Shown: in pieces, positions 1 to 64,000 of the stretch
Layout of the letters: each line of letters begins with the position of its first letter
How positions within the stretch are numbered: position 1 is the stretch's first letter
Source: an uncultured Rhodospirillaceae bacterium
Lineage (GTDB): Bacteria; Pseudomonadota; Alphaproteobacteria; Dongiales; Dongiaceae
Direction of reading: 5' to 3'
Assembly: GCA_964415425.1 (NCBI GenBank)
Contig: CAYQAG010000002.1
Location: 32,177 to 96,176 of the forward strand
DNA length: 64,000 nucleotides
Notes under the pieces: generated by a model
Seen by the model: the letters and a program-made list of their open reading frames with translations, nothing else
What the model was told of the DNA's origin: nothing
Databases searched by the model: none
Made by a program: the position numbers and the translations under genes

Positions 1-186
1 GAGGCGGCGTAAGAGCCGCGCATGACGCCCGCCGCCCGCCGCCAAATCGAGAATGCGCCGGGCATTCTGCGGCGCGGGGAACGCGCCGGCGAAATGTCGG
101 ATCCAATCCGAAGGGGGAAGATCGGCCATCGCCCGCAAGCGCGCCCTCTGGCAATTCCGCGAATGCCGGATTATATCTTTCCCGCT

Positions 187-654
187 ATGATCCGCTATGC
201 CTTGATTTGCGCGAAGGCGCACGAATTCGAAACTTGGTTCAAGGATTCGACGACGGCCGACCGGCAATTGGCGCGCCAAAGCCTCGATTGCCCGGTCTGC
301 GGCGATCGGCGCATCCGGAAGGCCATCATGGCGCCGCGCCTCGGCCCTAGCGAGGATCGCCGCGCCGTGGAATCGCCGGCGCCGCTGACGCGCAAGGAAG
401 AGGCGGCGGGCGATTCGGTCATGGCCATGCCGCCGGCGGAATGGCGCGCCCAATTGCGCGAAATGCGCCGCCGGGTCGAGGCCGATTGCGATTACGTAGG
501 CCCGAATTTCGCCGAGGAAGCGCGCAAGATCCATTACGGCGAAAGCGATCGGCGCGGCATTTACGGCGAAGCCAGCGACGATCAGCACCGCGATCTTATC
601 GACGAGGGGATCGAGATCGCGCGCATTCCCTGGCTGCCGCACGACGATGCGTAA
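187..654 (+). CDS. DUF1178 family protein (zinc-ribbon)
   Basis: MIRYALICAKAHEFETWFKDS...CPVCG...AIMAP, and C-terminal DYVGPNFAEEARKIHYGE...GIYGEA, are typical DUF1178 motifs. Start moved from ORF-track 22 to the ATG at 187. Confidence 0.85.
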   Translation: MIRYALICAKAHEFETWFKDSTTADRQLARQSLDCPVCGDRRIRKAIMAPRLGPSEDRRAVESPAPLTRKEEAAGDSVMAMPPAEWRAQLREMRRRVEADCDYVGPNFAEEARKIHYGESDRRGIYGEASDDQHRDLIDEGIEIARIPWLPHDDA

Positions 655-889
655 CCGGGATCGTCCCTAGCGCAAATCCGATTTGGAACGGGTCGCGCGG
701 CCGTCGAGGCGCATGACGAAAGCGGCAAGACTTAGCGTCGATCCCATCGGCCGCCGATCGTTAGCACGCAGCGGAAAGATAGCGAGACTCATTGCATCGC
801 AGTCCTAAGGAAAAAGGAGCCTCAGGATAAGTCAGGCGGCAAAGTCTGGGCCAGGATATCGGCGACGACTTAAAGCGGAAAGCGCGATA

Positions 890-935
890 GTGGGGCGGGA
901 GAGGGGAATCGAATCCCCGTCGTAAGCTTGGGAAG
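890..935 (-). repeat. Displaced 3' fragment of tRNA-Gly(CCC); att-like direct repeat
   Basis: gtggggcgggagaggggaatcgaatccccgtcgtaagcttgggaag matches 3066..3111 at 43/46 positions in the same orientation. Identity stops just past the anticodon loop. Confidence 0.9.
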
Positions 936-1049
936 GAGATCTGGCTTTTCTAAATCAAAAACCTGCCTATTAGCTGAAGAAATCGATTGCAAATATCTTT
1001 GCTATTATGCAGTGTATAACTGGAGTCATATTCCAAGTGGAGAAGATCT

Positions 1050-3005
1050 ATGAAAGCGGCGCCTATTGAGATTGGAACGCTATTACAGAATCGAAATCGC
1101 TATTGCGTCCCAATATATCAACGCCACTACGTCTGGGATCGTGAGAAGCAATGGGAGCCATTTTGGCAGGACATACGTACTAAAGCCATAGAAAGGCTGG
1201 CTTGTCGTGAGCGGCGATTTTCTCATTTCATGGGAGCTATCGTACTTGAAAGTCGAGGGAAGCCCTCAGTCAAGCAAGTACCTTCTTTTCAAGTCGTGGA
1301 TGGACAGCAGCGGTTAACGACATTCCAATTGTTCCTTACTGCAGCGCGACATTATGCGCAATCTATAAATCACGAAAGTGCAGTAGGTAACATCACTCGC
1401 TATGTTCTAAACAGCGACGACCATCTCATGGAAGATAAGAGCGTCGAAGTCTATAAGGTTTGGCCGACTCAATCGAATAGACAGCTATTTGTGGATATTA
1501 TTATGTCAAAAGATCGTATAACACTAAAACATACCTATAGCCATCACTGGTACGCAAATCCTAATCGTGATCAAGTCAAAGAAAACAGCACCCCGACAAT
1601 GCTGCGGGCGTATGGCTACTTCTACGATCGCATCAGGCATTCAGTGGAAACGGATGATCTGAGCGATGATCTCGTTGAAGCGCCTGAAATCGAAGATAGC
1701 GGTTCATCGGCAAGTAGTGATTTGTCATCGAGAATACTGAAGTTTGATGCAATCTGGCAGTCGCTTCTAGAAGATTTCAAAGTCGTATCAATTATACTCG
1801 ATGAGGGAGATGACGCACAAGTTATCTTTGAGACTCTGAATGATCGTGGCGAACCTCTGTTAGCCGCTGATCTTATCCGTAACAATATTTTCCAACGTGC
1901 GGATGCTCGCCGTGAGAAAGCCGAAGCTTTATTCGAGCAACATTGGAAGTTTTTTGAACATTCTTTTTGGCGTGAGTTGGAAAAGCAAGGGCGCTATAAG
2001 AAACAGCGAATCGAGTTTTTCTTTGCCAATTTTATTGCGGGCAAAATTGCAGGTGATGTCACCATCTCTAAGCTATTCTCTGAGTATAAAGCTTTCTTAA
2101 AAGCAACGCAAAACGATACAAAATCTAAATATACTACTGTGCGAGAGGAGATCCAGGATCTTGAAACTCACGGCAAGATTTATCGAGAGATTGTTGAGCG
2201 GACATCTGGTTCATCGCTCGCGATATTTTCCACTCGCCTTCGGTCTTGGGATGTCACCACCATTAATCCTCTCCTGCTTAGGCTTTGGTCTAGTAACATG
2301 AGTGATGAGGAAAAGCAGCGTTCATTAGATATTTTATTATCCCTAATTGTTCGAAGAGCAGTGTGCGGCCTTACTTCTAAAAATTACAATAATCTTTTCC
2401 TCTCAATAATTGCTGATCTCGACAGGAAAGGATGGATGTATCAAAATCTCCGTATTTATCTTCTTGCTTTGACGGCGGAGAGCGGGCGCTTTCCAAACGA
2501 TGCAGAATTTGAGAATGCAATTGTGCAAAAACCATTGTATCAATTGCTTGGATCAGCACGCGTGCGTACACTGCTCTCAGAAATCGAATTAGCGAAGCGC
2601 GGGAGTAAGCAGGAAAGTAAATCCCTGCCAGAAATTCTTGCCATTGAGCATATTATGCCACAGGAATGGCGACAGCATTGGCCCATGATCGATAATATTC
2701 AACCGACAGACTCTGATTTCCAGCAAGCAAAATATACGAGCGCAGAAGACGGTACTGTCATTGAGGCTATCCGATACCGTGATCGGCTAATCCACACATT
2801 AGGTAATCTTACGTTGGTGACGAAGTCTTTCAATAGCAGTGTTGGTAATTTAACATTTGATAGAAAGCGGAAGGAGTTTGAGGATCAATCTATTCTAATG
2901 CTGACTAAGGATTTCATAAAAAAAGAAAAATGGAGTGAAAACGAGATTGTAGAACGAAGCAAGACGCTTTCTCAATATGCGCGGCAGATATGGAGCTCGC
3001 CATGA
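1050..3005 (+). CDS. DUF262 + DUF1524 protein (GmrSD / SspE-like restriction nuclease)
   Basis: DUF262 motifs VPIYQRHYVW, VVDGQQRLTT, IFETLNDRGEPL. DUF1524 HNH-type motifs IEHIMPQ and HTLGNLTLV..SFNSSVGN. Confidence 0.88.
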   Translation: MKAAPIEIGTLLQNRNRYCVPIYQRHYVWDREKQWEPFWQDIRTKAIERLACRERRFSHFMGAIVLESRGKPSVKQVPSFQVVDGQQRLTTFQLFLTAARHYAQSINHESAVGNITRYVLNSDDHLMEDKSVEVYKVWPTQSNRQLFVDIIMSKDRITLKHTYSHHWYANPNRDQVKENSTPTMLRAYGYFYDRIRHSVETDDLSDDLVEAPEIEDSGSSASSDLSSRILKFDAIWQSLLEDFKVVSIILDEGDDAQVIFETLNDRGEPLLAADLIRNNIFQRADARREKAEALFEQHWKFFEHSFWRELEKQGRYKKQRIEFFFANFIAGKIAGDVTISKLFSEYKAFLKATQNDTKSKYTTVREEIQDLETHGKIYREIVERTSGSSLAIFSTRLRSWDVTTINPLLLRLWSSNMSDEEKQRSLDILLSLIVRRAVCGLTSKNYNNLFLSIIADLDRKGWMYQNLRIYLLALTAESGRFPNDAEFENAIVQKPLYQLLGSARVRTLLSEIELAKRGSKQESKSLPEILAIEHIMPQEWRQHWPMIDNIQPTDSDFQQAKYTSAEDGTVIEAIRYRDRLIHTLGNLTLVTKSFNSSVGNLTFDRKRKEFEDQSILMLTKDFIKKEKWSENEIVERSKTLSQYARQIWSSP

Positions 3006-3066
3006 CACGGATGAGAAGCTAAATTTTCTAGTAAGTAGACGAAAGGCTCAAGCCATGCGGCGACCG

Positions 3067-3140
3067 TGGAGCGGGTGAGGGGAATCGAACCCCCGTCGTA
3101 AGCTTGGGAAGCTTCTGCTCTGCCATTGAGCTACACCCGC
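3067..3140 (-). tRNA. tRNA-Gly (anticodon CCC)
   Basis: Reverse complement GCGGGTGTAGCTCAATGGCAGAGCAGAAGCTTCCCAAGCTTACGACGGGGGTTCGATTCCCCTCACCCGCTCCA: acceptor stem, D arm, CCC anticodon, GTTCGA T-loop, encoded CCA. Confidence 0.97.
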
Positions 3141-3171
3141 CCAGGATTTCGTCCCGGTCAGCCTGACGGAA

Positions 3172-3200
3172 TTTATAGGCGATCGTCCTCGGATCGGCAA
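3172..3200 (-). promoter_or_regulatory. sigma70-like promoter of tRNA-Gly
   Basis: TTGCCG-N17-TATAAA on the minus strand about 30 bp upstream of the tRNA. Confidence 0.65.
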
Positions 3201-3332
3201 GCCGGCCGGGCTTGGGCTTTTCGGTCACGATTGCGTGGCCGGAGGCGCTCGGCGATTGTTGCCGCCGATCGATCCCGTTAGGCTTGGATCGCGGGATCAT
3301 AGCGATCCGCGATTCGGGAAGAGGGGGAGACC

Positions 3333-4583
3333 ATGGCCCGGCCGATATCGAGCGCGTTTTCTTCGCGGCGCGATCTTCTGCGTGCCGGTGCCGGGGGCCT
3401 GGCCGCTACTCTCTTTCCCATTATTCGCGGCGCCTGGGCTTCATCCCCGCCGGCCGATTTCGCGGCAGCCTTGGCGGCGGCCAAGGGTCAGGAGGTCTAT
3501 TTCAATGCCTGGGGCGGCGATCAGCGGATCAACGATTACATCGCCTGGGCGGGAGCGGAAATCGAACGCCGCTTCGGCGTCAAGCTCATCCATGTGAAGC
3601 TCGCCGATACGGCCGAGGCGGTCAATCGCGTGCTCGGCGAAAAGGCGGCCGGGCGGATGGAAGGCGGCAGCGTCGATCTCATCTGGATCAATGGCGAAAA
3701 TTTCGCAGCGATGAAGACGCAAAATTTGCTCTTCGGGCCGATCACGCCGCTTTTGCCCAGCATGGCTTTCGTCGATCCCATCCGCAAACCCAGCACGATC
3801 GTCGATTTCACCGTCCCGACCGACGGCTTCGAGGTGCCCTGGGGCATGGCGCAACTGGTTTTCTTTCACGACAGCCTGCGTTTGCCCGAACCGCCGCGCT
3901 CCTTCGCGGCGCTAGCCGATTGGGCCAAGGCCAAGCCCGGCCGCTTCACCTATCCGCTGCCGCCCGATTTCATCGGCACCACGTTTCTGAAACAGGCGCT
4001 GATCCAAATCGTCGGCGATGCCAAGCGTCTTGCCATGCCGGCGATCGAAACCGATATCGATGTCTTCACGGCGCCGCTTTGGGCCTATCTCGACGAATTG
4101 CATCCCTATCTCTGGCAAAAAGGCCGCGCCTTTCCGCCGAATAGCGCCGATCTTCGGCAATTGCTGGGCGATGGCGAGGTCGATATTTCGATGGCCTTCA
4201 ATCCCGGCGATGCGAGTTCCGCCATCGCGCAGAATCTGCTGCCCGATACGGTGCGCAGTTTCGTCTTCGCCGGCGGTTCCATCGGCAATACGCATTTCCT
4301 CGCCGTTCCCTTCAACGCCAAGGCGGCGGAAGGCGCGCTTGTCGTCGCCGAATTCCTGCTTTCGCCCGAAGCGCAGGCGCGCAAGCAAGACCCCGCCATC
4401 TGGGGCGATCCCACGGTTTTGGAAATCGATCTTCTGGCCGAGGCCGATCGCGCGCGCTTCGCGGCGCTGCCGCTCGGCATCGCGACTCTGCCGCCCGAGA
4501 AGCTGGGGCCGATCCTTCCCGAACCGCATCCGAGCTGGGTCGAGGCGATCGAATCGCGTTGGATTCGGCGCTACGCGGGCTGA
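3333..4583 (+). CDS. ynjB: ABC transporter substrate-binding protein, YnjB-like, with Tat-like signal
   Basis: SRRDLL twin-Arg N-terminus; VYFNAWGG, DLIWINGENF, PWGMAQLVF, RFTYPLPPDF.GTTFLKQ, IGNTHFLAVPFNA motifs; GGAG RBS. Confidence 0.8.
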   Translation: MARPISSAFSSRRDLLRAGAGGLAATLFPIIRGAWASSPPADFAAALAAAKGQEVYFNAWGGDQRINDYIAWAGAEIERRFGVKLIHVKLADTAEAVNRVLGEKAAGRMEGGSVDLIWINGENFAAMKTQNLLFGPITPLLPSMAFVDPIRKPSTIVDFTVPTDGFEVPWGMAQLVFFHDSLRLPEPPRSFAALADWAKAKPGRFTYPLPPDFIGTTFLKQALIQIVGDAKRLAMPAIETDIDVFTAPLWAYLDELHPYLWQKGRAFPPNSADLRQLLGDGEVDISMAFNPGDASSAIAQNLLPDTVRSFVFAGGSIGNTHFLAVPFNAKAAEGALVVAEFLLSPEAQARKQDPAIWGDPTVLEIDLLAEADRARFAALPLGIATLPPEKLGPILPEPHPSWVEAIESRWIRRYAG

Positions 4584-4597
4584 TTTCGCGCGCTTTC

Positions 4598-6289
4598 ATG
4601 GTTCCTTCGCGCGCAGCGCCCGCCGGGGCGGTTTTCCTCTTGATCGGGTCGATGGCGATCGGACTCGCTTTTTTGGCTCTTGCCGCTTTCGGCTTCGTTC
4701 CGGGATTGGCGGAAGGCGATTTTTCTCTCGCCCCTTGGCGGAAGCTCATGGCCGATCCGCGCTTGCCGCGCGCCATTATCCATGCCGCGCTGCCCGGCTT
4801 CGTTGCCACGATTCTCGCGACGGGTCTCGCCTTGGCGCTGCTCGGCGCCATCGATCCGACCGGCAGCGGCGAGACTAAACTCGGGCGGCTCTTGCGCCAG
4901 ATCGCCAATGCGATCGTCGCCTTGCCGCATGCCGCTCTCGCTTTGGGCCTTGCCTTTCTGCTGGCGCCCGGCGGCTGGCTGGCGCGCGGGCTAGCGGCTT
5001 TCGGCGGGCCGGAGATCGTGCCGGCGGGTTTCGGCCTCGCGCATGACCCGAGCGGCAGCGCCCTCATCCTCGCGCTCGTCCTCAAGGAAACGCCTTTCCT
5101 CATCGTCATCGGCGCGATTGCGCTGGGGCAGATGCCGGTGCGGTCCTTTCTCGCCCTCGGCGCCGCGCTCGGATATCGACGCCCCATGGCCTGGACGAAG
5201 CTCATTCTACCCGAACTTTATCGGCGCCTGCGCCTTCCTATCCTTGCGGTGCTGGCCTATAGCCTTTCCGTCGTCGATATGAGCCTGATCCTCGGCCCCG
5301 ATCTCCCGCCCAGCCTGCCGGTCCTTATTCTGACCTGGATGCGCGATGCCGATCTCGCCTGGCGGGCAGTGGCGGCTTCGGGCGCGCTGCTGCATCTCGG
5401 CCTCGTGCTTCTGGCGATATCGATCTGGCTTGGCGGGGAGTGGGCGATCGCCCGCTTGCTGCGGCCCTGGCTGGTGGCGGGAGGACGCGCCTGGCCGCCT
5501 GTCGTCGCCGCGATCGGTCGGCTGGGCCTCAATGCGGCGCTTCTTCTGCTCATGCTTCTGCCCTTGGGCTCCGCGGCGGCCCTGGGACTCTGGTCCCTGA
5601 CTGGCGCTTGGCATTTCCCCGCTTTTCTGCCGCAGGATTTTTCGCTGGCCGCTTGGCAGCGCGCGCTCGACGGAATTGGACAGCCGCTCGGCATCAGCCT
5701 CGGCATTGCGGCGATGGCGACCGCGATCGCCCTCGGCCTTGCCGTCTTTTGCTTGGAGCGAGAACGCGATCTTGCGCCCGCGCAAATCGCGCGCGGCGAG
5801 TTTCCGCTTTATCTGCCGCTGCTGCTGCCCGATATCTGCTTTCTCTTCGGTCTGCAGATTCTGCTCTTCCGGCTTGGCCTCGACGGCACTTGGTTCGGCC
5901 TCGTTTGGTGCCATCTGCTCTTCGTCTTTCCTTACGTCTTCCTGGCGCTTCGCGATTCCTGGCGTGCGCTCGATCCGCGTTACGAACGCATCGCGGCCGG
6001 GCTCGGCGCCGGGCCTTGGCGGCGCCTCGTCTTCATTCGCCTCGGCCTTCTGCGACCGCATCTGGCTCTCGCCGCCGCGATCGGCATGGCAGTCAGCCTC
6101 TCGCTTTATCTGCCGAGCGTCATCGCCGGGGCCGGCCGCTGGCCGACTTTGGCGACCGAGGCCATCGCTCTTGCTTCGGGCGGCGATCGGCGCATCGTCG
6201 GCGTTTATGCCAGCCTGCAGATGGGATTGGTCATGATCGCACTCTTGGGCGCGCATCGCCTCGGCCGGCCGCGTTGGAGCCGAGGATGA
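4598..6289 (+). CDS. ynjC: ABC transporter permease with two TM modules, YnjC-like
   Basis: Hydrophobic, two permease halves (LKETPFL...; LDPRYERIAAGLGA EAA-like loop). Start uncertain (4559 or 4598). Confidence 0.78.
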   Translation: MVPSRAAPAGAVFLLIGSMAIGLAFLALAAFGFVPGLAEGDFSLAPWRKLMADPRLPRAIIHAALPGFVATILATGLALALLGAIDPTGSGETKLGRLLRQIANAIVALPHAALALGLAFLLAPGGWLARGLAAFGGPEIVPAGFGLAHDPSGSALILALVLKETPFLIVIGAIALGQMPVRSFLALGAALGYRRPMAWTKLILPELYRRLRLPILAVLAYSLSVVDMSLILGPDLPPSLPVLILTWMRDADLAWRAVAASGALLHLGLVLLAISIWLGGEWAIARLLRPWLVAGGRAWPPVVAAIGRLGLNAALLLLMLLPLGSAAALGLWSLTGAWHFPAFLPQDFSLAAWQRALDGIGQPLGISLGIAAMATAIALGLAVFCLERERDLAPAQIARGEFPLYLPLLLPDICFLFGLQILLFRLGLDGTWFGLVWCHLLFVFPYVFLALRDSWRALDPRYERIAAGLGAGPWRRLVFIRLGLLRPHLALAAAIGMAVSLSLYLPSVIAGAGRWPTLATEAIALASGGDRRIVGVYASLQMGLVMIALLGAHRLGRPRWSRG

Positions 6290-6960
6290 GCTCGCCTTCA
6301 ACCGAAAGCCCGCCTTTGGCGATGGGATTGAGTCTCCGCGACGCGGCGCTGGAAATTGCCGGGCGGCTTCTCTTCGCGCCGCTCTCTTGCGATGTTACGG
6401 CGGAACGGCCGCTGGCCTTGATGGGGCCTTCGGGCAGCGGCAAATCGAGCCTGCTCGATTGGCTGATCGGCAGCTTGCCGGCGGGTTTCGTTTCCGCCGG
6501 CCGCGCTTATCTTGATGGCACCGATCTTGCGGGTCTTCCGCCCGAAAAACGGCGGATCGGCATTCTCTTTCAGGACGATCTCCTCTTCCCGCATCTTTCG
6601 GTCGGGGAAAATCTCGCTTTTGCGCTTCCCCCTGGCCTTGCGCGCGAGCAACGGCGCGCGCGGATCGCGGCGGCGCTCGATGAGGCGGAATTGCCGGGAA
6701 TTGAGGATCGCGATCCTGCCGGCCTTTCGGGCGGCGAACGGGCGCGGATCGCCCTGATGCGCGCTTTGCTGGCCGAGCCCAAGGCCCTGCTACTGGATGA
6801 ACCCTTCGCCAAGCTCGATCTTCCCTTGCGCGCTCGGTTTCGCCGTCTTGTCTTCGAGAAGGCGAGGGCGCGGGGGCTGCCGATCCTCCTCGTCAGTCAC
6901 GACCCCGCCGATGCCGAGGCCCTGGAAGGTCAAGTTCTGAATCTCGGAAGCGGCTTTTGA
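6286..6960 (+). CDS. ynjD: ABC transporter ATP-binding protein, YnjD-like
   Basis: Walker A GPSGSGKS, LFQDDLLFPHL, LSGGE signature, LLLDEPF. ATGA overlap with the permease stop. Lies within the 5440..6960 ORF-track frame. Confidence 0.85.
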   Translation: MSSPSTESPPLAMGLSLRDAALEIAGRLLFAPLSCDVTAERPLALMGPSGSGKSSLLDWLIGSLPAGFVSAGRAYLDGTDLAGLPPEKRRIGILFQDDLLFPHLSVGENLAFALPPGLAREQRRARIAAALDEAELPGIEDRDPAGLSGGERARIALMRALLAEPKALLLDEPFAKLDLPLRARFRRLVFEKARARGLPILLVSHDPADAEALEGQVLNLGSGF

Positions 6961-6985
6961 CGATTGCCGCCGGGGCCCTTATAGT
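6957..6985 (+). promoter_or_regulatory. sigma70-like promoter upstream of lipoprotein-apaG-folE-argE
   Basis: TTGACG-N17-TATAGT. This also argues against the ORF-track start at 6957. Confidence 0.65.
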
Positions 6986-7016
6986 CACGACGATGCGAAG
7001 GAAAGCCCTGAAATTC

Positions 7017-7490
7017 ATGAGGTTATCGGTCATCCTGGGATTGTCGGTCCTGGCGCTCGGCGCCTGCACGACCGATCTTGCCGCCATTCGCGCGCTAAAG
7101 GAACCGAGCGGCGGCACGGCCTTCACCCGCGCGCTCGCTCTCGAATATCGCGATCTCGCGCTCTTCGAGGCGGACGAAATGTACGATTGGCACGATGCCG
7201 GCTATTTCGCTCGCAAGGGCCTGCGCGCCGCGAAGGGCGAGGCTTTCGCTCCCGCCGATCCGACCGGGCGCGATTTGCCGTTGGCTACCTTGCAGGAAAT
7301 TTTCCGTATCCGCGACCACCTAATGGGCGCGCTCGCCGATTCGGCGCGCGAAATCGACCCCACGCTGGCCGCGCGCGCTCAGGCGCGCTTCGATTGCTGG
7401 CTGGAACAGCAGGAAGAAAATCTACAGCCCGACCATATCGCCGCTTGCCGGGATGCCTTGCTGGATTCGCTCGGCAAATTGGCGCCGTGA
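7017..7490 (+). CDS. Putative lipoprotein, helical domain of alphaproteobacterial OmpA-family proteins but without the OmpA domain
   Basis: Lipobox LGAC; FTRALALEY, YDWHDAGYFARKG, AQARFDCWLEQQEEN.QP.HIAACR. The ORF ends directly before apaG. Confidence 0.65.
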   Translation: MRLSVILGLSVLALGACTTDLAAIRALKEPSGGTAFTRALALEYRDLALFEADEMYDWHDAGYFARKGLRAAKGEAFAPADPTGRDLPLATLQEIFRIRDHLMGALADSAREIDPTLAARAQARFDCWLEQQEENLQPDHIAACRDALLDSLGKLAP

Positions 7491-7502
7491 GCGGAGCGGA
7501 AC

Positions 7503-7895
7503 ATGTATAAATGCACGACCTCCGGCATCACGGTCATCGTCGAGCCTAGCTATCTCGACGATCAATCCTCGCCGGCCGATGGGCATTACGTGTGGAAATA
7601 TCACGTCCGCATCGAAAATCGCAGCCCCGGAATCGTGCAATTGCGCAGCCGCTATTGGCGCATCACCGATGCCTTGGGCCGCGTTCAGGAAGTGCGCGGC
7701 GCCGGCGTCGTCGGCGAGCAGCCGGTGCTGCAGCCCGGCGAGGCCTTCGAATATACGAGCGGCACGCCTTTGCAGACGCCCTCCGGCATCATGGTCGGCC
7801 GCTATCAGATGGAAGATGCCGATGGCCGCGGCTTCGAGATCGAGATTCCCGCTTTCTCGCTGGATTCTCCCTATCAACCGAAAAAGCTGAACTGA
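7503..7895 (+). CDS. apaG: ApaG (Co2+/Mg2+ efflux-associated protein)
   Basis: [53 protein letters not shown]. Confidence 0.95.
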
Positions 7896-7908
7896 ACGGG
7901 GCCTTCCG

Positions 7909-8520
7909 ATGGCGCGCGGCAAATCCTCGAAACCCAACCAAGCCAAAGCCGAAGCGGCGATCCGCACGCTGATCCGCTGGGCGGGCGACGATCCCGAGCG
8001 CGAGGGTCTCGTCGATACGCCGGGGCGGGTCGCACGCGCCTATCGCGAATTTTTCGCAGGCTACGCGCAGGACCCTGCCGCAATCTTGCGGCGCACCTTC
8101 GAGGAGACGGACGGTTACGACGAAATGATCGTCCTCAAGGATATGCGCTTCGAGAGCCATTGCGAGCATCACATGGCGCCGATCATCGGCCGCGCGCATA
8201 TCGCCTATCTGCCGAAGAAGCGCGTGGTCGGCATTTCCAAATTGGCGCGATTGCTCGATTGCTATGCGAAGCGCCTGCAAATCCAGGAAAAGATGACGGC
8301 TCAGATCGCCAATACGCTGAACGAGGTTCTGCAGCCGCGCGGCGTCGCCGTCGTCATCGATGCCAGCCATCAATGCATGACGACCCGCGGCGTGCACAAG
8401 CCCGGCACGTCGATGGTGACGAGCCGCATGTTGGGCGCCTTCCGCAACGATCCTTCGACGCGCAAGGAATTCTTCTCGATCATCGGCCTGCCGAATGCCG
8501 GGATCGGAATCAGCTCTTGA
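7909..8520 (+). CDS. folE: GTP cyclohydrolase I
   Basis: [44 protein letters not shown]. Confidence 0.97.
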
Positions 8521-9718
8521 GCCGGGATCGATCGTGACGGCCAGCGCGATCGCCGAGGCGGCTGCCGGAATTCTCGCTCGTCTCGTCGCTTTCGATACGG
8601 TTTCCGAACGCGGCAATCGCAATATCATCGATTGGATCGCCGCCTATCTCGCCGATTTCGGCATCAATGCCGAGATCGTCGCGGCGCCGGGCCATGCCGG
8701 CCATGATCGTTTCAAGGCCAATCTCTGGGCGACGATCGGGCCGAAGCGGGATGGCGGCATCGTGCTTTCCGGTCATACCGATGTCGTGCCGGTCGCCGAT
8801 CAGCCCTGGTCGAGCGATCCCTTCGCCTTGCGCGATGGCGGCGATCGTTTCTACGGCCGCGGCACTTGCGATATGAAGGGGTTCATCGCCCTCGTTCTCG
8901 CCGCCATCCCGCATATGTTGGCGGCGAAGATATCCATTCCGCTCCATCTCGCCTTTTCCTATGACGAGGAGGTGGGTTGCCAAGGGGCACCGCATATGAT
9001 CGCCGAGATCGGACGGCGTTTCGCGAAGCCCCGCATCGCCATCATCGGCGAACCGACCGAGATGCGGCTGGGCCTGCGCCATAAGGGCGTCTTCTCCTTC
9101 ACGACGACGACCATCGGAACGGCCGGCCATTCCAGCCAGCCCGAGCGCGGCGCCAATGCCATTCAATTGATGAACGCGATCGTTGGCGAGATTCTTCGCC
9201 TCTATGAGGCGCTGAAACGGCAAGGCCCTTTCGATGCGGCTTTCGATCCGCCGCATTGCTCGCTCAATCTCGGTCGGATCGAAGGCGGGACGGCTGCCAA
9301 TATCATCGCCCGCGAATGCCGCCTCATCTGGGATTTTCGGCCGGTACCGGGTGCGGGGCCCGATCTCATCCTAGAGCCGCTTGGGAAATTCGCGGATCGG
9401 CTGAGCGCGGAATGGCGCAAGACCTTTCCCGAAGTCGCGATCGCGACCGAACCCCGCGTTGCCGTTCCGCCGCTCCGCGAGGAACACGAGGGCGCTGCCG
9501 AAGCCTTGCTGAAACGCCTCACCGGCGCCAACGAAACGGTCAGCCTTGCCTTCGCGACCGAGGCCGGGCAATTCCAGGCGGCCGGGCTTTCCGCCATCGT
9601 CTGCGGGCCGGGTTCGATCCGCCAGGCGCATCAACCGGACGAATATATTCTAAAATCGCAACTCGCCTTGGGTGCGGATTTCCTGGCGCGCTTGATCGGC
9701 TGGGCGAAGACGGGCTGA
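8495..9718 (+). CDS. argE: Acetylornithine deacetylase (M20A)
   Basis: [48 protein letters not shown]. Alternative GTG start at 8534. Confidence 0.88.
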
Positions 9719-9733
9719 ATTCTCGCGCCGGAT

Positions 9734-10201
9734 TCAATCCAGCGCCTTGGCGGCGGCGAGCACTTCGGTCGCATGGCCCGGCACCTTCACCTTGCGCCAG
9801 ATGCCGCGCAAGATTCCCTTGCCGTCGATCAGGAAGGTCGCGCGTTCGATGCCCATATATTTGCGGCCATACATGCTTTTCTCGACCCAGACGCCATAGG
9901 CTTCGGTGACCTTGCCGGTTTCGTCGGCGCCGAGCGGAAAATTGAGATCGTATTTCTTCTTGAATTTGTCGTGGCTCGCCACCGAATCGCGCGAAACGCC
10001 GATCACCGCCGCCTTCGCCTTGCGGAAATCGGGTGCGGCATCGCGAAAGGCGCAGGCTTCCGCCGTGCAGCCGCTGGTATCGTCCTTGGGGTAAAAATAG
10101 AGGATGAGAGGCCGCCCCTTAAAATCGCCGAGGCCGATCTTGCCGCCGCCATCGGTCGCCAGCGAGAAATTCGGTGCCTTGTCGCCGATCTTCAAACTCA
10201 T
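9734..10201 (-). CDS. bcp: Peroxiredoxin Bcp
   Basis: GDKAPNFSL, YFYPKDDTSGCTAEAC, KSMYGRKYMGIERATFLID. Confidence 0.93.
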   Translation of the reverse strand: MSLKIGDKAPNFSLATDGGGKIGLGDFKGRPLILYFYPKDDTSGCTAEACAFRDAAPDFRKAKAAVIGVSRDSVASHDKFKKKYDLNFPLGADETGKVTEAYGVWVEKSMYGRKYMGIERATFLIDGKGILRGIWRKVKVPGHATEVLAAAKALD

Positions 10202-10227
10202 CGTCTTCTCCCTATCGCGGCTTTCCA

Positions 10228-13176
10228 TCATGTCGCCGAGATTAGCCGAGCGAAGGCGGCGGCGACAAGGCCGGCGCATCTTTCGATTTCGCTTTTGAGC
10301 GCGGCGAAATCGGCGCAGCCGGCGCTTTCGGCGAGCTTGCGGCGGATTTGCGGGCGCAATTCCGCTTCGACGATCGCGCCGCCGATGGCAAGGCGCGAGA
10401 TTTGCAGCAATCGCCGCCAGAGGCGAAGGGCGGCGCGCAAATCCTCGGCGGTTTCGCGGTCGAGCAATCCAGTCGCCTGGGCGGCGGCAAGGATGGCGCC
10501 CGGTTCGCCGGCCGCAAGCTCGGGATGCGCCCAACCATGGCAGAGCAGAAGATATTGCGCGATGAAGTCGAGATCGACCATGCCGCCCGGGCGATATTTG
10601 ATATCCCAGAAATCCTCGCCGCGGTGCTGGCTGCGGATACGTTCGCGCATGTCGCGGCAATCTTGCGCGAGTTTCGTAGGTTCGCGCTCCATCGTCAGCA
10701 ATCCGTCGATCTTGCTTCGGATTTCGGCGGCGAAATCGGCATCGCCGCAAATGACGCGCGCGCGCGTCAGCGCCATATGCTCCCAGGTCCAGGCTTCATT
10801 CCGCTGATAGCGCAGGAAGGGATCGAGGCCGGAGGCGATCGGCCCCGAATTGCCGCTAGGGCGCAGGCGCATATCGACTTCGAAGAGTGTGCCTTCGCCG
10901 GTGCGGGCGGCAATGGCGGCGATGATGCGCTGCGCGAGGCGCGCGAAATACTGGATCGGCGCCAAGGGCTTGGCGCCGTCCGAGGCGATTTTTTCCCAAT
11001 CGGCGCGATCGGCGGGAATATCGTAAATGAAGATGAGATCGAGATCGGAGGTGATCGTCATTTCCCGGCTGCCGAGTTTGCCGAGCGCGATGACGGCGAG
11101 ATCGCGCCCCGGCAGACGGCCATGCTGGGCCTGGAATTCGGCGCGGACACGCGGGGAAAGCGCGCCGATGGCAAGATCGGCGATATCGGCGAGAATCGGA
11201 CCGGCCGCATCGCCGTCGAGCGCGCCGCGCAGAAGCGCGACGCCGATTTGAAAGAAGCGATCCTTGGTCCAGCGGCGAATGAGGTCGAGCGCATCCTGAT
11301 AATCGGCGGCGAGCGTCAGATTGGCATCGAGATCGGCGGCGAGCCTAGCGCGGTCGGGCAGGCGGGATTCGTTTCCGGCGGCCAATAGGCCGTCCAGCAA
11401 AGCCGGCGAACGGGCGAGATTGTCGGCGAGCAACGGCGCCGTTCCCATGATCTCGGCGATGAGACCGAGGAGATCGGGATTGGCTTGAAGCAGCGAGAAC
11501 ACCTGAACGCCGGCCGGCAGCGCCTGCAGGAAGGCATCGAAACGGCGAAAGGCGGTATCGGGATCGGCGCTGGCGGCGAGGGCGGCAAGCAAGCGGGGCA
11601 TCAATTCGGTGAGGATTTCGCGCGCGCGCGCGCTGCGCGTCGCCCGATAGCGGCCGTGATGCCAAGCCCGGACGGCGCCCGCGACGGCGGAAGGATCGGG
11701 AAAGCCCATCGCCGCCAGATTGCGGATCGTATCGGGATCGTCCTCGGTGCCGGTGAAGACCAGGGACCCTTCGGCATTGCCGAGCGAAGGCGATTCCTCG
11801 AACAATTCGGCATAGCGATCCTCGACCTTGCCGAGATGCTCGCGCAAGGAACCGGAAAAATCCGCTATGCCGCGATGGCCGCAGAAAATGGCGAGCCTTT
11901 CGAGCGCGCCGCTATCTTCGGGCAGCGTCTGGGTCTGATGGTCGTCGATCATCTGCAGGCGATGCTCGACATGACGAAGATAGCGATAGGCGGCGATTAA
12001 GTCTTCGGCGATTTCCGGGCGGCATTGGCCATGCGCGGCCAAAGCGGCGATGGCGGGGAGCGTGCCGCGTTGGCGCAAGCCCGGCCGCCTCCCGCCCCAG
12101 ATCAATTGCTGGGTCTGCGCGAAGAATTCGATTTCGCGAATGCCGCCGCGACCGAGCTTGATATTGTGTCCCGCTACCGCGATCTGGCGATGGCCCTTGA
12201 CCGCATGAATCTGCCGCTTGATGGAATGGATGTCGGCGATGGCGGCGAAGTCGAGATGCTTGCGCCAGATGAAGGGCCGCAGCCGATCGAGGAAACGCTG
12301 ACCGGCCGCCTTGTCGCCCGCGACCGCCCGCGCCTTGATCATGGCGGCGCGTTCCCAATTCTGCCCCATGCCTTCGTAATAGGCTTCGGCGGCCAAAGTC
12401 GATAAAGCGAGCGGCGTCGATCCGGGGTCGGGCCGCAGGCGGAGATCGACGCGAAAGACATAGCCGTCGGCGGTCGCTTCCTGCAGCAGGCGAACGAGAT
12501 CGCGCGCGAGGCGCACGCAGCATTCCTGGAGCGAGCGGCGACCGCGATAGACGATTCGGTCGCGATCGTAGAGGATGATGAGATCGATATCGCTGGAATA
12601 ATTCAATTCCCGGGCGCCCAGCTTGCCGAGGCCGAGTACGATGAGGCCGCTATCCGCTGTCGGCGATGCGGGGTCGGGGAGGTCGATCTCGCCCGCTTGG
12701 CGCCGTTGATCGAGAAGATAGGCCAAGGCCGTTTCCAAGGCGGTATCGGCGAGATCGCTCAAGGCCCCAGTCACAGTTTCGAGCGGCCACCACCCGGCGA
12801 GATCGGCCATGGCGATCAGCAAGGCGGCGCGGCGGCGGGCGCGGCGCAAATCGCGCATGAGATCGGCCTCGCTCGCGCAACTTTGATGAGCGCGGCGGAG
12901 ATCAGCCAGGAGATTGGCGAAGACAGAATCGGCGCCATCGGCTAAAACTTGGTCGAAGAAAGCGCCTTCCGCGGCAAGGATATGGGCAAGGAAGGGCGAA
13001 TTGCCGCAAAGGGCGGCGATCAGCTGGGGCGGACCGGGTTCGGCCAGCCTCGCTGCGGCTGCACCTTGGGCGGTCGCGGCATAGCGCGTAAGCCCGATGG
13101 CCGCGGCCTTGGCATCGGCAGCCTCGGGCAGGCGTTCGGGATCGAGTCGAGGAGGGATGGCGACCATGTCGGGCAA
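10228..13176 (-). CDS. glnE: Bifunctional glutamine synthetase adenylyltransferase/adenylyl-removing enzyme
   Basis: Two nucleotidyltransferase domains (LGKLGARELNYSSDIDLI; LGKLGSREMTITSDLDLI), VDLRLRP, WERAAMIKAR, NIKLGRGGIREIEF. Confidence 0.95.
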   Translation of the reverse strand: MPDMVAIPPRLDPERLPEAADAKAAAIGLTRYAATAQGAAAARLAEPGPPQLIAALCGNSPFLAHILAAEGAFFDQVLADGADSVFANLLADLRRAHQSCASEADLMRDLRRARRRAALLIAMADLAGWWPLETVTGALSDLADTALETALAYLLDQRRQAGEIDLPDPASPTADSGLIVLGLGKLGARELNYSSDIDLIILYDRDRIVYRGRRSLQECCVRLARDLVRLLQEATADGYVFRVDLRLRPDPGSTPLALSTLAAEAYYEGMGQNWERAAMIKARAVAGDKAAGQRFLDRLRPFIWRKHLDFAAIADIHSIKRQIHAVKGHRQIAVAGHNIKLGRGGIREIEFFAQTQQLIWGGRRPGLRQRGTLPAIAALAAHGQCRPEIAEDLIAAYRYLRHVEHRLQMIDDHQTQTLPEDSGALERLAIFCGHRGIADFSGSLREHLGKVEDRYAELFEESPSLGNAEGSLVFTGTEDDPDTIRNLAAMGFPDPSAVAGAVRAWHHGRYRATRSARAREILTELMPRLLAALAASADPDTAFRRFDAFLQALPAGVQVFSLLQANPDLLGLIAEIMGTAPLLADNLARSPALLDGLLAAGNESRLPDRARLAADLDANLTLAADYQDALDLIRRWTKDRFFQIGVALLRGALDGDAAGPILADIADLAIGALSPRVRAEFQAQHGRLPGRDLAVIALGKLGSREMTITSDLDLIFIYDIPADRADWEKIASDGAKPLAPIQYFARLAQRIIAAIAARTGEGTLFEVDMRLRPSGNSGPIASGLDPFLRYQRNEAWTWEHMALTRARVICGDADFAAEIRSKIDGLLTMEREPTKLAQDCRDMRERIRSQHRGEDFWDIKYRPGGMVDLDFIAQYLLLCHGWAHPELAAGEPGAILAAAQATGLLDRETAEDLRAALRLWRRLLQISRLAIGGAIVEAELRPQIRRKLAESAGCADFAALKSEIERCAGLVAAAFARLISAT

Positions 13177-13221
13177 GAGTGCTGAAGCCGATCCTCGCGG
13201 TCAAGCCGGCGGTCTCTAGAC

Positions 13222-16200
13222 GTGCGACTGCGCCGGATCCTTCGAATTGGGCTCGAAATTCTCGGCGCTTGTCTGGCCGGGCTTGCGATCCTGTTCGCGA
13301 TTCTGGCCTATCGCCTGACGCATGAGGGGCCGATCCATCTCGCCTTTCTGTCGCCCTATATCGAAAACGCTTTCAATGAGGCCGATCAGCCTTATCGGAT
13401 CGCCATCGAGGATACGGTTCTGACCTGGGGCGGTTGGGATCATGCCTTGGAGGTGCGGGCGGTTCGCCTCCATATCCAGGATCGCGGCGGCCGGGAATTG
13501 GCGATTCTGCCCGAAGTCGGTTTCGCGTTCAGCGGTCGCGCCTTGATGCGCGGTCTGATCGCGCCGGTCCGAATCGATATTCTGGCGCCGCATCTCAGGA
13601 TCGAGCGCCAGGTCGATGGCCGCCTTGCCTTCGGTGCCACCGTTCTCGAAGCCGGCAATGACGCGGGATCGCAGGGCGATCAGGCGCTCATGGCCATGAT
13701 CGGCGATCTTTTGCAGCCGCCCGATCCGCAAAAACCGACCGGCTATCTGGAAAGCGTTGCTTTGCGCCAGGGCCGCCTCGACATCACCGATGCGATCACC
13801 GGCCGCGATTGGCAGGCGCAGGATTTCCTGGTCGTTCTGCGGCGCGGCGCGAGTGGCCCCGAAGGCGAATTGACGGCCAGCCTGCCGCAATTCGGGGCGA
13901 CAATCGCGCCGGCGCAATTCGCCGCGCAAATGGCGATCGATACCGAAGCCGGAATCGTGGCGCTCGATGGCCGCATCACCGGCTTCGATCTTTCTCGATT
14001 GCCTGTGTTGGAACCGGTCTTGGCCGATCTTGCCGGCTTTCGTATCGCCGTCGAAGCGAATGTGAAGACGCGCATCGCTTTCGACGGTTCGGTCGGGCCG
14101 ATCGCTTTTTCGCTGATTGGCGGCGCGGGCGAGATCGAACTGGCCGATTGGTTGGAAGAACCGCTGGCGGTGAAATCGGCGGCGATATCGGGCCTGCTCG
14201 ATCGTTCGCTCGATCTTATCCGCCTCGATCGTTTCGATCTCGATCTCGGCGGGCCGCGGATCGGGCTGACCGGCGTTTGGGACGGCGCCTTTACCGGCAA
14301 GGCCGCCGATGGCGGTATCGCCCATCTCGATGCGCGAATGTCGCTGCGCGATCTTCCGGTCGATCGCTTGGCGAAAATCTGGCCGCGCCAGATCGCCGTC
14401 GATGCGCGCGCCTGGGTCGTGCCCAATATCACGGCGGGGATGGTCAGCGCCGCCGATCTCGAACTGGAGCTGGCCTTGCCGGGGGATTTTGCCGCGGTTG
14501 AATTGCGCCGCCTTTCGGGCACGCTGGCGACCGAGGGGTTGACCGTCCATTACCTGCGGCCCTTGCCGCCGATCACCGACGGCATTGCCACGGGTCGCTT
14601 CGATGCCAAAAGTTTCGAGGCGGATATCGCCTCCGGCGCGGTCGGCGAAATCGCCGTGACCGGCGGTCATCTCGCCATCACCGGCCTCGATCGCAAGGAT
14701 CAGACGATCAGCGTCAAGGGATCGGCGATGGCGCCGGCCGTGGCCGCGCTCACGCTGCTCGACCATCCGCGCCTCGATTACGTGAAGGGGCTCGGTATCG
14801 CTCCGCAAAACGCTTCGGGTCGGGTCGCGGCGGAAATCGGCTTCGACTTCCCGGCGGCCAAGGATCTCGATATCGACGACGTGAAGATTGCGGTCGCCGC
14901 CGATCTCGATCATGTCGGCTTGCGCAAAATCCGCTTCGGCCAGGATCTGACGGATTCCGATCTCCATCTTACTCTGGACAATGACGGCATGGATATCGCG
15001 GGTTCGGTCGTCTTCGCCGGCATGAATCTCGATTTCGCTTGGCGGCAGAATTTCGATCGCGATGCGCCGTTTGCCGAGAAACTGCATGTCGCGGGCTCGG
15101 CCGATGCCGCACAGCGCGCCGCTTTGGGTTTCGATCTCCGCCCCTGGCTCGATGGACCTTGCGCTTGCGATATCGCGGTCGTCAATTACGCCAATGGCCG
15201 CAGCGCCATCACGGGCAAGATGGACCTCGCGGCGGCGACAATCGATCTGCCTTTCATTCATTGGCGCAAGGAAGCGGGCGCCGCCGCAAGCGGCGATCTC
15301 GCGGTCGAGATGCTGGGTCAGCAAGTGACCGAGATTTCCCATTTCGCGCTGGCGGCTCCCGATCTCAAGGCCGAGGGGCGCGCCGGTTTCGATCCCGAAG
15401 GCCATATCGAAACCGTCGAATTGCCGGTGGCGCAATTCGGCCGTTCGGACCTTCTCGGCGTTGTTATCGGTCTTGGCGGCGGCAAGACCGAGGTCAAAAT
15501 TCGCGGCGGCAAGCTCGATGCCGAGCCCTGGCTCGCGGAGACGAAAGCGCCGAAAAGCGATGCCGAACTCGATGCCGAGGAAAAGACGCCGCAACGACCC
15601 TTCGCGATCGCGGGCTCGCTCGATCAGATTCGCATCGGCAAGGATCGCTGGCTCGCCAAGGTAAAACTCGATCTCGTCCACGATCCCCTATGGTGGGAGC
15701 TTATTGCGCTGCAAGCGCAATTGCCGAACGGCAAGGCGCTGACGCTCGATTATCGGCCGGGCGATGGCGGAACCCATGTCTTGAATTTCGCGGCGGAGGA
15801 TGGCGGCGAAGCCCTGCGGGTCTTCGATCTTTACGATGGCGTGAAGGGCGGGAAGCTGATTGCGACGGGAATCGTCAAGGATGACGAACCGCACCGGCCC
15901 TTGCGCGGGAAGATGGAGATGACGAGTTATCGCCTCCTTAATGCGCCCTTCTTCGCGCGGCTTTTCAGCCTCGCTTCGGTGACCGGCATCGTCGATCTGA
16001 TGACGGGCGAGGGCTTTCTATTCGGCGGCGCCAAGGCGAAATTCACGAAAACCCGCGGCCTCATCGAAATCAAGAAATTCCGCAGCGCCGGCCCCTCCAT
16101 CGGTTTCACCGCCAAGGGCAAGATCGACCTCGATCGGCAGAAGATCAACCTCAAGGGCACGATCACGCCGGCCTATTTGTTGAACGGACTCCTCAACGAC

Positions 16201-16431
16201 ATTCCCCTGCTCGGCGATATTTTCAGCGGCGGGGCGGGCGAGGGAATTTTTTCGATCACCTATGCCGCGACCGGCAATCTTGCCGAACCCAAGATATCGA
16301 CCAATCCGCTATCGGCGGTGACGCCCGGAATCTTGCGCGATCTTTTCAGCGATGACGGCGATGACGAGGATTCTTCGCCGACGACACCCCGACCGCAGAA
16401 TCCCAATCTGCAGCCGGGCGGGAAAGATTGA
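13222..16431 (+). CDS. YhdP/AsmA-like (DUF3971 + AsmA_2) bridge-like envelope protein
   Basis: N-terminal TM, then long beta-rich repeats; C-terminal GTITPAYLLNGLLNDIPLLG...YAATGNLAEPKISTNPLSAVTPGILRDLF. Confidence 0.8.
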   Translation: MRLRRILRIGLEILGACLAGLAILFAILAYRLTHEGPIHLAFLSPYIENAFNEADQPYRIAIEDTVLTWGGWDHALEVRAVRLHIQDRGGRELAILPEVGFAFSGRALMRGLIAPVRIDILAPHLRIERQVDGRLAFGATVLEAGNDAGSQGDQALMAMIGDLLQPPDPQKPTGYLESVALRQGRLDITDAITGRDWQAQDFLVVLRRGASGPEGELTASLPQFGATIAPAQFAAQMAIDTEAGIVALDGRITGFDLSRLPVLEPVLADLAGFRIAVEANVKTRIAFDGSVGPIAFSLIGGAGEIELADWLEEPLAVKSAAISGLLDRSLDLIRLDRFDLDLGGPRIGLTGVWDGAFTGKAADGGIAHLDARMSLRDLPVDRLAKIWPRQIAVDARAWVVPNITAGMVSAADLELELALPGDFAAVELRRLSGTLATEGLTVHYLRPLPPITDGIATGRFDAKSFEADIASGAVGEIAVTGGHLAITGLDRKDQTISVKGSAMAPAVAALTLLDHPRLDYVKGLGIAPQNASGRVAAEIGFDFPAAKDLDIDDVKIAVAADLDHVGLRKIRFGQDLTDSDLHLTLDNDGMDIAGSVVFAGMNLDFAWRQNFDRDAPFAEKLHVAGSADAAQRAALGFDLRPWLDGPCACDIAVVNYANGRSAITGKMDLAAATIDLPFIHWRKEAGAAASGDLAVEMLGQQVTEISHFALAAPDLKAEGRAGFDPEGHIETVELPVAQFGRSDLLGVVIGLGGGKTEVKIRGGKLDAEPWLAETKAPKSDAELDAEEKTPQRPFAIAGSLDQIRIGKDRWLAKVKLDLVHDPLWWELIALQAQLPNGKALTLDYRPGDGGTHVLNFAAEDGGEALRVFDLYDGVKGGKLIATGIVKDDEPHRPLRGKMEMTSYRLLNAPFFARLFSLASVTGIVDLMTGEGFLFGGAKAKFTKTRGLIEIKKFRSAGPSIGFTAKGKIDLDRQKINLKGTITPAYLLNGLLNDIPLLGDIFSGGAGEGIFSITYAATGNLAEPKISTNPLSAVTPGILRDLFSDDGDDEDSSPTTPRPQNPNLQPGGKD

Positions 16432-16445
16432 CGGCGCCTAAAGCT

Positions 16446-17243
16446 TCACGCCGCGCATTGCACGGCGCGGGAAGTCAATACCGAAATGAGGTGAGCGCGA
16501 TAGGCGGCCGAGCCGTGAAGATCGCTGACGAGAGAGGCGGGGGCGATGGCGACGGCCTTGGCGGCTTCGGGCGTGAAGTTCTTCGCGAGCGCGGCTTCAA
16601 GCGCGCTGGCGCGGAAAACGCCATTGGCGCCGGCGCCGGTCACGGCGATGGCGACGCCACTGCCGGTCTTCGCGAGAAAGACGCCCGTCAGCGCATAACG
16701 CGAAGCCGGTTGCGGGAATTTCATATAGGCGGCCTTTTCGGGCTTGGGCAGGCGAATGGCGAGGATGATCTCGTCGCCGCCGAGCGCTGTCGAGAATAGG
16801 CCCTTGAAAAAATCGGCGGCGGCGATTTCCCGCTTATTGGTCTTGATCGTGGCGCCGAGCGCCAGGATCGCCGCCGGATAATCGGCCGCCGGATCGTTAT
16901 TGGCGAGCGAACCGCCGATCGTGCCCTGATGGCGGACTTGGCGATCGCCGATCCCTTCGGCGAGATAGGCAAGGGCGGGGATCGTCGCCTTGACCTCGCG
17001 CGATTGCGCGACTTCGGCATGGGTCGTCATGGCACCGATGACGAGGGTTTGGCCCTCGCTCTTTATGCCCTTGAGCTCGGCGATGCCGGAAAGATCGATG
17101 ACGCTGGCGGGCGCCGCCAAGCGCTGCTTCAGGGTCGGGATCAGGGTCTGTCCGCCGGCCATGAGCTTGGCGTCCCCGGAAGCGGCCAGCAATTTCGCGG
17201 CTTCGGCCAGGGATTGCGGGCGGTGATAGGCGAAATCCTGCAT
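16446..17243 (-). CDS. coxM: Xanthine/CO dehydrogenase family FAD-binding (medium) subunit
   Basis: FAYHRP, LMAGGQTLIPTLKQRLA, IGDRQVRHQGTIGGSLANNDPAADYP, FPQPASRYAL. Confidence 0.88.
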   Translation of the reverse strand: MQDFAYHRPQSLAEAAKLLAASGDAKLMAGGQTLIPTLKQRLAAPASVIDLSGIAELKGIKSEGQTLVIGAMTTHAEVAQSREVKATIPALAYLAEGIGDRQVRHQGTIGGSLANNDPAADYPAAILALGATIKTNKREIAAADFFKGLFSTALGGDEIILAIRLPKPEKAAYMKFPQPASRYALTGVFLAKTGSGVAIAVTGAGANGVFRASALEAALAKNFTPEAAKAVAIAPASLVSDLHGSAAYRAHLISVLTSRAVQCAA

Positions 17244-17253
17244 GACGGCCTCC

Positions 17254-19629
17254 CTATTCGGCGGCTTTGGCGGGGGATGCGGCGCGGATCGCCGACCAGA
17301 TCTTGGCCGGCGTGGCGGGCATGGCGATATCGGTAACGCCGAGCGGCGCCAGAGCGTCGAGAACGGCATTGATGACGGCCGGCGGCGAACCGATGGCGCC
17401 CACTTCGCCCACGCCCTTGGCGCCTAAGGGGTTATGCGTGCATAGGGTCGCGTGATTGGCGACTTGGAAGTTCGGCAGATCGTCGGCGCGCGGCATGGTG
17501 TAATCCATGTAGGAGCCGGTCAGGAGCTGGCCCGTCTGGGGATCGTAGGCGGCGGCTTCGAGCAAAGCCTGACCGATTCCTTGCGCGACGCCGCCATGAA
17601 CCTGGCCTTCGACGATCATGGGATTGATGACCCGGCCGACATCGTCGACAGCGGTGAAGTTCACGACCTTGGCGGCGCCGGTTTCGGGATCGATCTCGAT
17701 CTCGCAGATATGGCAGCCGCCGGGATAGGTGAAATTCAGCGGATCGTAGAAAGCCGTTTCCTCAAGGCCGGGTTCGAGCTCGGTGATGGGGTAATTATGC
17801 GGCACATAGGCCGTCAGCGCGACTTGGCCGAAGGGAACGGATTTATCGGTGCCGGCAATGGTGAAATTGCCGTTCTTGAATTCGACATCGGCGACCGAGG
17901 CTTCCATCAGATGCGCGGCGATACGCTTCGCCTTGGCGACGATCTTATCCATCGCCTTGACGATGGCGGAACCGCCGACCGCCAGCGAGCGCGAACCATA
18001 GGTTCCCATGCCGAAGGGGATTTTGTTGGTATCGCCATGCACGACTTCGACGCTCTCGATCGGAATGCCGAGCCCGTCGCTGACCAATTGCGCGAAGGTC
18101 GTCTCATGGCCTTGGCCGTGGCTATGGGTGCCGGTGAAGACGGTCACCGAACCCGTCGGATGAACGCGGATCGAACCCGTTTCGTAGAGCCCGGCGCGGG
18201 CGCCAAGCGACCCGACCACGGCCGAAGGCGCGATGCCGCAGGCCTCGATATAAGTGGAAATGCCGATGCCGCGCAGCTTGCCGCGTCCCTTCGCCTCCGC
18301 ACGGCGCTTCTCGAATCCGGCCCAATCGGCCAGCTTCAAGGCCATGTCGAGGGTCGCCTGATAATCGCCGCTATCGTATTGGAGGGCGACCGGCGTCTGA
18401 TAGGGGAAGGCATTGGCGGGGATGAAATTCTTGCGGCGGATTTCGACGCGATCCATCTTCATCTCGCGCGCGGCCTTATCGACGAGGCGTTCGAGGAGAT
18501 AAGTCGCCTCCGGCCGGCCGGCGCCGCGATAGGCATCGACCGGAACGGTATTCGTGAAGACGGCCTTCACCTCGCAATAAATGGCGGGGGTGGTATAGAC
18601 CCCGGCCAGCAGGGTCGCATGAAGATAGGTCGGGATGCAGGGCGCGAAGGTCGATAGATAGGCGCCCATATTGGCGATCGTGCTGACCCTGAGCGCCAGG
18701 AATTTTCCGTCCTTATCCATGGCGAGTTCGGCATGGCTGACATGATCGCGGCCCTGCGCATCGGTCATGAAGCTTTCGCTGCGTTCCGCTGTCCATTTGA
18801 TCGGGCGCATGACCTTGCCCGCGGCCCAGGTGACCAGGGCTTCTTCGGCATAATGGAAAATCTTGGAGCCGAACCCGCCGCCGACATCGGGCGCCACCAC
18901 GCGCAGCTTGCTTTCGGGAATCTGCAGGACGAAGGCGCCCATCAGCAGACGGATGACATGGGGATTCTGGCTGGTCGTATAGAGCGTATAATCGCCGGTC
19001 GCCCGATCGTAATCGCCGATCGCCGCCCGGGGTTCCATGGCATTGGGAATGAGGCGCTGATTGACGAGATCGATCTTCGTGACGTGATGGGCCTTGGCGA
19101 AGGCGGCATCGACGGCATTGCGATCGCCCAATTCCCAATCGTAGCAGACATTGTTCTTCGCCTGCTCCCAGACCTGGGGCGCGCCGGGTTTGTCCGCGGC
19201 GGCGGTCGCGGCGATGGCGGGCAGGGGCTTATAGGTAACGGCGATGGCTTCGGCCGCATTCTTCGCCTGGGCATAGGTTTCGGCGATGACGATCGCGACC
19301 TGATCGCCGACATGGCGGGCGCGCTCCTTGACGAGCGGCATATGCGGCGGCTCGACCATGGGCGAGCCGTCCTTGCTTTTCACCAGCCAGCCGCAAGGCA
19401 CGCCGCCCTTGTCGTAATCGGCGCCGGTGAAGATGGCGACGATTCCCGGCATGGCCTTCGCGGCCTTGGTATCGATCTTGACGATCTCGGCATGGGCATG
19501 GGGCGAGCGCAGGATATAGGCGTGAGTTTGGCCCGGACGATTGATGTCGTCGGTATAGGTGCCGCGTCCGGTGAGGAAACGGAAATCTTCCTTGCGCTTG
19601 ACGGCGGCGCCGATTCCGGTGGCGGTCAT
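17254..19629 (-). CDS. coxL: Molybdopterin-binding large subunit, form II CoxL-like
   Basis: [22 protein letters not shown], active-site loop AYRGAGRPE (form II, not the AYxCSFR of form I), KGVGEVG. Confidence 0.88.
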
Positions 19630-19659
19630 GGCTGATCCTCCCTCTTCGCTCGAATGCGA

Positions 19660-20130
19660 TTACTTGCCGCGCATGGCGGCGGCGCCGGCCTTCACGGCCT
19701 TGACGATATTGTGATAGCCCGTGCAGCGGCAGATATTGCCTTCGAGGCCCTCGCGGATTTCCGCCTCGCCGATATCGGGCTTGCCGGCGACGAGATCGAC
19801 GGCGCTCATCACCATGCCGGGCGTGCAGAAGCCGCATTGCAATCCGTGATGCTCGCGGAATGCCGCTTGCATCGGGTGCAGCGTATCGCCATCGGCCAAG
19901 CCTTCGATGGTCGTGACCTTCGCGCCATTCGCCTGCACGGCCAGCAAAGTGCAGGATTTCACCGATTTGCCGTTCACATGAACGACGCAGGCGCCGCATT
20001 GGCTGGTATCGCAGCCGATATGGGTTCCGGTCAGGCTAAGCTGCTCGCGCAGGAATTGGACGAGCAGGCAATTCGCCGCGACTTCGGCGGAAACGGCTTT
20101 CCCGTTCACGTTCATGCTGACGTGGGGCAT
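19660..20130 (-). CDS. coxS: [2Fe-2S] small subunit
   Basis: [10 protein letters not shown]...SC and [12 protein letters not shown]...GNICRCTGY. Confidence 0.92.
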
Positions 20131-20249
20131 TTCATCCTCCCTGATGGCGAAGGCCGAAGCCCTCGCGAGCGCTGGTTGTCCAGTCTGATTGAGAGCAAGT
20201 AAAGGAGGGCGCGGGCAGGGCTGTCAAGGCAGGATCGCGAAGGCCGGCG

Positions 20250-20897
20250 TCATTTTCCGGCAAACACCCAAAGCGAAAGCGCGACAAGGAGAGCAAGTCC
20301 GCCGATCCATGCCCAGGTCGGCAAGGAAGCCGATGGCCGCGAATCCGGGGAATCCTTCGCTGCCGGAGCCGCCGGCGCGACATTCGCCGCATCGTCCAGG
20401 GCGGTGGGCGCGGTCGTTTCGGCGCTCGGTATCGACGCGGAATTGCCGTCGGATTTCTCCGCCAGGGCCGCCGCGAAGGCAGCGAAAAATTCGTCCGCCA
20501 GTTTTCGCGCCGCCCCGTCGATCAGGCGCTGGCCGATCTGAGCGAGTTTGCCGCCGATTTCGCCATTCGCTTCGTAATTCAGTATCGTGCCGCCGGCGTC
20601 GTCTTCGGCGAGGCGGACTTTGGCGCCGCCCTTGGCGAAGCCGGCCATGCCGCCGCTCCCTTCGCCGGAAATGGTATAGCCGTGAGGCGGGTCGAGATCG
20701 CTAAGCTCGACCCGGCCGCCGAATCGCGCCTTCACCGGGCCGATCCCGACCATCAGCCGCGCCACGAAAACGGTCGGAGATTCGCGGGTCAATTCCTCGC
20801 AGCCCGGGATACTCAGCCGCAGGATGGCGGGATCGTTCAGGGCCGCCCAAACGGTTTCGCGGTTCTGCCGCAGGCGGTATTCGCCGGTCAGGATCAT
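20250..20897 (-). CDS. coxG: CoxG / SRPBCC family protein with C-terminal membrane anchor
   Basis: VWAALNDPAIL..SIPGCE, VGIGPVKARF.G, GGMAGFAKG.A, GGKLAQIGQRLIDGAA; hydrophobic tail WAWIGGLALLVALSLWVF. Confidence 0.85.
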   Translation of the reverse strand: MILTGEYRLRQNRETVWAALNDPAILRLSIPGCEELTRESPTVFVARLMVGIGPVKARFGGRVELSDLDPPHGYTISGEGSGGMAGFAKGGAKVRLAEDDAGGTILNYEANGEIGGKLAQIGQRLIDGAARKLADEFFAAFAAALAEKSDGNSASIPSAETTAPTALDDAANVAPAAPAAKDSPDSRPSASLPTWAWIGGLALLVALSLWVFAGK

Positions 20898-21000
20898 GAT
20901 GGGCGCTCCCCTCGGGATCGTCCTCGCATGGGACAATCTCCCCGCTCGCTTGTCAATCGCTTCGGCTTGACGCCGGCAAGGCGAGAGGGGAGATTGGGAT

Positions 21001-21456
21001 ATGCGCCGCTTTGTTCCCGCTTTCTGCTTGGCAATCTTGGCTTTCGCGGTTGCCGCGCTTCCGGCGATGGCCGATACGCCTCAGGATCTCATCATCGCCG
21101 CTGGCGCCAGCCGTTATCGCTTCGCGGTCGAAATCGCCGACGAGCCGGCCGAACGCGAGCGCGGATTGATGTTCCGAACGCAGCTTGCCGCCAATGCCGG
21201 CATGCTTTTCCTTTATTCCGAAGCGGCCGAGCGGCGCTATTGGATGCACAATACGCCGCTTTCCCTCGATCTCCTTTTCATCGGCGCCGATGGCCGCATC
21301 CTTTCTATCGCGCGCCGCGCCCCGCCGATGACCGACGATCCTATCCTCTCGCAAGGCAAGGCCAAGGCCGTGCTGGAGGTGAATGGCGGCACCGCCGACG
21401 CGCTCGGCATTCGCGAGGGCGACCTTGTCCTCTATCCCGGTCTTGGCGCGGAGTGA
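21001..21456 (+). CDS. DUF192 family exported protein
   Basis: Signal peptide; VEIAD..ERERGLMFR, GMLF, WMHNTPLSLDLLFI, VLEVNGG. Confidence 0.9.
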   Translation: MRRFVPAFCLAILAFAVAALPAMADTPQDLIIAAGASRYRFAVEIADEPAERERGLMFRTQLAANAGMLFLYSEAAERRYWMHNTPLSLDLLFIGADGRILSIARRAPPMTDDPILSQGKAKAVLEVNGGTADALGIREGDLVLYPGLGAE

Positions 21457-21459
21457 TCG

Positions 21460-22557
21460 ATGACGGAAATCCCGAAGACGATGAAAGCCGTCCTCCTCAA
21501 GGGCAATGGCGGCTTCGATCAATTGGAATATCGCGAGGATGTCCCGGTGCCCGTTCCCGGCCCGAGCGAGGTTCTGATCCGCGTCGGCGCCGCCGGAATC
21601 AATAACACGGATATCAATACCCGCACCGCCTGGTATTCGAAATCCGTCACCGAAGGCACGCATGAAGCGGGCGGCGCCGGCGGCTATGCGGCGGCGAAGA
21701 GCGAGGATTCGGGCTGGACCGGGAAACCGCCGGTTTTCCCGCGCATCCAGGGCGCCGATGCCTGCGGCCGTATCGTCGCCGTCGGGTCTGGGGTCGATCC
21801 CGTCCGGATCGGCGAGCGCGTGCTGATCGAACCCGTCTTTCGCGCGCCCCTTGGTTGGGTGCCCTATCGGGCGATCTATTTCGGCTCGGAATGCGATGGC
21901 GGTTTCGCCGAATTCGCGAAGGCGCCCTCGGCGCATGCGCATAAAATCGCCAGCGCGCTCGCCGATGCCGAGCTTGCATCTTTCCCTTGCGCCTATTCCG
22001 CCGCCGAAAACATGCTGACGCGGGCTGGCGTCAAAGCGGGGGAGAAAGTTCTCGTCACCGGCGCCTCGGGCGGGGTCGGTTCGGCCGCTTTGCAACTGGC
22101 GAAGCGCCGCGGTGCCGAAATTCTCGCTGTCGCCCATCCCGCCAAGGCGGAAGCGGTGCTGGCCCTCGGCGCCGCCCGAGTCATCGCTCGCGATGCGGAT
22201 TTCCTGGCCGAGTTGGGGCGCGAAACGATCGATGTCGTGATCGATGTGGTCGGCGGCGCGGCGTTCGGCGCTTGGCTGGAAGTTCTCGTTCGCGGCGGTC
22301 GTTATGCGACCGCCGGCGCGATCGCGGGACCGGTCGTCGAACTCGATCTGCGCACACTCTATCTGAAGGATATCCGCCTTTTCGGCTGCACGATTCTGGA
22401 ACCCGAAGTCTTTGCCAATCTCGTCGGCTATATCGAACGGGGCGAGATTCGCCCGCTCGTCGCCAGCATCCGACCTTTGCGCGAAATCGTCGCCGCGCAA
22501 AAGGATTTCCTCGCCAAGCAGCAGGCCGGGAAAATCATCCTCTTGCCTTCCGCCTGA
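21460..22557 (+). CDS. MDR-superfamily oxidoreductase (alcohol dehydrogenase/quinone reductase-like)
   Basis: GINNTDINTR, FPRIQGADACG (GHE Zn motif replaced), DGGFAEF, VTGASGGVG nucleotide-binding motif. Confidence 0.85.
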   Translation: MTEIPKTMKAVLLKGNGGFDQLEYREDVPVPVPGPSEVLIRVGAAGINNTDINTRTAWYSKSVTEGTHEAGGAGGYAAAKSEDSGWTGKPPVFPRIQGADACGRIVAVGSGVDPVRIGERVLIEPVFRAPLGWVPYRAIYFGSECDGGFAEFAKAPSAHAHKIASALADAELASFPCAYSAAENMLTRAGVKAGEKVLVTGASGGVGSAALQLAKRRGAEILAVAHPAKAEAVLALGAARVIARDADFLAELGRETIDVVIDVVGGAAFGAWLEVLVRGGRYATAGAIAGPVVELDLRTLYLKDIRLFGCTILEPEVFANLVGYIERGEIRPLVASIRPLREIVAAQKDFLAKQQAGKIILLPSA

Positions 22558-22578
22558 AAGACGGGGAAGGCCGCGCGC

Positions 22579-22803
22579 TCAAGCCGGCAGACGGATATAT
22601 TGCACGCCGTGTTCGAGCGCGCTTTGCGCGACCGTCTTGCGGCGGGTTTGATCGGTGACGCAGAAAATCTGCGCATAGGCCTGACCGTCGATGCCGGTGA
22701 AGATACTGGCGACCTCCCAGGTCAAAAGCGGCGTCTCGGCGGCGCGATAGCGCGTGCCGATCGTGATCTGATGATCCTTGCGGCGACGAAAAAGGCCGAA
22801 CAT
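22579..22803 (-). CDS. Small hypothetical protein (74 aa)
   Basis: MFGLFRRRKDHQITIGTRYR...; beta-rich, protein-like composition, downstream of the GS-like gene. No family recognised. Confidence 0.5.
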   Translation of the reverse strand: MFGLFRRRKDHQITIGTRYRAAETPLLTWEVASIFTGIDGQAYAQIFCVTDQTRRKTVAQSALEHGVQYIRLPA

Positions 22804-22900
22804 GATCTGGCCGAGCTCCCGATTCGAACCTGCGCTGGGCAGGCAAGCAAGGCTATCAAAGCCCGGTCGCAGCGACAAGCGGCGTGGATGACGATCCCGA

Positions 22901-24283
22901 TCAGGCGTTGCGCAGATACCAATCGTAATCGGCTTCGGTGACGAGGCTCATGAAACGGTCGATTTCGGCGCGTTTGACGGCGGTGAAGACGCGGTGGAAA
23001 TCGGCGCCCAGATAATCCTTCATGCGCGCCGATCCCGCGAAAAGATCGAGCGCCGCCGGCCAATTCGTCGGCAGGCTCAATCCTGCCGCCGCCGCCTGGG
23101 CATAGCCGTTGCCGATCACCGGCGAGCCCGGATCGAGCTTTTTCGTCAATCCCCAGTGAATGGCGGCGAGCAAGGCGGCGACGGCGAGATAGGGATTGGC
23201 ATCGGCGCCGCAAATGCGATGTTCGACATGGCGCGAAGCGGGCGTTCCGGCGGGAACGCGGAAGCTGACCGTCCGATTGTTGATGCCCCAACTGGGCGCG
23301 ATCGGCGCATAGGAATTGGCGCGGAAGCGGCGATAGGAATTGGCGTTGGGCGCGAAGATCGCCATGGATTCGTTCAGCAAAGCCTGCATGCCGCCGATCG
23401 CTTGAGCGAGAAGCGGAGATCCCGCCGGATCGTCGCTGGCGAACGCATTATGGCCTTTGTCATCGGCGAGACTGACATGGAGATGCATGCCCGATCCGGC
23501 GAGATCGGCATGGGGTTTGGCCATGAAGGTCGCCTCGAAACCGTGGCGGAGCGCGATGCCCTTGACGAGGCGCTTGTATTTCACCGCTTCGTCGCAGGCC
23601 TTGAGGGCATCGGCGCGGTGGCGCAAGCCCAATTCCAACTGACCGGGCGCATATTCGGAAATGGCGGATTCGAGCGGCAGCCCCATGCGTTCGCCGGCAT
23701 CGTAGAGATCGCGGAAGAAGGGCGCGAAATCGTCGAGTTCGCGCAAGCCATAGACCTGGATATCGCTCGGCCGGCGTCCGGTTATCGGCGAGATCGGCGC
23801 TTGGCGCGCGCCGTCGGCGCGGGTTTCGCGATCGACGAGATAGAATTCCATCTCGCAGGCGATGACGGGGGTGAGGCCGAAATCGCCGAAGCGCTCGATG
23901 ATCCCTTGCAAAACGTGGCGCGGATCGTAGCGGCAGGGCGAACCGTCGAGTTCGTAGACCGAGAGCATGAGTTCGGCGAAATCGGGCCCGAGATGGGGTG
24001 CCAGCGTCAATCCGCCGGAGCAGGGTTTGCCCAGACGGTCGGCATCGCCATCGGCCCAGACGAGGCCGCTTTCCTCGACATCGGCGCCGGTAATGTCGAG
24101 CGCCAGCATGGTGCCGGGCAGGAAACGGCCGTGATCGTAGATCGGCGCGATATCGCGGCGCAGCAGATTCTTGCCGCGCGGCACGCCGGATTGGTTGGTG
24201 AAGAAAATCTGCACGAAGCGGATTTCGGGATGCGCCGCGAGAAATTCGTCGCTTTCGCGGCGGGGAGCGATCTTGGCAATCAT
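22901..24283 (-). CDS. Glutamine synthetase-like gamma-glutamyl ligase (PuuA-like)
   Basis: GVPRGK, ACEMEFYL, SEYAPGQLE, FMAKP..AGSGMHLHVS, WGINNRTVSFRVP, EHRICGADANPYL. Confidence 0.85.
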   Translation of the reverse strand: MIAKIAPRRESDEFLAAHPEIRFVQIFFTNQSGVPRGKNLLRRDIAPIYDHGRFLPGTMLALDITGADVEESGLVWADGDADRLGKPCSGGLTLAPHLGPDFAELMLSVYELDGSPCRYDPRHVLQGIIERFGDFGLTPVIACEMEFYLVDRETRADGARQAPISPITGRRPSDIQVYGLRELDDFAPFFRDLYDAGERMGLPLESAISEYAPGQLELGLRHRADALKACDEAVKYKRLVKGIALRHGFEATFMAKPHADLAGSGMHLHVSLADDKGHNAFASDDPAGSPLLAQAIGGMQALLNESMAIFAPNANSYRRFRANSYAPIAPSWGINNRTVSFRVPAGTPASRHVEHRICGADANPYLAVAALLAAIHWGLTKKLDPGSPVIGNGYAQAAAAGLSLPTNWPAALDLFAGSARMKDYLGADFHRVFTAVKRAEIDRFMSLVTEADYDWYLRNA

Positions 24284-25668
24284 GATGGCCTCGTCGTCTT
24301 CGGGCGCGCGCCGAGTTCGTCGAGCGCCTGAGCCAGGGTTGCAATCAAACGCGCGATTTGATCGCGGCCGGTTTGCGGGCTGACCAGAGTCATATTGTGA
24401 AAGGGCGCGATCAGGATGCCGCGATTGATGAGATAAAGATGGATCGCCAATTCGAGATCGCCGGCCATGGCCGCCGCCGCCTCGGTTCCGTTGCGCGGTT
24501 TTTCGCGCGCGCAGACGAATTCCGCCCGAGCGCCGACCTGCGAGACATGCCAGGGAAGATCGCGCTCGGCGATGACTTGGGCGATTCCCGCCGCCAATTC
24601 CGCCGAAAGCGGCAGCATGCGATCATAGGCAGCGGGCGTGATGACGTCTTCCAAGGCGGCGCGCATCGCCTTGAATTGCAGGGGATTGGCGCTCAGGGTC
24701 GTCCCCATGCCGCTATAGCCGGGGCCGGCGGCTTGCTCCACCGCCGTCATCTGTTCGGCAATGGCGGCGGTGAAGCCGAAGACCGAGGCGGGAAGGCCGC
24801 CGGCGATCGGCTTACCGAGGGTGAGGAAATCTGGCTGCAATCCATGGGTGCGGGTATAGCCGCCATAGCCGGTCGAAATCGTATGCGTCTCGTCGATGAC
24901 GAGCAGCGTGCCGTAGCGGCGGCAAAGCGCCTGCATGGCATCGAGATAGCCGGGTGCCGGCAGGACCATGCCGATATTGGTCAGCGCCGGCTCGGTGATG
25001 AGGCAGGCGATCTCGCGCTTGGCAAGGACCGCTTCGAGCGCCGGAAGGTCGTTATATTCGACGATCTCGGTGAATTGCCGGAGGTCGTAGCTTTGCCCGA
25101 TCAAGCCGGGGCGGTGGATCGGTTCGCCATTCTTCAGGCGCAGAAACGTATCCTCGACGGCGCCGTGATAGCAGCCGTGGAAGATCAGAATTTTCCGCCG
25201 ACCCGTCAGGCCGCGACACCAACGCAGGACGAAACGATTGGCATCGCTGGCCGTGGTCGCGATCTGCCAGAAGGGCAAGCCGAACATGGCGGTCAATTTT
25301 TCGCCGATGGCAAGGATATCGGCGGTCGGCAACATATAGGTGAGGCCTTGGGCAGCCTGAGCGGCAATGGCGCGCGCCACGGGTTCGGGAGAATGGCCGA
25401 ACATGGAGCCGGTATCGCCGAGGCAGAAATCGTCATAGGCATGGCCGTCGACGTCGCGGAGCCGCGCGCCTTCCGCCGTCGCGACGAAGATCGGGAAGGG
25501 CGTTCCCCAATCCAGCATCCAATGATGCGGCACGCCGGATCGCCAATGGGCCTTGGCGGCCTCGGCCAGCGCTTGCGAGCGGGGATTGGCGGCAGCGAAT
25601 TTTTCCCGCTCGCGCGTCAGCATTGCCGCAATCGCCGCTTTGTCGATTCCGGCCTGGAATGCCGTCAT
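24280..25668 (-). CDS. Class III PLP aminotransferase (GSA-aminomutase-like fold)
   Basis: DVDGHAY.DFCLGDTGSMFGH, GCYHG, TEPALTN, DETHT, TLGKPIAGG (PLP Lys). ATGA overlap with the GS-like gene. Confidence 0.85.
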   Translation of the reverse strand: MTAFQAGIDKAAIAAMLTREREKFAAANPRSQALAEAAKAHWRSGVPHHWMLDWGTPFPIFVATAEGARLRDVDGHAYDDFCLGDTGSMFGHSPEPVARAIAAQAAQGLTYMLPTADILAIGEKLTAMFGLPFWQIATTASDANRFVLRWCRGLTGRRKILIFHGCYHGAVEDTFLRLKNGEPIHRPGLIGQSYDLRQFTEIVEYNDLPALEAVLAKREIACLITEPALTNIGMVLPAPGYLDAMQALCRRYGTLLVIDETHTISTGYGGYTRTHGLQPDFLTLGKPIAGGLPASVFGFTAAIAEQMTAVEQAAGPGYSGMGTTLSANPLQFKAMRAALEDVITPAAYDRMLPLSAELAAGIAQVIAERDLPWHVSQVGARAEFVCAREKPRNGTEAAAAMAGDLELAIHLYLINRGILIAPFHNMTLVSPQTGRDQIARLIATLAQALDELGARPKTTRPS

Positions 25669-25746
25669 GATTCCCCCTGATCTCTCCCCTATCGATCCGC
25701 TGTGATAGCGAGAGTTGAGGGGAAAGAGCAAGGGCCGTGCCGTATC

Positions 25747-27144
25747 TTAGAGGCGCCGCAGCGATCCCGTGCCGATGCGATGGAAGCGCCAGGCGAGCGC
25801 CGCCGAGCCGACGGCAAGGGAAAGAACCAGCCCCCACATCAGCCAGGCCGTGCCGAGGCCGAGGCGATAGCCGAGGATATAGCCGAAGGGGATGCCGATT
25901 CCCCAGAAGACGAGGCCGTAGATGAGGGTGGGGACCTTCGCATCGCCCGCGCCGCGCAAGGCGCCCATGAGGACGCCCTGAATGCCATCGACGATGGTCA
26001 TGAGCCCGGCGATGACGAGCGTAATCTTAAGCAAGGCGGAGACGGTGGGATCGAGCGAATAAAGCTGCGCGAGGTTATCGGCATAAAGAATGGTCGCGAT
26101 CGCGATCGCGCTCATGATCAAGGTTTCGAGACCGAGCGCGACCCAGCCCGCGCGCCGCAAATCCACCGGGCTATTGCGGCCGACGGCATTGCCGACGCGA
26201 ACCGCCGCCGCCGTCGCCAAGCCGATCGTCAGCATGTAGACGAAGCTCGCATAATTGATGGTGTAGGACATCGTCGCCAGCGATTCCTTGCCGAGCCAAC
26301 CGCCGATGGCGATCGTTCCCGAAAAGCAGCTGGTTTCGAGCGCGATGCCGAGGGCAAGCGGCAAGCCGATGCCGATCTGGCGGCGTATATCGGCGAGGCG
26401 CAGCGGCGAGCGGCGCGTCAGCGCGAAATCGTCGCGATCCTTCATGGTCAGCAAATAGCCGAGGATCGTCGCGAACATCGCCCAGCGCGTCAGCGTGATC
26501 GCCAAGGCGGCGCCCGTTTGGCCCATTTCCGGCAAAAACCAGAGACCGTGAATGAGGCCATAGGCGAGGACTAAGTTGACCGCATTGCCGCACCAAGTCA
26601 CGACCATGCCGACGACCGGCCGATGAATGCCTTCGAGAAAGAAGGTGCAGACGGCATAGAGCAGAAAGCCCGGTATGCCGAGGGCGAGGAGGCGGAGCGA
26701 ATGCGCGGCTTCGGGGATGATTTCGGCGGGTTGCTCGAGCAGACCGAGCACGGTTTCGGAGAAGACCAGGGGGCTAGAGAGAAGCAGGGAGGCGAAAAAG
26801 GCGACGACCAGCGATTGACGCCAAATCCTTCCGCCGGCCGATTTTTCGCCCGCGCCCATGGCTTGCGCGGTCAGGATCGTCGTGCTGATCATGAGGCCGA
26901 TATTGATCGTCTGAACGATTTGCTGGGGAAAGATGCTGGCGGCGAAGGCGGCCTGATCGAGCGCGCCCGAATCGCGCAGCAACAGATTGCTGACCGTCAT
27001 CATGACGACGAGGCCCGCTCGCGACGCCATAACCGGCAAGGCAAGAGTCAGGGTTCGCCGCAAATGGCGCCCGATCGGCATGGGCTCTGCGGGGGGAGAT
27101 TCGGCCGCGAGGGCCGCCGCTTCCGGGGTTTCTGCCTTTGTCAT
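25747..27144 (-). CDS. MATE family efflux transporter
   Basis: LALPVM, 12-TM hydrophobic pattern, IGLPLALGIALE, AVRVGNAVG, DGIQGVLMGALRGAGD. Confidence 0.88.
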   Translation of the reverse strand: MTKAETPEAAALAAESPPAEPMPIGRHLRRTLTLALPVMASRAGLVVMMTVSNLLLRDSGALDQAAFAASIFPQQIVQTINIGLMISTTILTAQAMGAGEKSAGGRIWRQSLVVAFFASLLLSSPLVFSETVLGLLEQPAEIIPEAAHSLRLLALGIPGFLLYAVCTFFLEGIHRPVVGMVVTWCGNAVNLVLAYGLIHGLWFLPEMGQTGAALAITLTRWAMFATILGYLLTMKDRDDFALTRRSPLRLADIRRQIGIGLPLALGIALETSCFSGTIAIGGWLGKESLATMSYTINYASFVYMLTIGLATAAAVRVGNAVGRNSPVDLRRAGWVALGLETLIMSAIAIATILYADNLAQLYSLDPTVSALLKITLVIAGLMTIVDGIQGVLMGALRGAGDAKVPTLIYGLVFWGIGIPFGYILGYRLGLGTAWLMWGLVLSLAVGSAALAWRFHRIGTGSLRRL

Positions 27145-27163
27145 CGGTTTTCGTTATCAGTTA

Positions 27164-27185
27164 ATCTTATTGATATCAATAAGAT
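27164..27185. promoter_or_regulatory. 22-bp perfect AT-rich palindrome, putative operator
   Basis: ATCTTATTGATATCAATAAGAT is its own reverse complement; 20 bp upstream of the MATE start. Confidence 0.6.
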
Positions 27186-27203
27186 AGAGGAAGTTCAGAC
27201 CGG

Positions 27204-27232
27204 TTGACAGGATGGATTCCGCCGCCTATGTT
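27204..27232 (+). promoter_or_regulatory. sigma70-like promoter of rpmJ
   Basis: TTGACA-N17-TATGTT. Confidence 0.65.
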
Positions 27233-27279
27233 GCGCGCCGCTTCGCTCAATCATGCGCGCTTCTGACAGGAATTTGACC

Positions 27280-27405
27280 ATGAAGGTCGTTAACTCGCTG
27301 AAATCGGCCAAGGCCCGCCATAAGAATTGCCGCATCGTCCGCCGCAAGGGCCGGGTCTATGTCATCAACAAGACCAATCCGCGCTACAAGGCGCGCCAGG
27401 GCTGA
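27280..27405 (+). CDS. rpmJ: 50S ribosomal protein L36 (type B, Zn-free)
   Basis: Manual translation [41 protein letters not shown]. Too short for the ORF track. Confidence 0.96.
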
Positions 27406-27523
27406 AGCCGCTCGCGCTTCGATTCGTTCGCGGCCCGGTATTCCGGTCGTTTCTCGATAAGCGGAAGATTAGGATAGCGGCGATTCCCTCGCCGCGCTTT
27501 TCCTTTTGCGCTAGGCTTGCCCC

Positions 27524-29011
27524 ATGCGCATGCCCGATCCCGATCCTACGATTATCGCCCGCAAGGCCGAACTCGCCGCCGCTTTGCGCGCGATCGTCGG
27601 TCCCGCCGCATTGATCGACGATGCGGCGGGGCAAAAGGTTTTCGAAACCGATGCGCTGACCGCCTATCGCCAATCGCCCTTGCTGACCGTTCTCCCCGGG
27701 ACGCGCGCGGAGGCGATCGCGGTTTTGAAAACCTGCGCCGAAGCCGGCGTCAAGATCGTGCCGCGCGGTGCGGGGACATCGCTCTCGGGCGGCGCCTTGC
27801 CGCTTGCCGATGGCGTCGTCATCGGCCTTTCGCGGCTCAATCGCATTCTCGAAATCGATTACGCCAATCGCTGCGCCGTGGTCGAGCCGGGCGTCGCCAA
27901 TCTCGCCATCAGCCATGCCGTCGCCGATTCCGGATTCTATTACGCGCCCGATCCTTCGAGCCAAGTCGTCTGCACGATCGGCGGCAATGTCGCCGAAAAT
28001 TCCGGCGGTGTGCATTGCCTGAAATACGGATTGACGACGAACAATCTGCTCGGCCTGGAAATGATTTTGGCGACCGGCGAAATCGTTCGCCTCGGCGGCA
28101 AGCATTTCGATGCCGCCGGCTACGATCTCATGGGCATTATCGCGGGATCGGAAGGATTGCTCGGCCTCGTCACCGAGGTAACGGTGCGCCTGCTGAAACG
28201 CCCGGAAGCGGCCCGCGCCATGCTGGCGGGATTCGCGACCAACGAGGCGGCCGGCGCCGCGGTCGCGGCCATCATTCGCGCCGGCATCATTCCCGCCGGG
28301 CTGGAGATGATGGACCGATCGGCTATTCTCGCCGTCGAAGCTTTCGCCGCGGCCGGTTATCCGCAGGATGCCGAAGCCCTGCTCATTCTCGAACTCGACG
28401 GCGCGCAAGACGAAGTCGACGATCTCGCGCGGCAGGTCGGCGCGCTTCTCGATGCCGAGGGCGCCTTCATGCGGCGCGAAAGCGCCGACGAGGCCGAGCG
28501 CCTGAAAATGTGGGCCGGGCGCAAGGCCGCCTTTCCGGCCATCGGCCGCTTGACCCCCGATTATCTCTGCATGGACGGATCGATCCCGCGGCGCCGATTG
28601 CCGGAGATGCTGAAGACGATCGGCGATCTTTCGCGCCGCTATCGGCTTGGCGTTGCCAATGTCTTTCATGCCGGCGACGGCAATCTCCATCCGCTCATCA
28701 TGTACGACGCCAACAAGCCCGGCGAATTGGCGGCGGCCGAAGCCTTCGGCGCCGACATCCTCAAAGCCTGCGTCGCCATGGGCGGCGTTCTTTCCGGCGA
28801 ACACGGCATCGGCATCGAAAAGCGCGATCTGATGCCGGTCATGTTCTCACCCGTCGATCTCGATCAGCAGCAGCGATTGAAATGCGCGTTCGATCCCGGC
28901 AGCTTGCTCAATCCCGGCAAGGTTTTCCCGAGCCCCCATCGCTGCGCCGAATTCGGCGCGCTGCATGTCCATGGCGGGCGTCTGCCGCACCCCGATCTGC
29001 CGCGATTCTAA
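27524..29011 (+). CDS. glcD: Glycolate oxidase subunit GlcD
   Basis: PRGAGTSLSGG, YAPDPSSQ..CTIGGNVAENSGG.HCLKYG, FHAGDGNLHP, GEHGIGIEK. Confidence 0.93.
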   Translation: MRMPDPDPTIIARKAELAAALRAIVGPAALIDDAAGQKVFETDALTAYRQSPLLTVLPGTRAEAIAVLKTCAEAGVKIVPRGAGTSLSGGALPLADGVVIGLSRLNRILEIDYANRCAVVEPGVANLAISHAVADSGFYYAPDPSSQVVCTIGGNVAENSGGVHCLKYGLTTNNLLGLEMILATGEIVRLGGKHFDAAGYDLMGIIAGSEGLLGLVTEVTVRLLKRPEAARAMLAGFATNEAAGAAVAAIIRAGIIPAGLEMMDRSAILAVEAFAAAGYPQDAEALLILELDGAQDEVDDLARQVGALLDAEGAFMRRESADEAERLKMWAGRKAAFPAIGRLTPDYLCMDGSIPRRRLPEMLKTIGDLSRRYRLGVANVFHAGDGNLHPLIMYDANKPGELAAAEAFGADILKACVAMGGVLSGEHGIGIEKRDLMPVMFSPVDLDQQQRLKCAFDPGSLLNPGKVFPSPHRCAEFGALHVHGGRLPHPDLPRF

Positions 29012-29013
29012 CC

Positions 29014-30204
29014 ATGACCGCATTCGCTCCGACATCGGAATCAGAAGTCGCCGAATGCGTTGCCGATTGCGCGGCCAGGAAAGCGCCGCTCGAAATCCTG
29101 GGGGGCGGCAGCAAACGGGAATGGGGCCGGCCGGTCGAGGCGGCGCAAAGCCTCTCGCTTGCCGGATTATCGGGAATCGTCGATTACGATCCCGAGGAAA
29201 TGACGATCACCGCCTTGGCGGGAACCGAGCTTTATAAGATTGAGGCGCGGCTTGCCGCTTTCGTGCAATGTTTGGCTTTCGAGCCTTACGATTACGGCAA
29301 AATGTTCCGCAAGCCGTCGCGGCAAACCATCGGCGGCATTGTCGCGACTAATCTTTCCGGGTCGCGGCGGCCTTGGCGCGGTGCGGCGCGCGATCATGTC
29401 CTCGGCTTTCGCGCCGTCAACGGCCGCGGCGAGATTTTCAAGGCGGGCGGCAAGGTGATGAAGAACGTCACCGGCTACGATCTGCCGAAATTGCTGGCCG
29501 GTTCCTTCGGCACGCTGGCGATCCTGACCGAGGTCACGCTCAAGACCTATCCTTTGCAGCATAGCGACAGCCTGCTGCTGTTCGATCGCGATGCGCGCGA
29601 GGCGGAACGCATCATGCTGAGCCCTATCCTCGATAGCGCGAGCCCCACGGGAATAGCCTATCTTCCGGCCAATCTCTCGGATCGCTATCCGGGCGGAATC
29701 GGCAAGGGGCTTGTCATCCTGCGCTGCGACGGCCCGCAAGACCGCGTTTACGCGCGGTTCGACCATTGGCAAGAAGCCTTCGGCGATCCGGTCGGCTTTG
29801 CCATGGGGCCGAGTTCTAACGATCTGTGGCGCGATCTCAATGAGGTTCGATATTACTTTCCCTATGACGATAGTGTGTTTTGGCGGTTCACAATTCCGCG
29901 GTCGCGGGGTTTTGCGTTTGCCGAGGCGCTCGAAAAATTAACGCCGGATACCCGCTGGTACATGGATTGGGGCGGCGGACGAATCTATTGGGACCAGCCG
30001 CCGGATTTCGCCTGCGATCTCGAAGCCTTTTCCGATCTCTTAAGCGCCGGTGGGCATTGCGAATTGCTGCGGGGACCGCTCGATTTGCGCCGCAAGCTTC
30101 GCCCCATCGGCGATCTTGTCCCGGCCTCGTTGCTAGCCGGCATCAAGCAGGCTTTCGATCCCGCCGGCATCCTCAATCCCGGCCGGCTCTATCCGGAATT
30201 CTAG
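29014..30204 (+). CDS. glcE: Glycolate oxidase FAD-binding subunit GlcE
   Basis: GGGSKREWG, LSGIVDYDPEE, RDHVLG, GGKVMKNVTGYDL, DWGGG, FDPAGILNPGR. Lies within the 27517 ORF frame. Confidence 0.9.
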   Translation: MTAFAPTSESEVAECVADCAARKAPLEILGGGSKREWGRPVEAAQSLSLAGLSGIVDYDPEEMTITALAGTELYKIEARLAAFVQCLAFEPYDYGKMFRKPSRQTIGGIVATNLSGSRRPWRGAARDHVLGFRAVNGRGEIFKAGGKVMKNVTGYDLPKLLAGSFGTLAILTEVTLKTYPLQHSDSLLLFDRDAREAERIMLSPILDSASPTGIAYLPANLSDRYPGGIGKGLVILRCDGPQDRVYARFDHWQEAFGDPVGFAMGPSSNDLWRDLNEVRYYFPYDDSVFWRFTIPRSRGFAFAEALEKLTPDTRWYMDWGGGRIYWDQPPDFACDLEAFSDLLSAGGHCELLRGPLDLRRKLRPIGDLVPASLLAGIKQAFDPAGILNPGRLYPEF

Positions 30205-30209
30205 ACGCG

Positions 30210-31529
30210 ATGCAGACGCATTTCACTCTGGCGCAATTGGCCGAACCCGACCTCGCCGAGGCGGATCGAATTTTACGCGCCTGCGTGCATTGCGGTTTCT
30301 GCCTGCCGACCTGTCCGACCTATGTGCTGACGGGGGACGAGCGCGACAGCCCGCGCGGCCGCATCTATCTCGCCAAATCCTTTCTGGAATCCTCGACCGC
30401 GCCCGATCCCGTCCTCGCGCATCATCTCGATCGCTGCTTGAATTGCCTAGCCTGCATGAGCGCCTGCCCGTCGGGCGTCGATTATCATCACTTGGCGGAG
30501 ATTGCGCGACTGCGCCTCGCCAAGGCGGATCCGCGCTCCTGGCCGCGCCGTCTCTTGCGCCTTGCGCTCGGCTATCTTCTGCCGCGACCGCATCTCTTTC
30601 GCTTGGGCCTCGGCGCGGCGAAGATCGCGTCGTCGCTCCGCTGCGGATTCCTCTTGCCGAGATCCTGGCGCGGGCAGATCGCGGCGATGGCTCGCCGCTC
30701 GTCGCCGCCGGAAGCGCGATCGCCGTCGGCGCCGAGAGCGCCGATCGCGGCATCGCGCCGGGTCATTCTATTGGGCGGCTGCGTGCAATCGGTGTTGCGG
30801 CCCGAGATCGATCGCGCTGCCCGCAATCTGCTGGCGCGATGCGGGATCGAAGTCGTCAGGGTCCGGGAAAGCGGGTGCTGCGGCGCGCTCTCCCTTCATC
30901 TCGGCGCCGAAGCGGCGGCGTTGGATTTCGCGCGCCGAACCATCGCCGCTTGCCAAGCCGCGATGCGCGGCGGCGAGGTCGAGGCGATTCTGATCACGGC
31001 CTCGGGCTGCGGTTCGACGGTCAAGGATTACGGCCATCTTTTCCGCGCCGATCCGGAATGGCGCGAAGCGGCGGCCGAGATTGCCGGTCTTACGCGCGAT
31101 ATCGGCGAATATCTCGCCGGGATCGCCTTGCCGAATATCGCGCCCGATCGACCGCGCCTTAGAATCGCTTATCACAGCGCCTGCTCGCTGCAGCATGGGC
31201 AGAAGATCGCGTCGCAGCCGGTCGATCTCCTGCGCCGAGCGGGCTTCGACGTTATTTCCATCGCCGAAGGCCATCTCTGCTGCGGTTCGGCGGGAAGCTA
31301 TAACCTGCTCGAACCCGAACTTGCCGGAAGGTTGAAGGCTCGCAAATTGGCGAATATCGACAAAATCGCGCCCGATCTCGTTGCCGCCGGCAATATCGGC
31401 TGCCTCGAACATCTGGCGGCGGGCAGCGATCTTCCTTTCCTGCATAGCGTCGAATTGCTCGATTGGGCGACAGGCGGCGAAAGGCCGAGCGCCTTGCGGG
31501 CCAAGGCGGAAGGGAGGATGCGATCATGA
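30210..31529 (+). CDS. glcF: Glycolate oxidase iron-sulfur subunit GlcF
   Basis: CVHCGFCLPTCPTY, DSPRGRIYL, CLNCLACMSACPSGV, CCG domains (GCCGAL; HLCCGSAGSYN). Confidence 0.93.
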   Translation: MQTHFTLAQLAEPDLAEADRILRACVHCGFCLPTCPTYVLTGDERDSPRGRIYLAKSFLESSTAPDPVLAHHLDRCLNCLACMSACPSGVDYHHLAEIARLRLAKADPRSWPRRLLRLALGYLLPRPHLFRLGLGAAKIASSLRCGFLLPRSWRGQIAAMARRSSPPEARSPSAPRAPIAASRRVILLGGCVQSVLRPEIDRAARNLLARCGIEVVRVRESGCCGALSLHLGAEAAALDFARRTIAACQAAMRGGEVEAILITASGCGSTVKDYGHLFRADPEWREAAAEIAGLTRDIGEYLAGIALPNIAPDRPRLRIAYHSACSLQHGQKIASQPVDLLRRAGFDVISIAEGHLCCGSAGSYNLLEPELAGRLKARKLANIDKIAPDLVAAGNIGCLEHLAAGSDLPFLHSVELLDWATGGERPSALRAKAEGRMRS

Positions 31530-32080
31530 TGCGGATGGCGATCTTGGCCGGCGCGGCCGGTCTCGCGCTCTTCATCGGCGGGGCGACGGCCGATCAGAAG
31601 GACGAGCGTTTGCCGGCCTTCTTTCTGGCGCTTCGCGATGCGCCCAATCCGCTCGTCGCGCAGCAGGCGGAAATGGCGATCTGGTCGATTTGGGCGGAAA
31701 CGGGCGATCCCGCGCTCGATCGCATCCTCGCCGAAGGCATCGCCGCCATGGCGGAGCGCCGGTTTTCCACGGCGCTCGCGCGCTTCGACGATCTCATCCG
31801 CCGCCGGCCCGATTTCGCCGAGGGCTGGAACAAGCGCGCGACGCTTTATTATCTGATGCAGGATTATCCGGCTTCGCTCGCCGATATCGATCGCACGCTG
31901 GAATTGGAGCCGCGTCATTTCGGGGCGCTGGCCGGGCTCGGCCTCGTCAATGCCGCCTTGGGCCGCGATGCGGCGGCGCTCGATGCCTTCGAGCGCGTGC
32001 TGCACCTCTATCCCCTCGACAATACCGCCCGCGTCAATCGCGCCGTCGTCAAGAAACGGCTCGACGAGAAATCGCTCTAA
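31526..32080 (+). CDS. Exported TPR-repeat protein
   Basis: Signal peptide; PDFAEGWNKRATLYY, SLADI..TLELEPRHFGALAGLG. Confidence 0.85.
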   Translation: MMRMAILAGAAGLALFIGGATADQKDERLPAFFLALRDAPNPLVAQQAEMAIWSIWAETGDPALDRILAEGIAAMAERRFSTALARFDDLIRRRPDFAEGWNKRATLYYLMQDYPASLADIDRTLELEPRHFGALAGLGLVNAALGRDAAALDAFERVLHLYPLDNTARVNRAVVKKRLDEKSL

Positions 32081-34102
32081 TCAGGCATGAGCGATTTCGA
32101 TTTCGATGCCGTGTATGGCCGAGCTTTCCGCCATATCCGCCTTGGCGCCGGGATTGAGCGCGTTCACATTGGCGCGCTGCGGATCGAGCTTCGGCCAGCG
32201 GCTTTTATGCGCCAAGGCGGTTCCATCGGGCAGAATGTCGGCGATTTCGGCGATCATGATCAGGCTTCCGGTCGCATTGCCGACAAGCAGGCGATCGCCC
32301 GAAGCGATTCTGCGCCGCGCGGCTTCGCGCGCATTGAGGATGAGGCGTTCGGGGCCGAGCTTTCGCGCGATGCCGGGATCGGCGTGATAGCTGGAATTCA
32401 TCAGCCAGGGGCTGGCGGGCGATAGCAAGCGCAGCTTGCCGGGCTGAGGCCTCGGATCGGGGGCGGATTGCGGCAGGCGCGGATAGCCGCGCATCTGGGC
32501 GCGTTCGCTCGCGATCTCGATCTTCCCCGAGGGCGTCGGAAAGCGGAGATCGGGAAATTGAATCCCGATCTCGGCGCGATGCGGGATCGTGCCGCGTGCG
32601 CGCAATTCGGCGAAATCGGCAAGGCCCGCCTGCCGGCAAAGCCGGTCGAGCATGGCGGCATCGCTTTCGAAAAGTTCGGGATCGCGGAAATCCATGGCTT
32701 GCGCCAAACGGCGAAAGATTTCCTGATTGGGCAAGGCTTCGCCCATCGGCGGCAAAGCGGCGATCTGCGGCGAAAGGGTGAGGTCGAAATAAGAAAGCAC
32801 GAGGTCGTCGAATTCCAGGAAACTCGCGGCGGGAAGAACGATATCCGCGCAATCGACCGTATCGGTCGCGAAGCTGTCGATCGCGACATGGAAGAGATCC
32901 TCGCGTTCGAGGCCCTGACGCAATCGCCGCTGCTCGGGGTTGGAAGCAGCGACATTGATATTCCAGGTGACGAAGGCGCGCGCCGCTTCGGGGTTTTCGA
33001 GATGGCCGGCGAGATCCATATGGCTGAGGCGCGGCTTGGAATCTTTCCGCAGATGCGCGGCTTCCAGATAATCGCCGTCGATGCCGCGATGCCGGGCACC
33101 GTTGAGGAACAGCAATCCGGCACCGGGCTTGCTGAAATTTCCCGTCGCCGCCGGCAGCATGGCGATGGCGCGGAAAATGTTGCCGCCTTGGGGCTGGCGC
33201 TGCAATCCCTGGCCGAGCCATATCAAGGCGGGGCCGGCGCCATAGAGTTGCGCTGCCCGTTCGATATCGGCCGGGTCCAGCCCGGTCGCGGCGGAAGCCC
33301 AGGCGGGGTTTGCGCGGGCGATGGCGGGCGCGATCTCGTCCCAGCCCAGCACATGATCGGCGATGAAGCGGCGATCGAGTTTTCCCGCGCGATCGAGAAT
33401 ATGCAGCAAAGCGAAGGCGAGGGCGGCATCGCTGCCCGGGAAAAGCTGCAGATGCAAATCCGCCGCCGCTGCCGTTTCGTGACGCACGGGATCGATGACG
33501 ACGACCTTGCCCGGACTTTCCTTCAGCCAATGTTTATGCCGATGCGGCGCACTGGCGGAAGGATTGGCGCCCCAGACGAAGAGGCTCGCGGCCGATGCGG
33601 CCGTGCGCGGATCGAAGCCGCAATCGGAAAGACCGAGGGTGAGATCGAGCGCCTCATGTCCCGCCGCGTTGCAGATGGAATCGGGCTCGATCTCGCCGGC
33701 GCCCAGGCGATTGAAGAAACGTTGCGGGAAACCGCCGGCCAAGAGCGAGCAGGTGCCGGTATAATGGGCATGCCAGATCGTGCCGGCGCCGTGGCGGTCG
33801 GCGATGTCGCGCCAGCGCGCCGCGATCTCGCCGAGCGCTTCCGCCCAGGAGATGGCGACGAAATCGCCGCTGCCCTTCGGCCCGCGCCGCCGCAAGGGCT
33901 GGGTTAGGCGTCTCTCGGGGTCGAGAAAGGCGCCGTTATAGGCGATCGCGCATTTGCCGCAGAGCGCGCCGCGCGCGACCGGATGATCGGGATCGCCGAG
34001 AATCTTCACGCGGCCGTCTTCGGCCTTGACCACGGCGATCCCGCAGGCATCGTAGCAATCGCGCGGGCAGGTGGTACGGATGATCGTTTTTTCCGTTGCC
34101 AC
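32081..34102 (-). CDS. Molybdopterin (bis-PGD)-dependent oxidoreductase, YoaE-like
   Basis: TCPRDCYDACG...CGKC Fe-S motif, WGANP, VIDP, PGSDAALA, ADIVLPAA, C-terminal molydop-binding domain. GTG start. Confidence 0.85.
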   Translation of the reverse strand: MATEKTIIRTTCPRDCYDACGIAVVKAEDGRVKILGDPDHPVARGALCGKCAIAYNGAFLDPERRLTQPLRRRGPKGSGDFVAISWAEALGEIAARWRDIADRHGAGTIWHAHYTGTCSLLAGGFPQRFFNRLGAGEIEPDSICNAAGHEALDLTLGLSDCGFDPRTAASAASLFVWGANPSASAPHRHKHWLKESPGKVVVIDPVRHETAAAADLHLQLFPGSDAALAFALLHILDRAGKLDRRFIADHVLGWDEIAPAIARANPAWASAATGLDPADIERAAQLYGAGPALIWLGQGLQRQPQGGNIFRAIAMLPAATGNFSKPGAGLLFLNGARHRGIDGDYLEAAHLRKDSKPRLSHMDLAGHLENPEAARAFVTWNINVAASNPEQRRLRQGLEREDLFHVAIDSFATDTVDCADIVLPAASFLEFDDLVLSYFDLTLSPQIAALPPMGEALPNQEIFRRLAQAMDFRDPELFESDAAMLDRLCRQAGLADFAELRARGTIPHRAEIGIQFPDLRFPTPSGKIEIASERAQMRGYPRLPQSAPDPRPQPGKLRLLSPASPWLMNSSYHADPGIARKLGPERLILNAREAARRRIASGDRLLVGNATGSLIMIAEIADILPDGTALAHKSRWPKLDPQRANVNALNPGAKADMAESSAIHGIEIEIAHA

Positions 34103-34156
34103 CCGCCTCACCGCGACATGGGCAAGATTGGGATTCCGACTCTCGGATGCCCGACC

Positions 34157-36202
34157 TCAGAAGACGATAATGTTATTCGCCAACAAGGGGCTGTTGGAAT
34201 CGACGGCAAGAATTTTGACGAAATCCATGAAGCCGCCTTGCCCATCATCGATCTGAATGATCGAGTTCTGGCCATTCGCCGGATCGGCGATAATCTGATA
34301 TCCGGTGACAACGGTGCCATCCAGGAATATATGATCGCCTGCCGAGAAATCGGTGATGATGTCGGTATAACCGACATTGTCGAACCAGAAATAGAAATCG
34401 TCATTACCGGCTCCGCCGGTCAAGATATCGTCGCCGTCCCAGCCGTCGAAATACTCGTCGCCGGCCCCGCCGATCAGGATATCGTCGCCGGAAAGCCCGT
34501 TGAGTTCATTGTTGCCGCCGCCTCCGGCGATCGTATCGTTGCCGTCCCCGCCATTGATGATATCGTCGCCGGCACCGAAGACGTAAGTCCCGCCGAAATC
34601 GTCGAGCGAGACGCCTCCATAATATTCCATCGTCTCGAACGAGTCTTGATTGAGGCTATTCTCGGCTTCGAGTTGAGCGTAAGTCGCAGAATCGACGGCG
34701 AAGTCGAATCTGGCAATATCCGTTCCGGCGCCGGGAATATTGACTTCCCGGAATTCGCCGGCTGACAGGAAGGAAAAGGTATCGTTGCCGGCACCGCCAA
34801 TTAGGATATCCCGGCCCTCTCCGCCGCCTAGAAAGTCGTTATTCGTGCCGCCGATCAGGATGTCATTGCCGGCGCCGCCGAGAAAGCCTGTGCTGGGCGA
34901 TAGGGCCATTCTGGCAATCATCACATCGTCGAAGGCCGAGCCGATGACGATCTCGACGCTCAGTAAGCGATCCATGCCCTTGTCGCCATCGGCGGTGACG
35001 TTGAATTTCGTCGGTGTCGAAGCGTCGATATTGAAATCGACAACGATGCCGCTTTTGGCCTTGCTGTAATCGGCCGTATCGATTCCGCCGCCGCCATCGA
35101 GGACATCCTTGCCGGCGCCGCCGATCAGCGTGTCGTTGCCGCCGCCGCCGGTCAGAGTGTTTGCGCCGCTATTGCCGGTCAGGATATTGGGATTCGCATC
35201 TCCCGTGGCATTGATATTGGCCTTGCCGAGCAGAGTCAGATTCTCGATTCCCGAATTTACTAGCCCGATGGCCTTGCCTTTCAGGGCGGTATCCGCAGCG
35301 ATTTGCACCGCCGTCAGATCAAGGCGCAAGCTAAGCGTGGCACTGCGCCCTTCATCGAGCCCGGCGAAATCGCTGGCCGTATCGCCGATGCTGTCGAGAA
35401 TGTAAATGTCGTCGCCGTCCCCACCGATCAGATTATCGTTGCCCTTGCCGCCGTCGAGAAAATCGTTGCCGTTGCCGCCATCGATCGTATCGATGCCGGT
35501 GCCGCCGATGAGGGAATTGTCGAGATCGTTGCCGGTCAGACTGACGCCGAATTTGCTGATGACCGAAACGTTTTCGATTTCCTGGCCGGCGAAGATGCCG
35601 GCGGCCAGCGTCAAGGCCGAAGAGGGCGTGCCGACCGTCCATTTGATTGTGTCGATGCCTTCGCCGGCATTTTCCACGATCGCATCCGGTATCGTGCTAA
35701 GAAGATAGGTATCGTTGCCGGTGCCGCCGATGAGCGTATCGTTGCCGCCGCCGCCGTTTAGGATATCGTTGCCGCCGCGACCTTCGAGGACGTCGTCAAA
35801 ATTCGAGCCAGTCAGCGTATCGTTGCCGGAAAGCAGAACGTTCATCAGCAGATTCTGATCGACCGGCCCGCCGCCGATTGGGTAAATGGCGGCTAGAGTC
35901 GCAGCCGGAATAGCCAGTTTGGAGATGGAGAAAGCAACGGCGCCGGTCGAATCGTAAACCTTGAATCCGGTGATCGTGCCGGCGATGGGAATGCCGTTTG
36001 CATATTCCAATCCGGTGCCGGTAAATTCGTTCTTGATCTTGCTGCCCGGCGTCGCATCCGGAATCCGCCACAGAGTCTTGCTCATATTGGCGGAAATCTG
36101 AACGGCCGCGAGCGGTTCGAGCAGGCTATTCGCGCCCCCAGTCGGTCCCATTAGACTCATGTCGAAGCCGGTCATTTTCGTGCCGGCAAGAATGGTCGCC
36201 AT
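34157..36202 (-). CDS. RTX / hemolysin-type calcium-binding protein (681 aa)
   Basis: Many GGxGxDxLx nonamers; C-terminal DIITDFSAGDHIFLDG type I secretion-like tail; GGAG RBS upstream. Confidence 0.88.
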   Translation of the reverse strand: MATILAGTKMTGFDMSLMGPTGGANSLLEPLAAVQISANMSKTLWRIPDATPGSKIKNEFTGTGLEYANGIPIAGTITGFKVYDSTGAVAFSISKLAIPAATLAAIYPIGGGPVDQNLLMNVLLSGNDTLTGSNFDDVLEGRGGNDILNGGGGNDTLIGGTGNDTYLLSTIPDAIVENAGEGIDTIKWTVGTPSSALTLAAGIFAGQEIENVSVISKFGVSLTGNDLDNSLIGGTGIDTIDGGNGNDFLDGGKGNDNLIGGDGDDIYILDSIGDTASDFAGLDEGRSATLSLRLDLTAVQIAADTALKGKAIGLVNSGIENLTLLGKANINATGDANPNILTGNSGANTLTGGGGNDTLIGGAGKDVLDGGGGIDTADYSKAKSGIVVDFNIDASTPTKFNVTADGDKGMDRLLSVEIVIGSAFDDVMIARMALSPSTGFLGGAGNDILIGGTNNDFLGGGEGRDILIGGAGNDTFSFLSAGEFREVNIPGAGTDIARFDFAVDSATYAQLEAENSLNQDSFETMEYYGGVSLDDFGGTYVFGAGDDIINGGDGNDTIAGGGGNNELNGLSGDDILIGGAGDEYFDGWDGDDILTGGAGNDDFYFWFDNVGYTDIITDFSAGDHIFLDGTVVTGYQIIADPANGQNSIIQIDDGQGGFMDFVKILAVDSNSPLLANNIIVF

Positions 36203-36360
36203 AATTTCCTCCCGCTTTTAATAGTGACGGATGGCGAAACCTATCACGATCTTAGTGAGCCGAAAAGGCCGGAAGTTCGGTATATTATAATCGATAGGCA
36301 CCAGGATTATGTTAGTTTCGCGCGGCTGACGAAACTTCGCTATCGGCTATAAGGTGCGGC

Positions 36361-37596
36361 ATGAGCGGGCGATCCTATCGGCAATTGATGGCGGATCGCG
36401 GATTTTTGGCGCTGCTCGTCACGCAATTCCTCGGCGCCTGCAACGACAATCTCTTCCGCTTCGGCATCACCTATTTCGCTATCGCCGCGGCGAACCGATC
36501 GCCGGAAGGATTTTCGGCCCAAGCCTATATCGCCCTGATCGGTATTTTGTTCATCCTGCCTTTCCTGCTTTTTTCCGGCGCCGCCGGCGCTTGGGCGGAT
36601 CGCGCGGCGAAGAGCCGGGTTCTCGTCATCGCCAAGGGGCTGGAGATTCCGGCGATGGCGATCGGCCTGCTGGCTTTCGCCATGGCCAATCTGCCGCTGA
36701 TGCTGGCGGCGCTGTTCGCCATGGCTTGGCAATCGACTTTGTTCAGCCCCGCCAAATACGCGATCCTGCCGGAAATCTTGCCCGATCGCGATCTTACGCG
36801 CGGCAATGCGCTGATCGAATTGTCGACCTTTCTCGCCATTCTGATCGGCACGATTCTGGGCGGGGCGATTTTCGAATGGCAGCGCGACGATCTCGCTATC
36901 CTCGGCGCGACGGCGCTCGCTCTCGCCGGCATCGGGTTTCTTACGAGTTTCGCGATCGCGCCGACAGCGCCGCCATCGGCTCCGCCATCCGCCGCGATTT
37001 CGCTTCTGCCCTTGGCCGGGATCGGGAGGGCCTTGCGCGACCTTTATGCCGAAAGCCCGCTTTGGCTGACGGCGCTCGGCATTTCCTGGTTTTGGTTCAT
37101 GGGCGCGCTCGCGCAAGCGACGATACCGCTATACGGAACCCGCGATCTCGGCCTCGGCGAGGCGGCGACCGGCTGGTTGCAAGCGATGATCGGCATCGGC
37201 ATCGGTTTGGGCTCGCTGCTGGCCGGGCGCTGGGCGAAGGGCGGTCTGGGCGAGGCGCTGATCGCGCCGAGTTTGGCGGGGATCGGCCTTACCGCCATGG
37301 TCCTTTGGGCGGTCGCGGATTTCGCGCCGGCCTTGATGGTCTGTCTTGCGCTCGGCGCTTTCGGCGGGCTTTATGCCGTGCCGCTGAATGCCTTGCTGCA
37401 GCGAGCCGCGCCGTCCCTCGCGCGCGGCCGCCGCATCGCCGCCAATAACGTTCTCAACATGCTGGCCGTGCTGGCGGCCAATCTCGTAGCCCTTGTCGGC
37501 GGCGGCTTGGGATTGCCGCCGGCGGCGATCCTGGCGCTGGGCGGCGGCGCTTCCCTTCTTCTCGTCAGATCCTTCCGCCAGAATAAGATCGGATAA
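36361..37596 (+). CDS. MFS transporter, LplT/Aas N-terminal-like
   Basis: TQFLGACNDNLFR, LPFLLFS..AG..AD, QSTLFSPAKYAILPE, GNALIELSTFLAIL.GT, IAANNVLN. Confidence 0.82.
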   Translation: MSGRSYRQLMADRGFLALLVTQFLGACNDNLFRFGITYFAIAAANRSPEGFSAQAYIALIGILFILPFLLFSGAAGAWADRAAKSRVLVIAKGLEIPAMAIGLLAFAMANLPLMLAALFAMAWQSTLFSPAKYAILPEILPDRDLTRGNALIELSTFLAILIGTILGGAIFEWQRDDLAILGATALALAGIGFLTSFAIAPTAPPSAPPSAAISLLPLAGIGRALRDLYAESPLWLTALGISWFWFMGALAQATIPLYGTRDLGLGEAATGWLQAMIGIGIGLGSLLAGRWAKGGLGEALIAPSLAGIGLTAMVLWAVADFAPALMVCLALGAFGGLYAVPLNALLQRAAPSLARGRRIAANNVLNMLAVLAANLVALVGGGLGLPPAAILALGGGASLLLVRSFRQNKIG

Positions 37597-37606
37597 TCGC
37601 TTGCGA

Positions 37607-38929
37607 TCAATCCGTCCGATCGAGCGGGCTGGGGGCGGAGCGATGATGATGATATTCGCCGCGCGGATCGAGTTCGGCGGCGCCCTGGCTCGCCGAGGGC
37701 ATGGGCGGCGGCACGTAATTCCCCTGTTCGGCGGGCGTCTTCGCCTTGCGGCGGAAGACGCGATAGAGCGCATAGAGGGCGATCGCCGCATAGGAAAGCG
37801 CGAGGACAAGGAACAGATGCCCGTTGCCGAAAGCGGCCATGACGAGGCCGGTTCCCGCCGGGCCCAGCGCCGCGCCTAAGCCCCAGGCGAAGAGCAGGCC
37901 GCTCGCCGCCGCCACGAAATCCGATTTTTCGATGTAATCGTTGGTTTGCCCGACGCCGAGGCCGTAAAGCGGCGAGGCCGTGGCCGTTAGCAGGAAGAAG
38001 AGCGCGACGAGGCCGCTATAGCCAAGATGCGGCCAGGCGAAGATCGCCGTTGCCGCCAGCGCCGAGATCAACGTGACGGCGATGATGACGGGGCGGCGGC
38101 CGCGACGATCGGCGATGGCGCCGATCGGGAATTGCGCGCCGAGCGCCGCGATCGTGCCGATCGAGATCAAGAGCGAAAGCTCGGCCTCGCCCATGCCGGC
38201 GCCGGCGATATAAGCGGGGAGGAGGCCGTAAAGCGCGCCGTTGAGGGCGCCCGAGCCGAAGCAACAAACGAAACCCAAGGGCGAGATCAGGAAAAGGCGC
38301 AGAATGCCGAAATGCGCACGCTCGCCGATTTCGGGATTGCCGATCCGGGTCAGTCCCAGGGGAATCATCGCGCTGGCGATCATCAAGGCGGAGAGCGCGA
38401 AAAGCGGCACGTTGACTTCGCCGCCGAACTCGACATTGAGCAGAAGCGGTGACACGCCCGATGCGCCCCAGCTCACTGCCGTATAAACCGCGAAGATGCG
38501 GCTGCGATTGGCCTCGGTCGATTTGTCGTTGAGCCAGGATTCGATCACGACGAAGGCGCCGGCGAGCGCGAAGCCGCAAGCCGCCCGCAATCCCGCCCAG
38601 GCATAGGCGTCGCCGATGACGAGATGCAGGATCGTGGCATCGGCGGCGATGACGACGAAGACGGAGAAGGCGCGGATATGGCCGACGCGATCGATGATGC
38701 GAGGCGTCATCAGCGTGCCGACGAGAAAGCCGACGGAATAGGCCGAGGCGACGATGCCGATCAGGAAGCTCGATATATTCCAGCGCGCGAGCTGGATGCC
38801 GATCAAGGGCGAGAGCAGGCCGAGCGCCGCCTCGACGAGGAGGATTCCGGCGAGAACCGGCAGGGCCGGCTGCACGGCGCGCCAGGCGCCTTGCGCGGTC
38901 GAGGATGGCGGGGCGGCGGCTTCGCTCAT
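37607..38929 (-). CDS. MFS transporter (YcaD-like)
   Basis: RVGHIRAF, FVVIESWLN, GAIADRRGRR, NDYIE...VAAASGLL. Start at MSEAAA. Confidence 0.82.
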   Translation of the reverse strand: MSEAAAPPSSTAQGAWRAVQPALPVLAGILLVEAALGLLSPLIGIQLARWNISSFLIGIVASAYSVGFLVGTLMTPRIIDRVGHIRAFSVFVVIAADATILHLVIGDAYAWAGLRAACGFALAGAFVVIESWLNDKSTEANRSRIFAVYTAVSWGASGVSPLLLNVEFGGEVNVPLFALSALMIASAMIPLGLTRIGNPEIGERAHFGILRLFLISPLGFVCCFGSGALNGALYGLLPAYIAGAGMGEAELSLLISIGTIAALGAQFPIGAIADRRGRRPVIIAVTLISALAATAIFAWPHLGYSGLVALFFLLTATASPLYGLGVGQTNDYIEKSDFVAAASGLLFAWGLGAALGPAGTGLVMAAFGNGHLFLVLALSYAAIALYALYRVFRRKAKTPAEQGNYVPPPMPSASQGAAELDPRGEYHHHRSAPSPLDRTD

Positions 38930-40098
38930 GACAGCAGGGAATCGAGGCCGCGTTTCAAAAGGCCGTCGGCGACGATCTGGCGCTGGATTTCGCTGGGGCC
39001 CTCCCAGATGCGATCGACCCGCAATTCGCGATAGAAGCGCTCCGCCACGTTCTCGCGCATGTAGCCGCGCCCGCCGAAAATCTGCACCGCGCGATCGGCG
39101 ACCCTTCCGGCCATTTCGCTCGCTGCCAATTTGACCATCGAACATTGGCCATGCGCGATCTTCGCATCGATGCCGGAATCGATGACCTCAGCCGCGCGAT
39201 AGGTCATGAGGCGCGCGCCCTGCAATTCGACGATACTGTCGGCCAGCATGAATTGCACGGCCTGCTGCGCGGCCAAGGGCTTGCCGAAGACGATGCGCGA
39301 TTTCGCGAAAGCGGCGGCCTCTTCGATCAAGCGCGAAGCCGCGCCGCAGCAGCGCGCGGCGATCATCAGCCGCTCGTGGCGGAACCAGGCGCGCGTGAAT
39401 TCCATGCCGTCGCCCTCGGCGCCGATCAGATTGGCGGCGGGAACTCGGACATCGGTCAGGCGATAGATCGGGTGGTGGGCGCGGTAATGATGCGCATAAG
39501 CGGGCGTGCGGAGAATCTCGATCCCCGGGCTATCCATATCGACGAAAAAAAGCGCATGCGCGCCGGCGCGATCGCCTGTCGTCAGCTTGGCTTGAAAAAA
39601 CATGAAATCGGCAAGATTGCCGCCGGTCACATGCCATTTTTCGCCGGAAAGACGATAATCCCCGCCCTCGCGTCGCGCCGTGGCGCGAAGGGCATCGACA
39701 TCGGATCCCGCCTCGGCCTCGGTGATGGCATAGCATTCGTGCCGCTCGTCCCGCATCAGCGGCGCGATCCAGGTTGCGATCTGATGGGCCGAGCAGGCTT
39801 CGAACATCCAGCTTTGCGCATTGTTGTAGCACCAGCCCAGCGCATTGGTGACGCGGCCGGTTTCTTCCTGAGCGATCGCCTGTTGCAATTTGCTATACCC
39901 GCGGCCGCCATGACGGCGCGGCACGTCCATATTGTCGAGGCCGATGGCGCGAGCTTCCGCCTTGATCGCCGTCCAGGTCGCTTCGGGGATCAGCCCGTCG
40001 TTCATTTCGGCATGGATTTCCCAAGGAATCAGCGATTTCGCGACGAAATCGCGAATCCGCAGGCGGAAAGCGTCGTAAGCGCGATCGGGTTCCGGCAT
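38926..40098 (-). CDS. Acyl-CoA dehydrogenase family protein
   Basis: YAITEAEAGSD, LSGEKWHVTGG, ERLMIAARCCG, QAVQFMLAD, AVQIFGGRGY, RVDRIWEGPSEIQR. Confidence 0.9.
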   Translation of the reverse strand: MPEPDRAYDAFRLRIRDFVAKSLIPWEIHAEMNDGLIPEATWTAIKAEARAIGLDNMDVPRRHGGRGYSKLQQAIAQEETGRVTNALGWCYNNAQSWMFEACSAHQIATWIAPLMRDERHECYAITEAEAGSDVDALRATARREGGDYRLSGEKWHVTGGNLADFMFFQAKLTTGDRAGAHALFFVDMDSPGIEILRTPAYAHHYRAHHPIYRLTDVRVPAANLIGAEGDGMEFTRAWFRHERLMIAARCCGAASRLIEEAAAFAKSRIVFGKPLAAQQAVQFMLADSIVELQGARLMTYRAAEVIDSGIDAKIAHGQCSMVKLAASEMAGRVADRAVQIFGGRGYMRENVAERFYRELRVDRIWEGPSEIQRQIVADGLLKRGLDSLLS

Positions 40099-40169
40099 GG
40101 CGATATCCTCGGCGGCGGGGATGCCGGCCAAGGTGAAGGCGGCGGGCCCCGTCGTCAAGATCGCTTCGA

Positions 40170-41972
40170 TCAAGATCGGTCCGGGGACGCCAGGATCGGC
40201 CGGTCGAATTGCCAAGCGGCGAGGCGCGCATAGAGCCCATCGGCCGCAATCAATTCGGCATGGGTGCCGATCGCGTCGATGCGGCCGCGATCCATGACGA
40301 TTATGCGATCGGCCTTGAGGATGGTGGCGAGGCGATGCGCGACGATCAACGTCGTGCGGCCGCGCATCAGGGTGTCGAGCGCTTCCTGGATCGCGCGCTC
40401 GCTTTCCGAATCGAGGGCGCTCGTCGCTTCGTCGAGCAGAAGCAAGCCGGGATTTTTGAGAATCGCCCGCGCGATGGCGATGCGCTGCTTCTGCCCGCCG
40501 GAAAGGCGCTGACCGCGTTCGCCCAAGGGTGTCGCCAAGCCTTGGGGCAGGCGATCGAGAAATTCGCCGGCATGGGCGGCTTCGATGGCGGCGCGGATTT
40601 CGGCCTCGCTCGCCGTCGGTCGCCCGTAGCGGATATTGTCAAGGGCCGAGCCGGAAAAGATCACGGGATCCTGGGGGACGAGGCCCATGGCGCTACGCAA
40701 ATCGGCCGGCGCGAAATCGCGGATATCCTGGCCGTCGAGGGTGATGCGGCCGGATTCGACGTCGTAAAAGCGCATCAGCAGATGCAGGATCGTCGTCTTG
40801 CCGGCGCCCGACGGGCCGACGATGGCGATCGTCTCGCCGGGCGCGATCGCCAACGAAACGTCTTCGAGTGCCGGCATTTCCGGGCGCGTCGGGTAGCGAA
40901 ACCCGACATGGGAAAATGCGATTTCGCCTTTGAGGGGCGCGGGCAGGGCCAGCGGATGGGCGGGCGGCGCGATTTCGGGGCGCATCGCCAGCAATTCGCG
41001 AATTCGTCCCATGGCGCCGGCGGCATGCTGCAAATCGCTCACGACTTCGGTAATGGCGCCGACGGAACCGGCGACAAGAATGGCATAGAAAACGAAGGCG
41101 GAAAGCTGTCCGGCGCTCAATCGTCCGGCGAGGACGTCGGCCCCGCCCAGCCAGAGCAGGATCGAAATCGCCCCGAAGACGAGCAGGATGACGAGCGCCG
41201 TCAGAAAAGCGCGCATCGCGAAGCGGCGGCGCGCGGCGGCGAAAGCCTGTTCGACGCGATCGGCGAAGCGGCGGCTCTCGTCCTCTTCCCGTGCGAAGGC
41301 TTGAACCGTGCGGATGCCATAGAGAACCTCGCCGGCATCGGCGGAAATCGCCGCGACTTGATCTTGCGATTGGCGCGAGAGGTTGCGCAAACGGCGGCCG
41401 AAAACGACGATCGGCGCCACCACGACCGGCACCACGATCAGGATCAGCAAAGTGAGGCGCGGGCTGGTGATCGCCAATAGAGCGAAACCGCCGATCATCA
41501 GAATCGCATTGCGCAGCGCGACCGAGGCCGAGGAGCCGATCACGGTTTGCAGCAAGGTCGTATCGGCCGTCAGGCGCGACAGAATTTCGCCGGTGCGCGT
41601 CGTTTCGAAAAAACCTGGCGAAAGCGACAGCAGATGATCGAAGACCGATTTGCGGATATCGGCGATGACGCGTTCGCCAAGCCAGGTGACGAGGTAGAAT
41701 CGCGCATAGGTCGAAAGTGCCAGCAAGACGGTCGCGCCGAAAAGCAGCAGGAGCGCCCGATCGAGGATCGCCTCGTTGCCGAGCCCGAAGCCGCTATCGA
41801 TCAGATGACGCAGAACCCAGCCGAGCCCCAAGACCGTTCCGGCGGCGACCAGCAACGCGATGCCGGCCCCCGCGATCCGCCAGCGATAGGGGCGAAGATA
41901 GGCGAGAAGATCGCGCAAGCGCCGAAGATCGCGCGCGGCCGGACGTTCGGCATTCTCTGAACGACGCGCCAT
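40170..41972 (-). CDS. ABC exporter, fused permease/ATPase (MsbA-related ABCB type)
   Basis: LGERVIADIR, TGEILSRLTADTTL, GPSGAGKTT, VPQDP, LSGGQKQR, LDEATSALD. Confidence 0.9.
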   Translation of the reverse strand: MARRSENAERPAARDLRRLRDLLAYLRPYRWRIAGAGIALLVAAGTVLGLGWVLRHLIDSGFGLGNEAILDRALLLLFGATVLLALSTYARFYLVTWLGERVIADIRKSVFDHLLSLSPGFFETTRTGEILSRLTADTTLLQTVIGSSASVALRNAILMIGGFALLAITSPRLTLLILIVVPVVVAPIVVFGRRLRNLSRQSQDQVAAISADAGEVLYGIRTVQAFAREEDESRRFADRVEQAFAAARRRFAMRAFLTALVILLVFGAISILLWLGGADVLAGRLSAGQLSAFVFYAILVAGSVGAITEVVSDLQHAAGAMGRIRELLAMRPEIAPPAHPLALPAPLKGEIAFSHVGFRYPTRPEMPALEDVSLAIAPGETIAIVGPSGAGKTTILHLLMRFYDVESGRITLDGQDIRDFAPADLRSAMGLVPQDPVIFSGSALDNIRYGRPTASEAEIRAAIEAAHAGEFLDRLPQGLATPLGERGQRLSGGQKQRIAIARAILKNPGLLLLDEATSALDSESERAIQEALDTLMRGRTTLIVAHRLATILKADRIIVMDRGRIDAIGTHAELIAADGLYARLAAWQFDRPILASPDRS

Positions 41973-41974
41973 GA

Positions 41975-42289
41975 TCAGCGCGCAATCCGGATCGCGCGGC
42001 CGAGTCTTGCCGAAAATTCCGCATCGAGCAGATCGCGCAAGTCGGCGCCGCCGCGCGTCGAGCGCCATTCGCTCCCCTGATGGCGGAAGTGATGCGCGCC
42101 GCTCGTCGGGCTGGAAAGCCAGATTTCCCGATTGGGCATATGTCGGTTGATGAGGTAAGTCGCACCATCGGCGAAGACGATCTTCAAAATGCCGTCGGCG
42201 AGTTCGGCATCCTCGGCCTGGTCGGCGAGAGCGGCCTCGATCCGGGCGAGACATTCGTCCGCTAAGGCGCGAAAATCGCTGTCTTGCAT
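41975..42289 (-). CDS. cyaY: Frataxin-family iron donor CyaY
   Basis: DGILKIVF, YLINRH.PNREIWLSSP.SGAHHF, W..TR. Confidence 0.9.
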   Translation of the reverse strand: MQDSDFRALADECLARIEAALADQAEDAELADGILKIVFADGATYLINRHMPNREIWLSSPTSGAHHFRHQGSEWRSTRGGADLRDLLDAEFSARLGRAIRIAR

Positions 42290-42390
42290 CGGCGGGGTTC
42301 CTCGAATTTCTCCGAATCCTTCGGCGCTCCGGAATCTTCCGCCCTGCGTCGGCGGCAGATTTCCTTTCTTCTATAATATGTTAACCGGAC

Positions 42391-42419
42391 TTGCCAGGGC
42401 TTGGCGAGACCTGTATAAC
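42391..42419 (+). promoter_or_regulatory. sigma70-like promoter of rpmE
   Basis: TTGCCA-N17-TATAAC. Confidence 0.65.
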
Positions 42420-42459
42420 CGCGCCCGATCCCCAATTCGGCGATAGCGGAGTTCCGGCC

Positions 42460-42690
42460 ATGAAGCCCAAGATTCACCCCGATTACCACGAGATCAACGT
42501 GGTCATGACCGATGGCAGCAAATTCACCACCCGGTCGACCTATGGCAAGGCCGGCGATACGCTGACCCTCGACATCGATCCCAAATCGCATCCGGCCTGG
42601 ACGGGCGTGCATCGCCTCGTCGATTCCGGCGGTCAGCTGGCGAAATTCAATAAGCGCTTCCAGGGCATCGGCCTCGGCAAGAAGAAGTAG
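42460..42690 (+). CDS. rpmE: 50S ribosomal protein L31
   Basis: [33 protein letters not shown]. Confidence 0.96.
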
Positions 42691-42736
42691 CCACGGCCCT
42701 TGCCGGGCTCGGACCCGCGCGGGAGAAAATCCTTCC

Positions 42737-43216
42737 TTGCGCAGGGTGCCTCGCCTTGCCCGGATCGACGAAATGCCGGTGATCGCCGCGCTTCTCGGGC
42801 GCGCTTTCGGCGAATATCGCGGTCTTCTCCATCCCGAACCCGGCGCCTTGCGCGAAACGGCGGAAAGCCTTCGCGACGCCTTGACGCGCGGCGTCTTCTG
42901 GGTCGGCGAAGAAGACCGGGAGGTTGTCGCCTGCCTATTCGTCGAGAAAAGGCCGCAAGGTGCCTATATCGGCCGATTGGCGGTCGATCCTCACCATCGC
43001 CGGTGCGGCTGGGCGCAAAGGCTGATCGCGGCCGCCGAGGAAGCGGCTAGGCGGGATGGGGCGGAAAAGCTGGAACTCGGCGTCCGCATCGCGCTTGCCC
43101 ACAATATCGCGCTTTTCGAGAAGCTCGGCTTTCGCATCACCGGCGCGCGTGCCCATCCCGGTTTTGCCGTACCCACTTGGTATGTCATGGAAAAGCGCTT
43201 GGTCGATCGGCGTTGA
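42737..43216 (+). CDS. GNAT family N-acetyltransferase
   Basis: YIGRLAVDPHHRRCGWAQRLI motif A; NIALFEKLGF. Start uncertain. Confidence 0.8.
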   Translation: MRRVPRLARIDEMPVIAALLGRAFGEYRGLLHPEPGALRETAESLRDALTRGVFWVGEEDREVVACLFVEKRPQGAYIGRLAVDPHHRRCGWAQRLIAAAEEAARRDGAEKLELGVRIALAHNIALFEKLGFRITGARAHPGFAVPTWYVMEKRLVDRR

Positions 43217-43229
43217 GCGGCGCCTTTTC

Positions 43230-43258
43230 TTGCCTTGCCGGGGCCGGGTCGTTATAGT
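43230..43258 (+). promoter_or_regulatory. sigma70-like promoter of the NDUFA12-mlaD operon
   Basis: TTGCCT-N17-TATAGT. Confidence 0.6.
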
Positions 43259-43301
43259 CGGCGCCGCCTCGAAACTGAGATTAAGCCGTCGGTTAGGGAT
43301 C

Positions 43302-43655
43302 ATGACCATCGGGACGCGATTGTTTTCTTTTCTTTTCGGCAAATGCGTCGGCCGCGACCAATTCGGCCATCGCTATTATGTCGATCGACGCTCGGCGGGG
43401 ACCAAGCGCGAACGGCGCTGGGTGATCTATAAGGGCGAGGCGGAGGCAAGCCGCGTGCCGCCCGAATGGCATGCTTGGCTTCACCATAATCGCGCCGTGC
43501 CGCCGGAAGAGACGGGTTCCGCTTATGCTTGGCAGAAACCGCATCAGCCCAATCTGACGGGAACCGACCTTGCCTATCGGCCGCCGGGTCATGTCCTGGC
43601 GGGCGGGCAGCGCGCGCCGCAGAGCGGCGATTACGAAGCTTGGTCGCCGCAATAA
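43302..43655 (+). CDS. NADH:ubiquinone oxidoreductase subunit NDUFA12 family
   Basis: VGRDQFGHRYY, RRWVIY.G.AEASRVPPEWHAWLH, WQKPHQPNLTGT..AYRP.G, YEAW.P. Confidence 0.9.
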   Translation: MTIGTRLFSFLFGKCVGRDQFGHRYYVDRRSAGTKRERRWVIYKGEAEASRVPPEWHAWLHHNRAVPPEETGSAYAWQKPHQPNLTGTDLAYRPPGHVLAGGQRAPQSGDYEAWSPQ

Positions 43656-43677
43656 GCGAAGGAACGGATAGGTAGCC

Positions 43678-44133
43678 ATGCGCCGCAATGTCATCGAAAC
43701 CATCATGGGTGCCGTGGTGATCGCCGCGGCGGCGGCTTTCCTCTACGTCATCTATACCGGCAGCGGCATCAGCGAGGATCGCGGCGGCTACGATCTCGTC
43801 ATCCGTTTCGATAGCGGCGGTTCGACCTTGCCGGGAACCGATGTGCGGATGAGCGGGGTCAAGATCGGCGCCGTCACCGATCAGCGCTTCGATCCCGAAG
43901 CCTATCAGGCCGTCGTCACCATCAATATCGACGACGCCGTGAAATTGCCGAAGGACAGTTCGGCCGTCGTCACCAGCGATGGTCTTCTGGGCGGCGCCTA
44001 TATCAAGCTTCTGCCCGGCGCCGAGGAGGAAATGCTGAAGTCCGGCGATCGCATCCAAAATGCGCAAGGCGCGCTCGATCTTGCCGATCTCATCACCAAA
44101 TTCGTCGCCGGGGGCGATGACAAGACGCCGTGA
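43678..44133 (+). CDS. mlaD: MlaD / MCE-domain protein
   Basis: IETIMGAVV TM, GTDVRMSGVKIGAV, SDGLLGGAYIKL.PG. Confidence 0.88.
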   Translation: MRRNVIETIMGAVVIAAAAAFLYVIYTGSGISEDRGGYDLVIRFDSGGSTLPGTDVRMSGVKIGAVTDQRFDPEAYQAVVTINIDDAVKLPKDSSAVVTSDGLLGGAYIKLLPGAEEEMLKSGDRIQNAQGALDLADLITKFVAGGDDKTP

Positions 44134-44375
44134 GCATGGCTGCTTCCCGACCGGATCAGGATTTCCAGCCGCCGCTCTGGCTCGATGCCGAGGGCAAGCC
44201 CGTCTCCTGCCTCGAAAAGATCAAGATCCTCAATCAGAATCTCGCGGAGATTCGTGCGCTCGCGCGCGATGCGCTGGAAGATGCAGTGCTGATGGGTTGC
44301 GACGAGGCGCAGATTCGCCGCGTCTTCGCCGATCTTTTGAGCGATCTTCAATCCGCCTATCGCCGCCGCTCCTGA
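44130..44375 (+). CDS. Conserved hypothetical protein
   Basis: W...G.PVSC.EKIKILNQNL.E......DALEDAVLMGCDE.Q. GTGA and TGATG overlaps with its neighbours. Confidence 0.7.
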   Translation: MSMAASRPDQDFQPPLWLDAEGKPVSCLEKIKILNQNLAEIRALARDALEDAVLMGCDEAQIRRVFADLLSDLQSAYRRRS

Positions 44376-44770
44376 TGCGCAGTTTTTCCATCGCCGCCTT
44401 GGCTGTCTTCGTTCTGGCGCCCGGCCTCGCCGGCGCCGTGCCGGCCGATACCGCTGTGCTACAGGCCATGGACAAGATCACGGCGCGGGTCTCGCGCCTC
44501 GAAGTTGCCGTTGGAACCACGATCGAGTTCGGCGCGCTCAGCATCGCGGTGCGCGCTTGCGACAAGGCGCCGCCCGAGGAAACGCCGGAAGCTTCGGCCT
44601 TTCTCGAAATCTCGGAGAAACGTCAGGGCGAGGCGGAGGCGCTGCGTTTTCAGGGCTGGATGTTCGCGTCGAGCCCGGCTTTATCGGCGATGGAGCATCC
44701 CGTTTACGATATCTGGGTCGTGGATTGCGTCAATAAATCTTCGAGCGCGCCCGGCGGCAATTCGCCGTAG
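44375..44770 (+). CDS. DUF2155 family protein
   Basis: LQAMDKITARV, FGALSIAVRAC...PPEE, FQGWMFASSPALSAMEHPVYDIWV.DC. Confidence 0.88.
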   Translation: MRSFSIAALAVFVLAPGLAGAVPADTAVLQAMDKITARVSRLEVAVGTTIEFGALSIAVRACDKAPPEETPEASAFLEISEKRQGEAEALRFQGWMFASSPALSAMEHPVYDIWVVDCVNKSSSAPGGNSP

Positions 44771-45375
44771 AACCGCGCCGGCGCCGCCAGGGCGGACGCC
44801 AATTTCTGCCGATATTCGGCGCGGGGAATCTCGATGGCGCCGAAGCGACCGAGATGGTCGGTCAGGAATTGCGTATCGAGCAGGCGATAATTCCCGGCCC
44901 GCAATCGCGCGACCAAATGGACGAGCGCGATCTTGCTGGCATCGGTCTCGCGGCTGAACATGCTTTCGCCGAAGAAGGCGGCATTGAGAGCGATGCCGTA
45001 AAGCCCGCCGACCAGGGCGGTGCCGCGCCAAATCTCAATGCTATGCGCATGGCCCATAGCGAAGAGGCGGCAGCAGAGATCGAAGATGGTGGCGTTGATC
45101 CAGCTTTCCCGCCTTCCCGGCGCCGGTTCGGCGCAGGCGCGCACAATTTCGGCGAAGGCGAGATCGCTGGTGATGCGGAAATCGCTTTGCCGCAACGTCT
45201 TGCGCAAGGAGCGCGGCACGTGGAAGCGGTCGAGCGGAATGATGCCGCGGCTTTCGGGGTCGAGCCAATAGAGCGCGGGATCATCGCGGGTCTCGGCCAT
45301 CGGAAAGACGCCCAACGCATAGGCGCGCAGCAGCATTTCGGGCGTGAGATCGGGGTGCGGCAACCGATTGGACAT
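44704..45375 (-). CDS. aat: Leucyl/phenylalanyl-tRNA--protein transferase
   Basis: LLRAYALGVFPMAE, AHSIEIW, LVGGLYG, FFGESMFS, DASKIAL, LLDTQF.T.HL. Confidence 0.95.
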   Translation of the reverse strand: MSNRLPHPDLTPEMLLRAYALGVFPMAETRDDPALYWLDPESRGIIPLDRFHVPRSLRKTLRQSDFRITSDLAFAEIVRACAEPAPGRRESWINATIFDLCCRLFAMGHAHSIEIWRGTALVGGLYGIALNAAFFGESMFSRETDASKIALVHLVARLRAGNYRLLDTQFLTDHLGRFGAIEIPRAEYRQKLASALAAPARFYGELPPGALEDLLTQSTTQIS

Positions 45376-45424
45376 GGATCGCCTCGGCGAATCGCTGCTT
45401 ACTCAGCATAAGCGCGATCGGCGG

Positions 45425-45456
45425 AAAGAAAAAGGGAGGGGCGAAACGCCCCTCCC
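45425..45456 (-). terminator. Intrinsic terminator after the glycerol ABC operon
   Basis: 10-bp stem GGGAGGGGCG/CGCCCCTCCC followed by a U-rich tract on the minus strand. Confidence 0.8.
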
Positions 45457-45483
45457 CGAAGGTCGAACCGGAAAGTCCGTCGC

Positions 45484-47214
45484 TTATTGCGGCGGATTGG
45501 CCGGCCAGCTCTGAATGAGCGTGTCGTAATCGATGGTCTCGCCCTGCGGCTTTTCGTTCTCCAGCTTGGGCTTCGGTTCGCCCGGCTGGTCGAACCAGTA
45601 TTGCGCATCCTGCTCGGGATTGAGCTTCGGACCGCATTCGCCCTGGACGCCGGCCTTCTCCAACCGCGCCAGAACGTCGTCCTGGGCGGCGGCAAGAGCG
45701 TCCATCGCTTCCTGCGGCGTCTTCGCGCCGGAAGAAGCATCGCCGATATTCTGCCACCAGAGCTGCGCCAGCTTCGGATAATCCGGCACGTTAGACCCGG
45801 TCGGCGTCCATTGCAGGCGGGCCGGCGAGCGATAGAACTCGATCAGACCGCCGAGCTTGGGCGCGCGTTCGGTGAAGCTCTTGTCCCAAATGTCGCTCTC
45901 GCGGATGAAGGTCAAGCCGACATGGCTCTTCTTCAGCGAGACCGTCTTGGAGACCGTGAATTGCGCGTAGAGCCAAGCGGCCTTAGCGCGATCGGTCGGC
46001 GTCGATTTCAGCAACGTCCAGGACCCGGCATCCTGATAGCCGAGCTTCATGCCTTCTTCCCAATAAGCGCCGTGCGGCGATGGCGCCATGCGCCATTTCG
46101 GCGTGCCGTCGGCATTGACGACCGGCAGACCGTCTTTCACCATGTCGGCGGTGAAGGCGGTATACCAGAACATCTGCTGGGCGATCGATCCCTGCGCCGG
46201 GACCGGGCCCGCTTCCGAGAAGGTCATGCCGGCGGCATTGGGCGGCGCATAGGCCTTCAGCCAATCGACATATTTCTGCACGGCATAGACGGCGGAAGGC
46301 GCATTGGTGCCGCCGCCGCGCGTGACCGAGGAGCCGACCGGACGGCAGCCTTCCATGCGGATGCCCCATTCGTCGACGGGGAGACCGTTCGGAATGCCCT
46401 TATCGCCTTCGCCGGCCATGGAGAGCCAAGCGTCGGTGAAGCGCCAGCCGAGCGAGGGGTCCTTCTTGCCGTAATCCATATGGCCGAAGATGCCTGTCTG
46501 ACCGAGCACGGCTTCGACTTCCGGATTGTTGGTGAAGAACTGCGCGATATCCTCATAGGCCGACCAATTGACCGGAACGCCAAGATCATAGCCGTATTTG
46601 GCCTTGAACATTTCCTTGATCTTGGGATTGGTGAACCAGTCGTAGCGGAACCAATAGAGATTGGCGAATTGCTGGTCGGGCAGCTGATAGAGCTTGCCGT
46701 CCGGCCCGGTGGTGAAGCTCTTGCCGATGAAATCGTCGACGTCGAGGCCGGGATTGGTCACATCCTTGCCTTCGCCGACCATCCAATCGGAGAGCGGCAC
46801 CACCTGCTGATAGCGATAATGCGTGCCGATGAGATCGGAATCGTTGATCCAGGCGTCGTAGATGTTCTTACCGGATTGCATCTGCGTCTGGATCTTCTCG
46901 ACCACGTCGCCTTCCTGGATCAGGTCGTGATTGACCTTAATGCCGGTGATTTCGTAGAAGGCCTTGGCCAGCGTCTTCGCTTCGTATTCGTGCGTGGTGA
47001 TGGTTTCGGAGACGACGTTGATCTCCATCCCCTGGAATGGCGCCGCCGCATTGATGAACCATTCCATTTCCTTCATCTGCTCTTCCTTGGAGAGAGTCGA
47101 AGGTTGGAACTCCGAATCCACCCATTTCTGAGCGGCCGCCATATCCGCCAAAGCGGATCCGGCGGCGATGACGAGGGCGAGCGAACTCACCGTCGTCAGA
47201 GCTAATCGTCGCAT
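45484..47214 (-). CDS. glpV: Glycerol ABC transporter substrate-binding protein
   Basis: Signal peptide; QKWVDSEFQPSTLS, VVSETITTHEYE, LPDQQFANLYWFRYDWF, HMDYGKKDPSLGWRFTDAW; context with glpD/glpR. Confidence 0.82.
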   Translation of the reverse strand: MRRLALTTVSSLALVIAAGSALADMAAAQKWVDSEFQPSTLSKEEQMKEMEWFINAAAPFQGMEINVVSETITTHEYEAKTLAKAFYEITGIKVNHDLIQEGDVVEKIQTQMQSGKNIYDAWINDSDLIGTHYRYQQVVPLSDWMVGEGKDVTNPGLDVDDFIGKSFTTGPDGKLYQLPDQQFANLYWFRYDWFTNPKIKEMFKAKYGYDLGVPVNWSAYEDIAQFFTNNPEVEAVLGQTGIFGHMDYGKKDPSLGWRFTDAWLSMAGEGDKGIPNGLPVDEWGIRMEGCRPVGSSVTRGGGTNAPSAVYAVQKYVDWLKAYAPPNAAGMTFSEAGPVPAQGSIAQQMFWYTAFTADMVKDGLPVVNADGTPKWRMAPSPHGAYWEEGMKLGYQDAGSWTLLKSTPTDRAKAAWLYAQFTVSKTVSLKKSHVGLTFIRESDIWDKSFTERAPKLGGLIEFYRSPARLQWTPTGSNVPDYPKLAQLWWQNIGDASSGAKTPQEAMDALAAAQDDVLARLEKAGVQGECGPKLNPEQDAQYWFDQPGEPKPKLENEKPQGETIDYDTLIQSWPANPPQ

Positions 47215-47245
47215 GTTGGACCTCCCATTTTTGCGACCTCCATAT

Positions 47246-47265
47246 GCGCCGGGAATTCCCGGCGC
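47246..47265. repeat. 20-bp perfect palindrome between glpU and glpV
   Basis: GCGCCGGGAATTCCCGGCGC is self-complementary. Confidence 0.7.
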
Positions 47266-47284
47266 GCGAACCGATCTTCTCGAT

Positions 47285-47587
47285 CTAGACCCAGCGGAAC
47301 ACCGCGACGGCATAGATCAGGGCTAGACCGGAAGCCCAGTAAAGCTCGATCTGGGTCAAGCCCAGCCAAGCCAGATGAATGTAGGCGGAACCCAGCAAAG
47401 CGATGAACAACCGATCGCCGCGCGTCGTGGCGATCCTGAGAATACCGACCCGCTCGACCGACGGCGAGACTCTCTGCCAGATCGACATGGCGAGAAACAT
47501 GACCGCCACGGATAGAAAGAAGATACCCGTCGGCCAGGTCCAGGCCATCCAAGCGATGTCGAAGGCGAAGCCGCTTTCCTGATCCAT
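47285..47587 (-). CDS. glpU: DUF2160 small membrane protein of glycerol ABC operons
   Basis: WMAWTWPT..FF, ERVGILRIATTRGDRLFIALLGSAYIHLAWLGL. Confidence 0.82.
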   Translation of the reverse strand: MDQESGFAFDIAWMAWTWPTGIFFLSVAVMFLAMSIWQRVSPSVERVGILRIATTRGDRLFIALLGSAYIHLAWLGLTQIELYWASGLALIYAVAVFRWV

Positions 47588-47605
47588 GACGTCGTTCCTC
47601 GCTGC

Positions 47606-48403
47606 TCAGACGCGCCCCAGGGCAAAGCCCTTGGCGATGTAATTGCGCACGAACCAGATGACGATGGCGCCGGGAATGATGGTGAGAATGCCGGCGGCGG
47701 CTAACACACCCCAATCGATGCCGGCAGCGGAAATCGTCCGCGTCATGGTGGCGGCGATCGGTTTCGCATCGACGGTCGTCAATGTGCGCGCGATCAGCAA
47801 TTCGACCCAGCTGAACATGAAGCAGAAAAAGGCGGCGACGCCGATCCCGGAGGCGATCAGCGGCACGAAGATGCGCAGGAAGAAGCGCGGGAAGCGATAG
47901 CCGTCGATATAAGCAGTCTCGTCGATCTCGCGCGGCACGCCGGACATGAACCCTTCCAGAATCCAAACGGCCAGCGGCACGTTGAACAGGCAATGCGCCA
48001 GCGCCACGGCGATATGCGTATCGAAAAGGCCGAGCGAGGAATAAAGCTGGAAGAAGGGCAAAGCGAAAACCGCCGGCGGCGCCATGCGATTGGAAAGCAG
48101 CCAGAAGAACAGATGCTTGTCGCCGAGGAAACGATAGCGCGAAAAGGCATAGGCCGCGGGCAGGGCAAGCGAAATGGAAATGACGGTATTGAGCAGGACA
48201 TAAATCAGCGAATTGATATAACCGCCATACCAGGATTGATCGGTGAAGATGACCGCATAATTGGCGAGCGTCGGCGCCTGCGGCCAAAGCGTGAGGCCGG
48301 TAAGAATTTCCGCATTCGATTTCAGGCTCATATTGAGCAGCCAATAGATCGGCAGCAGCAAGAAGAGCAGATAAAGCACGATGACGATGGGTTTGAGGCG
48401 CAT
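47606..48403 (-). CDS. glpQ: Carbohydrate ABC permease
   Basis: LPIYWLLNMS, RMAPPAV, EGFMSGVPREIDETAYIDG EAA loop. Confidence 0.85.
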   Translation of the reverse strand: MRLKPIVIVLYLLFLLLPIYWLLNMSLKSNAEILTGLTLWPQAPTLANYAVIFTDQSWYGGYINSLIYVLLNTVISISLALPAAYAFSRYRFLGDKHLFFWLLSNRMAPPAVFALPFFQLYSSLGLFDTHIAVALAHCLFNVPLAVWILEGFMSGVPREIDETAYIDGYRFPRFFLRIFVPLIASGIGVAAFFCFMFSWVELLIARTLTTVDAKPIAATMTRTISAAGIDWGVLAAAGILTIIPGAIVIWFVRNYIAKGFALGRV

Positions 48404-48404
48404 C

Positions 48405-49301
48405 TTAACCTCCCCGGCGGCGGGTAGGCTGTCCGGTCGCGGTCATCACCGTGTAGAAGACCCAGCAGACCAGCAGCACGATCAGGAAATAGACGATGGA
48501 ATAGGCGGCGGCGCGGCCGAGATCGAATTGACCGAGCGCCATCTTGACGAGATCGATCGAAAGGAAAGTCGTCGAATTGCCGGGGCCGCCGCCCGTCAGG
48601 ACGAAAGGCTCGGTATAGATCATGAAGGAATCCATGAACCGCAAAAGAACCGCGATGATGAGAACGCGGTTCATCTTCGGCAGTTGAATGTAACGGAAGA
48701 CGGCGAGCCGCGAGGCGCCGTCGATACGGGCCGCCTGATAATAGGCATCGGGTATGGCTTTCAGCCCGGCATAGCAGAGCAGGGCGACGAGGCTCGTCCA
48801 ATGCCAGACATCCATGACGATGATGGTGATCCAGGCATCGGGCGTATTGAGCGTGTAATTGTAGGCAATGCCGAGATGATTGACGATCCAGCCCAGGAGG
48901 CCGATATCCTCGCGGCCGAAGACCTGCCAGATCGTGCCGACGACATTCCCCGGAATGAGCAGCGGCAGGGCCATCAGCACGAGGCAGAGCGCGACGCCGC
49001 CGCCGCGTCGCGGCATGGCGAGCGCGATGCCGATGCCGAGCGGAATCTCGATGCCGAGCACGATCAGCGAGAAGATCAGATTGCGCCAAAGCGAATCGAA
49101 GAAGCGACCGCCGACATCGGAGGTCGGGTCGAGCAATTCCTGATACCAGCCGACGCCGTTCCAGAAGAATTCGTTATTGCCGAAAGTATCCTGAACCGAA
49201 TAATTGACGACCGTCATCAGCGGCAGAATCGCGCTGAAAGCGACGATCAGGAAGACCGGCAGCACGAAGAACCAAGCGCGATTGTCGAAGGGTTTATCCA
49301 T
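48405..49301 (-). CDS. glpP: Carbohydrate ABC permease
   Basis: NYSVQDTFGNN, DVWHWTSLV, YYQAARIDGAS, LRFMDSF.IYTEPF. Confidence 0.85.
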   Translation of the reverse strand: MDKPFDNRAWFFVLPVFLIVAFSAILPLMTVVNYSVQDTFGNNEFFWNGVGWYQELLDPTSDVGGRFFDSLWRNLIFSLIVLGIEIPLGIGIALAMPRRGGGVALCLVLMALPLLIPGNVVGTIWQVFGREDIGLLGWIVNHLGIAYNYTLNTPDAWITIIVMDVWHWTSLVALLCYAGLKAIPDAYYQAARIDGASRLAVFRYIQLPKMNRVLIIAVLLRFMDSFMIYTEPFVLTGGGPGNSTTFLSIDLVKMALGQFDLGRAAAYSIVYFLIVLLVCWVFYTVMTATGQPTRRRGG

Positions 49302-49304
49302 CGG

Positions 49305-50378
49305 TCATCTCCCTCGGGCGGCGAGAAGCTTGCCGCCGGCATAGACATGGATATGAGCGGGATCGAAGGCGATTCTGGCCTCGGTCGGAATGGCGGCGCC
49401 TTCGGGCACGATAGCGTTGAGCTTGGCGCCGGCGAGATCGAGTGCCGCGATGCGATAGCGGCCGACATCCTGCAGGCGCAGGATTTTGACAGGGGTGCCG
49501 TTCATCCCCAGGCGGACGAATTCGGGGCGGATGCCGATCGCGATTTCGCTATCCGCAGGCGGCGCATAATCGCCCGCGAGCGGAATGTCGGCGCCGTTGA
49601 CGATCGCGCGATTCCCGGCGACCCGGGCGGGGAGGACGTTCATGCCGGGCGAGCCGATGAAATGCCCGACGAAGACATGCGCGGGGCGGAGGAAAAGATC
49701 TTCGGGCGAACCGATCTGCACCACTTCGCCTTCGAACATGACGACGACTTGATCGGCGAAGGTCAGGGCTTCCGTCTGATCGTGCGTGACATAGATCATG
49801 GTATGGCCGAAACGCTGATGCAATTGCTTCAGCTTCGAGCGCAATTCCCATTTGAGATGGGGATCGATAACGGTGAGCGGTTCGTCGAACAGGATGGCGG
49901 CGACATCGGCGCGGACGAGACCGCGCCCCAGAGAAATTTTCTGCTTGGCATCGGCGGTCAATCCGCTCGCCTTGCGGTTAAGATCGGCGCCGAGATCGAG
50001 CATGGCGGCGATTTCCTCGACGCGCGCCGCGATCTCGCTCGCCGGCAGGCGGCGATTGCGCAAGGGGAAGGCCAGATTCTCGCGCACCGTCATCGTGTCG
50101 TAGACGACGGGGAATTGGAAAACCTGAGCGATATTCCTGGCTTCGGTCGGCAGATCGGTCACGTCCCGATCGCCGAAAAGGACGCGGCCCCGGCTCGGTG
50201 CAATCAAGCCCGACATGACGTTGAGCAAAGTCGTCTTGCCGCAGCCCGAAGGGCCGAGAAGAGCGTAGGCGCCGCCGTCGCGGAACGCGAAATCCAACGC
50301 CTTTAGCGCATAATCGGCCGGCGCGCGCGGTTCGGCGAGGTAGGAATGGGCCATGCCCTGCAATTTGATTTCGGCCAT
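49305..50378 (-). CDS. glpT: ABC ATP-binding protein
   Basis: GPSGCGKTT, AQVFQFPV.Y, LFDEPLTVIDP, YVTHDQTEA. Confidence 0.85.
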   Translation of the reverse strand: MAEIKLQGMAHSYLAEPRAPADYALKALDFAFRDGGAYALLGPSGCGKTTLLNVMSGLIAPSRGRVLFGDRDVTDLPTEARNIAQVFQFPVVYDTMTVRENLAFPLRNRRLPASEIAARVEEIAAMLDLGADLNRKASGLTADAKQKISLGRGLVRADVAAILFDEPLTVIDPHLKWELRSKLKQLHQRFGHTMIYVTHDQTEALTFADQVVVMFEGEVVQIGSPEDLFLRPAHVFVGHFIGSPGMNVLPARVAGNRAIVNGADIPLAGDYAPPADSEIAIGIRPEFVRLGMNGTPVKILRLQDVGRYRIAALDLAGAKLNAIVPEGAAIPTEARIAFDPAHIHVYAGGKLLAARGR

Positions 50379-50379
50379 G

Positions 50380-51483
50380 TCAGCGGCCCTCCCGGGCATA
50401 GGGCGGCGCCCAGACCAAACTTCGATCCTCGGCGGCGAAGACGAAGAGCCGATCCGGCGCGATGAAAAGATCGATAGCGGTGCCGGGTTCGATTTCCTTG
50501 ACGCCATGCGCGAGCGCCACCCAGCGGGCTTCGCCGCCGGCGGCGAGATCGGCATGGATAAAGCTTTCCGATCCCGTGATCTCGCTGACCGCGACCCGGC
50601 CCGGCAAGGCGATATCGGCGGCACCGCTCCGCGCGAGGCCGACGCGATCGGCGCGGATCGCCAGGATATAGAGGCCATCGGCGAGCGAGGCGAGCGGCCC
50701 CGTCGCCGCGATTCTCCGCCCGCCGGCAAGAACGATCTCGCCGCCGCTTTTTTCCGCGCTCAAGCTATTGAGCGGCGGGTCGGAGAAGACTTCGGCCGCG
50801 ACGAGATCGGCGGGACGGCGATAGACGTCCGGCGTCGAGCCGAATTGCCGAATTTTCCCCGCCGATAGGCAAGCGGTATGGCCGCCCAGCAACAAGGCTT
50901 CGCTCGGTTCCGTCGTCGCATAAACGAAGATGGCGCCGGTCGAACGGAAGATGCGCGGCAATTCCTCGCGCAATTCCTCGCGCAATTTGTAATCGAGATT
51001 GGCCAAGGGTTCGTCGAGGAGGACGAGATGCGCATCCTTGACGAGCGCACGGGCGATGGCGGTGCGCTGTTGCTGGCCGCCCGAAAGTTCCAGCGGATAG
51101 CGCTCCAGCAGAGTTTCGAGCCGCAGCAAGCCGGCCGCTTCCTTGACCCGGCGGCGGATTTCCTCATTCCCGCGTCCCGCGACGCGTAGCGGCGAAGCGA
51201 TATTTTCGAAGACGGTCAAGCTCGGGTAATTGATGAATTGCTGATAGACCATGGCGACGTTGCGCCGCCGCACGGGCTCGCCGGTGACATCGCGACCATC
51301 GACCAGAATGCGGCCGCGGCTCGGCCGGTCCAGCCCCGCCATCAGGCGCATCAGCGAGGTCTTGCCGGAAAGCGTCTGGCCCAAGAGGACGTTGAGCGAA
51401 CCCTTTTCCAGGACGAGGCTGGCATCCGCGATATGCGTTTCCTCGCCGACGATCTTGCTGACATTATCGAGAACCAGGGTCAT
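50380..51483 (-). CDS. glpS: ABC ATP-binding protein
   Basis: GQTLSGKTS, VYQQFINYP, LSGGQQQR, LDEPLANLDYKLRE. Confidence 0.85.
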   Translation of the reverse strand: MTLVLDNVSKIVGEETHIADASLVLEKGSLNVLLGQTLSGKTSLMRLMAGLDRPSRGRILVDGRDVTGEPVRRRNVAMVYQQFINYPSLTVFENIASPLRVAGRGNEEIRRRVKEAAGLLRLETLLERYPLELSGGQQQRTAIARALVKDAHLVLLDEPLANLDYKLREELREELPRIFRSTGAIFVYATTEPSEALLLGGHTACLSAGKIRQFGSTPDVYRRPADLVAAEVFSDPPLNSLSAEKSGGEIVLAGGRRIAATGPLASLADGLYILAIRADRVGLARSGAADIALPGRVAVSEITGSESFIHADLAAGGEARWVALAHGVKEIEPGTAIDLFIAPDRLFVFAAEDRSLVWAPPYAREGR

Positions 51484-53048
51484 ATCGCGCTCCCCAATCG
51501 CGCCGTCGCCGTTACCGTTCCGGCCTTGCCAGGGCCGTGAAGCGTGATCCAGGCTTCGAGCGCCGCCTTTTGTTCGGCCGTCATCCTAAGGCCAAGCTTG
51601 CTGCGGCGCCAAAGAATATCCTCGGCGGTTTCGGCCCATTCCTCGCGCATCAGATAATCGACTTCCGCGGCATAGAGATCGGCGCCGAAATGGCGGCCGA
51701 GATCGCCAAGCTTTGCCGCTTCGCCGAGGATCAGGGCCGCGCGCCGGCCATAGAGGCGGATCAGGCGATGGGCGAAATCGCCGCCGAGGAAAGAATAGCG
51801 CGCGCGCAGATTGGCGATTTCGTCCGCGATGCCATCGACGGCGAAGTCGCCGCCCGGCAAAGCGTGAGCCGCCGTCCAGCCTTTGGCGCGACCTTCGCGC
51901 GGTTTCAGGAAGGGGGCGAGTTTATCCAATGCCGCTTCGGCGAGGCGGCGATAGGTCGTGATCTTGCCGCCGAAGATATTGAGAAGCGGCGCTTGCCCCG
52001 GCTTGCCATCGAGGGCGAGCACATAATCGCGCGTCGCCGCCTGGGCGCTGCTGGCGCCGTCGTCGTAAAGGGGTCTCACGCCGGAATAGGCCCAGACGAC
52101 ATCGCTGCGTCCGATCTCCTTATCGAAATGCGCATTGGCGACGGCGCAGAGATAATCGATCTCTTCCCCCGTCGCGGCGACGGCACTGGGATCGCCCTCG
52201 TAATCGCGATCGGTTGTGCCGATCAGGGTGAAATCCCGCTCATAGGGAATGGCGAAAACGATGCGGCCATCGGCATTCTGGAAAATATAGCAGCGATCGT
52301 GATCGAACAGACGCCGGACGACGATATGGCTGCCCTGAACCATGCGCAAATGCGGCGCGCCAGCGGCTGCGATCCGATGGCCGAGAACCTCGCCGACCCA
52401 TGGCCCGGCGGCATTGACGAGGCAATGCGCGCGAATGACGGAACTTTCGCTTTGGCCTGGGCGCGCGACGGTCAATTCCCAAAAATCCGCAGCCTCCCCG
52501 CCGCGCCGAGCCTCGCGCAAGGCCGTGCGGGTTTCGATTTGCGCGCCGCGCTGGCGGGCATCGAGCGCATTCAAGACGACAAGCCGCGCATCGTCGACCC
52601 AGCAATCCGAATATTCGAAACCGCGCTGGAAACCCGAGCGCAGCGGCCGGCCGGATTCGTCGGCGGCGAAATCGACGATCCGCGTCGGCGGCAGCAATTT
52701 GCGCCCGCCCAGATGGTCGTAAAGGAATAACCCGAGCCGCAGCATCCAGGCCGGGCGCAGACCCTTGTGATAGGGAAGAATGAAACGCAAAGGCCAAATG
52801 ATATGCGGCGCGAGGCGCCAAAGCGTTTCGCGCTCCAGCAGCGCTTCGCGCACGAGGCGAAATTCGTAATGTTCCAGATAGCGCAGACCGCCATGAATAA
52901 GCTTGGTCGCGCGGGAGGAGGTACCGATCGCGAGGTCGTCGCGCTCGCAGAGATAAACGCGCAAGCCCCGCCCGGCGGCATCGCGGGCAATGCCGCAGCC
53001 ATTGATGCCGCCGCCGATGATGGCGATATCGTAGATCGGATCGGTCAA
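51480..53048 (-). CDS. glpD: Glycerol-3-phosphate dehydrogenase (FAD)
   Basis: GGGINGCGIARDAAGRG, TSSRATKLIHGGLRYLEHYEF, DDARLV, GVRPL, GGKITTYR. Confidence 0.95.
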   Translation of the reverse strand: MTDPIYDIAIIGGGINGCGIARDAAGRGLRVYLCERDDLAIGTSSRATKLIHGGLRYLEHYEFRLVREALLERETLWRLAPHIIWPLRFILPYHKGLRPAWMLRLGLFLYDHLGGRKLLPPTRIVDFAADESGRPLRSGFQRGFEYSDCWVDDARLVVLNALDARQRGAQIETRTALREARRGGEAADFWELTVARPGQSESSVIRAHCLVNAAGPWVGEVLGHRIAAAGAPHLRMVQGSHIVVRRLFDHDRCYIFQNADGRIVFAIPYERDFTLIGTTDRDYEGDPSAVAATGEEIDYLCAVANAHFDKEIGRSDVVWAYSGVRPLYDDGASSAQAATRDYVLALDGKPGQAPLLNIFGGKITTYRRLAEAALDKLAPFLKPREGRAKGWTAAHALPGGDFAVDGIADEIANLRARYSFLGGDFAHRLIRLYGRRAALILGEAAKLGDLGRHFGADLYAAEVDYLMREEWAETAEDILWRRSKLGLRMTAEQKAALEAWITLHGPGKAGTVTATARLGSAI

Positions 53049-53107
53049 ATCGATTCCCCCGCCGACTTTCGCCGCGAAGGTTAGCCTCCCCTAAAAGCGA
53101 AGGCAAT

Positions 53108-53133
53108 CGAAATCGAAACGAAAGAAAACCGAA
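53108..53133 (-). promoter_or_regulatory. Putative GlpR operator upstream of glpD
   Basis: cgaaatcgaaacgaaagaaaaccgaa, 24/26 identical to 54039..54064; TTTCG direct repeats on the minus strand. Confidence 0.7.
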
Positions 53134-53190
53134 AACCACACCCCGGAACCGGAAAATGGCCAAACGGGGTCGGAAGACTTAAGCCGACCC

Positions 53191-53988
53191 TCATCCGGCG
53201 GCGGGAGAGGGTTCGGCCAGAACCTGGATCACCTCGACCTCATGCGCGCGGCAAAGATCGACGAGGCGCGGGGAGGGCAATTCGTCGGTGACGAAGACAT
53301 CCATTTCCGAAAGATGGGCGATCCGGACGGGCGCGCTGCGGGCAAGCTTGATCTTGTCGGCGACCAGCACGATTCGGCGCGCGCGTTCGATGATGGCGCG
53401 GGCGACGCGCACTTCGCGATAATCGTAATCGAGCAGCGTTCCGTCCTCGTCGATGGCCGAGGCGCCGATGATCGCGACATCGACCTTGAATTGATTGATG
53501 AAGTCGATGGCCGCACTGCCGACGACGGCCGCATCCTGACGCCGAACCGCGCCGCCGGCGACGATAACCTCGATTTTAGGGTGATGATGCAGCAGGAGGG
53601 CGACATGCAGATTGTTGGTGATGACGAGCAGATCCTCGTGATCGAGCAGCGCGCGGGCGACTTCCTCGACCGTCGTGCCGATATTCATGAAAAGCGAGGC
53701 GCCAGCGGGAATGAGCTTGGCGGCGGCAAGACCGATCAGCCGCTTTTCCGGGGCGGCAATCGAGCGCCGCGCATCGTAACCGACATTTTCGACGCCCGAG
53801 CCGAGAATGGCGCCGCCATGAATGCGGCTCAGCAAATGCCGATCGCAAAGATCGTTCAAATCCTTGCGGATGGTTTGCGGCGAAACGGCGAAACGCTCGG
53901 CGAGATCGTCGACATTGACGCGGCCCGAAACCCGCGCCAGATCGAGAATGTCGTTTTGGCGCGGCGATAGCGGCTCGATAATCGACAT
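53191..53988 (-). CDS. glpR: DeoR/GlpR family transcriptional repressor
   Basis: VSPQTIRKDLNDL HTH, RIHGGA, EKRLIG, FMNIGTT, VITNNL, IGASAID. Start at MSIIEP. Confidence 0.9.
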   Translation of the reverse strand: MSIIEPLSPRQNDILDLARVSGRVNVDDLAERFAVSPQTIRKDLNDLCDRHLLSRIHGGAILGSGVENVGYDARRSIAAPEKRLIGLAAAKLIPAGASLFMNIGTTVEEVARALLDHEDLLVITNNLHVALLLHHHPKIEVIVAGGAVRRQDAAVVGSAAIDFINQFKVDVAIIGASAIDEDGTLLDYDYREVRVARAIIERARRIVLVADKIKLARSAPVRIAHLSEMDVFVTDELPSPRLVDLCRAHEVEVIQVLAEPSPAAG

Positions 53989-54038
53989 CAGGCGCCTCCG
54001 CCCGCAATCCGTAAGGCTGGGTTCGCGGGAAGCATACG

Positions 54039-54064
54039 CGAAATCGAAACGAATGAAAAGCGAA
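54039..54064 (-). promoter_or_regulatory. Putative GlpR operator upstream of glpR (autoregulation)
   Basis: cgaaatcgaaacgaatgaaaagcgaa, near-identical to the site upstream of glpD. Confidence 0.7.
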
Positions 54065-54121
54065 GGCAGGAACGAAAGCGATCCGGCCGATCGCTTTCTT
54101 GTCGCGGCGGCGGCGATTCCG

Positions 54122-54161
54122 CCCCTCACCCCGACCCTCTCCCCGCGAGGCGGGGAGAGGG
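54122..54161. repeat. REP-like palindromic element
   Basis: cccctcaccccgaccctctccccgcgaggcggggagaggg; 11-bp stem 54135-54145/54151-54161. Resembles a widespread proteobacterial intergenic repeat. Confidence 0.6.
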
Positions 54162-54307
54162 CTCTCATGGTCTTCGCTGTGACGGCGATCACAATCCTCT
54201 CGGATTGAGGCTTTCCATTCTCACGAAAAGGCGTATGAAGAGAAAAGGGGACGGGATATCTTCGGCTGCCGAGGGATGGATCGGCATGGCGGTGCGGGAG
54301 ATGACCG

Positions 54308-54814
54308 ATGGCAACGCCTCTCGATGGCAGCGACCCACAAGCGCTGATCGTCGCGGCATATGAGAAGTCTGCCGGCGTTGGTTGCGACGGTTTTGTCTCG
54401 GGCCGCAATCTTCCGGATAAATTCGCCTTCAATAATTCTGGCACCATAGATTATATAAATCTGCGCAACAGAGCTAGCGATCTAGGAATCCTTAGCGCCG
54501 AAAATAGCTTTACGAGAGCCTTAGTGCTATATCTCTCTGAAGCGATTAATTTCAACCAGAACGCCGCCAATCTCGACAATGCCAAGATTCTTTGTAATTT
54601 ATTGAAACTATGTAGGAATATAAAGAGAACGCTAACCGCAAGCGGACGCAAATCCTGTGTCAAAAATCTCAATAAATTATCCCTGTTAGGTTGTATATTC
54701 CGCGGCATGTTCCGAGCGATGGGCGGCGTCACTCTTGGCGCCGCTGACACGAATATCGCCATGATTAGCGCTTGCCGCTCATGTTGCAACGCAGCAGAAA
54801 GGAGGTGGCTCTAG
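54308..54814 (+). CDS. AT-rich orphan ORF (168 aa), coding status uncertain
   Basis: GGGAG RBS 7 nt before the ATG; sample lines 42-43% GC by hand count; no recognisable family. Confidence 0.35.
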   Translation: MATPLDGSDPQALIVAAYEKSAGVGCDGFVSGRNLPDKFAFNNSGTIDYINLRNRASDLGILSAENSFTRALVLYLSEAINFNQNAANLDNAKILCNLLKLCRNIKRTLTASGRKSCVKNLNKLSLLGCIFRGMFRAMGGVTLGAADTNIAMISACRSCCNAAERRWL

Positions 54815-55103
54815 ATACTGAGTCTTTGGCTGAACGAATTTCTATAAGTTGATGGATCAGCGATCTTTTGAGCGTTGCGCAGGGAGGCGGGAATCCCGTG
54901 ACCCGCGCCAGCAACATTGTTTAATTTCATCATGTTGTTTTTCTTTTTTGCTTTTATTTGTCAAAAAAGGGCGTAGGATTTCACTGGGGAAGAATGCGAT
55001 TAGGCGAGGATCCCGATTTCGGGCCCCGCATGTAGAGATCAAGTCGTTCCCTTTGCCGATCCTGTGATCGGTATGAGGCAGCGATCGATGAGGGAGAGAA
55101 AAG

Positions 55104-58100
55104 ATGACGACATTCACCAAGGACTTGGTGGTCGGCGGCTCTGGGCAGACGCTCGAAGTCAATGCCGGCGATATCGTCACGGTCAATAACTTCACTGCCT
55201 TCGGTACGGGCGGAACCGGCTTCGACACGATTGCCTTCTTCGGTCCCGCGCTGAGTGCCGCCAACGCCATCCTCACGCAATCGGGCAGCGATGTCATCGT
55301 CACCTTCGCCGGCGATACCAGCGGCACCAAGGTCACGCTAGTCGGCGTTTCCATCGCCAATCTCGAAAACATCGCGGGCAGCGGCAATTTCCTCTTCAAC
55401 GGCCAGATCGCCGTTCAGAACGATCTCAATATCGACGAGCCCTTGATCGCCGCACCCAAGCCGGTGGGGCAATTCACCGTCGCCATCGATAACGGCACGA
55501 CGATTCTGACCGGCGCCACCGGCAACGACAAGATCGACGGCAAGGATACCGGCAATGACGGTATCTGGGCGGGCGGCGGCAACGATATCCTGCGCGGTTT
55601 CGGCGGCAACGACACGCTAGGCGGCGGCGACGGCAATGACAGTTTGGATGGCGGCGCCGGCAACGATTATCTGGATGGCGGTCTCGGCAACGACAAGATG
55701 ATCGGCGGTACCGGCAACGATACCTATGTCGTCAATACGGCGAAGGATTCGGTCAGCGAAACGATCGATAATCTGAAGGGCGGCGGCATCGATACCGTTT
55801 ATGTCAGCGCGACCGATCTCGCCAAGAGCACCTATACGATTGCCAGTTTGAAGAATATCGACAATGTCGTCGTGACCGGCGGCAACGCGCAAACCGTGAT
55901 CGGCAATGCGCTCGACAACCGCATCACTGTCCTCGATAGCAAGGCGCCGGTTAAGAACACGCTCGACGGCGGCAAGGGCAACGACATTCTCCAAGGCGGC
56001 GCCGGCGACGATATCTATTTCGTCGATTCGCTCTTCGATATCGTCGACGAGCAGGGCAATAAAGATACCGGCGACATGATCAAGACGAGCGTTTCGATGA
56101 GCGCCGTCCTGGACATCGAGAATTATACTTATGTCGGCAAGACGAGCTGGGGTTTCACCGGCGGGCGCGGCGGCGAGACGATTACCGGCGGCGGCCAGAA
56201 CGACATGATCGATGGCGGCGCCGGCAACGATACGATCGATGGCCTCAAGGGCGCCGATTTCCTGATCGGCGGCGCCGGCAACGATACCTATACTTTCGAT
56301 AATGTCGGGGATCGCGCCTATGAGGATGTCGCCAATGGCGGCACCAACGACATCATCAAATCCAGCGCCAGCGTCGATCTCCTGGTCAATAAGGGAATCG
56401 AGACCGTCGATCTCAGCATCAGCAAGAATAAGGCCGATGCCTATGGCGGCGACGCCAACGAAACGCTGAAGGGTAATATCGCGGCGAATATCCTCGATGG
56501 CCGCGCGGGCGCCGATCAGATGAGCGGCGGGGCCGGCGCCGATATCTATGTCGTCGATAATGCCGGCGATCAGGTGCAAGATATCGGCGGCGCCGCCAAG
56601 GATATCGACACGGTTCGCGCCTCGATCAGCTTCGATCTCAGCGCGACGCCGACCAAGACCGACGATCGCAGCAGCATCGAGAATCTGACGCTCACGGGGC
56701 TGAGCGATTTGAACGGTCGCGGCAACAATCTGATCAATACGATTATCGGCAATAGCGGCAATAATTACCTCGAAGGCGGCGACAATAACGACAAGCTCGA
56801 TGGCGGGGCGGGGAACGACATCCTCGATGGCGGCGCCGGCAACGATACGATGATCGGCGGCGCCGGCAACGATATCTATATCGTCGATAGCGATAAGGAT
56901 AAGGTTTCCGAAACCATCACCAATGCCAAGGGCGGTGGAACCGATACCGTCGTCTTCGTCGGCCCGAATGCCACTGCCTTATCGACCAAATTCAACAACA
57001 AGATCGCGAATGTCGACAAATTCGTCTTCGGTCAGATGGGCGGAACCGGGAATGACGTTCTGAACGGCGGTGCGAACGGCCCAACGGGCGACGATTACCT
57101 CTTCGGCGGGGCCGGCAACGATACGATGAAGGGCGGCGCGGGCAACGATTTCTACGAAATCGATTCCGCTGGCGATGTCGTCATCGAGAATGCGGGCGAA
57201 GGCACGGATACGGTCTATCTTTCCTTTAATACGCCGGTCGGCGCCTTTACCGATTTTTCCAATCTCGCCAATGTCGAGAAGATTATCTATGGCGGCAATC
57301 GCGACTGGACCTTCGCGGGCGATGGCGGCGACAATTTCATCACCGGCGGTTCGGGCAAGGATAATATCTCCGGCGGGCTTGGCAACGATACGCTTTCGGG
57401 CGGTGCCGGCGCGGATGTTCTCGATGGCGGAGCCGGCAACGACACCTATATCCTCGACGACCTCAACGACAAGATTATCGATAGCGGCGGTACGAATACC
57501 GTTATCCTGACCGGCGCGGCGCTTGCTTACGATCGCGCCGTTTTGAATGCGGCAGGCTTCAGCGGCAGCAATATCGTCGAGATTAAAACCGGCAGCTTCA
57601 AGACCGATACCAAGGGCGTGACCAAGGGCACGAAGGACAGCGATACGATCCTCAATCTCAGCAACATTCAAGGCCTCGACGGCGACGATGTGCTGATGGG
57701 GACGAGCGGCGCCGATACTCTGGATGGCGGTAAGGGGAACGATGTCATGGCCGGCGGCGCCGGCAGCGATACCTATATCGTGGATTCCGTCGACGATATC
57801 GTCGACGAGCAGGGGAATACCAGCACGGGCGATACGATTAAGACCTCGGCCGCCGCGACCAAGCTCGTTGCCGGCATCGAGAATTACGTCTTCATCGGCA
57901 AAGGCTCCTGGGCTTTCGCCGGAGATAGCGCCAACAATACGATCACAGGCGGCGCCGGCAACGATTTCCTCGATGGCGGCCAGGGCAACGACACTCTGGA
58001 TGGCGGCAAGGGCGCCGATTTCATGATCGGCGGCGCCGGCGACGACAAATATGTTTTCGACAATGTCGGCGACCGCGCCTATGAGGATCCGACCATCGGC

Positions 58101-61100
58101 ACCGGCAGCGGCGTCGATACGATCAAGAGTACGGTGTCGGTCGATCTCCTCATCAATAAAGGCATCGAAATCGTCGATCTCAGCAGCGGCAAGAACAAGG
58201 CCGATGCCTATGGCGGCTACGGCGCCGAAACGCTGATCGGCAATACCGGCAATAATATCCTCGATGGGCGTTTCGGTGCCGACAGCCTGCAAGGCGGCGA
58301 TGGAGCCGATACTTACGTCGTCGACGCCGTTTCCATCTACCAAAACGGCGTCTTCGTGACCGGCGATACGGTCTTCGACCTTGTCGGCGGCAAGGGCGTC
58401 GATCTCGTCAAATCCTCGGTCGATTTCGATCTGAGCTTCAAGGCCGATACCACCAAGAATCCGAATATCAAGGACGATCACACGACGATCGAGAATCTGA
58501 CGTTGACCGGTTCGGCCAATATCAATGGCACCGGCAACGATCTCAACAACATCATCCTCGGCAATGCCGGCAACAATCGCCTCGATGGCGGCAAGGGCAA
58601 CGATAAGCTCGATGGCGGGCTCGGTAACGATTGGCTGGATGGCGGATTGTTCGGCAAGGATAGCCTGACCGGCGGCGCCGGCGACGATACTTATGTCCTG
58701 CGGGGCGCAACCGAAATCGACACGATCTCGGAAAAGCTCGACAATGTGAAGGCGGGCGGCGGCATCGATACGATCCTCTTCGATGCGCCGCTTCATAAGG
58801 GCAAGGTCACCTTCAACAATGTCTCCGATCCTAGCCCGGCGTCCAATAACGCGCTCGACCTTAACAAATTCGCCAATATCGAAAATGCGACTTATGTCGC
58901 GTATGACGATGCGACGGGTAGCAAGACCGGTACGCCCGGCGGCGTTGTCGGCCCCGGCGGCGGCGCGGGTGCGACCACGCCCAATATCACCATCATCGGC
59001 AACAAACTCGACAACGTCCTGACGGCCGGAAAAGGCAACGACACGCTCGATGGCGGTATCGGCAACGATACGCTGATCGGCGGCGCCGGCGATGATCGCT
59101 TGATCGGCGGATCGGGCAACGACACCTATTATGTCGATAGCAATAAAGACAAGGTCGACGAGAGCAAGGGCGGCGATATCAAAGTCGGGAAATCGCTGGT
59201 CAATGACAGCGATATGGTGATCTTCGAAGGGAGTTACGGCGTTTCCATTTATAATGAGGTTCTGGCCAGCGACGGCGCAGCTTCGGCGACTTTCAATACC
59301 TTCAAGGCCAATATCTTTAATAAGAATTCCAAAGGCGCCGTCGTCGATTCGACCTCGCCCAGTATCGGTTATTCCGCCTTGGTCGGGGGAACCGGGATTG
59401 AGCGCATCGGGTTCAAGATCGATGCCAGCGCGCAGCAGATCGACGGCACCAGCAAAGCCGATTATTTCGAGGGCATGCTCGGCAACGATCAATTCGACGG
59501 TAAGGCCGGCGACGACGAATTGCGCGGCATGCAGGGCGACGACACGCTGATTGGCGGTGCCGGCAACGACAAGCTCTTTGGCGGTTCCGGCAACGACACC
59601 TATGTGTTGGATGACGTCAATGATAAAGTCGACGAGCAGGGGAATACCGATACCGGCGACACGGTCGAATTCAGTGATGATAAGCTCGTCGCTAATTTCT
59701 TCAATGCCGGTCAATTTACCGGCATCGAGAATTTCACCTTCAAGGGCTCGGCGGCTTGGACCTTCGTTGGCGACGGCGCCGATAATACGATCACCGGCGG
59801 TTCGGGGGATGACATTCTCGCCGGCAATACCGGCAACGATCATCTGATCGGCGGCGCCGGAAACGACACGCTGAAAGGCGGGGTCGGCGACGATATCCTG
59901 GATGGCGGCGCGGGTGCCGATAACCTGATCGGCGGTTCGGGCAACGATCTCTATATCATCGACGATGCCAACGACACGGTCGATGAGGGCGTCGGCCTTG
60001 ACCCTAGTATTACAACCACGACTAACGGCACCAACGATACGGCCTTGGTACTGCCCTCGCTGCTGCCGGGCATGGCGGCTTATCTGCAGGCGAAAGGCAT
60101 CGAAACCATCGTCGCGTATTTCCCGATTCAAGGCACGGATCAAGACGACATCATCGATGGCGGGCCGGGCAACGATTATATCGACGCCAAGGGCGGCAAC
60201 GATATCGTGCGCGGCCATGGCGGCGACGATTATCTGGTCGGCGGGACCGGCAACGATAATCTCGATGGCGGTGCCGGCAACGATCAGGTTTTCGGCAATG
60301 ACGGCGACGATATCCTGAGGGGCGGACCGGGCAACGATTTCCTCGATGGCGGCAACGGCAACGATCAGGTCTTCGGCGAGGATAACGACGACGTCCTGAT
60401 CGGCGGCAGCGGTGACGACAAGCTCGATGGCGGCAAGGGCGCCGATACTATGACCGGCGGGTCGGGCAACGATACCTATTATGTCGACGATCTCAACGAT
60501 ATCGTCGACGAAGGCGGCAATACCGATACCAACGACACCGTCTATATCACGCAAAGCGTGGTCGATCAGGGCTACGACATCGCCGCGCTTTACGCCAAGG
60601 GAATCGAGAACGTCATCATCATTCCCAATAATGGCACGTCGAACGACGATATCTTCCATGGCGACCAGGCTTTCCCGGGCGATACCGGCCATACCGTGCC
60701 GACGCCCGATGTGTTCGATGGGAAAGGTGGCAACGATCAGATTTTCGGCTACGAGCTCGACGATATTCTCTCGGGCAGCGCCGGCAACGATCTGATCGAC
60801 GGCGGCAACGGCAACGATATTCTGGATGGTGGGTCGGAGAACGACACGATCATCGGCGGCGCCGGCGACGACAATATCATCGGCGGCACCGGCGACGATG
60901 TGATGCAAGGCGGCGCCGGCAACGACACTTACGATGTCGATAGCGCCTCGGATATCGTCGACGAGCAAGGCAATACCGATACGAACGACAGCGTCGTCCT
61001 CTCCAGCGATGCGGCGGCGGCGGCCTTCGGCGATTTCTCGAAACTCGCCGGTATCGAGAACGTTTCCTATACTGGATCGCAGAGTTGGACCTTCGCTGGC

Positions 61101-64000
61101 GACGGCAAAGACAACACGATCACCGGCGGGTCGGGCGACGATAATCTTTCCGGCGGCGGCGGCAACGACATTCTGAATGGCGGAGCCGGTAACGACAAGC
61201 TCGATGGCGGCGCTGGCAACGATATCTATGTGCTCGATTCCGCCAATGACGTGGTGAACGAGACGGGTAGCGATAGCGGCGATACGGCGATCCTCGCCAG
61301 CGATGCGGCTGCGGCGGCCTTCGGCGATTTCTCGAAACTCGCGGGCGTCGAGAACGTTTCCTATTCGGGCAGTCAAAATTGGGCCTTCACCGGCGATGCC
61401 AATAACAATGCCATTTCCGGTGGTTCGGGCAATGACGACCTCAAGGGCGGCGCGGGCAACGATACGCTCGACGGCAATGCCGGCGACGATAGCCTTGATG
61501 GCGGCACGGGCAGCGATGTCATGCGCGGCGGCTCGGGCAACGACACCTATTATCTCGACGAATTGACGGATACCGTTTCCGATCTTTCCGGCACTCGCGA
61601 TGTCGCGATTCTCTCCGGCAATGCCGTAAACTATAACACGCAAACCCTGATCGATGCCGGCATCGATTACATCATCGGCGGCAGCGACGGTGGCCCCGAC
61701 ACGGGTACCAAATTCAACGATATCTTCTATGGCGATCCGGCTTTCCCCGGCGATATCAGCCATAGCAATCCGACGGCGGATGTTTTCGATGGCCTTGCCG
61801 GGGACGATGAGATTTACGGCTTCGAGATGGATGATCTGCTTTCGGGCAGCGCGGGTAACGATTTCATCGATGGCGGCAACGGCAACGATACGCTCGATGG
61901 CGGGTCGGAGAACGACACGCTAATCGGCGGCGCCGGCGACGATACCCTGACCGGCGGCACCGGCGACGACAAGATGACCGGCGGTTCCGGTAACGACACC
62001 TATTCCATCGACAGCGCGACCGATATCGTCGATGAGAGCGGCCAAAGCGATACGGGCGATACGATCCTGCTCGCCAGTGATGCGATGGCGGCGATTGTGC
62101 ACGATTTCGCGAATTATGCCGGGATCGAGAATGCGACCTATGCGGGATCGCAGGATTGGACTTTCACCGGCGATGCCAATGCCAACGTCCTTTCTGGCGG
62201 TTCGGGCAATGATCTGCTCGACGGCGGTGCCGGCAATGACACGCTGATCGGTGGGGCCGGCAATGACGGCCTGATCGGCGGCACGGGCGACGATATCCTC
62301 GATGGCGGCGCCGGCACCGACATCATGCGCGGCGATACCGGCAACGATACCTATGTGATCGATTCTCTTGCCGATCAGGTCCAGGAAACCGGCGGCGATA
62401 GCGGCGATACAATCGTCCTTGGCAGCGATGCCGTCGCGGCGGCGGTCTCCGATTTCTCGGGCTTCACGGGGATCGAGAACGTTTCCTATGCGGGCGCCCA
62501 GGATTGGACCTTCACCGGCGATGCCAATAACAATGCGATTTCCGGCGGTTCCGGCAAGGATATTCTCGACGGCGGCGCCGGCAACGATACGCTCGTCGGC
62601 AATGCCGGCGATGACACGCTCAAAGGCGGCACGGGCAGCGATATCCTGCGCGGCGGCGACGGTAACGATACCTATTACCTCGACGAATTGACGGATATCG
62701 TTTCCGACCTTTCCGGCACCAATGATGTCGCAATCCTGTCCGGCAATGCCGTTGGTTATAATCAGCAGACCCTGATCGATGCAGGGATCGATATTATCAA
62801 AGTCGTTACTACAGGCCCCGGAACGCCACTCAACGAGATCTTCCACGGTGACGGCGGTCTTCCGCTGCATAATGTACCGACGAAGGATGTGTTCGATGGA
62901 TTAGCCGGCGACGATGAGATTTACGGTTACGAAATGGACGATCTGCTTTCGGGCAGCTCGGGTAACGATTTCATCGATGGCGGCAACGGCAACGATTTGC
63001 TTGATGGCGGGTCGGAGAACGACACGCTCCTTGGCGGCGCAGGCGACGATACTCTGATCGGCGGCACCGGCGACGATGTGATGCAAGGCGGTTCCGGCAA
63101 CGATACTTACGATGTCGATTCCGCGAACGATATTGTGGACGAACAGAGCAATACCGACAGCAACGATAGCGCCGTTCTTTCGAGCGATGCGGCGGCGGCG
63201 GCTTTCGGCGATTTCTCGAAACTCGTCGGCATTGAGAATGTTTCTTACACGGGCAGCGGCGCTTGGGTCTTCACCGGCGATGCCAATGCCAATACCATTT
63301 CCGGCGGTTCGGGCAACGACATCATCACGGGCGGCGGCGGTAACGATCATCTGATCGGCGGCGCCGGCGACGACAAGCTCGACGTCATCGGCGGTTCGGG
63401 GACGACCCTTCTCGAAGGCGGCGCCGGGAACGACGTTCTCCTCGGCGGTGCCGGCAACGATACTTTGGATGGCGGCAGCGGCGACGATTCGATGATCGGC
63501 GGCGCGGGCGACGATACCTATATCGTCGATAATCAGACCGATCTCGTCACCGAGAATCCGGGTGGCGGAATCGATACGATCATTCTGGCGAGCGATAGCT
63601 TGGCGGCGGTTTATACCGATGCCAGCCAGATTCCGAATGTCGAGAATTGGACTTATACCGGAACTTCCGATTGGACCTTCACCGGCGACAATGCCGACAA
63701 TGTCATTACCGCCGGATCGGGGAACGACAGCCTCAAGGGCGGCGCCGGCAACGATATTATCGATAGCGGCGCCGGTAACGATATCCTCGATGGCGGCACC
63801 GGCGGCGACATCATGCGCGGCGGTGCCGGCGACGATCTTTATTTTCTCGATGAATTGACGGATACCGTCTCCGATACCTCCGGCGATGACACGGCCTATC
63901 TTTTCGGCGGTGCGAAGACTTACGATATCCAAACGCTGAAAAATGCCCTAATCGAGCATATCTTCATTGTTGCCGCTGCGCCGGCGGGAACGTCGCTGGA
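55104..64000 (+). CDS. Giant RTX / calcium-binding repeat protein (>2965 aa, 3' end outside the window), putative type I-secreted adhesin or surface-layer protein
   Basis: GAGGGAG RBS; ATG at 55104 (MTTFTKDLVVGG...). Long stretches translated by hand contain no stop, and the same frame is still in register at 63900-64000. Dozens of GGxGNDxLx nonamers. Absent from the ORF track because no stop occurs in the window. Confidence 0.92.
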   Translation, partial: MTTFTKDLVVGGSGQTLEVNAGDIVTVNNFTAFGTGGTGFDTIAFFGPALSAANAILTQSGSDVIVTFAGDTSGTKVTLVGVSIANLENIAGSGNFLFNGQIAVQNDLNIDEPLIAAPKPVGQFTVAIDNGTTILTGATGNDKIDGKDTGNDGIWAGGGNDILRGFGGNDTLGGGDGNDSLDGGAGNDYLDGGLGNDKMIGGTGNDTYVVNTAKDSVSETIDNLKGGGIDTVYVSATDLAKSTYTIASLKNIDNVVVTGGNAQTVIGNALDNRITVLDSKAPVKNTLDGGKGNDILQGGAGDDIYFVDSLFDIVDEQGNKDTGDMIKTSVSMSAVLDIENYTYVGKTSWGFTGGRGGETITGGGQNDMIDGGAGNDTIDGLKGADFLIGGAGNDTYTFDNVGDRAYEDVANGGTNDIIKSSASVDLLVNKGIETVDLSISKNKADAYGGDANETLKGNIAANILDGRAGADQMSGGAGADIYVVDNAGDQVQDIGGAAKDIDTVRASISFDLSATPTKTDDRSSIENLTLTGLSDLNGRGNNLINTIIGNSGNNYLEGGDNNDKLDGGAGNDILDGGAGNDTMIGGAGNDIYIVDSDKDKVSETITNAKGGGTDTVVFVGPNATALSTKFNNKIANVDKFVFGQMGGTGNDVLNGGANGPTGDDYLFGGAGNDTMKGGAGNDFYEIDSAGDVVIENAGEGTDTVYLSFNTPVGAFTDFSNLANVEKIIYGGNRDWTFAGDGGDNFITGGSGKDNISGGLGNDTLSGGAGADVLDGGAGNDTYILDDLNDKIIDSGGTNTVILTGAALAYDRAVLNAAGFSGSNIVEIKTGSFKTDTKGVTKGTKDSDTILNLSNIQGLDGDDVLMGTSGADTLDGGKGNDVMAGGAGSDTYIVDSVDDIVDEQGNTSTGDTIKTSAAATKLVAGIENYVFIGKGSWAFAGDSANNTITGGAGNDFLDGGQGNDTLDGGKGADFMIGGAGDDKYVFDNVGDRAYEDPTIGTGSGVDTIKSTVSVDLLINKGIEIVDLSSGKNKADAYGGYGAETLIGNTGNNILDGRFGADSLQGGDGADTYVVDAVSIYQNGVFVTGDTVFDLVGGKGVDLVKSSVDFDLSFKADTTKNPNIKDDHTTIENLTLTGSANINGTGNDLNNIILGNAGNNRLDGGKGNDKLDGGLGNDWLDGGLFGKDSLTGGAGDDTYVLRGATEIDTISEKLDNVKAGGGIDTILFDAPLHKGKVTFNNVSDPSPASNNALDLNKFANIENATYVAYDDATGSKTGTPGGVVGPGGGAGATTPNITIIGNKLDNVLTAGKGNDTLDGGIGNDTLIGGAGDDRLIGGSGNDTYYVDSNKDKVDESKGGDIKVGKSLVNDSDMVIFEGSYGVSIYNEVLASDGAASATFNTFKANIFNKNSKGAVVDSTSPSIGYSALVGGTGIERIGFKIDASAQQIDGTSKADYFEGMLGNDQFDGKAGDDELRGMQGDDTLIGGAGNDKLFGGSGNDTYVLDDVNDKVDEQGNTDTGDTVEFSDDKLVANFFNAGQFTGIENFTFKGSAAWTFVGDGADNTITGGSGDDILAGNTGNDHLIGGAGNDTLKGGVGDDILDGGAGADNLIGGSGNDLYIIDDANDTVDEGVGLDPSITTTTNGTNDTALVLPSLLPGMAAYLQAKGIETIVAYFPIQGTDQDDIIDGGPGNDYIDAKGGNDIVRGHGGDDYLVGGTGNDNLDGGAGNDQVFGNDGDDILRGGPGNDFLDGGNGNDQVFGEDNDDVLIGGSGDDKLDGGKGADTMTGGSGNDTYYVDDLNDIVDEGGNTDTNDTVYITQSVVDQGYDIAALYAKGIENVIIIPNNGTSNDDIFHGDQAFPGDTGHTVPTPDVFDGKGGNDQIFGYELDDILSGSAGNDLIDGGNGNDILDGGSENDTIIGGAGDDNIIGGTGDDVMQGGAGNDTYDVDSASDIVDEQGNTDTNDSVVLSSDAAAAAFGDFSKLAGIENVSYTGSQSWTFAGDGKDNTITGGSGDDNLSGGGGNDILNGGAGNDKLDGGAGNDIYVLDSANDVVNETGSDSGDTAILASDAAAAAFGDFSKLAGVENVSYSGSQNWAFTGDANNNAISGGSGNDDLKGGAGNDTLDGNAGDDSLDGGTGSDVMRGGSGNDTYYLDELTDTVSDLSGTRDVAILSGNAVNYNTQTLIDAGIDYIIGGSDGGPDTGTKFNDIFYGDPAFPGDISHSNPTADVFDGLAGDDEIYGFEMDDLLSGSAGNDFIDGGNGNDTLDGGSENDTLIGGAGDDTLTGGTGDDKMTGGSGNDTYSIDSATDIVDESGQSDTGDTILLASDAMAAIVHDFANYAGIENATYAGSQDWTFTGDANANVLSGGSGNDLLDGGAGNDTLIGGAGNDGLIGGTGDDILDGGAGTDIMRGDTGNDTYVIDSLADQVQETGGDSGDTIVLGSDAVAAAVSDFSGFTGIENVSYAGAQDWTFTGDANNNAISGGSGKDILDGGAGNDTLVGNAGDDTLKGGTGSDILRGGDGNDTYYLDELTDIVSDLSGTNDVAILSGNAVGYNQQTLIDAGIDIIKVVTTGPGTPLNEIFHGDGGLPLHNVPTKDVFDGLAGDDEIYGYEMDDLLSGSSGNDFIDGGNGNDLLDGGSENDTLLGGAGDDTLIGGTGDDVMQGGSGNDTYDVDSANDIVDEQSNTDSNDSAVLSSDAAAAAFGDFSKLVGIENVSYTGSGAWVFTGDANANTISGGSGNDIITGGGGNDHLIGGAGDDKLDVIGGSGTTLLEGGAGNDVLLGGAGNDTLDGGSGDDSMIGGAGDDTYIVDNQTDLVTENPGGGIDTIILASDSLAAVYTDASQIPNVENWTYTGTSDWTFTGDNADNVITAGSGNDSLKGGAGNDIIDSGAGNDILDGGTGGDIMRGGAGDDLYFLDELTDTVSDTSGDDTAYLFGGAKTYDIQTLKNALIEHIFIVAAAPAGTSL
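60648..64000 (+). repeat. ~1.07-1.12 kb tandem intragenic repeat units in the giant RTX gene
   Basis: The unit DIFxGD...DVFDG..G.D.I.G.E.DD.LSGS.GND.IDGGNGND.LDGGSENDT begins at 60648, 61719 and 62835 (offsets 1071 and 1116 bp); a fourth unit appears to start at the window edge. Confidence 0.85.

What the first reader, a model, noticed from the sequence alone, without database searches (positions are those of the whole stretch)
890..3140. Minimal integrase-less defence islet inserted at tRNA-Gly(CCC)
Seen: an intact tRNA-Gly (3067-3140, minus) has a 46-bp same-orientation copy of its 3' half about 2.2 kb downstream (890-935, 3 mismatches), with identity ending at the anticodon loop. Between them lies one AT-rich gene and no integrase, excisionase or mobility gene. 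Established: a displaced 3' tRNA fragment ending at the anticodon loop is the typical attL/attR footprint of tyrosine integrases. Inference: this is either the residue of a larger island reduced to its defence cargo, or a satellite-like single-gene cassette mobilised in trans. The site may be a rotating anti-phage hotspot. The mismatches suggest an old insertion.
Basis: partly seen in the sequence, partly recalled or inferred. Interest (0 to 1): 0.75.

Follow-up and report, generated by a model that had tools for sequence, protein, structure and literature searches.

The report
One-gene defence islet at tRNA-Gly
A 2.1-kb piece of foreign DNA carrying a single intact anti-phage restriction gene (GmrSD type) sits between an intact tRNA-Gly gene and a decayed copy of that tRNA's 3' half; it is most likely the stranded last remnant of an integrase-borne island, a known kind of element, at a site that relatives use again and again for other islands.

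Summary
**Observation:** confirmed. tRNA-Gly(CCC) (3067-3140, minus strand) has a same-orientation copy of its 3' part at 891-935 (45 nt, 3 mismatches). GC falls from about 63% to 43% exactly between the two.

**Content:** the only gene (1050-3005) is an intact GmrSD-family type IV restriction enzyme. It is absent from all 23 congeners. The islet holds no integrase or remnant, and the genome has no cognate integrase.

**Comparative evidence:** seven of about 60 related genomes carry islands (2.1-206 kb) at the same tRNA sublocation.
- Three carry intact tyrosine integrases, of two unrelated families.
- One 4.4-kb islet keeps a 31-codon integrase stub.
- All four of those keep tandem arm-type repeats at both inner ends. 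The window's islet and one other small islet have none.

**Conclusion:** a decayed, now immobile island remnant. Structurally it is a CIME (att sites kept, integrase lost).

**Hotspot claim:** only partly supported. Recognised defence cargo occurs in 2 of the 6 islands whose cargo was read.

**Unexpected:** GmrSD orthologs lie in the same geometry beside three other tRNAs. Two of these, in different orders and at different tRNA-Arg genes, share an 86%-identical 2.1-kb single-gene unit with unrelated flanks. So arrival as a pre-reduced, helper-mobilised unit remains a live rival.

**Verdict:** new member of a known kind; moderate interest.

The parts
187..654 (+). DUF1178 gene, the host flank beyond the islet. 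It is not adjacent to tRNA-Gly in any relative.
   Evidence: Pfam PF06676, 2.2e-50. GC3 is 0.78. Its positions in relatives are elsewhere.
655..890 (.). Host-side non-coding flank, GC about 0.58-0.62. Bases 884-890 match 5/7 with 3060-3066, a possible short extension of the att identity.
   Evidence: No Rfam family and no further att copy here.
891..935 (-). Displaced, decayed copy of tRNA-Gly(CCC) positions 30-74. This is the distal att site and islet boundary.
   Evidence: 42/45 identity to 3067-3111. It is the only other match in the genome. Score 39 against a null of 12-14.
936..1049 (+). 114-nt AT-rich inner end of the islet, holding the 5' untranslated and promoter region of the cargo gene. 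No arm-type tandem repeats.
   Evidence: No consensus sigma-70 site was found by the simple scan.
1050..3005 (+). GmrSD-family type IV (modification-dependent) restriction endonuclease gene, 651 aa, intact.
   Evidence: Pfam GmrSD_N 1.5e-37 and GmrSD_C 2.6e-25. PADLOC mREase_IV 2.6e-107. DGQQR at 84-88, EHIMP at 533-537, GNLTL..NS..N at 585-600. 6/241 deviations at otherwise invariant sites, within the ortholog range. GC3 is 0.41.
3006..3066 (.). 61-nt inner end between the cargo stop codon and the tRNA 3' end. This is where intact islands in G011 and G002 carry arm repeats and the integrase start; there is neither here.
3067..3140 (-). Intact tRNA-Gly(CCC). Bases 3067-3111 are the proximal att identity block.
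   Evidence: ARAGORN. Rfam RF00005, 66.4 bits.
3333..4583 (+). ABC-transporter substrate-binding protein (ynjB/thiamine-type SBP). This is the conserved host neighbour of tRNA-Gly(CCC) in relatives.
   Evidence: Pfam SBP_bac_8. Adjacent to the tRNA in at least 15 congeners.

Best explanation
The islet is the stranded remnant of a genomic island. A tyrosine integrase inserted that island into the anticodon-loop sublocation of tRNA-Gly(CCC), regenerating the tRNA and displacing its original 3' part. Deletions, either in this small genome or in a previous host, then removed the integrase, its arm-type binding sites and all other cargo. One self-sufficient gene remains: a GmrSD-type enzyme. By homology, such an enzyme uses an N-terminal DUF262 NTPase domain and a C-terminal DUF1524 His-Me/HNH nuclease domain to cut modified (for example hydroxymethyl- or glucosyl-cytosine) phage DNA. 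It needs no methyltransferase partner.

- **Shown:** the att duplication, the foreign composition, the absence of the gene from congeners, the intact catalytic motifs, the absence of an integrase or arm repeats, and the same decay route in a congener.
- **Inferred:** the integrase mechanism, the deletion history, present immobility, and the anti-phage activity and its specificity.

Structurally the islet fits the definition of a CIME (att sites retained, integration and transfer genes lost). It probably can no longer move.
For: - **Att footprint and composition step:**
- **Cargo identity and integrity:**. Family mechanism from PMC8565348.
- **Phyletic pattern:** the gene is absent from 23/23 congeners.
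- **Same sublocation in relatives:** positions 29-74 are used by islands in G011 and G002 with homologous integrases right beside the tRNA, and positions 31-74 by G062 with an unrelated integrase.
- **Empty site:** G007 is a clean empty-site allele of G011's island.
- **Decay route seen directly:** G017's 4.4-kb islet keeps perfect repeats, arm repeats and only the first 31 integrase codons, with a stop.
- **Arm repeats:** tandem 10-11-bp-period repeats are present at both inner ends of all four islands with an integrase or its stub. They are absent from the window and from the integrase-less G047 islet.
- **No helper in the genome:** the own genome's four integrase-domain hits are unrelated to the tRNA-Gly type.
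- **Neutral drift in the displaced copy:** it carries three derived changes, two of which are incompatible with a working tRNA.
- **Deletion-prone lineage:** the genome is 2.59 Mb at 100% completeness, against 3.6-6.1 Mb for near-complete congeners.
Against: - No integrase remnant or any other island debris survives in the window. The larger-island stage is therefore inferred from relatives, not seen here.
- Both ends are trimmed to within 61 and 114 nt of the gene while both att copies survive. That needs at least two fortunate deletions.
- The same tight geometry (convergent tRNA 61-135 nt after the stop) recurs at three other tRNAs among 51 ortholog loci, where about 0.05 would be expected by chance.
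- One such single-gene unit has evidently moved between genomes as a unit. This favours arrival in already reduced form.
- No close relative exists to show the empty site.
Confidence: 0.6

Rival explanations
1. The islet arrived already as a minimal, integrase-less, att-bounded single-gene unit (a mini-CIME). It was carried in by a helper island using the same tRNA site, either by tandem accretion and co-excision or by an integrase acting in trans. It was left behind when the helper excised or was lost. It may still be mobilisable if a helper returns.
For: - L128 (Reyranella, tRNA-Arg-ACG) and L130 (Pseudoxanthobacter, tRNA-Arg-CCG) share 86% DNA identity over a 2.1-kb single-gene GmrSD unit.
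- That homology starts abruptly at a 29-nt motif whose first 9 nt equal the tRNA-Arg(ACG) 3' terminus, and it ends at the tRNA. The outer flanks are unrelated.
- The motif is absent from about 90 other GmrSD loci.
- L130's low-GC segment is just that one gene.
- The same geometry occurs at four different tRNAs.
- The window's 21 nt around the anticodon loop, the presumed crossover region, are still perfect.
- The circularised islet would have about 220 nt of non-coding DNA, roughly attP-sized (own arithmetic).
- CIME accretion-mobilisation is documented (PMC5704250, PMC6323972).
Against: - No sibling of the window's own islet was found. Its three closest orthologs on retrievable contigs (77-79% aa; L207-L209) have no tRNA and unrelated flanks, and other close orthologs sit in larger mobile elements.
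- Its non-coding ends match nothing else.
- It has no arm-type repeats, unlike every integrase-linked island at this site.
- The displaced att has drifted (3/45).
- The genome has no cognate integrase.
Confidence: 0.27
2. The duplication was not made by an integrase. The gene, together with a fragment of a donor's tRNA-Gly, entered by homologous or illegitimate recombination anchored on the conserved tRNA sequence.
For: The displaced copy differs from the resident tRNA at three positions, and the far flank (DUF1178) is not syntenic with any relative. A rearrangement at this junction therefore cannot be excluded.
Against: - The repeat is in direct orientation and starts at the anticodon stem/loop, at the same position (29-31) as the integrase-made islands in five congeners, and it ends at the tRNA 3' end.
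- Two of the three differences would not occur in a functional donor tRNA.
- A second recombination anchor is lacking.
Confidence: 0.08
3. Assembly or binning artefact: a low-GC fragment from another organism was chimerically joined into this contig at tRNA-like sequence.
For: The genome is a 104-contig draft, and the segment's GC differs by 20 points.
Against: - The insert lies 33 kb into a 107-kb contig, with host-like sequence on both sides.
- It is bounded by a diverged repeat (42/45, not identical), which assemblers do not create.
- The same architecture is seen in independent assemblies.
Confidence: 0.03

Closest known systems
CIME (cis-mobilizable element; decayed ICE/IME that keeps attL and attR but has lost integration and transfer genes; PMC5704250, PMC6323972)
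   Same: It is bounded by a regenerated tRNA and its displaced fragment. It has no integrase, excisionase, relaxase or transfer genes. It lies at a site where integrase-bearing islands integrate in relatives.
   Different: It has one gene only, 2.1 kb. One att copy has drifted (3/45). No arm-type repeats were detected. Mobilisation is untested and no helper is present in the genome. The family was described mainly in Firmicutes; this is an alphaproteobacterium (Dongia-like).
tRNA-integrated genomic islands as defined by the Islander signature (PMC4383910) and the anticodon-loop sublocation class (Williams 2002, cited there; class assignment from my own knowledge)
   Same: An intact tDNA plus a same-orientation 3' fragment marks the ends. 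The identity block runs from the anticodon stem/loop to the 3' end. Composition is foreign.
   Different: It fails the integrase-gene filter, so such tools discard it by design. It is far smaller than typical islands.
GmrSD / BrxU family type IV restriction enzymes (PMC8565348)
   Same: A fused DUF262-DUF1524 single polypeptide, with DGQQR and (D/E)HxxP motifs. It is a stand-alone gene, and its orthologs are typical defence-island residents.
   Different: It is only distantly related in sequence to characterised members. The sole PDB hit is 9jfl over residues 6-111, E = 4e-14. Substrate specificity is unknown and no activity data exist.
G011 island in a congener (integrase + PDC-S06 ATPase + type ISP R-M + AAA_25 + Mob_Pre relaxase, 13 kb)
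   Same: The same tRNA, the same 46-nt att block, and defence cargo.
   Different: It is complete and mobilisable-looking: integrase, arm repeats, relaxase and perfect repeats. The cargo is different.

Membership tests
tRNA-integrated genomic island (Islander signature) | Intact tRNA gene plus a displaced, same-orientation fragment of its 3' part marking the two ends | tested here: met
   3067-3140 and 891-935, 42/45 identity.
tRNA-integrated genomic island (Islander signature) | Tyrosine integrase gene inside the island | tested here: not met
   PF00589 genome scan, tblastn and a sensitive tblastn found nothing in 936-3066.
tRNA-integrated genomic island (Islander signature) | Foreign origin (composition, patchy distribution) | tested here: met
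   GC3 is 0.41 against 0.75-0.78. The gene is absent from 23/23 congeners.
CIME (cis-mobilizable element) | Retains attL and attR | tested here: met
   Both core copies are present. The distal one has 3 mismatches, all outside the anticodon-loop region.
CIME (cis-mobilizable element) | Has lost integration and transfer genes | tested here: met
   The single ORF is GmrSD.
CIME (cis-mobilizable element) | Derives from an ICE/IME by decay | tested here: inconclusive
   There is no debris in the window. The decay route is shown for G017 at the same site.
CIME (cis-mobilizable element) | Can be mobilised in cis after accretion with a helper element | not testable with these tools
No tandem array or third att copy lies within 20-30 kb either side.
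Lambda/P4-type attP architecture (heterobivalent integrase substrate) | Arm-type integrase-binding repeats flanking the core on both inner ends | tested here: not met
   Tandem 10-11-bp-period repeats are shared by both ends in G017, G011, G002 and G062. There are none in the window; only one shared 7-mer, at chance level.
GmrSD-family type IV restriction enzyme | N-terminal DUF262 domain with the DGQQR NTPase motif | tested here: met
   PF03235, 1.5e-37. DGQQR at 84-88 is invariant among orthologs.
GmrSD-family type IV restriction enzyme | C-terminal DUF1524 His-Me/HNH nuclease domain with the (D/E)HxxP motif | tested here: met
   PF07510, 2.6e-25. EHIMP at 533-537 and GNLTL..N..N at 585-600.
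GmrSD-family type IV restriction enzyme | NTP-dependent cleavage of modified but not unmodified DNA; phage protection | not testable with these tools
   Needs expression and phage or DNA cleavage assays.
Phage satellite / integrative mobilizable element | Own integrase plus replication, relaxase or packaging-hijack genes | tested here: not met
   None are present.

The most novel reading that the evidence does not exclude
GmrSD genes form a family of one-gene, integrase-less, att-bounded hitchhikers (mini-CIMEs). Each consists of a tRNA-3'-like fragment, about 100 nt, the gene, about 65 nt, and then the tRNA. They relocate between tRNA genes and between bacterial orders by borrowing the integrases of helper islands that use the same sites. 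The window's islet is one member, parked at tRNA-Gly(CCC). This would be a cassette-like economy for spreading single defence genes, and it would be invisible to island finders that demand an integrase.
Probability: 0.25. Interest if true: 0.65.

Novelty: new member of a known kind. Interest (0 to 1): 0.38.

Why it matters
Taken alone, the islet is an ordinary outcome: islands at tRNA genes decay, and a self-sufficient defence gene is what selection would keep.

- **A complete decay series at one att site.** Within one bacterial family the site shows an empty allele, a 206-kb island, 19-kb and 13-kb islands with integrases, a 4.4-kb islet with an integrase stub, and 3.5-kb and 2.1-kb islets with nothing left. 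Co-varying arm repeats mark which copies are still recombination-competent.
- **A lead for the gene family.** The same GmrSD ortholog group sits in an identical one-gene layout at other tRNAs, and one such unit has crossed between orders intact. If single defence genes commonly travel as integrase-less att-bounded units, then defence-island surveys and island finders that require an integrase (Islander does, PMC4383910) systematically miss one route of immune-gene flow.

Tried and rejected
- **Same-species empty site or alternative cargo.** A JGI metagenome scan with the adjoining SBP gave at best 68% identity. A search of 5.8 billion proteins gave at best 69%. No close relative exists in public data.
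- **Cognate integrase elsewhere in the genome.** There are four integrase-domain loci (C34, C37, C94, C3). None is related to the tRNA-Gly integrases and none lies next to another att copy.
- **Integrase pseudogene in the islet.** Only noise hits (E of 0.2 or worse) inside the GmrSD frame.
- **Shared arm sites between the window and the congeners' islands.** MAFFT aligned a weak half-site at the ribosome-binding region. I judged it chance.
- **Further or tandem att copies and extra low-GC DNA around the islet.** None.
- **Displaced tRNA-Arg fragment in L034/L128 by long-match search.** None. Only the short terminal match at the homology boundary was found.
- **Census of tRNA-Gly(CCC)/SBP loci in 80 metagenome contigs.** 13 had the tRNA and none had extra copies. 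Uninformative.
- **Promoter and terminator scan.** Nothing above the shuffled expectation, and nothing in the 114-nt leader.
- **Homing-endonuclease-type mobility of the HNH gene.** Considered and rejected. Tens-of-nt tRNA 3' duplications with unrelated flanks are the signature of site-specific recombination, not of double-strand-break repair homing.
Full report
**1. The observation**

ARAGORN finds one tRNA in the first 8 kb, tRNA-Gly(CCC) at 3067-3140 on the minus strand. Rfam confirms it at 66.4 bits. The repeat finder reports a direct repeat, 884-935 vs 3060-3111, 52 nt at 90%.
- The tRNA-derived part is 891-935 against 3067-3111, which is tRNA positions 30-74, at 42/45.
- The repeat scores 39 in local alignment, against 12-14 for the best match in shuffled 60-kb sequence. 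It is the only other match in the whole 2.59-Mb assembly.
- GC drops from 0.58-0.72 to 0.39-0.48 between about 900 and 3000, then returns to 0.60-0.70. In 1-kb bins this is the only low-GC segment within 20 kb or more on either side.
- The single ORF (1050-3005) has GC3 of 0.41, against 0.75-0.78 for DUF1178, the SBP gene and the permease gene.

**2. The cargo**

The 651-aa product has Pfam GmrSD_N (1.5e-37) and GmrSD_C (2.6e-25). Its best PADLOC match is mREase_IV, 2.6e-107.
- Aligned with 11 orthologs, it is full length. It carries the DGQQR NTPase motif (84-88), an EHIMP motif (533-537, the counterpart of the family's DHIYP) and the GNLTL..NS..N block.
- In a leave-one-out count it departs from otherwise invariant columns at 6 of 241 sites, within the orthologs' own range of 1-24 and never in a motif. 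The gene therefore looks functional.
- The acidic stretch around residues 200-225, noted by another first-stage reader, is shared by all orthologs.
- By homology with BrxU and GmrSD (PMC8565348), the expected activity is NTP-dependent cleavage of DNA carrying modified cytosines. No methyltransferase partner is needed, which makes this a gene that can survive alone.
- The only solved-structure relative by sequence is 9jfl, over residues 6-111.

**3. No integrase**

A PF00589 scan of the whole genome gives four loci: C34 and C37 (Xer-like), C94 and C3. None is near the islet or near another att copy. tblastn with the integrases found at this tRNA in relatives finds nothing in the own genome beyond a weak Xer match. 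A very permissive search of the islet gives only noise.

**4. The same site in relatives**

The named relatives are Dongia and Dongiaceae records. I infer that they correspond to my G-handle genomes because contig lengths coincide. They are distant, at 55-69% aa identity in the flanking genes. None of the 23 congeners has the GmrSD gene. In them tRNA-Gly(CCC) lies 150-250 bp from the SBP gene, while DUF1178 is elsewhere.

Displaced copies of the tRNA 3' part occur in seven genomes of about 60:

| Genome | Island size | tRNA positions repeated | Repeat quality |
|---|---|---|---|
| G000 (window) | 2.13 kb | 30-74 | 42/45 |
| G047 | 3.45 kb | 35-74 | 90% |
| G017 | 4.38 kb | 29-74 | perfect |
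| G011 | 12.97 kb | 29-74 | perfect |
| G062 | 19.3 kb | 31-74 | 95% |
| G002 | 206 kb | 29-74 | perfect |
| G016 | unknown (split over two contigs) | 29-74 | 45/46 |

G007 is a clean empty site: its flank matches G011's post-island flank from the first base. Other congeners have 0.6-2.2 kb of variable DNA before the conserved flank begins.

**5. Integrases, arm sites and decay**

- G011 and G002 have homologous integrases (45% identity) starting about 70-90 bp after the tRNA.
- G062 has an unrelated 432-aa integrase at the distal end.
- Alignments of the inner ends show tandem repeats with a 10-11-bp period, present at both ends of each island and differing between islands: TGGGAYAATTTGGGACA in G017, TGTGACRATYYGTGACA in G011, TGGCACRATTTGGCACA in G002, and ATCCGGAAAAAATCCGGAAA in G062. 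I read these as arm-type integrase-binding sites. This is an inference from their position, symmetry and co-variation with the integrase.
- G017 has no integrase gene. At the place where G011's integrase starts, it keeps 31 codons that match G011 residues 1-31 at 42% with an in-frame stop (E = 0.001; it also matches G002's integrase). It also keeps both arm repeats. This is direct evidence that integrase loss at this hotspot produces integrase-less islets.
- The window and G047 have neither an integrase stub nor arm repeats.

**6. Cargo at the hotspot**

- G011: a PDC-S06-type AAA_13 ATPase, a 1,634-aa type ISP restriction-modification enzyme, an AAA_25 protein and a Mob_Pre relaxase. This is a mobilizable defence island.
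- G017: four ORFs without family matches, apart from a peptidoglycan-binding domain in one.
- G062: a pentapeptide-repeat protein, a PAS-GGDEF-EAL protein, an AraC regulator and unknowns.
- G047: a TetR regulator and a weak trypsin-like hit.

So the site is a general integration hotspot. Defence cargo is recognised in two of the six islands whose cargo I read.

**7. Where the gene lives elsewhere**

Orthologs at 73-79% aa identity occur in Mesorhizobium, Ancylobacter, Reyranella, Rhizobium, Xanthobacter, Methylobacterium and many metagenomes. Their contexts vary:
- a tRNA-Asn island with a P4-type integrase, AlpA, MobA, AbiE and type I R-M;
- an integrase/SIR2/type I R-M island;
- relaxase elements next to DISARM-like genes;
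- serine-recombinase elements.

DNA similarity to the window is confined to the coding region. All orthologs examined have higher GC3 (0.61-0.79) than the window's copy.

**8. An unexpected recurrence**

Among 51 ortholog loci from species-representative genomes, three have a convergent tRNA 72-135 bp after the stop and no hit to my integrase panel: L128 (Reyranella, Arg-ACG), L130 (Pseudoxanthobacter MAG, Arg-CCG) and L133 (Burkholderiales MAG, Asn-GTT). My estimate of the chance expectation is about 0.05 loci, assuming 50 tRNAs per 4 Mb, a 150-bp window and one orientation.
- L128 and L130 share 86% DNA identity over 2,213 bp (9913-12117 vs 1431-3637), with unrelated flanks.
- Homology begins abruptly at TGGCGCGC[CG/GC]GAGAGGATGAAACTGGGAA. 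Its first nine bases equal the 3' terminus of tRNA-Arg(ACG), and homology runs to the tRNA.
- The motif is absent from about 90 other GmrSD loci.
- In L130 the low-GC segment is just this gene, about 2.1 kb, between DNA of 72-79% GC.
- L130's left end resembles the Arg-ACG terminus (8/9) more than that of its own neighbour, Arg-CCG (7/9). This suggests the fragment travels with the unit.
- L169 has perfect 46-nt tRNA-Thr(CGT) repeats around an 8.3-kb island with no evident integrase, and its GmrSD is split into two ORFs.

Caveats: integrase absence in L130, L133 and L169 rests on a nine-protein tblastn panel and on ORF inspection. For L128 (the same locus as L034) it rests on precomputed Pfam annotation. 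The window's own closest orthologs (L207-L209) show no tRNA and no shared ends.

**9. Interpretation**

The footprint follows the principle that a regenerated tDNA and its displaced fragment mark island ends (PMC4383910). Its start at the anticodon stem/loop matches what integrase-bearing islands do at this very tRNA in relatives. The absence of the integrase, of arm repeats and of any helper in the genome, together with drift in the displaced copy, points to a stranded remnant. The G017 stub shows the route.

The definition of a CIME, attL and attR kept with integration and transfer genes lost (PMC5704250, PMC6323972), is met structurally. Mobilisability is untested and looks unlikely now.

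What remains open is whether the reduction happened in place or before arrival. The L128/L130 pair shows that a one-gene GmrSD unit can move as such. I therefore put 0.60 on the stranded-remnant reading with reduction by deletion, 0.27 on arrival as a pre-reduced helper-mobilised unit, 0.08 on a non-integrase origin and 0.03 on artefact.

On age: three substitutions in 45 nt suggest the insertion is not recent. That much neutral change would barely move GC3, so the unameliorated composition is not in conflict with it.

**10. Verdict**

This is a new member of a known kind, of moderate interest, mostly for the comparative series at one att site and for the lead on one-gene GmrSD units at tRNAs.

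Noticed in passing
L128:9913-12028 and L130:1431-3548: An 86%-identical 2.1-kb single-gene GmrSD unit lies beside tRNA-Arg(ACG) in a Reyranella MAG and beside tRNA-Arg(CCG) in a Pseudoxanthobacter MAG, with unrelated flanks. It starts at a 29-nt motif whose first 9 nt equal the tRNA-Arg(ACG) 3' end.
   Followed up: partly
L013:3723-8106 (G017): A 4.4-kb islet with perfect 46-nt repeats, arm repeats at both ends and a 31-codon integrase stub. It carries four co-oriented ORFs (198, 230, 360 and 156 aa) with no Pfam or PADLOC match except a peptidoglycan-binding domain. This is an uncharacterised cargo operon.
   Followed up: partly
L013, L014, L021/L022, L125/L126 inner ends: Tandem 10-11-bp-period repeats are present at both inner ends of each island and co-vary with the integrase type (GGGACA, GTGACA, GGCACA, ATCCGGAAA). 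They are candidate arm-type binding sites that could serve as a marker of recombination competence.
   Followed up: partly
L169:4632-13093: Perfect 46-nt tRNA-Thr(CGT) direct repeats bound an 8.3-kb island in an uncultured alphaproteobacterium. No integrase is evident and its GmrSD copy is split into two ORFs, so it is probably a pseudogene.
   Followed up: partly
whole genome G000: The assembly is 2.59 Mb at 100% estimated completeness, while near-complete same-genus genomes are 3.6-6.1 Mb. No protein closer than 69% to the SBP exists among 5.8 billion proteins. This is a small-genome, deeply branching Dongia-like lineage.
   Followed up: no
G000 contig C94:1-1075: A 358-aa phage-type integrase lies at the edge of a 2.9-kb contig. 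It is unrelated to the tRNA-Gly integrases and its element and att site are unknown.
   Followed up: no
L021/L022 (G002 C24:70620-277088): A roughly 206-kb island is bounded by perfect 46-nt tRNA-Gly(CCC) repeats, with an integrase beside the tRNA. It is of ICE or symbiosis-island size and its content was not examined.
   Followed up: no
L035 and L037: GmrSD orthologs sit next to the same HTH_17 + DEAD/MZB helicase (about 1,770 aa) + SNF2 helicase (+ N6 methylase) module, which is DISARM-like, in two different mobile backbones.
   Followed up: no
window 1650-1740 (protein residues about 200-225): The acidic, serine-rich stretch that another first-stage note flagged as an 'insertion' is present in all 11 orthologs aligned. 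It is a family linker feature, not peculiar to this copy.
   Followed up: yes
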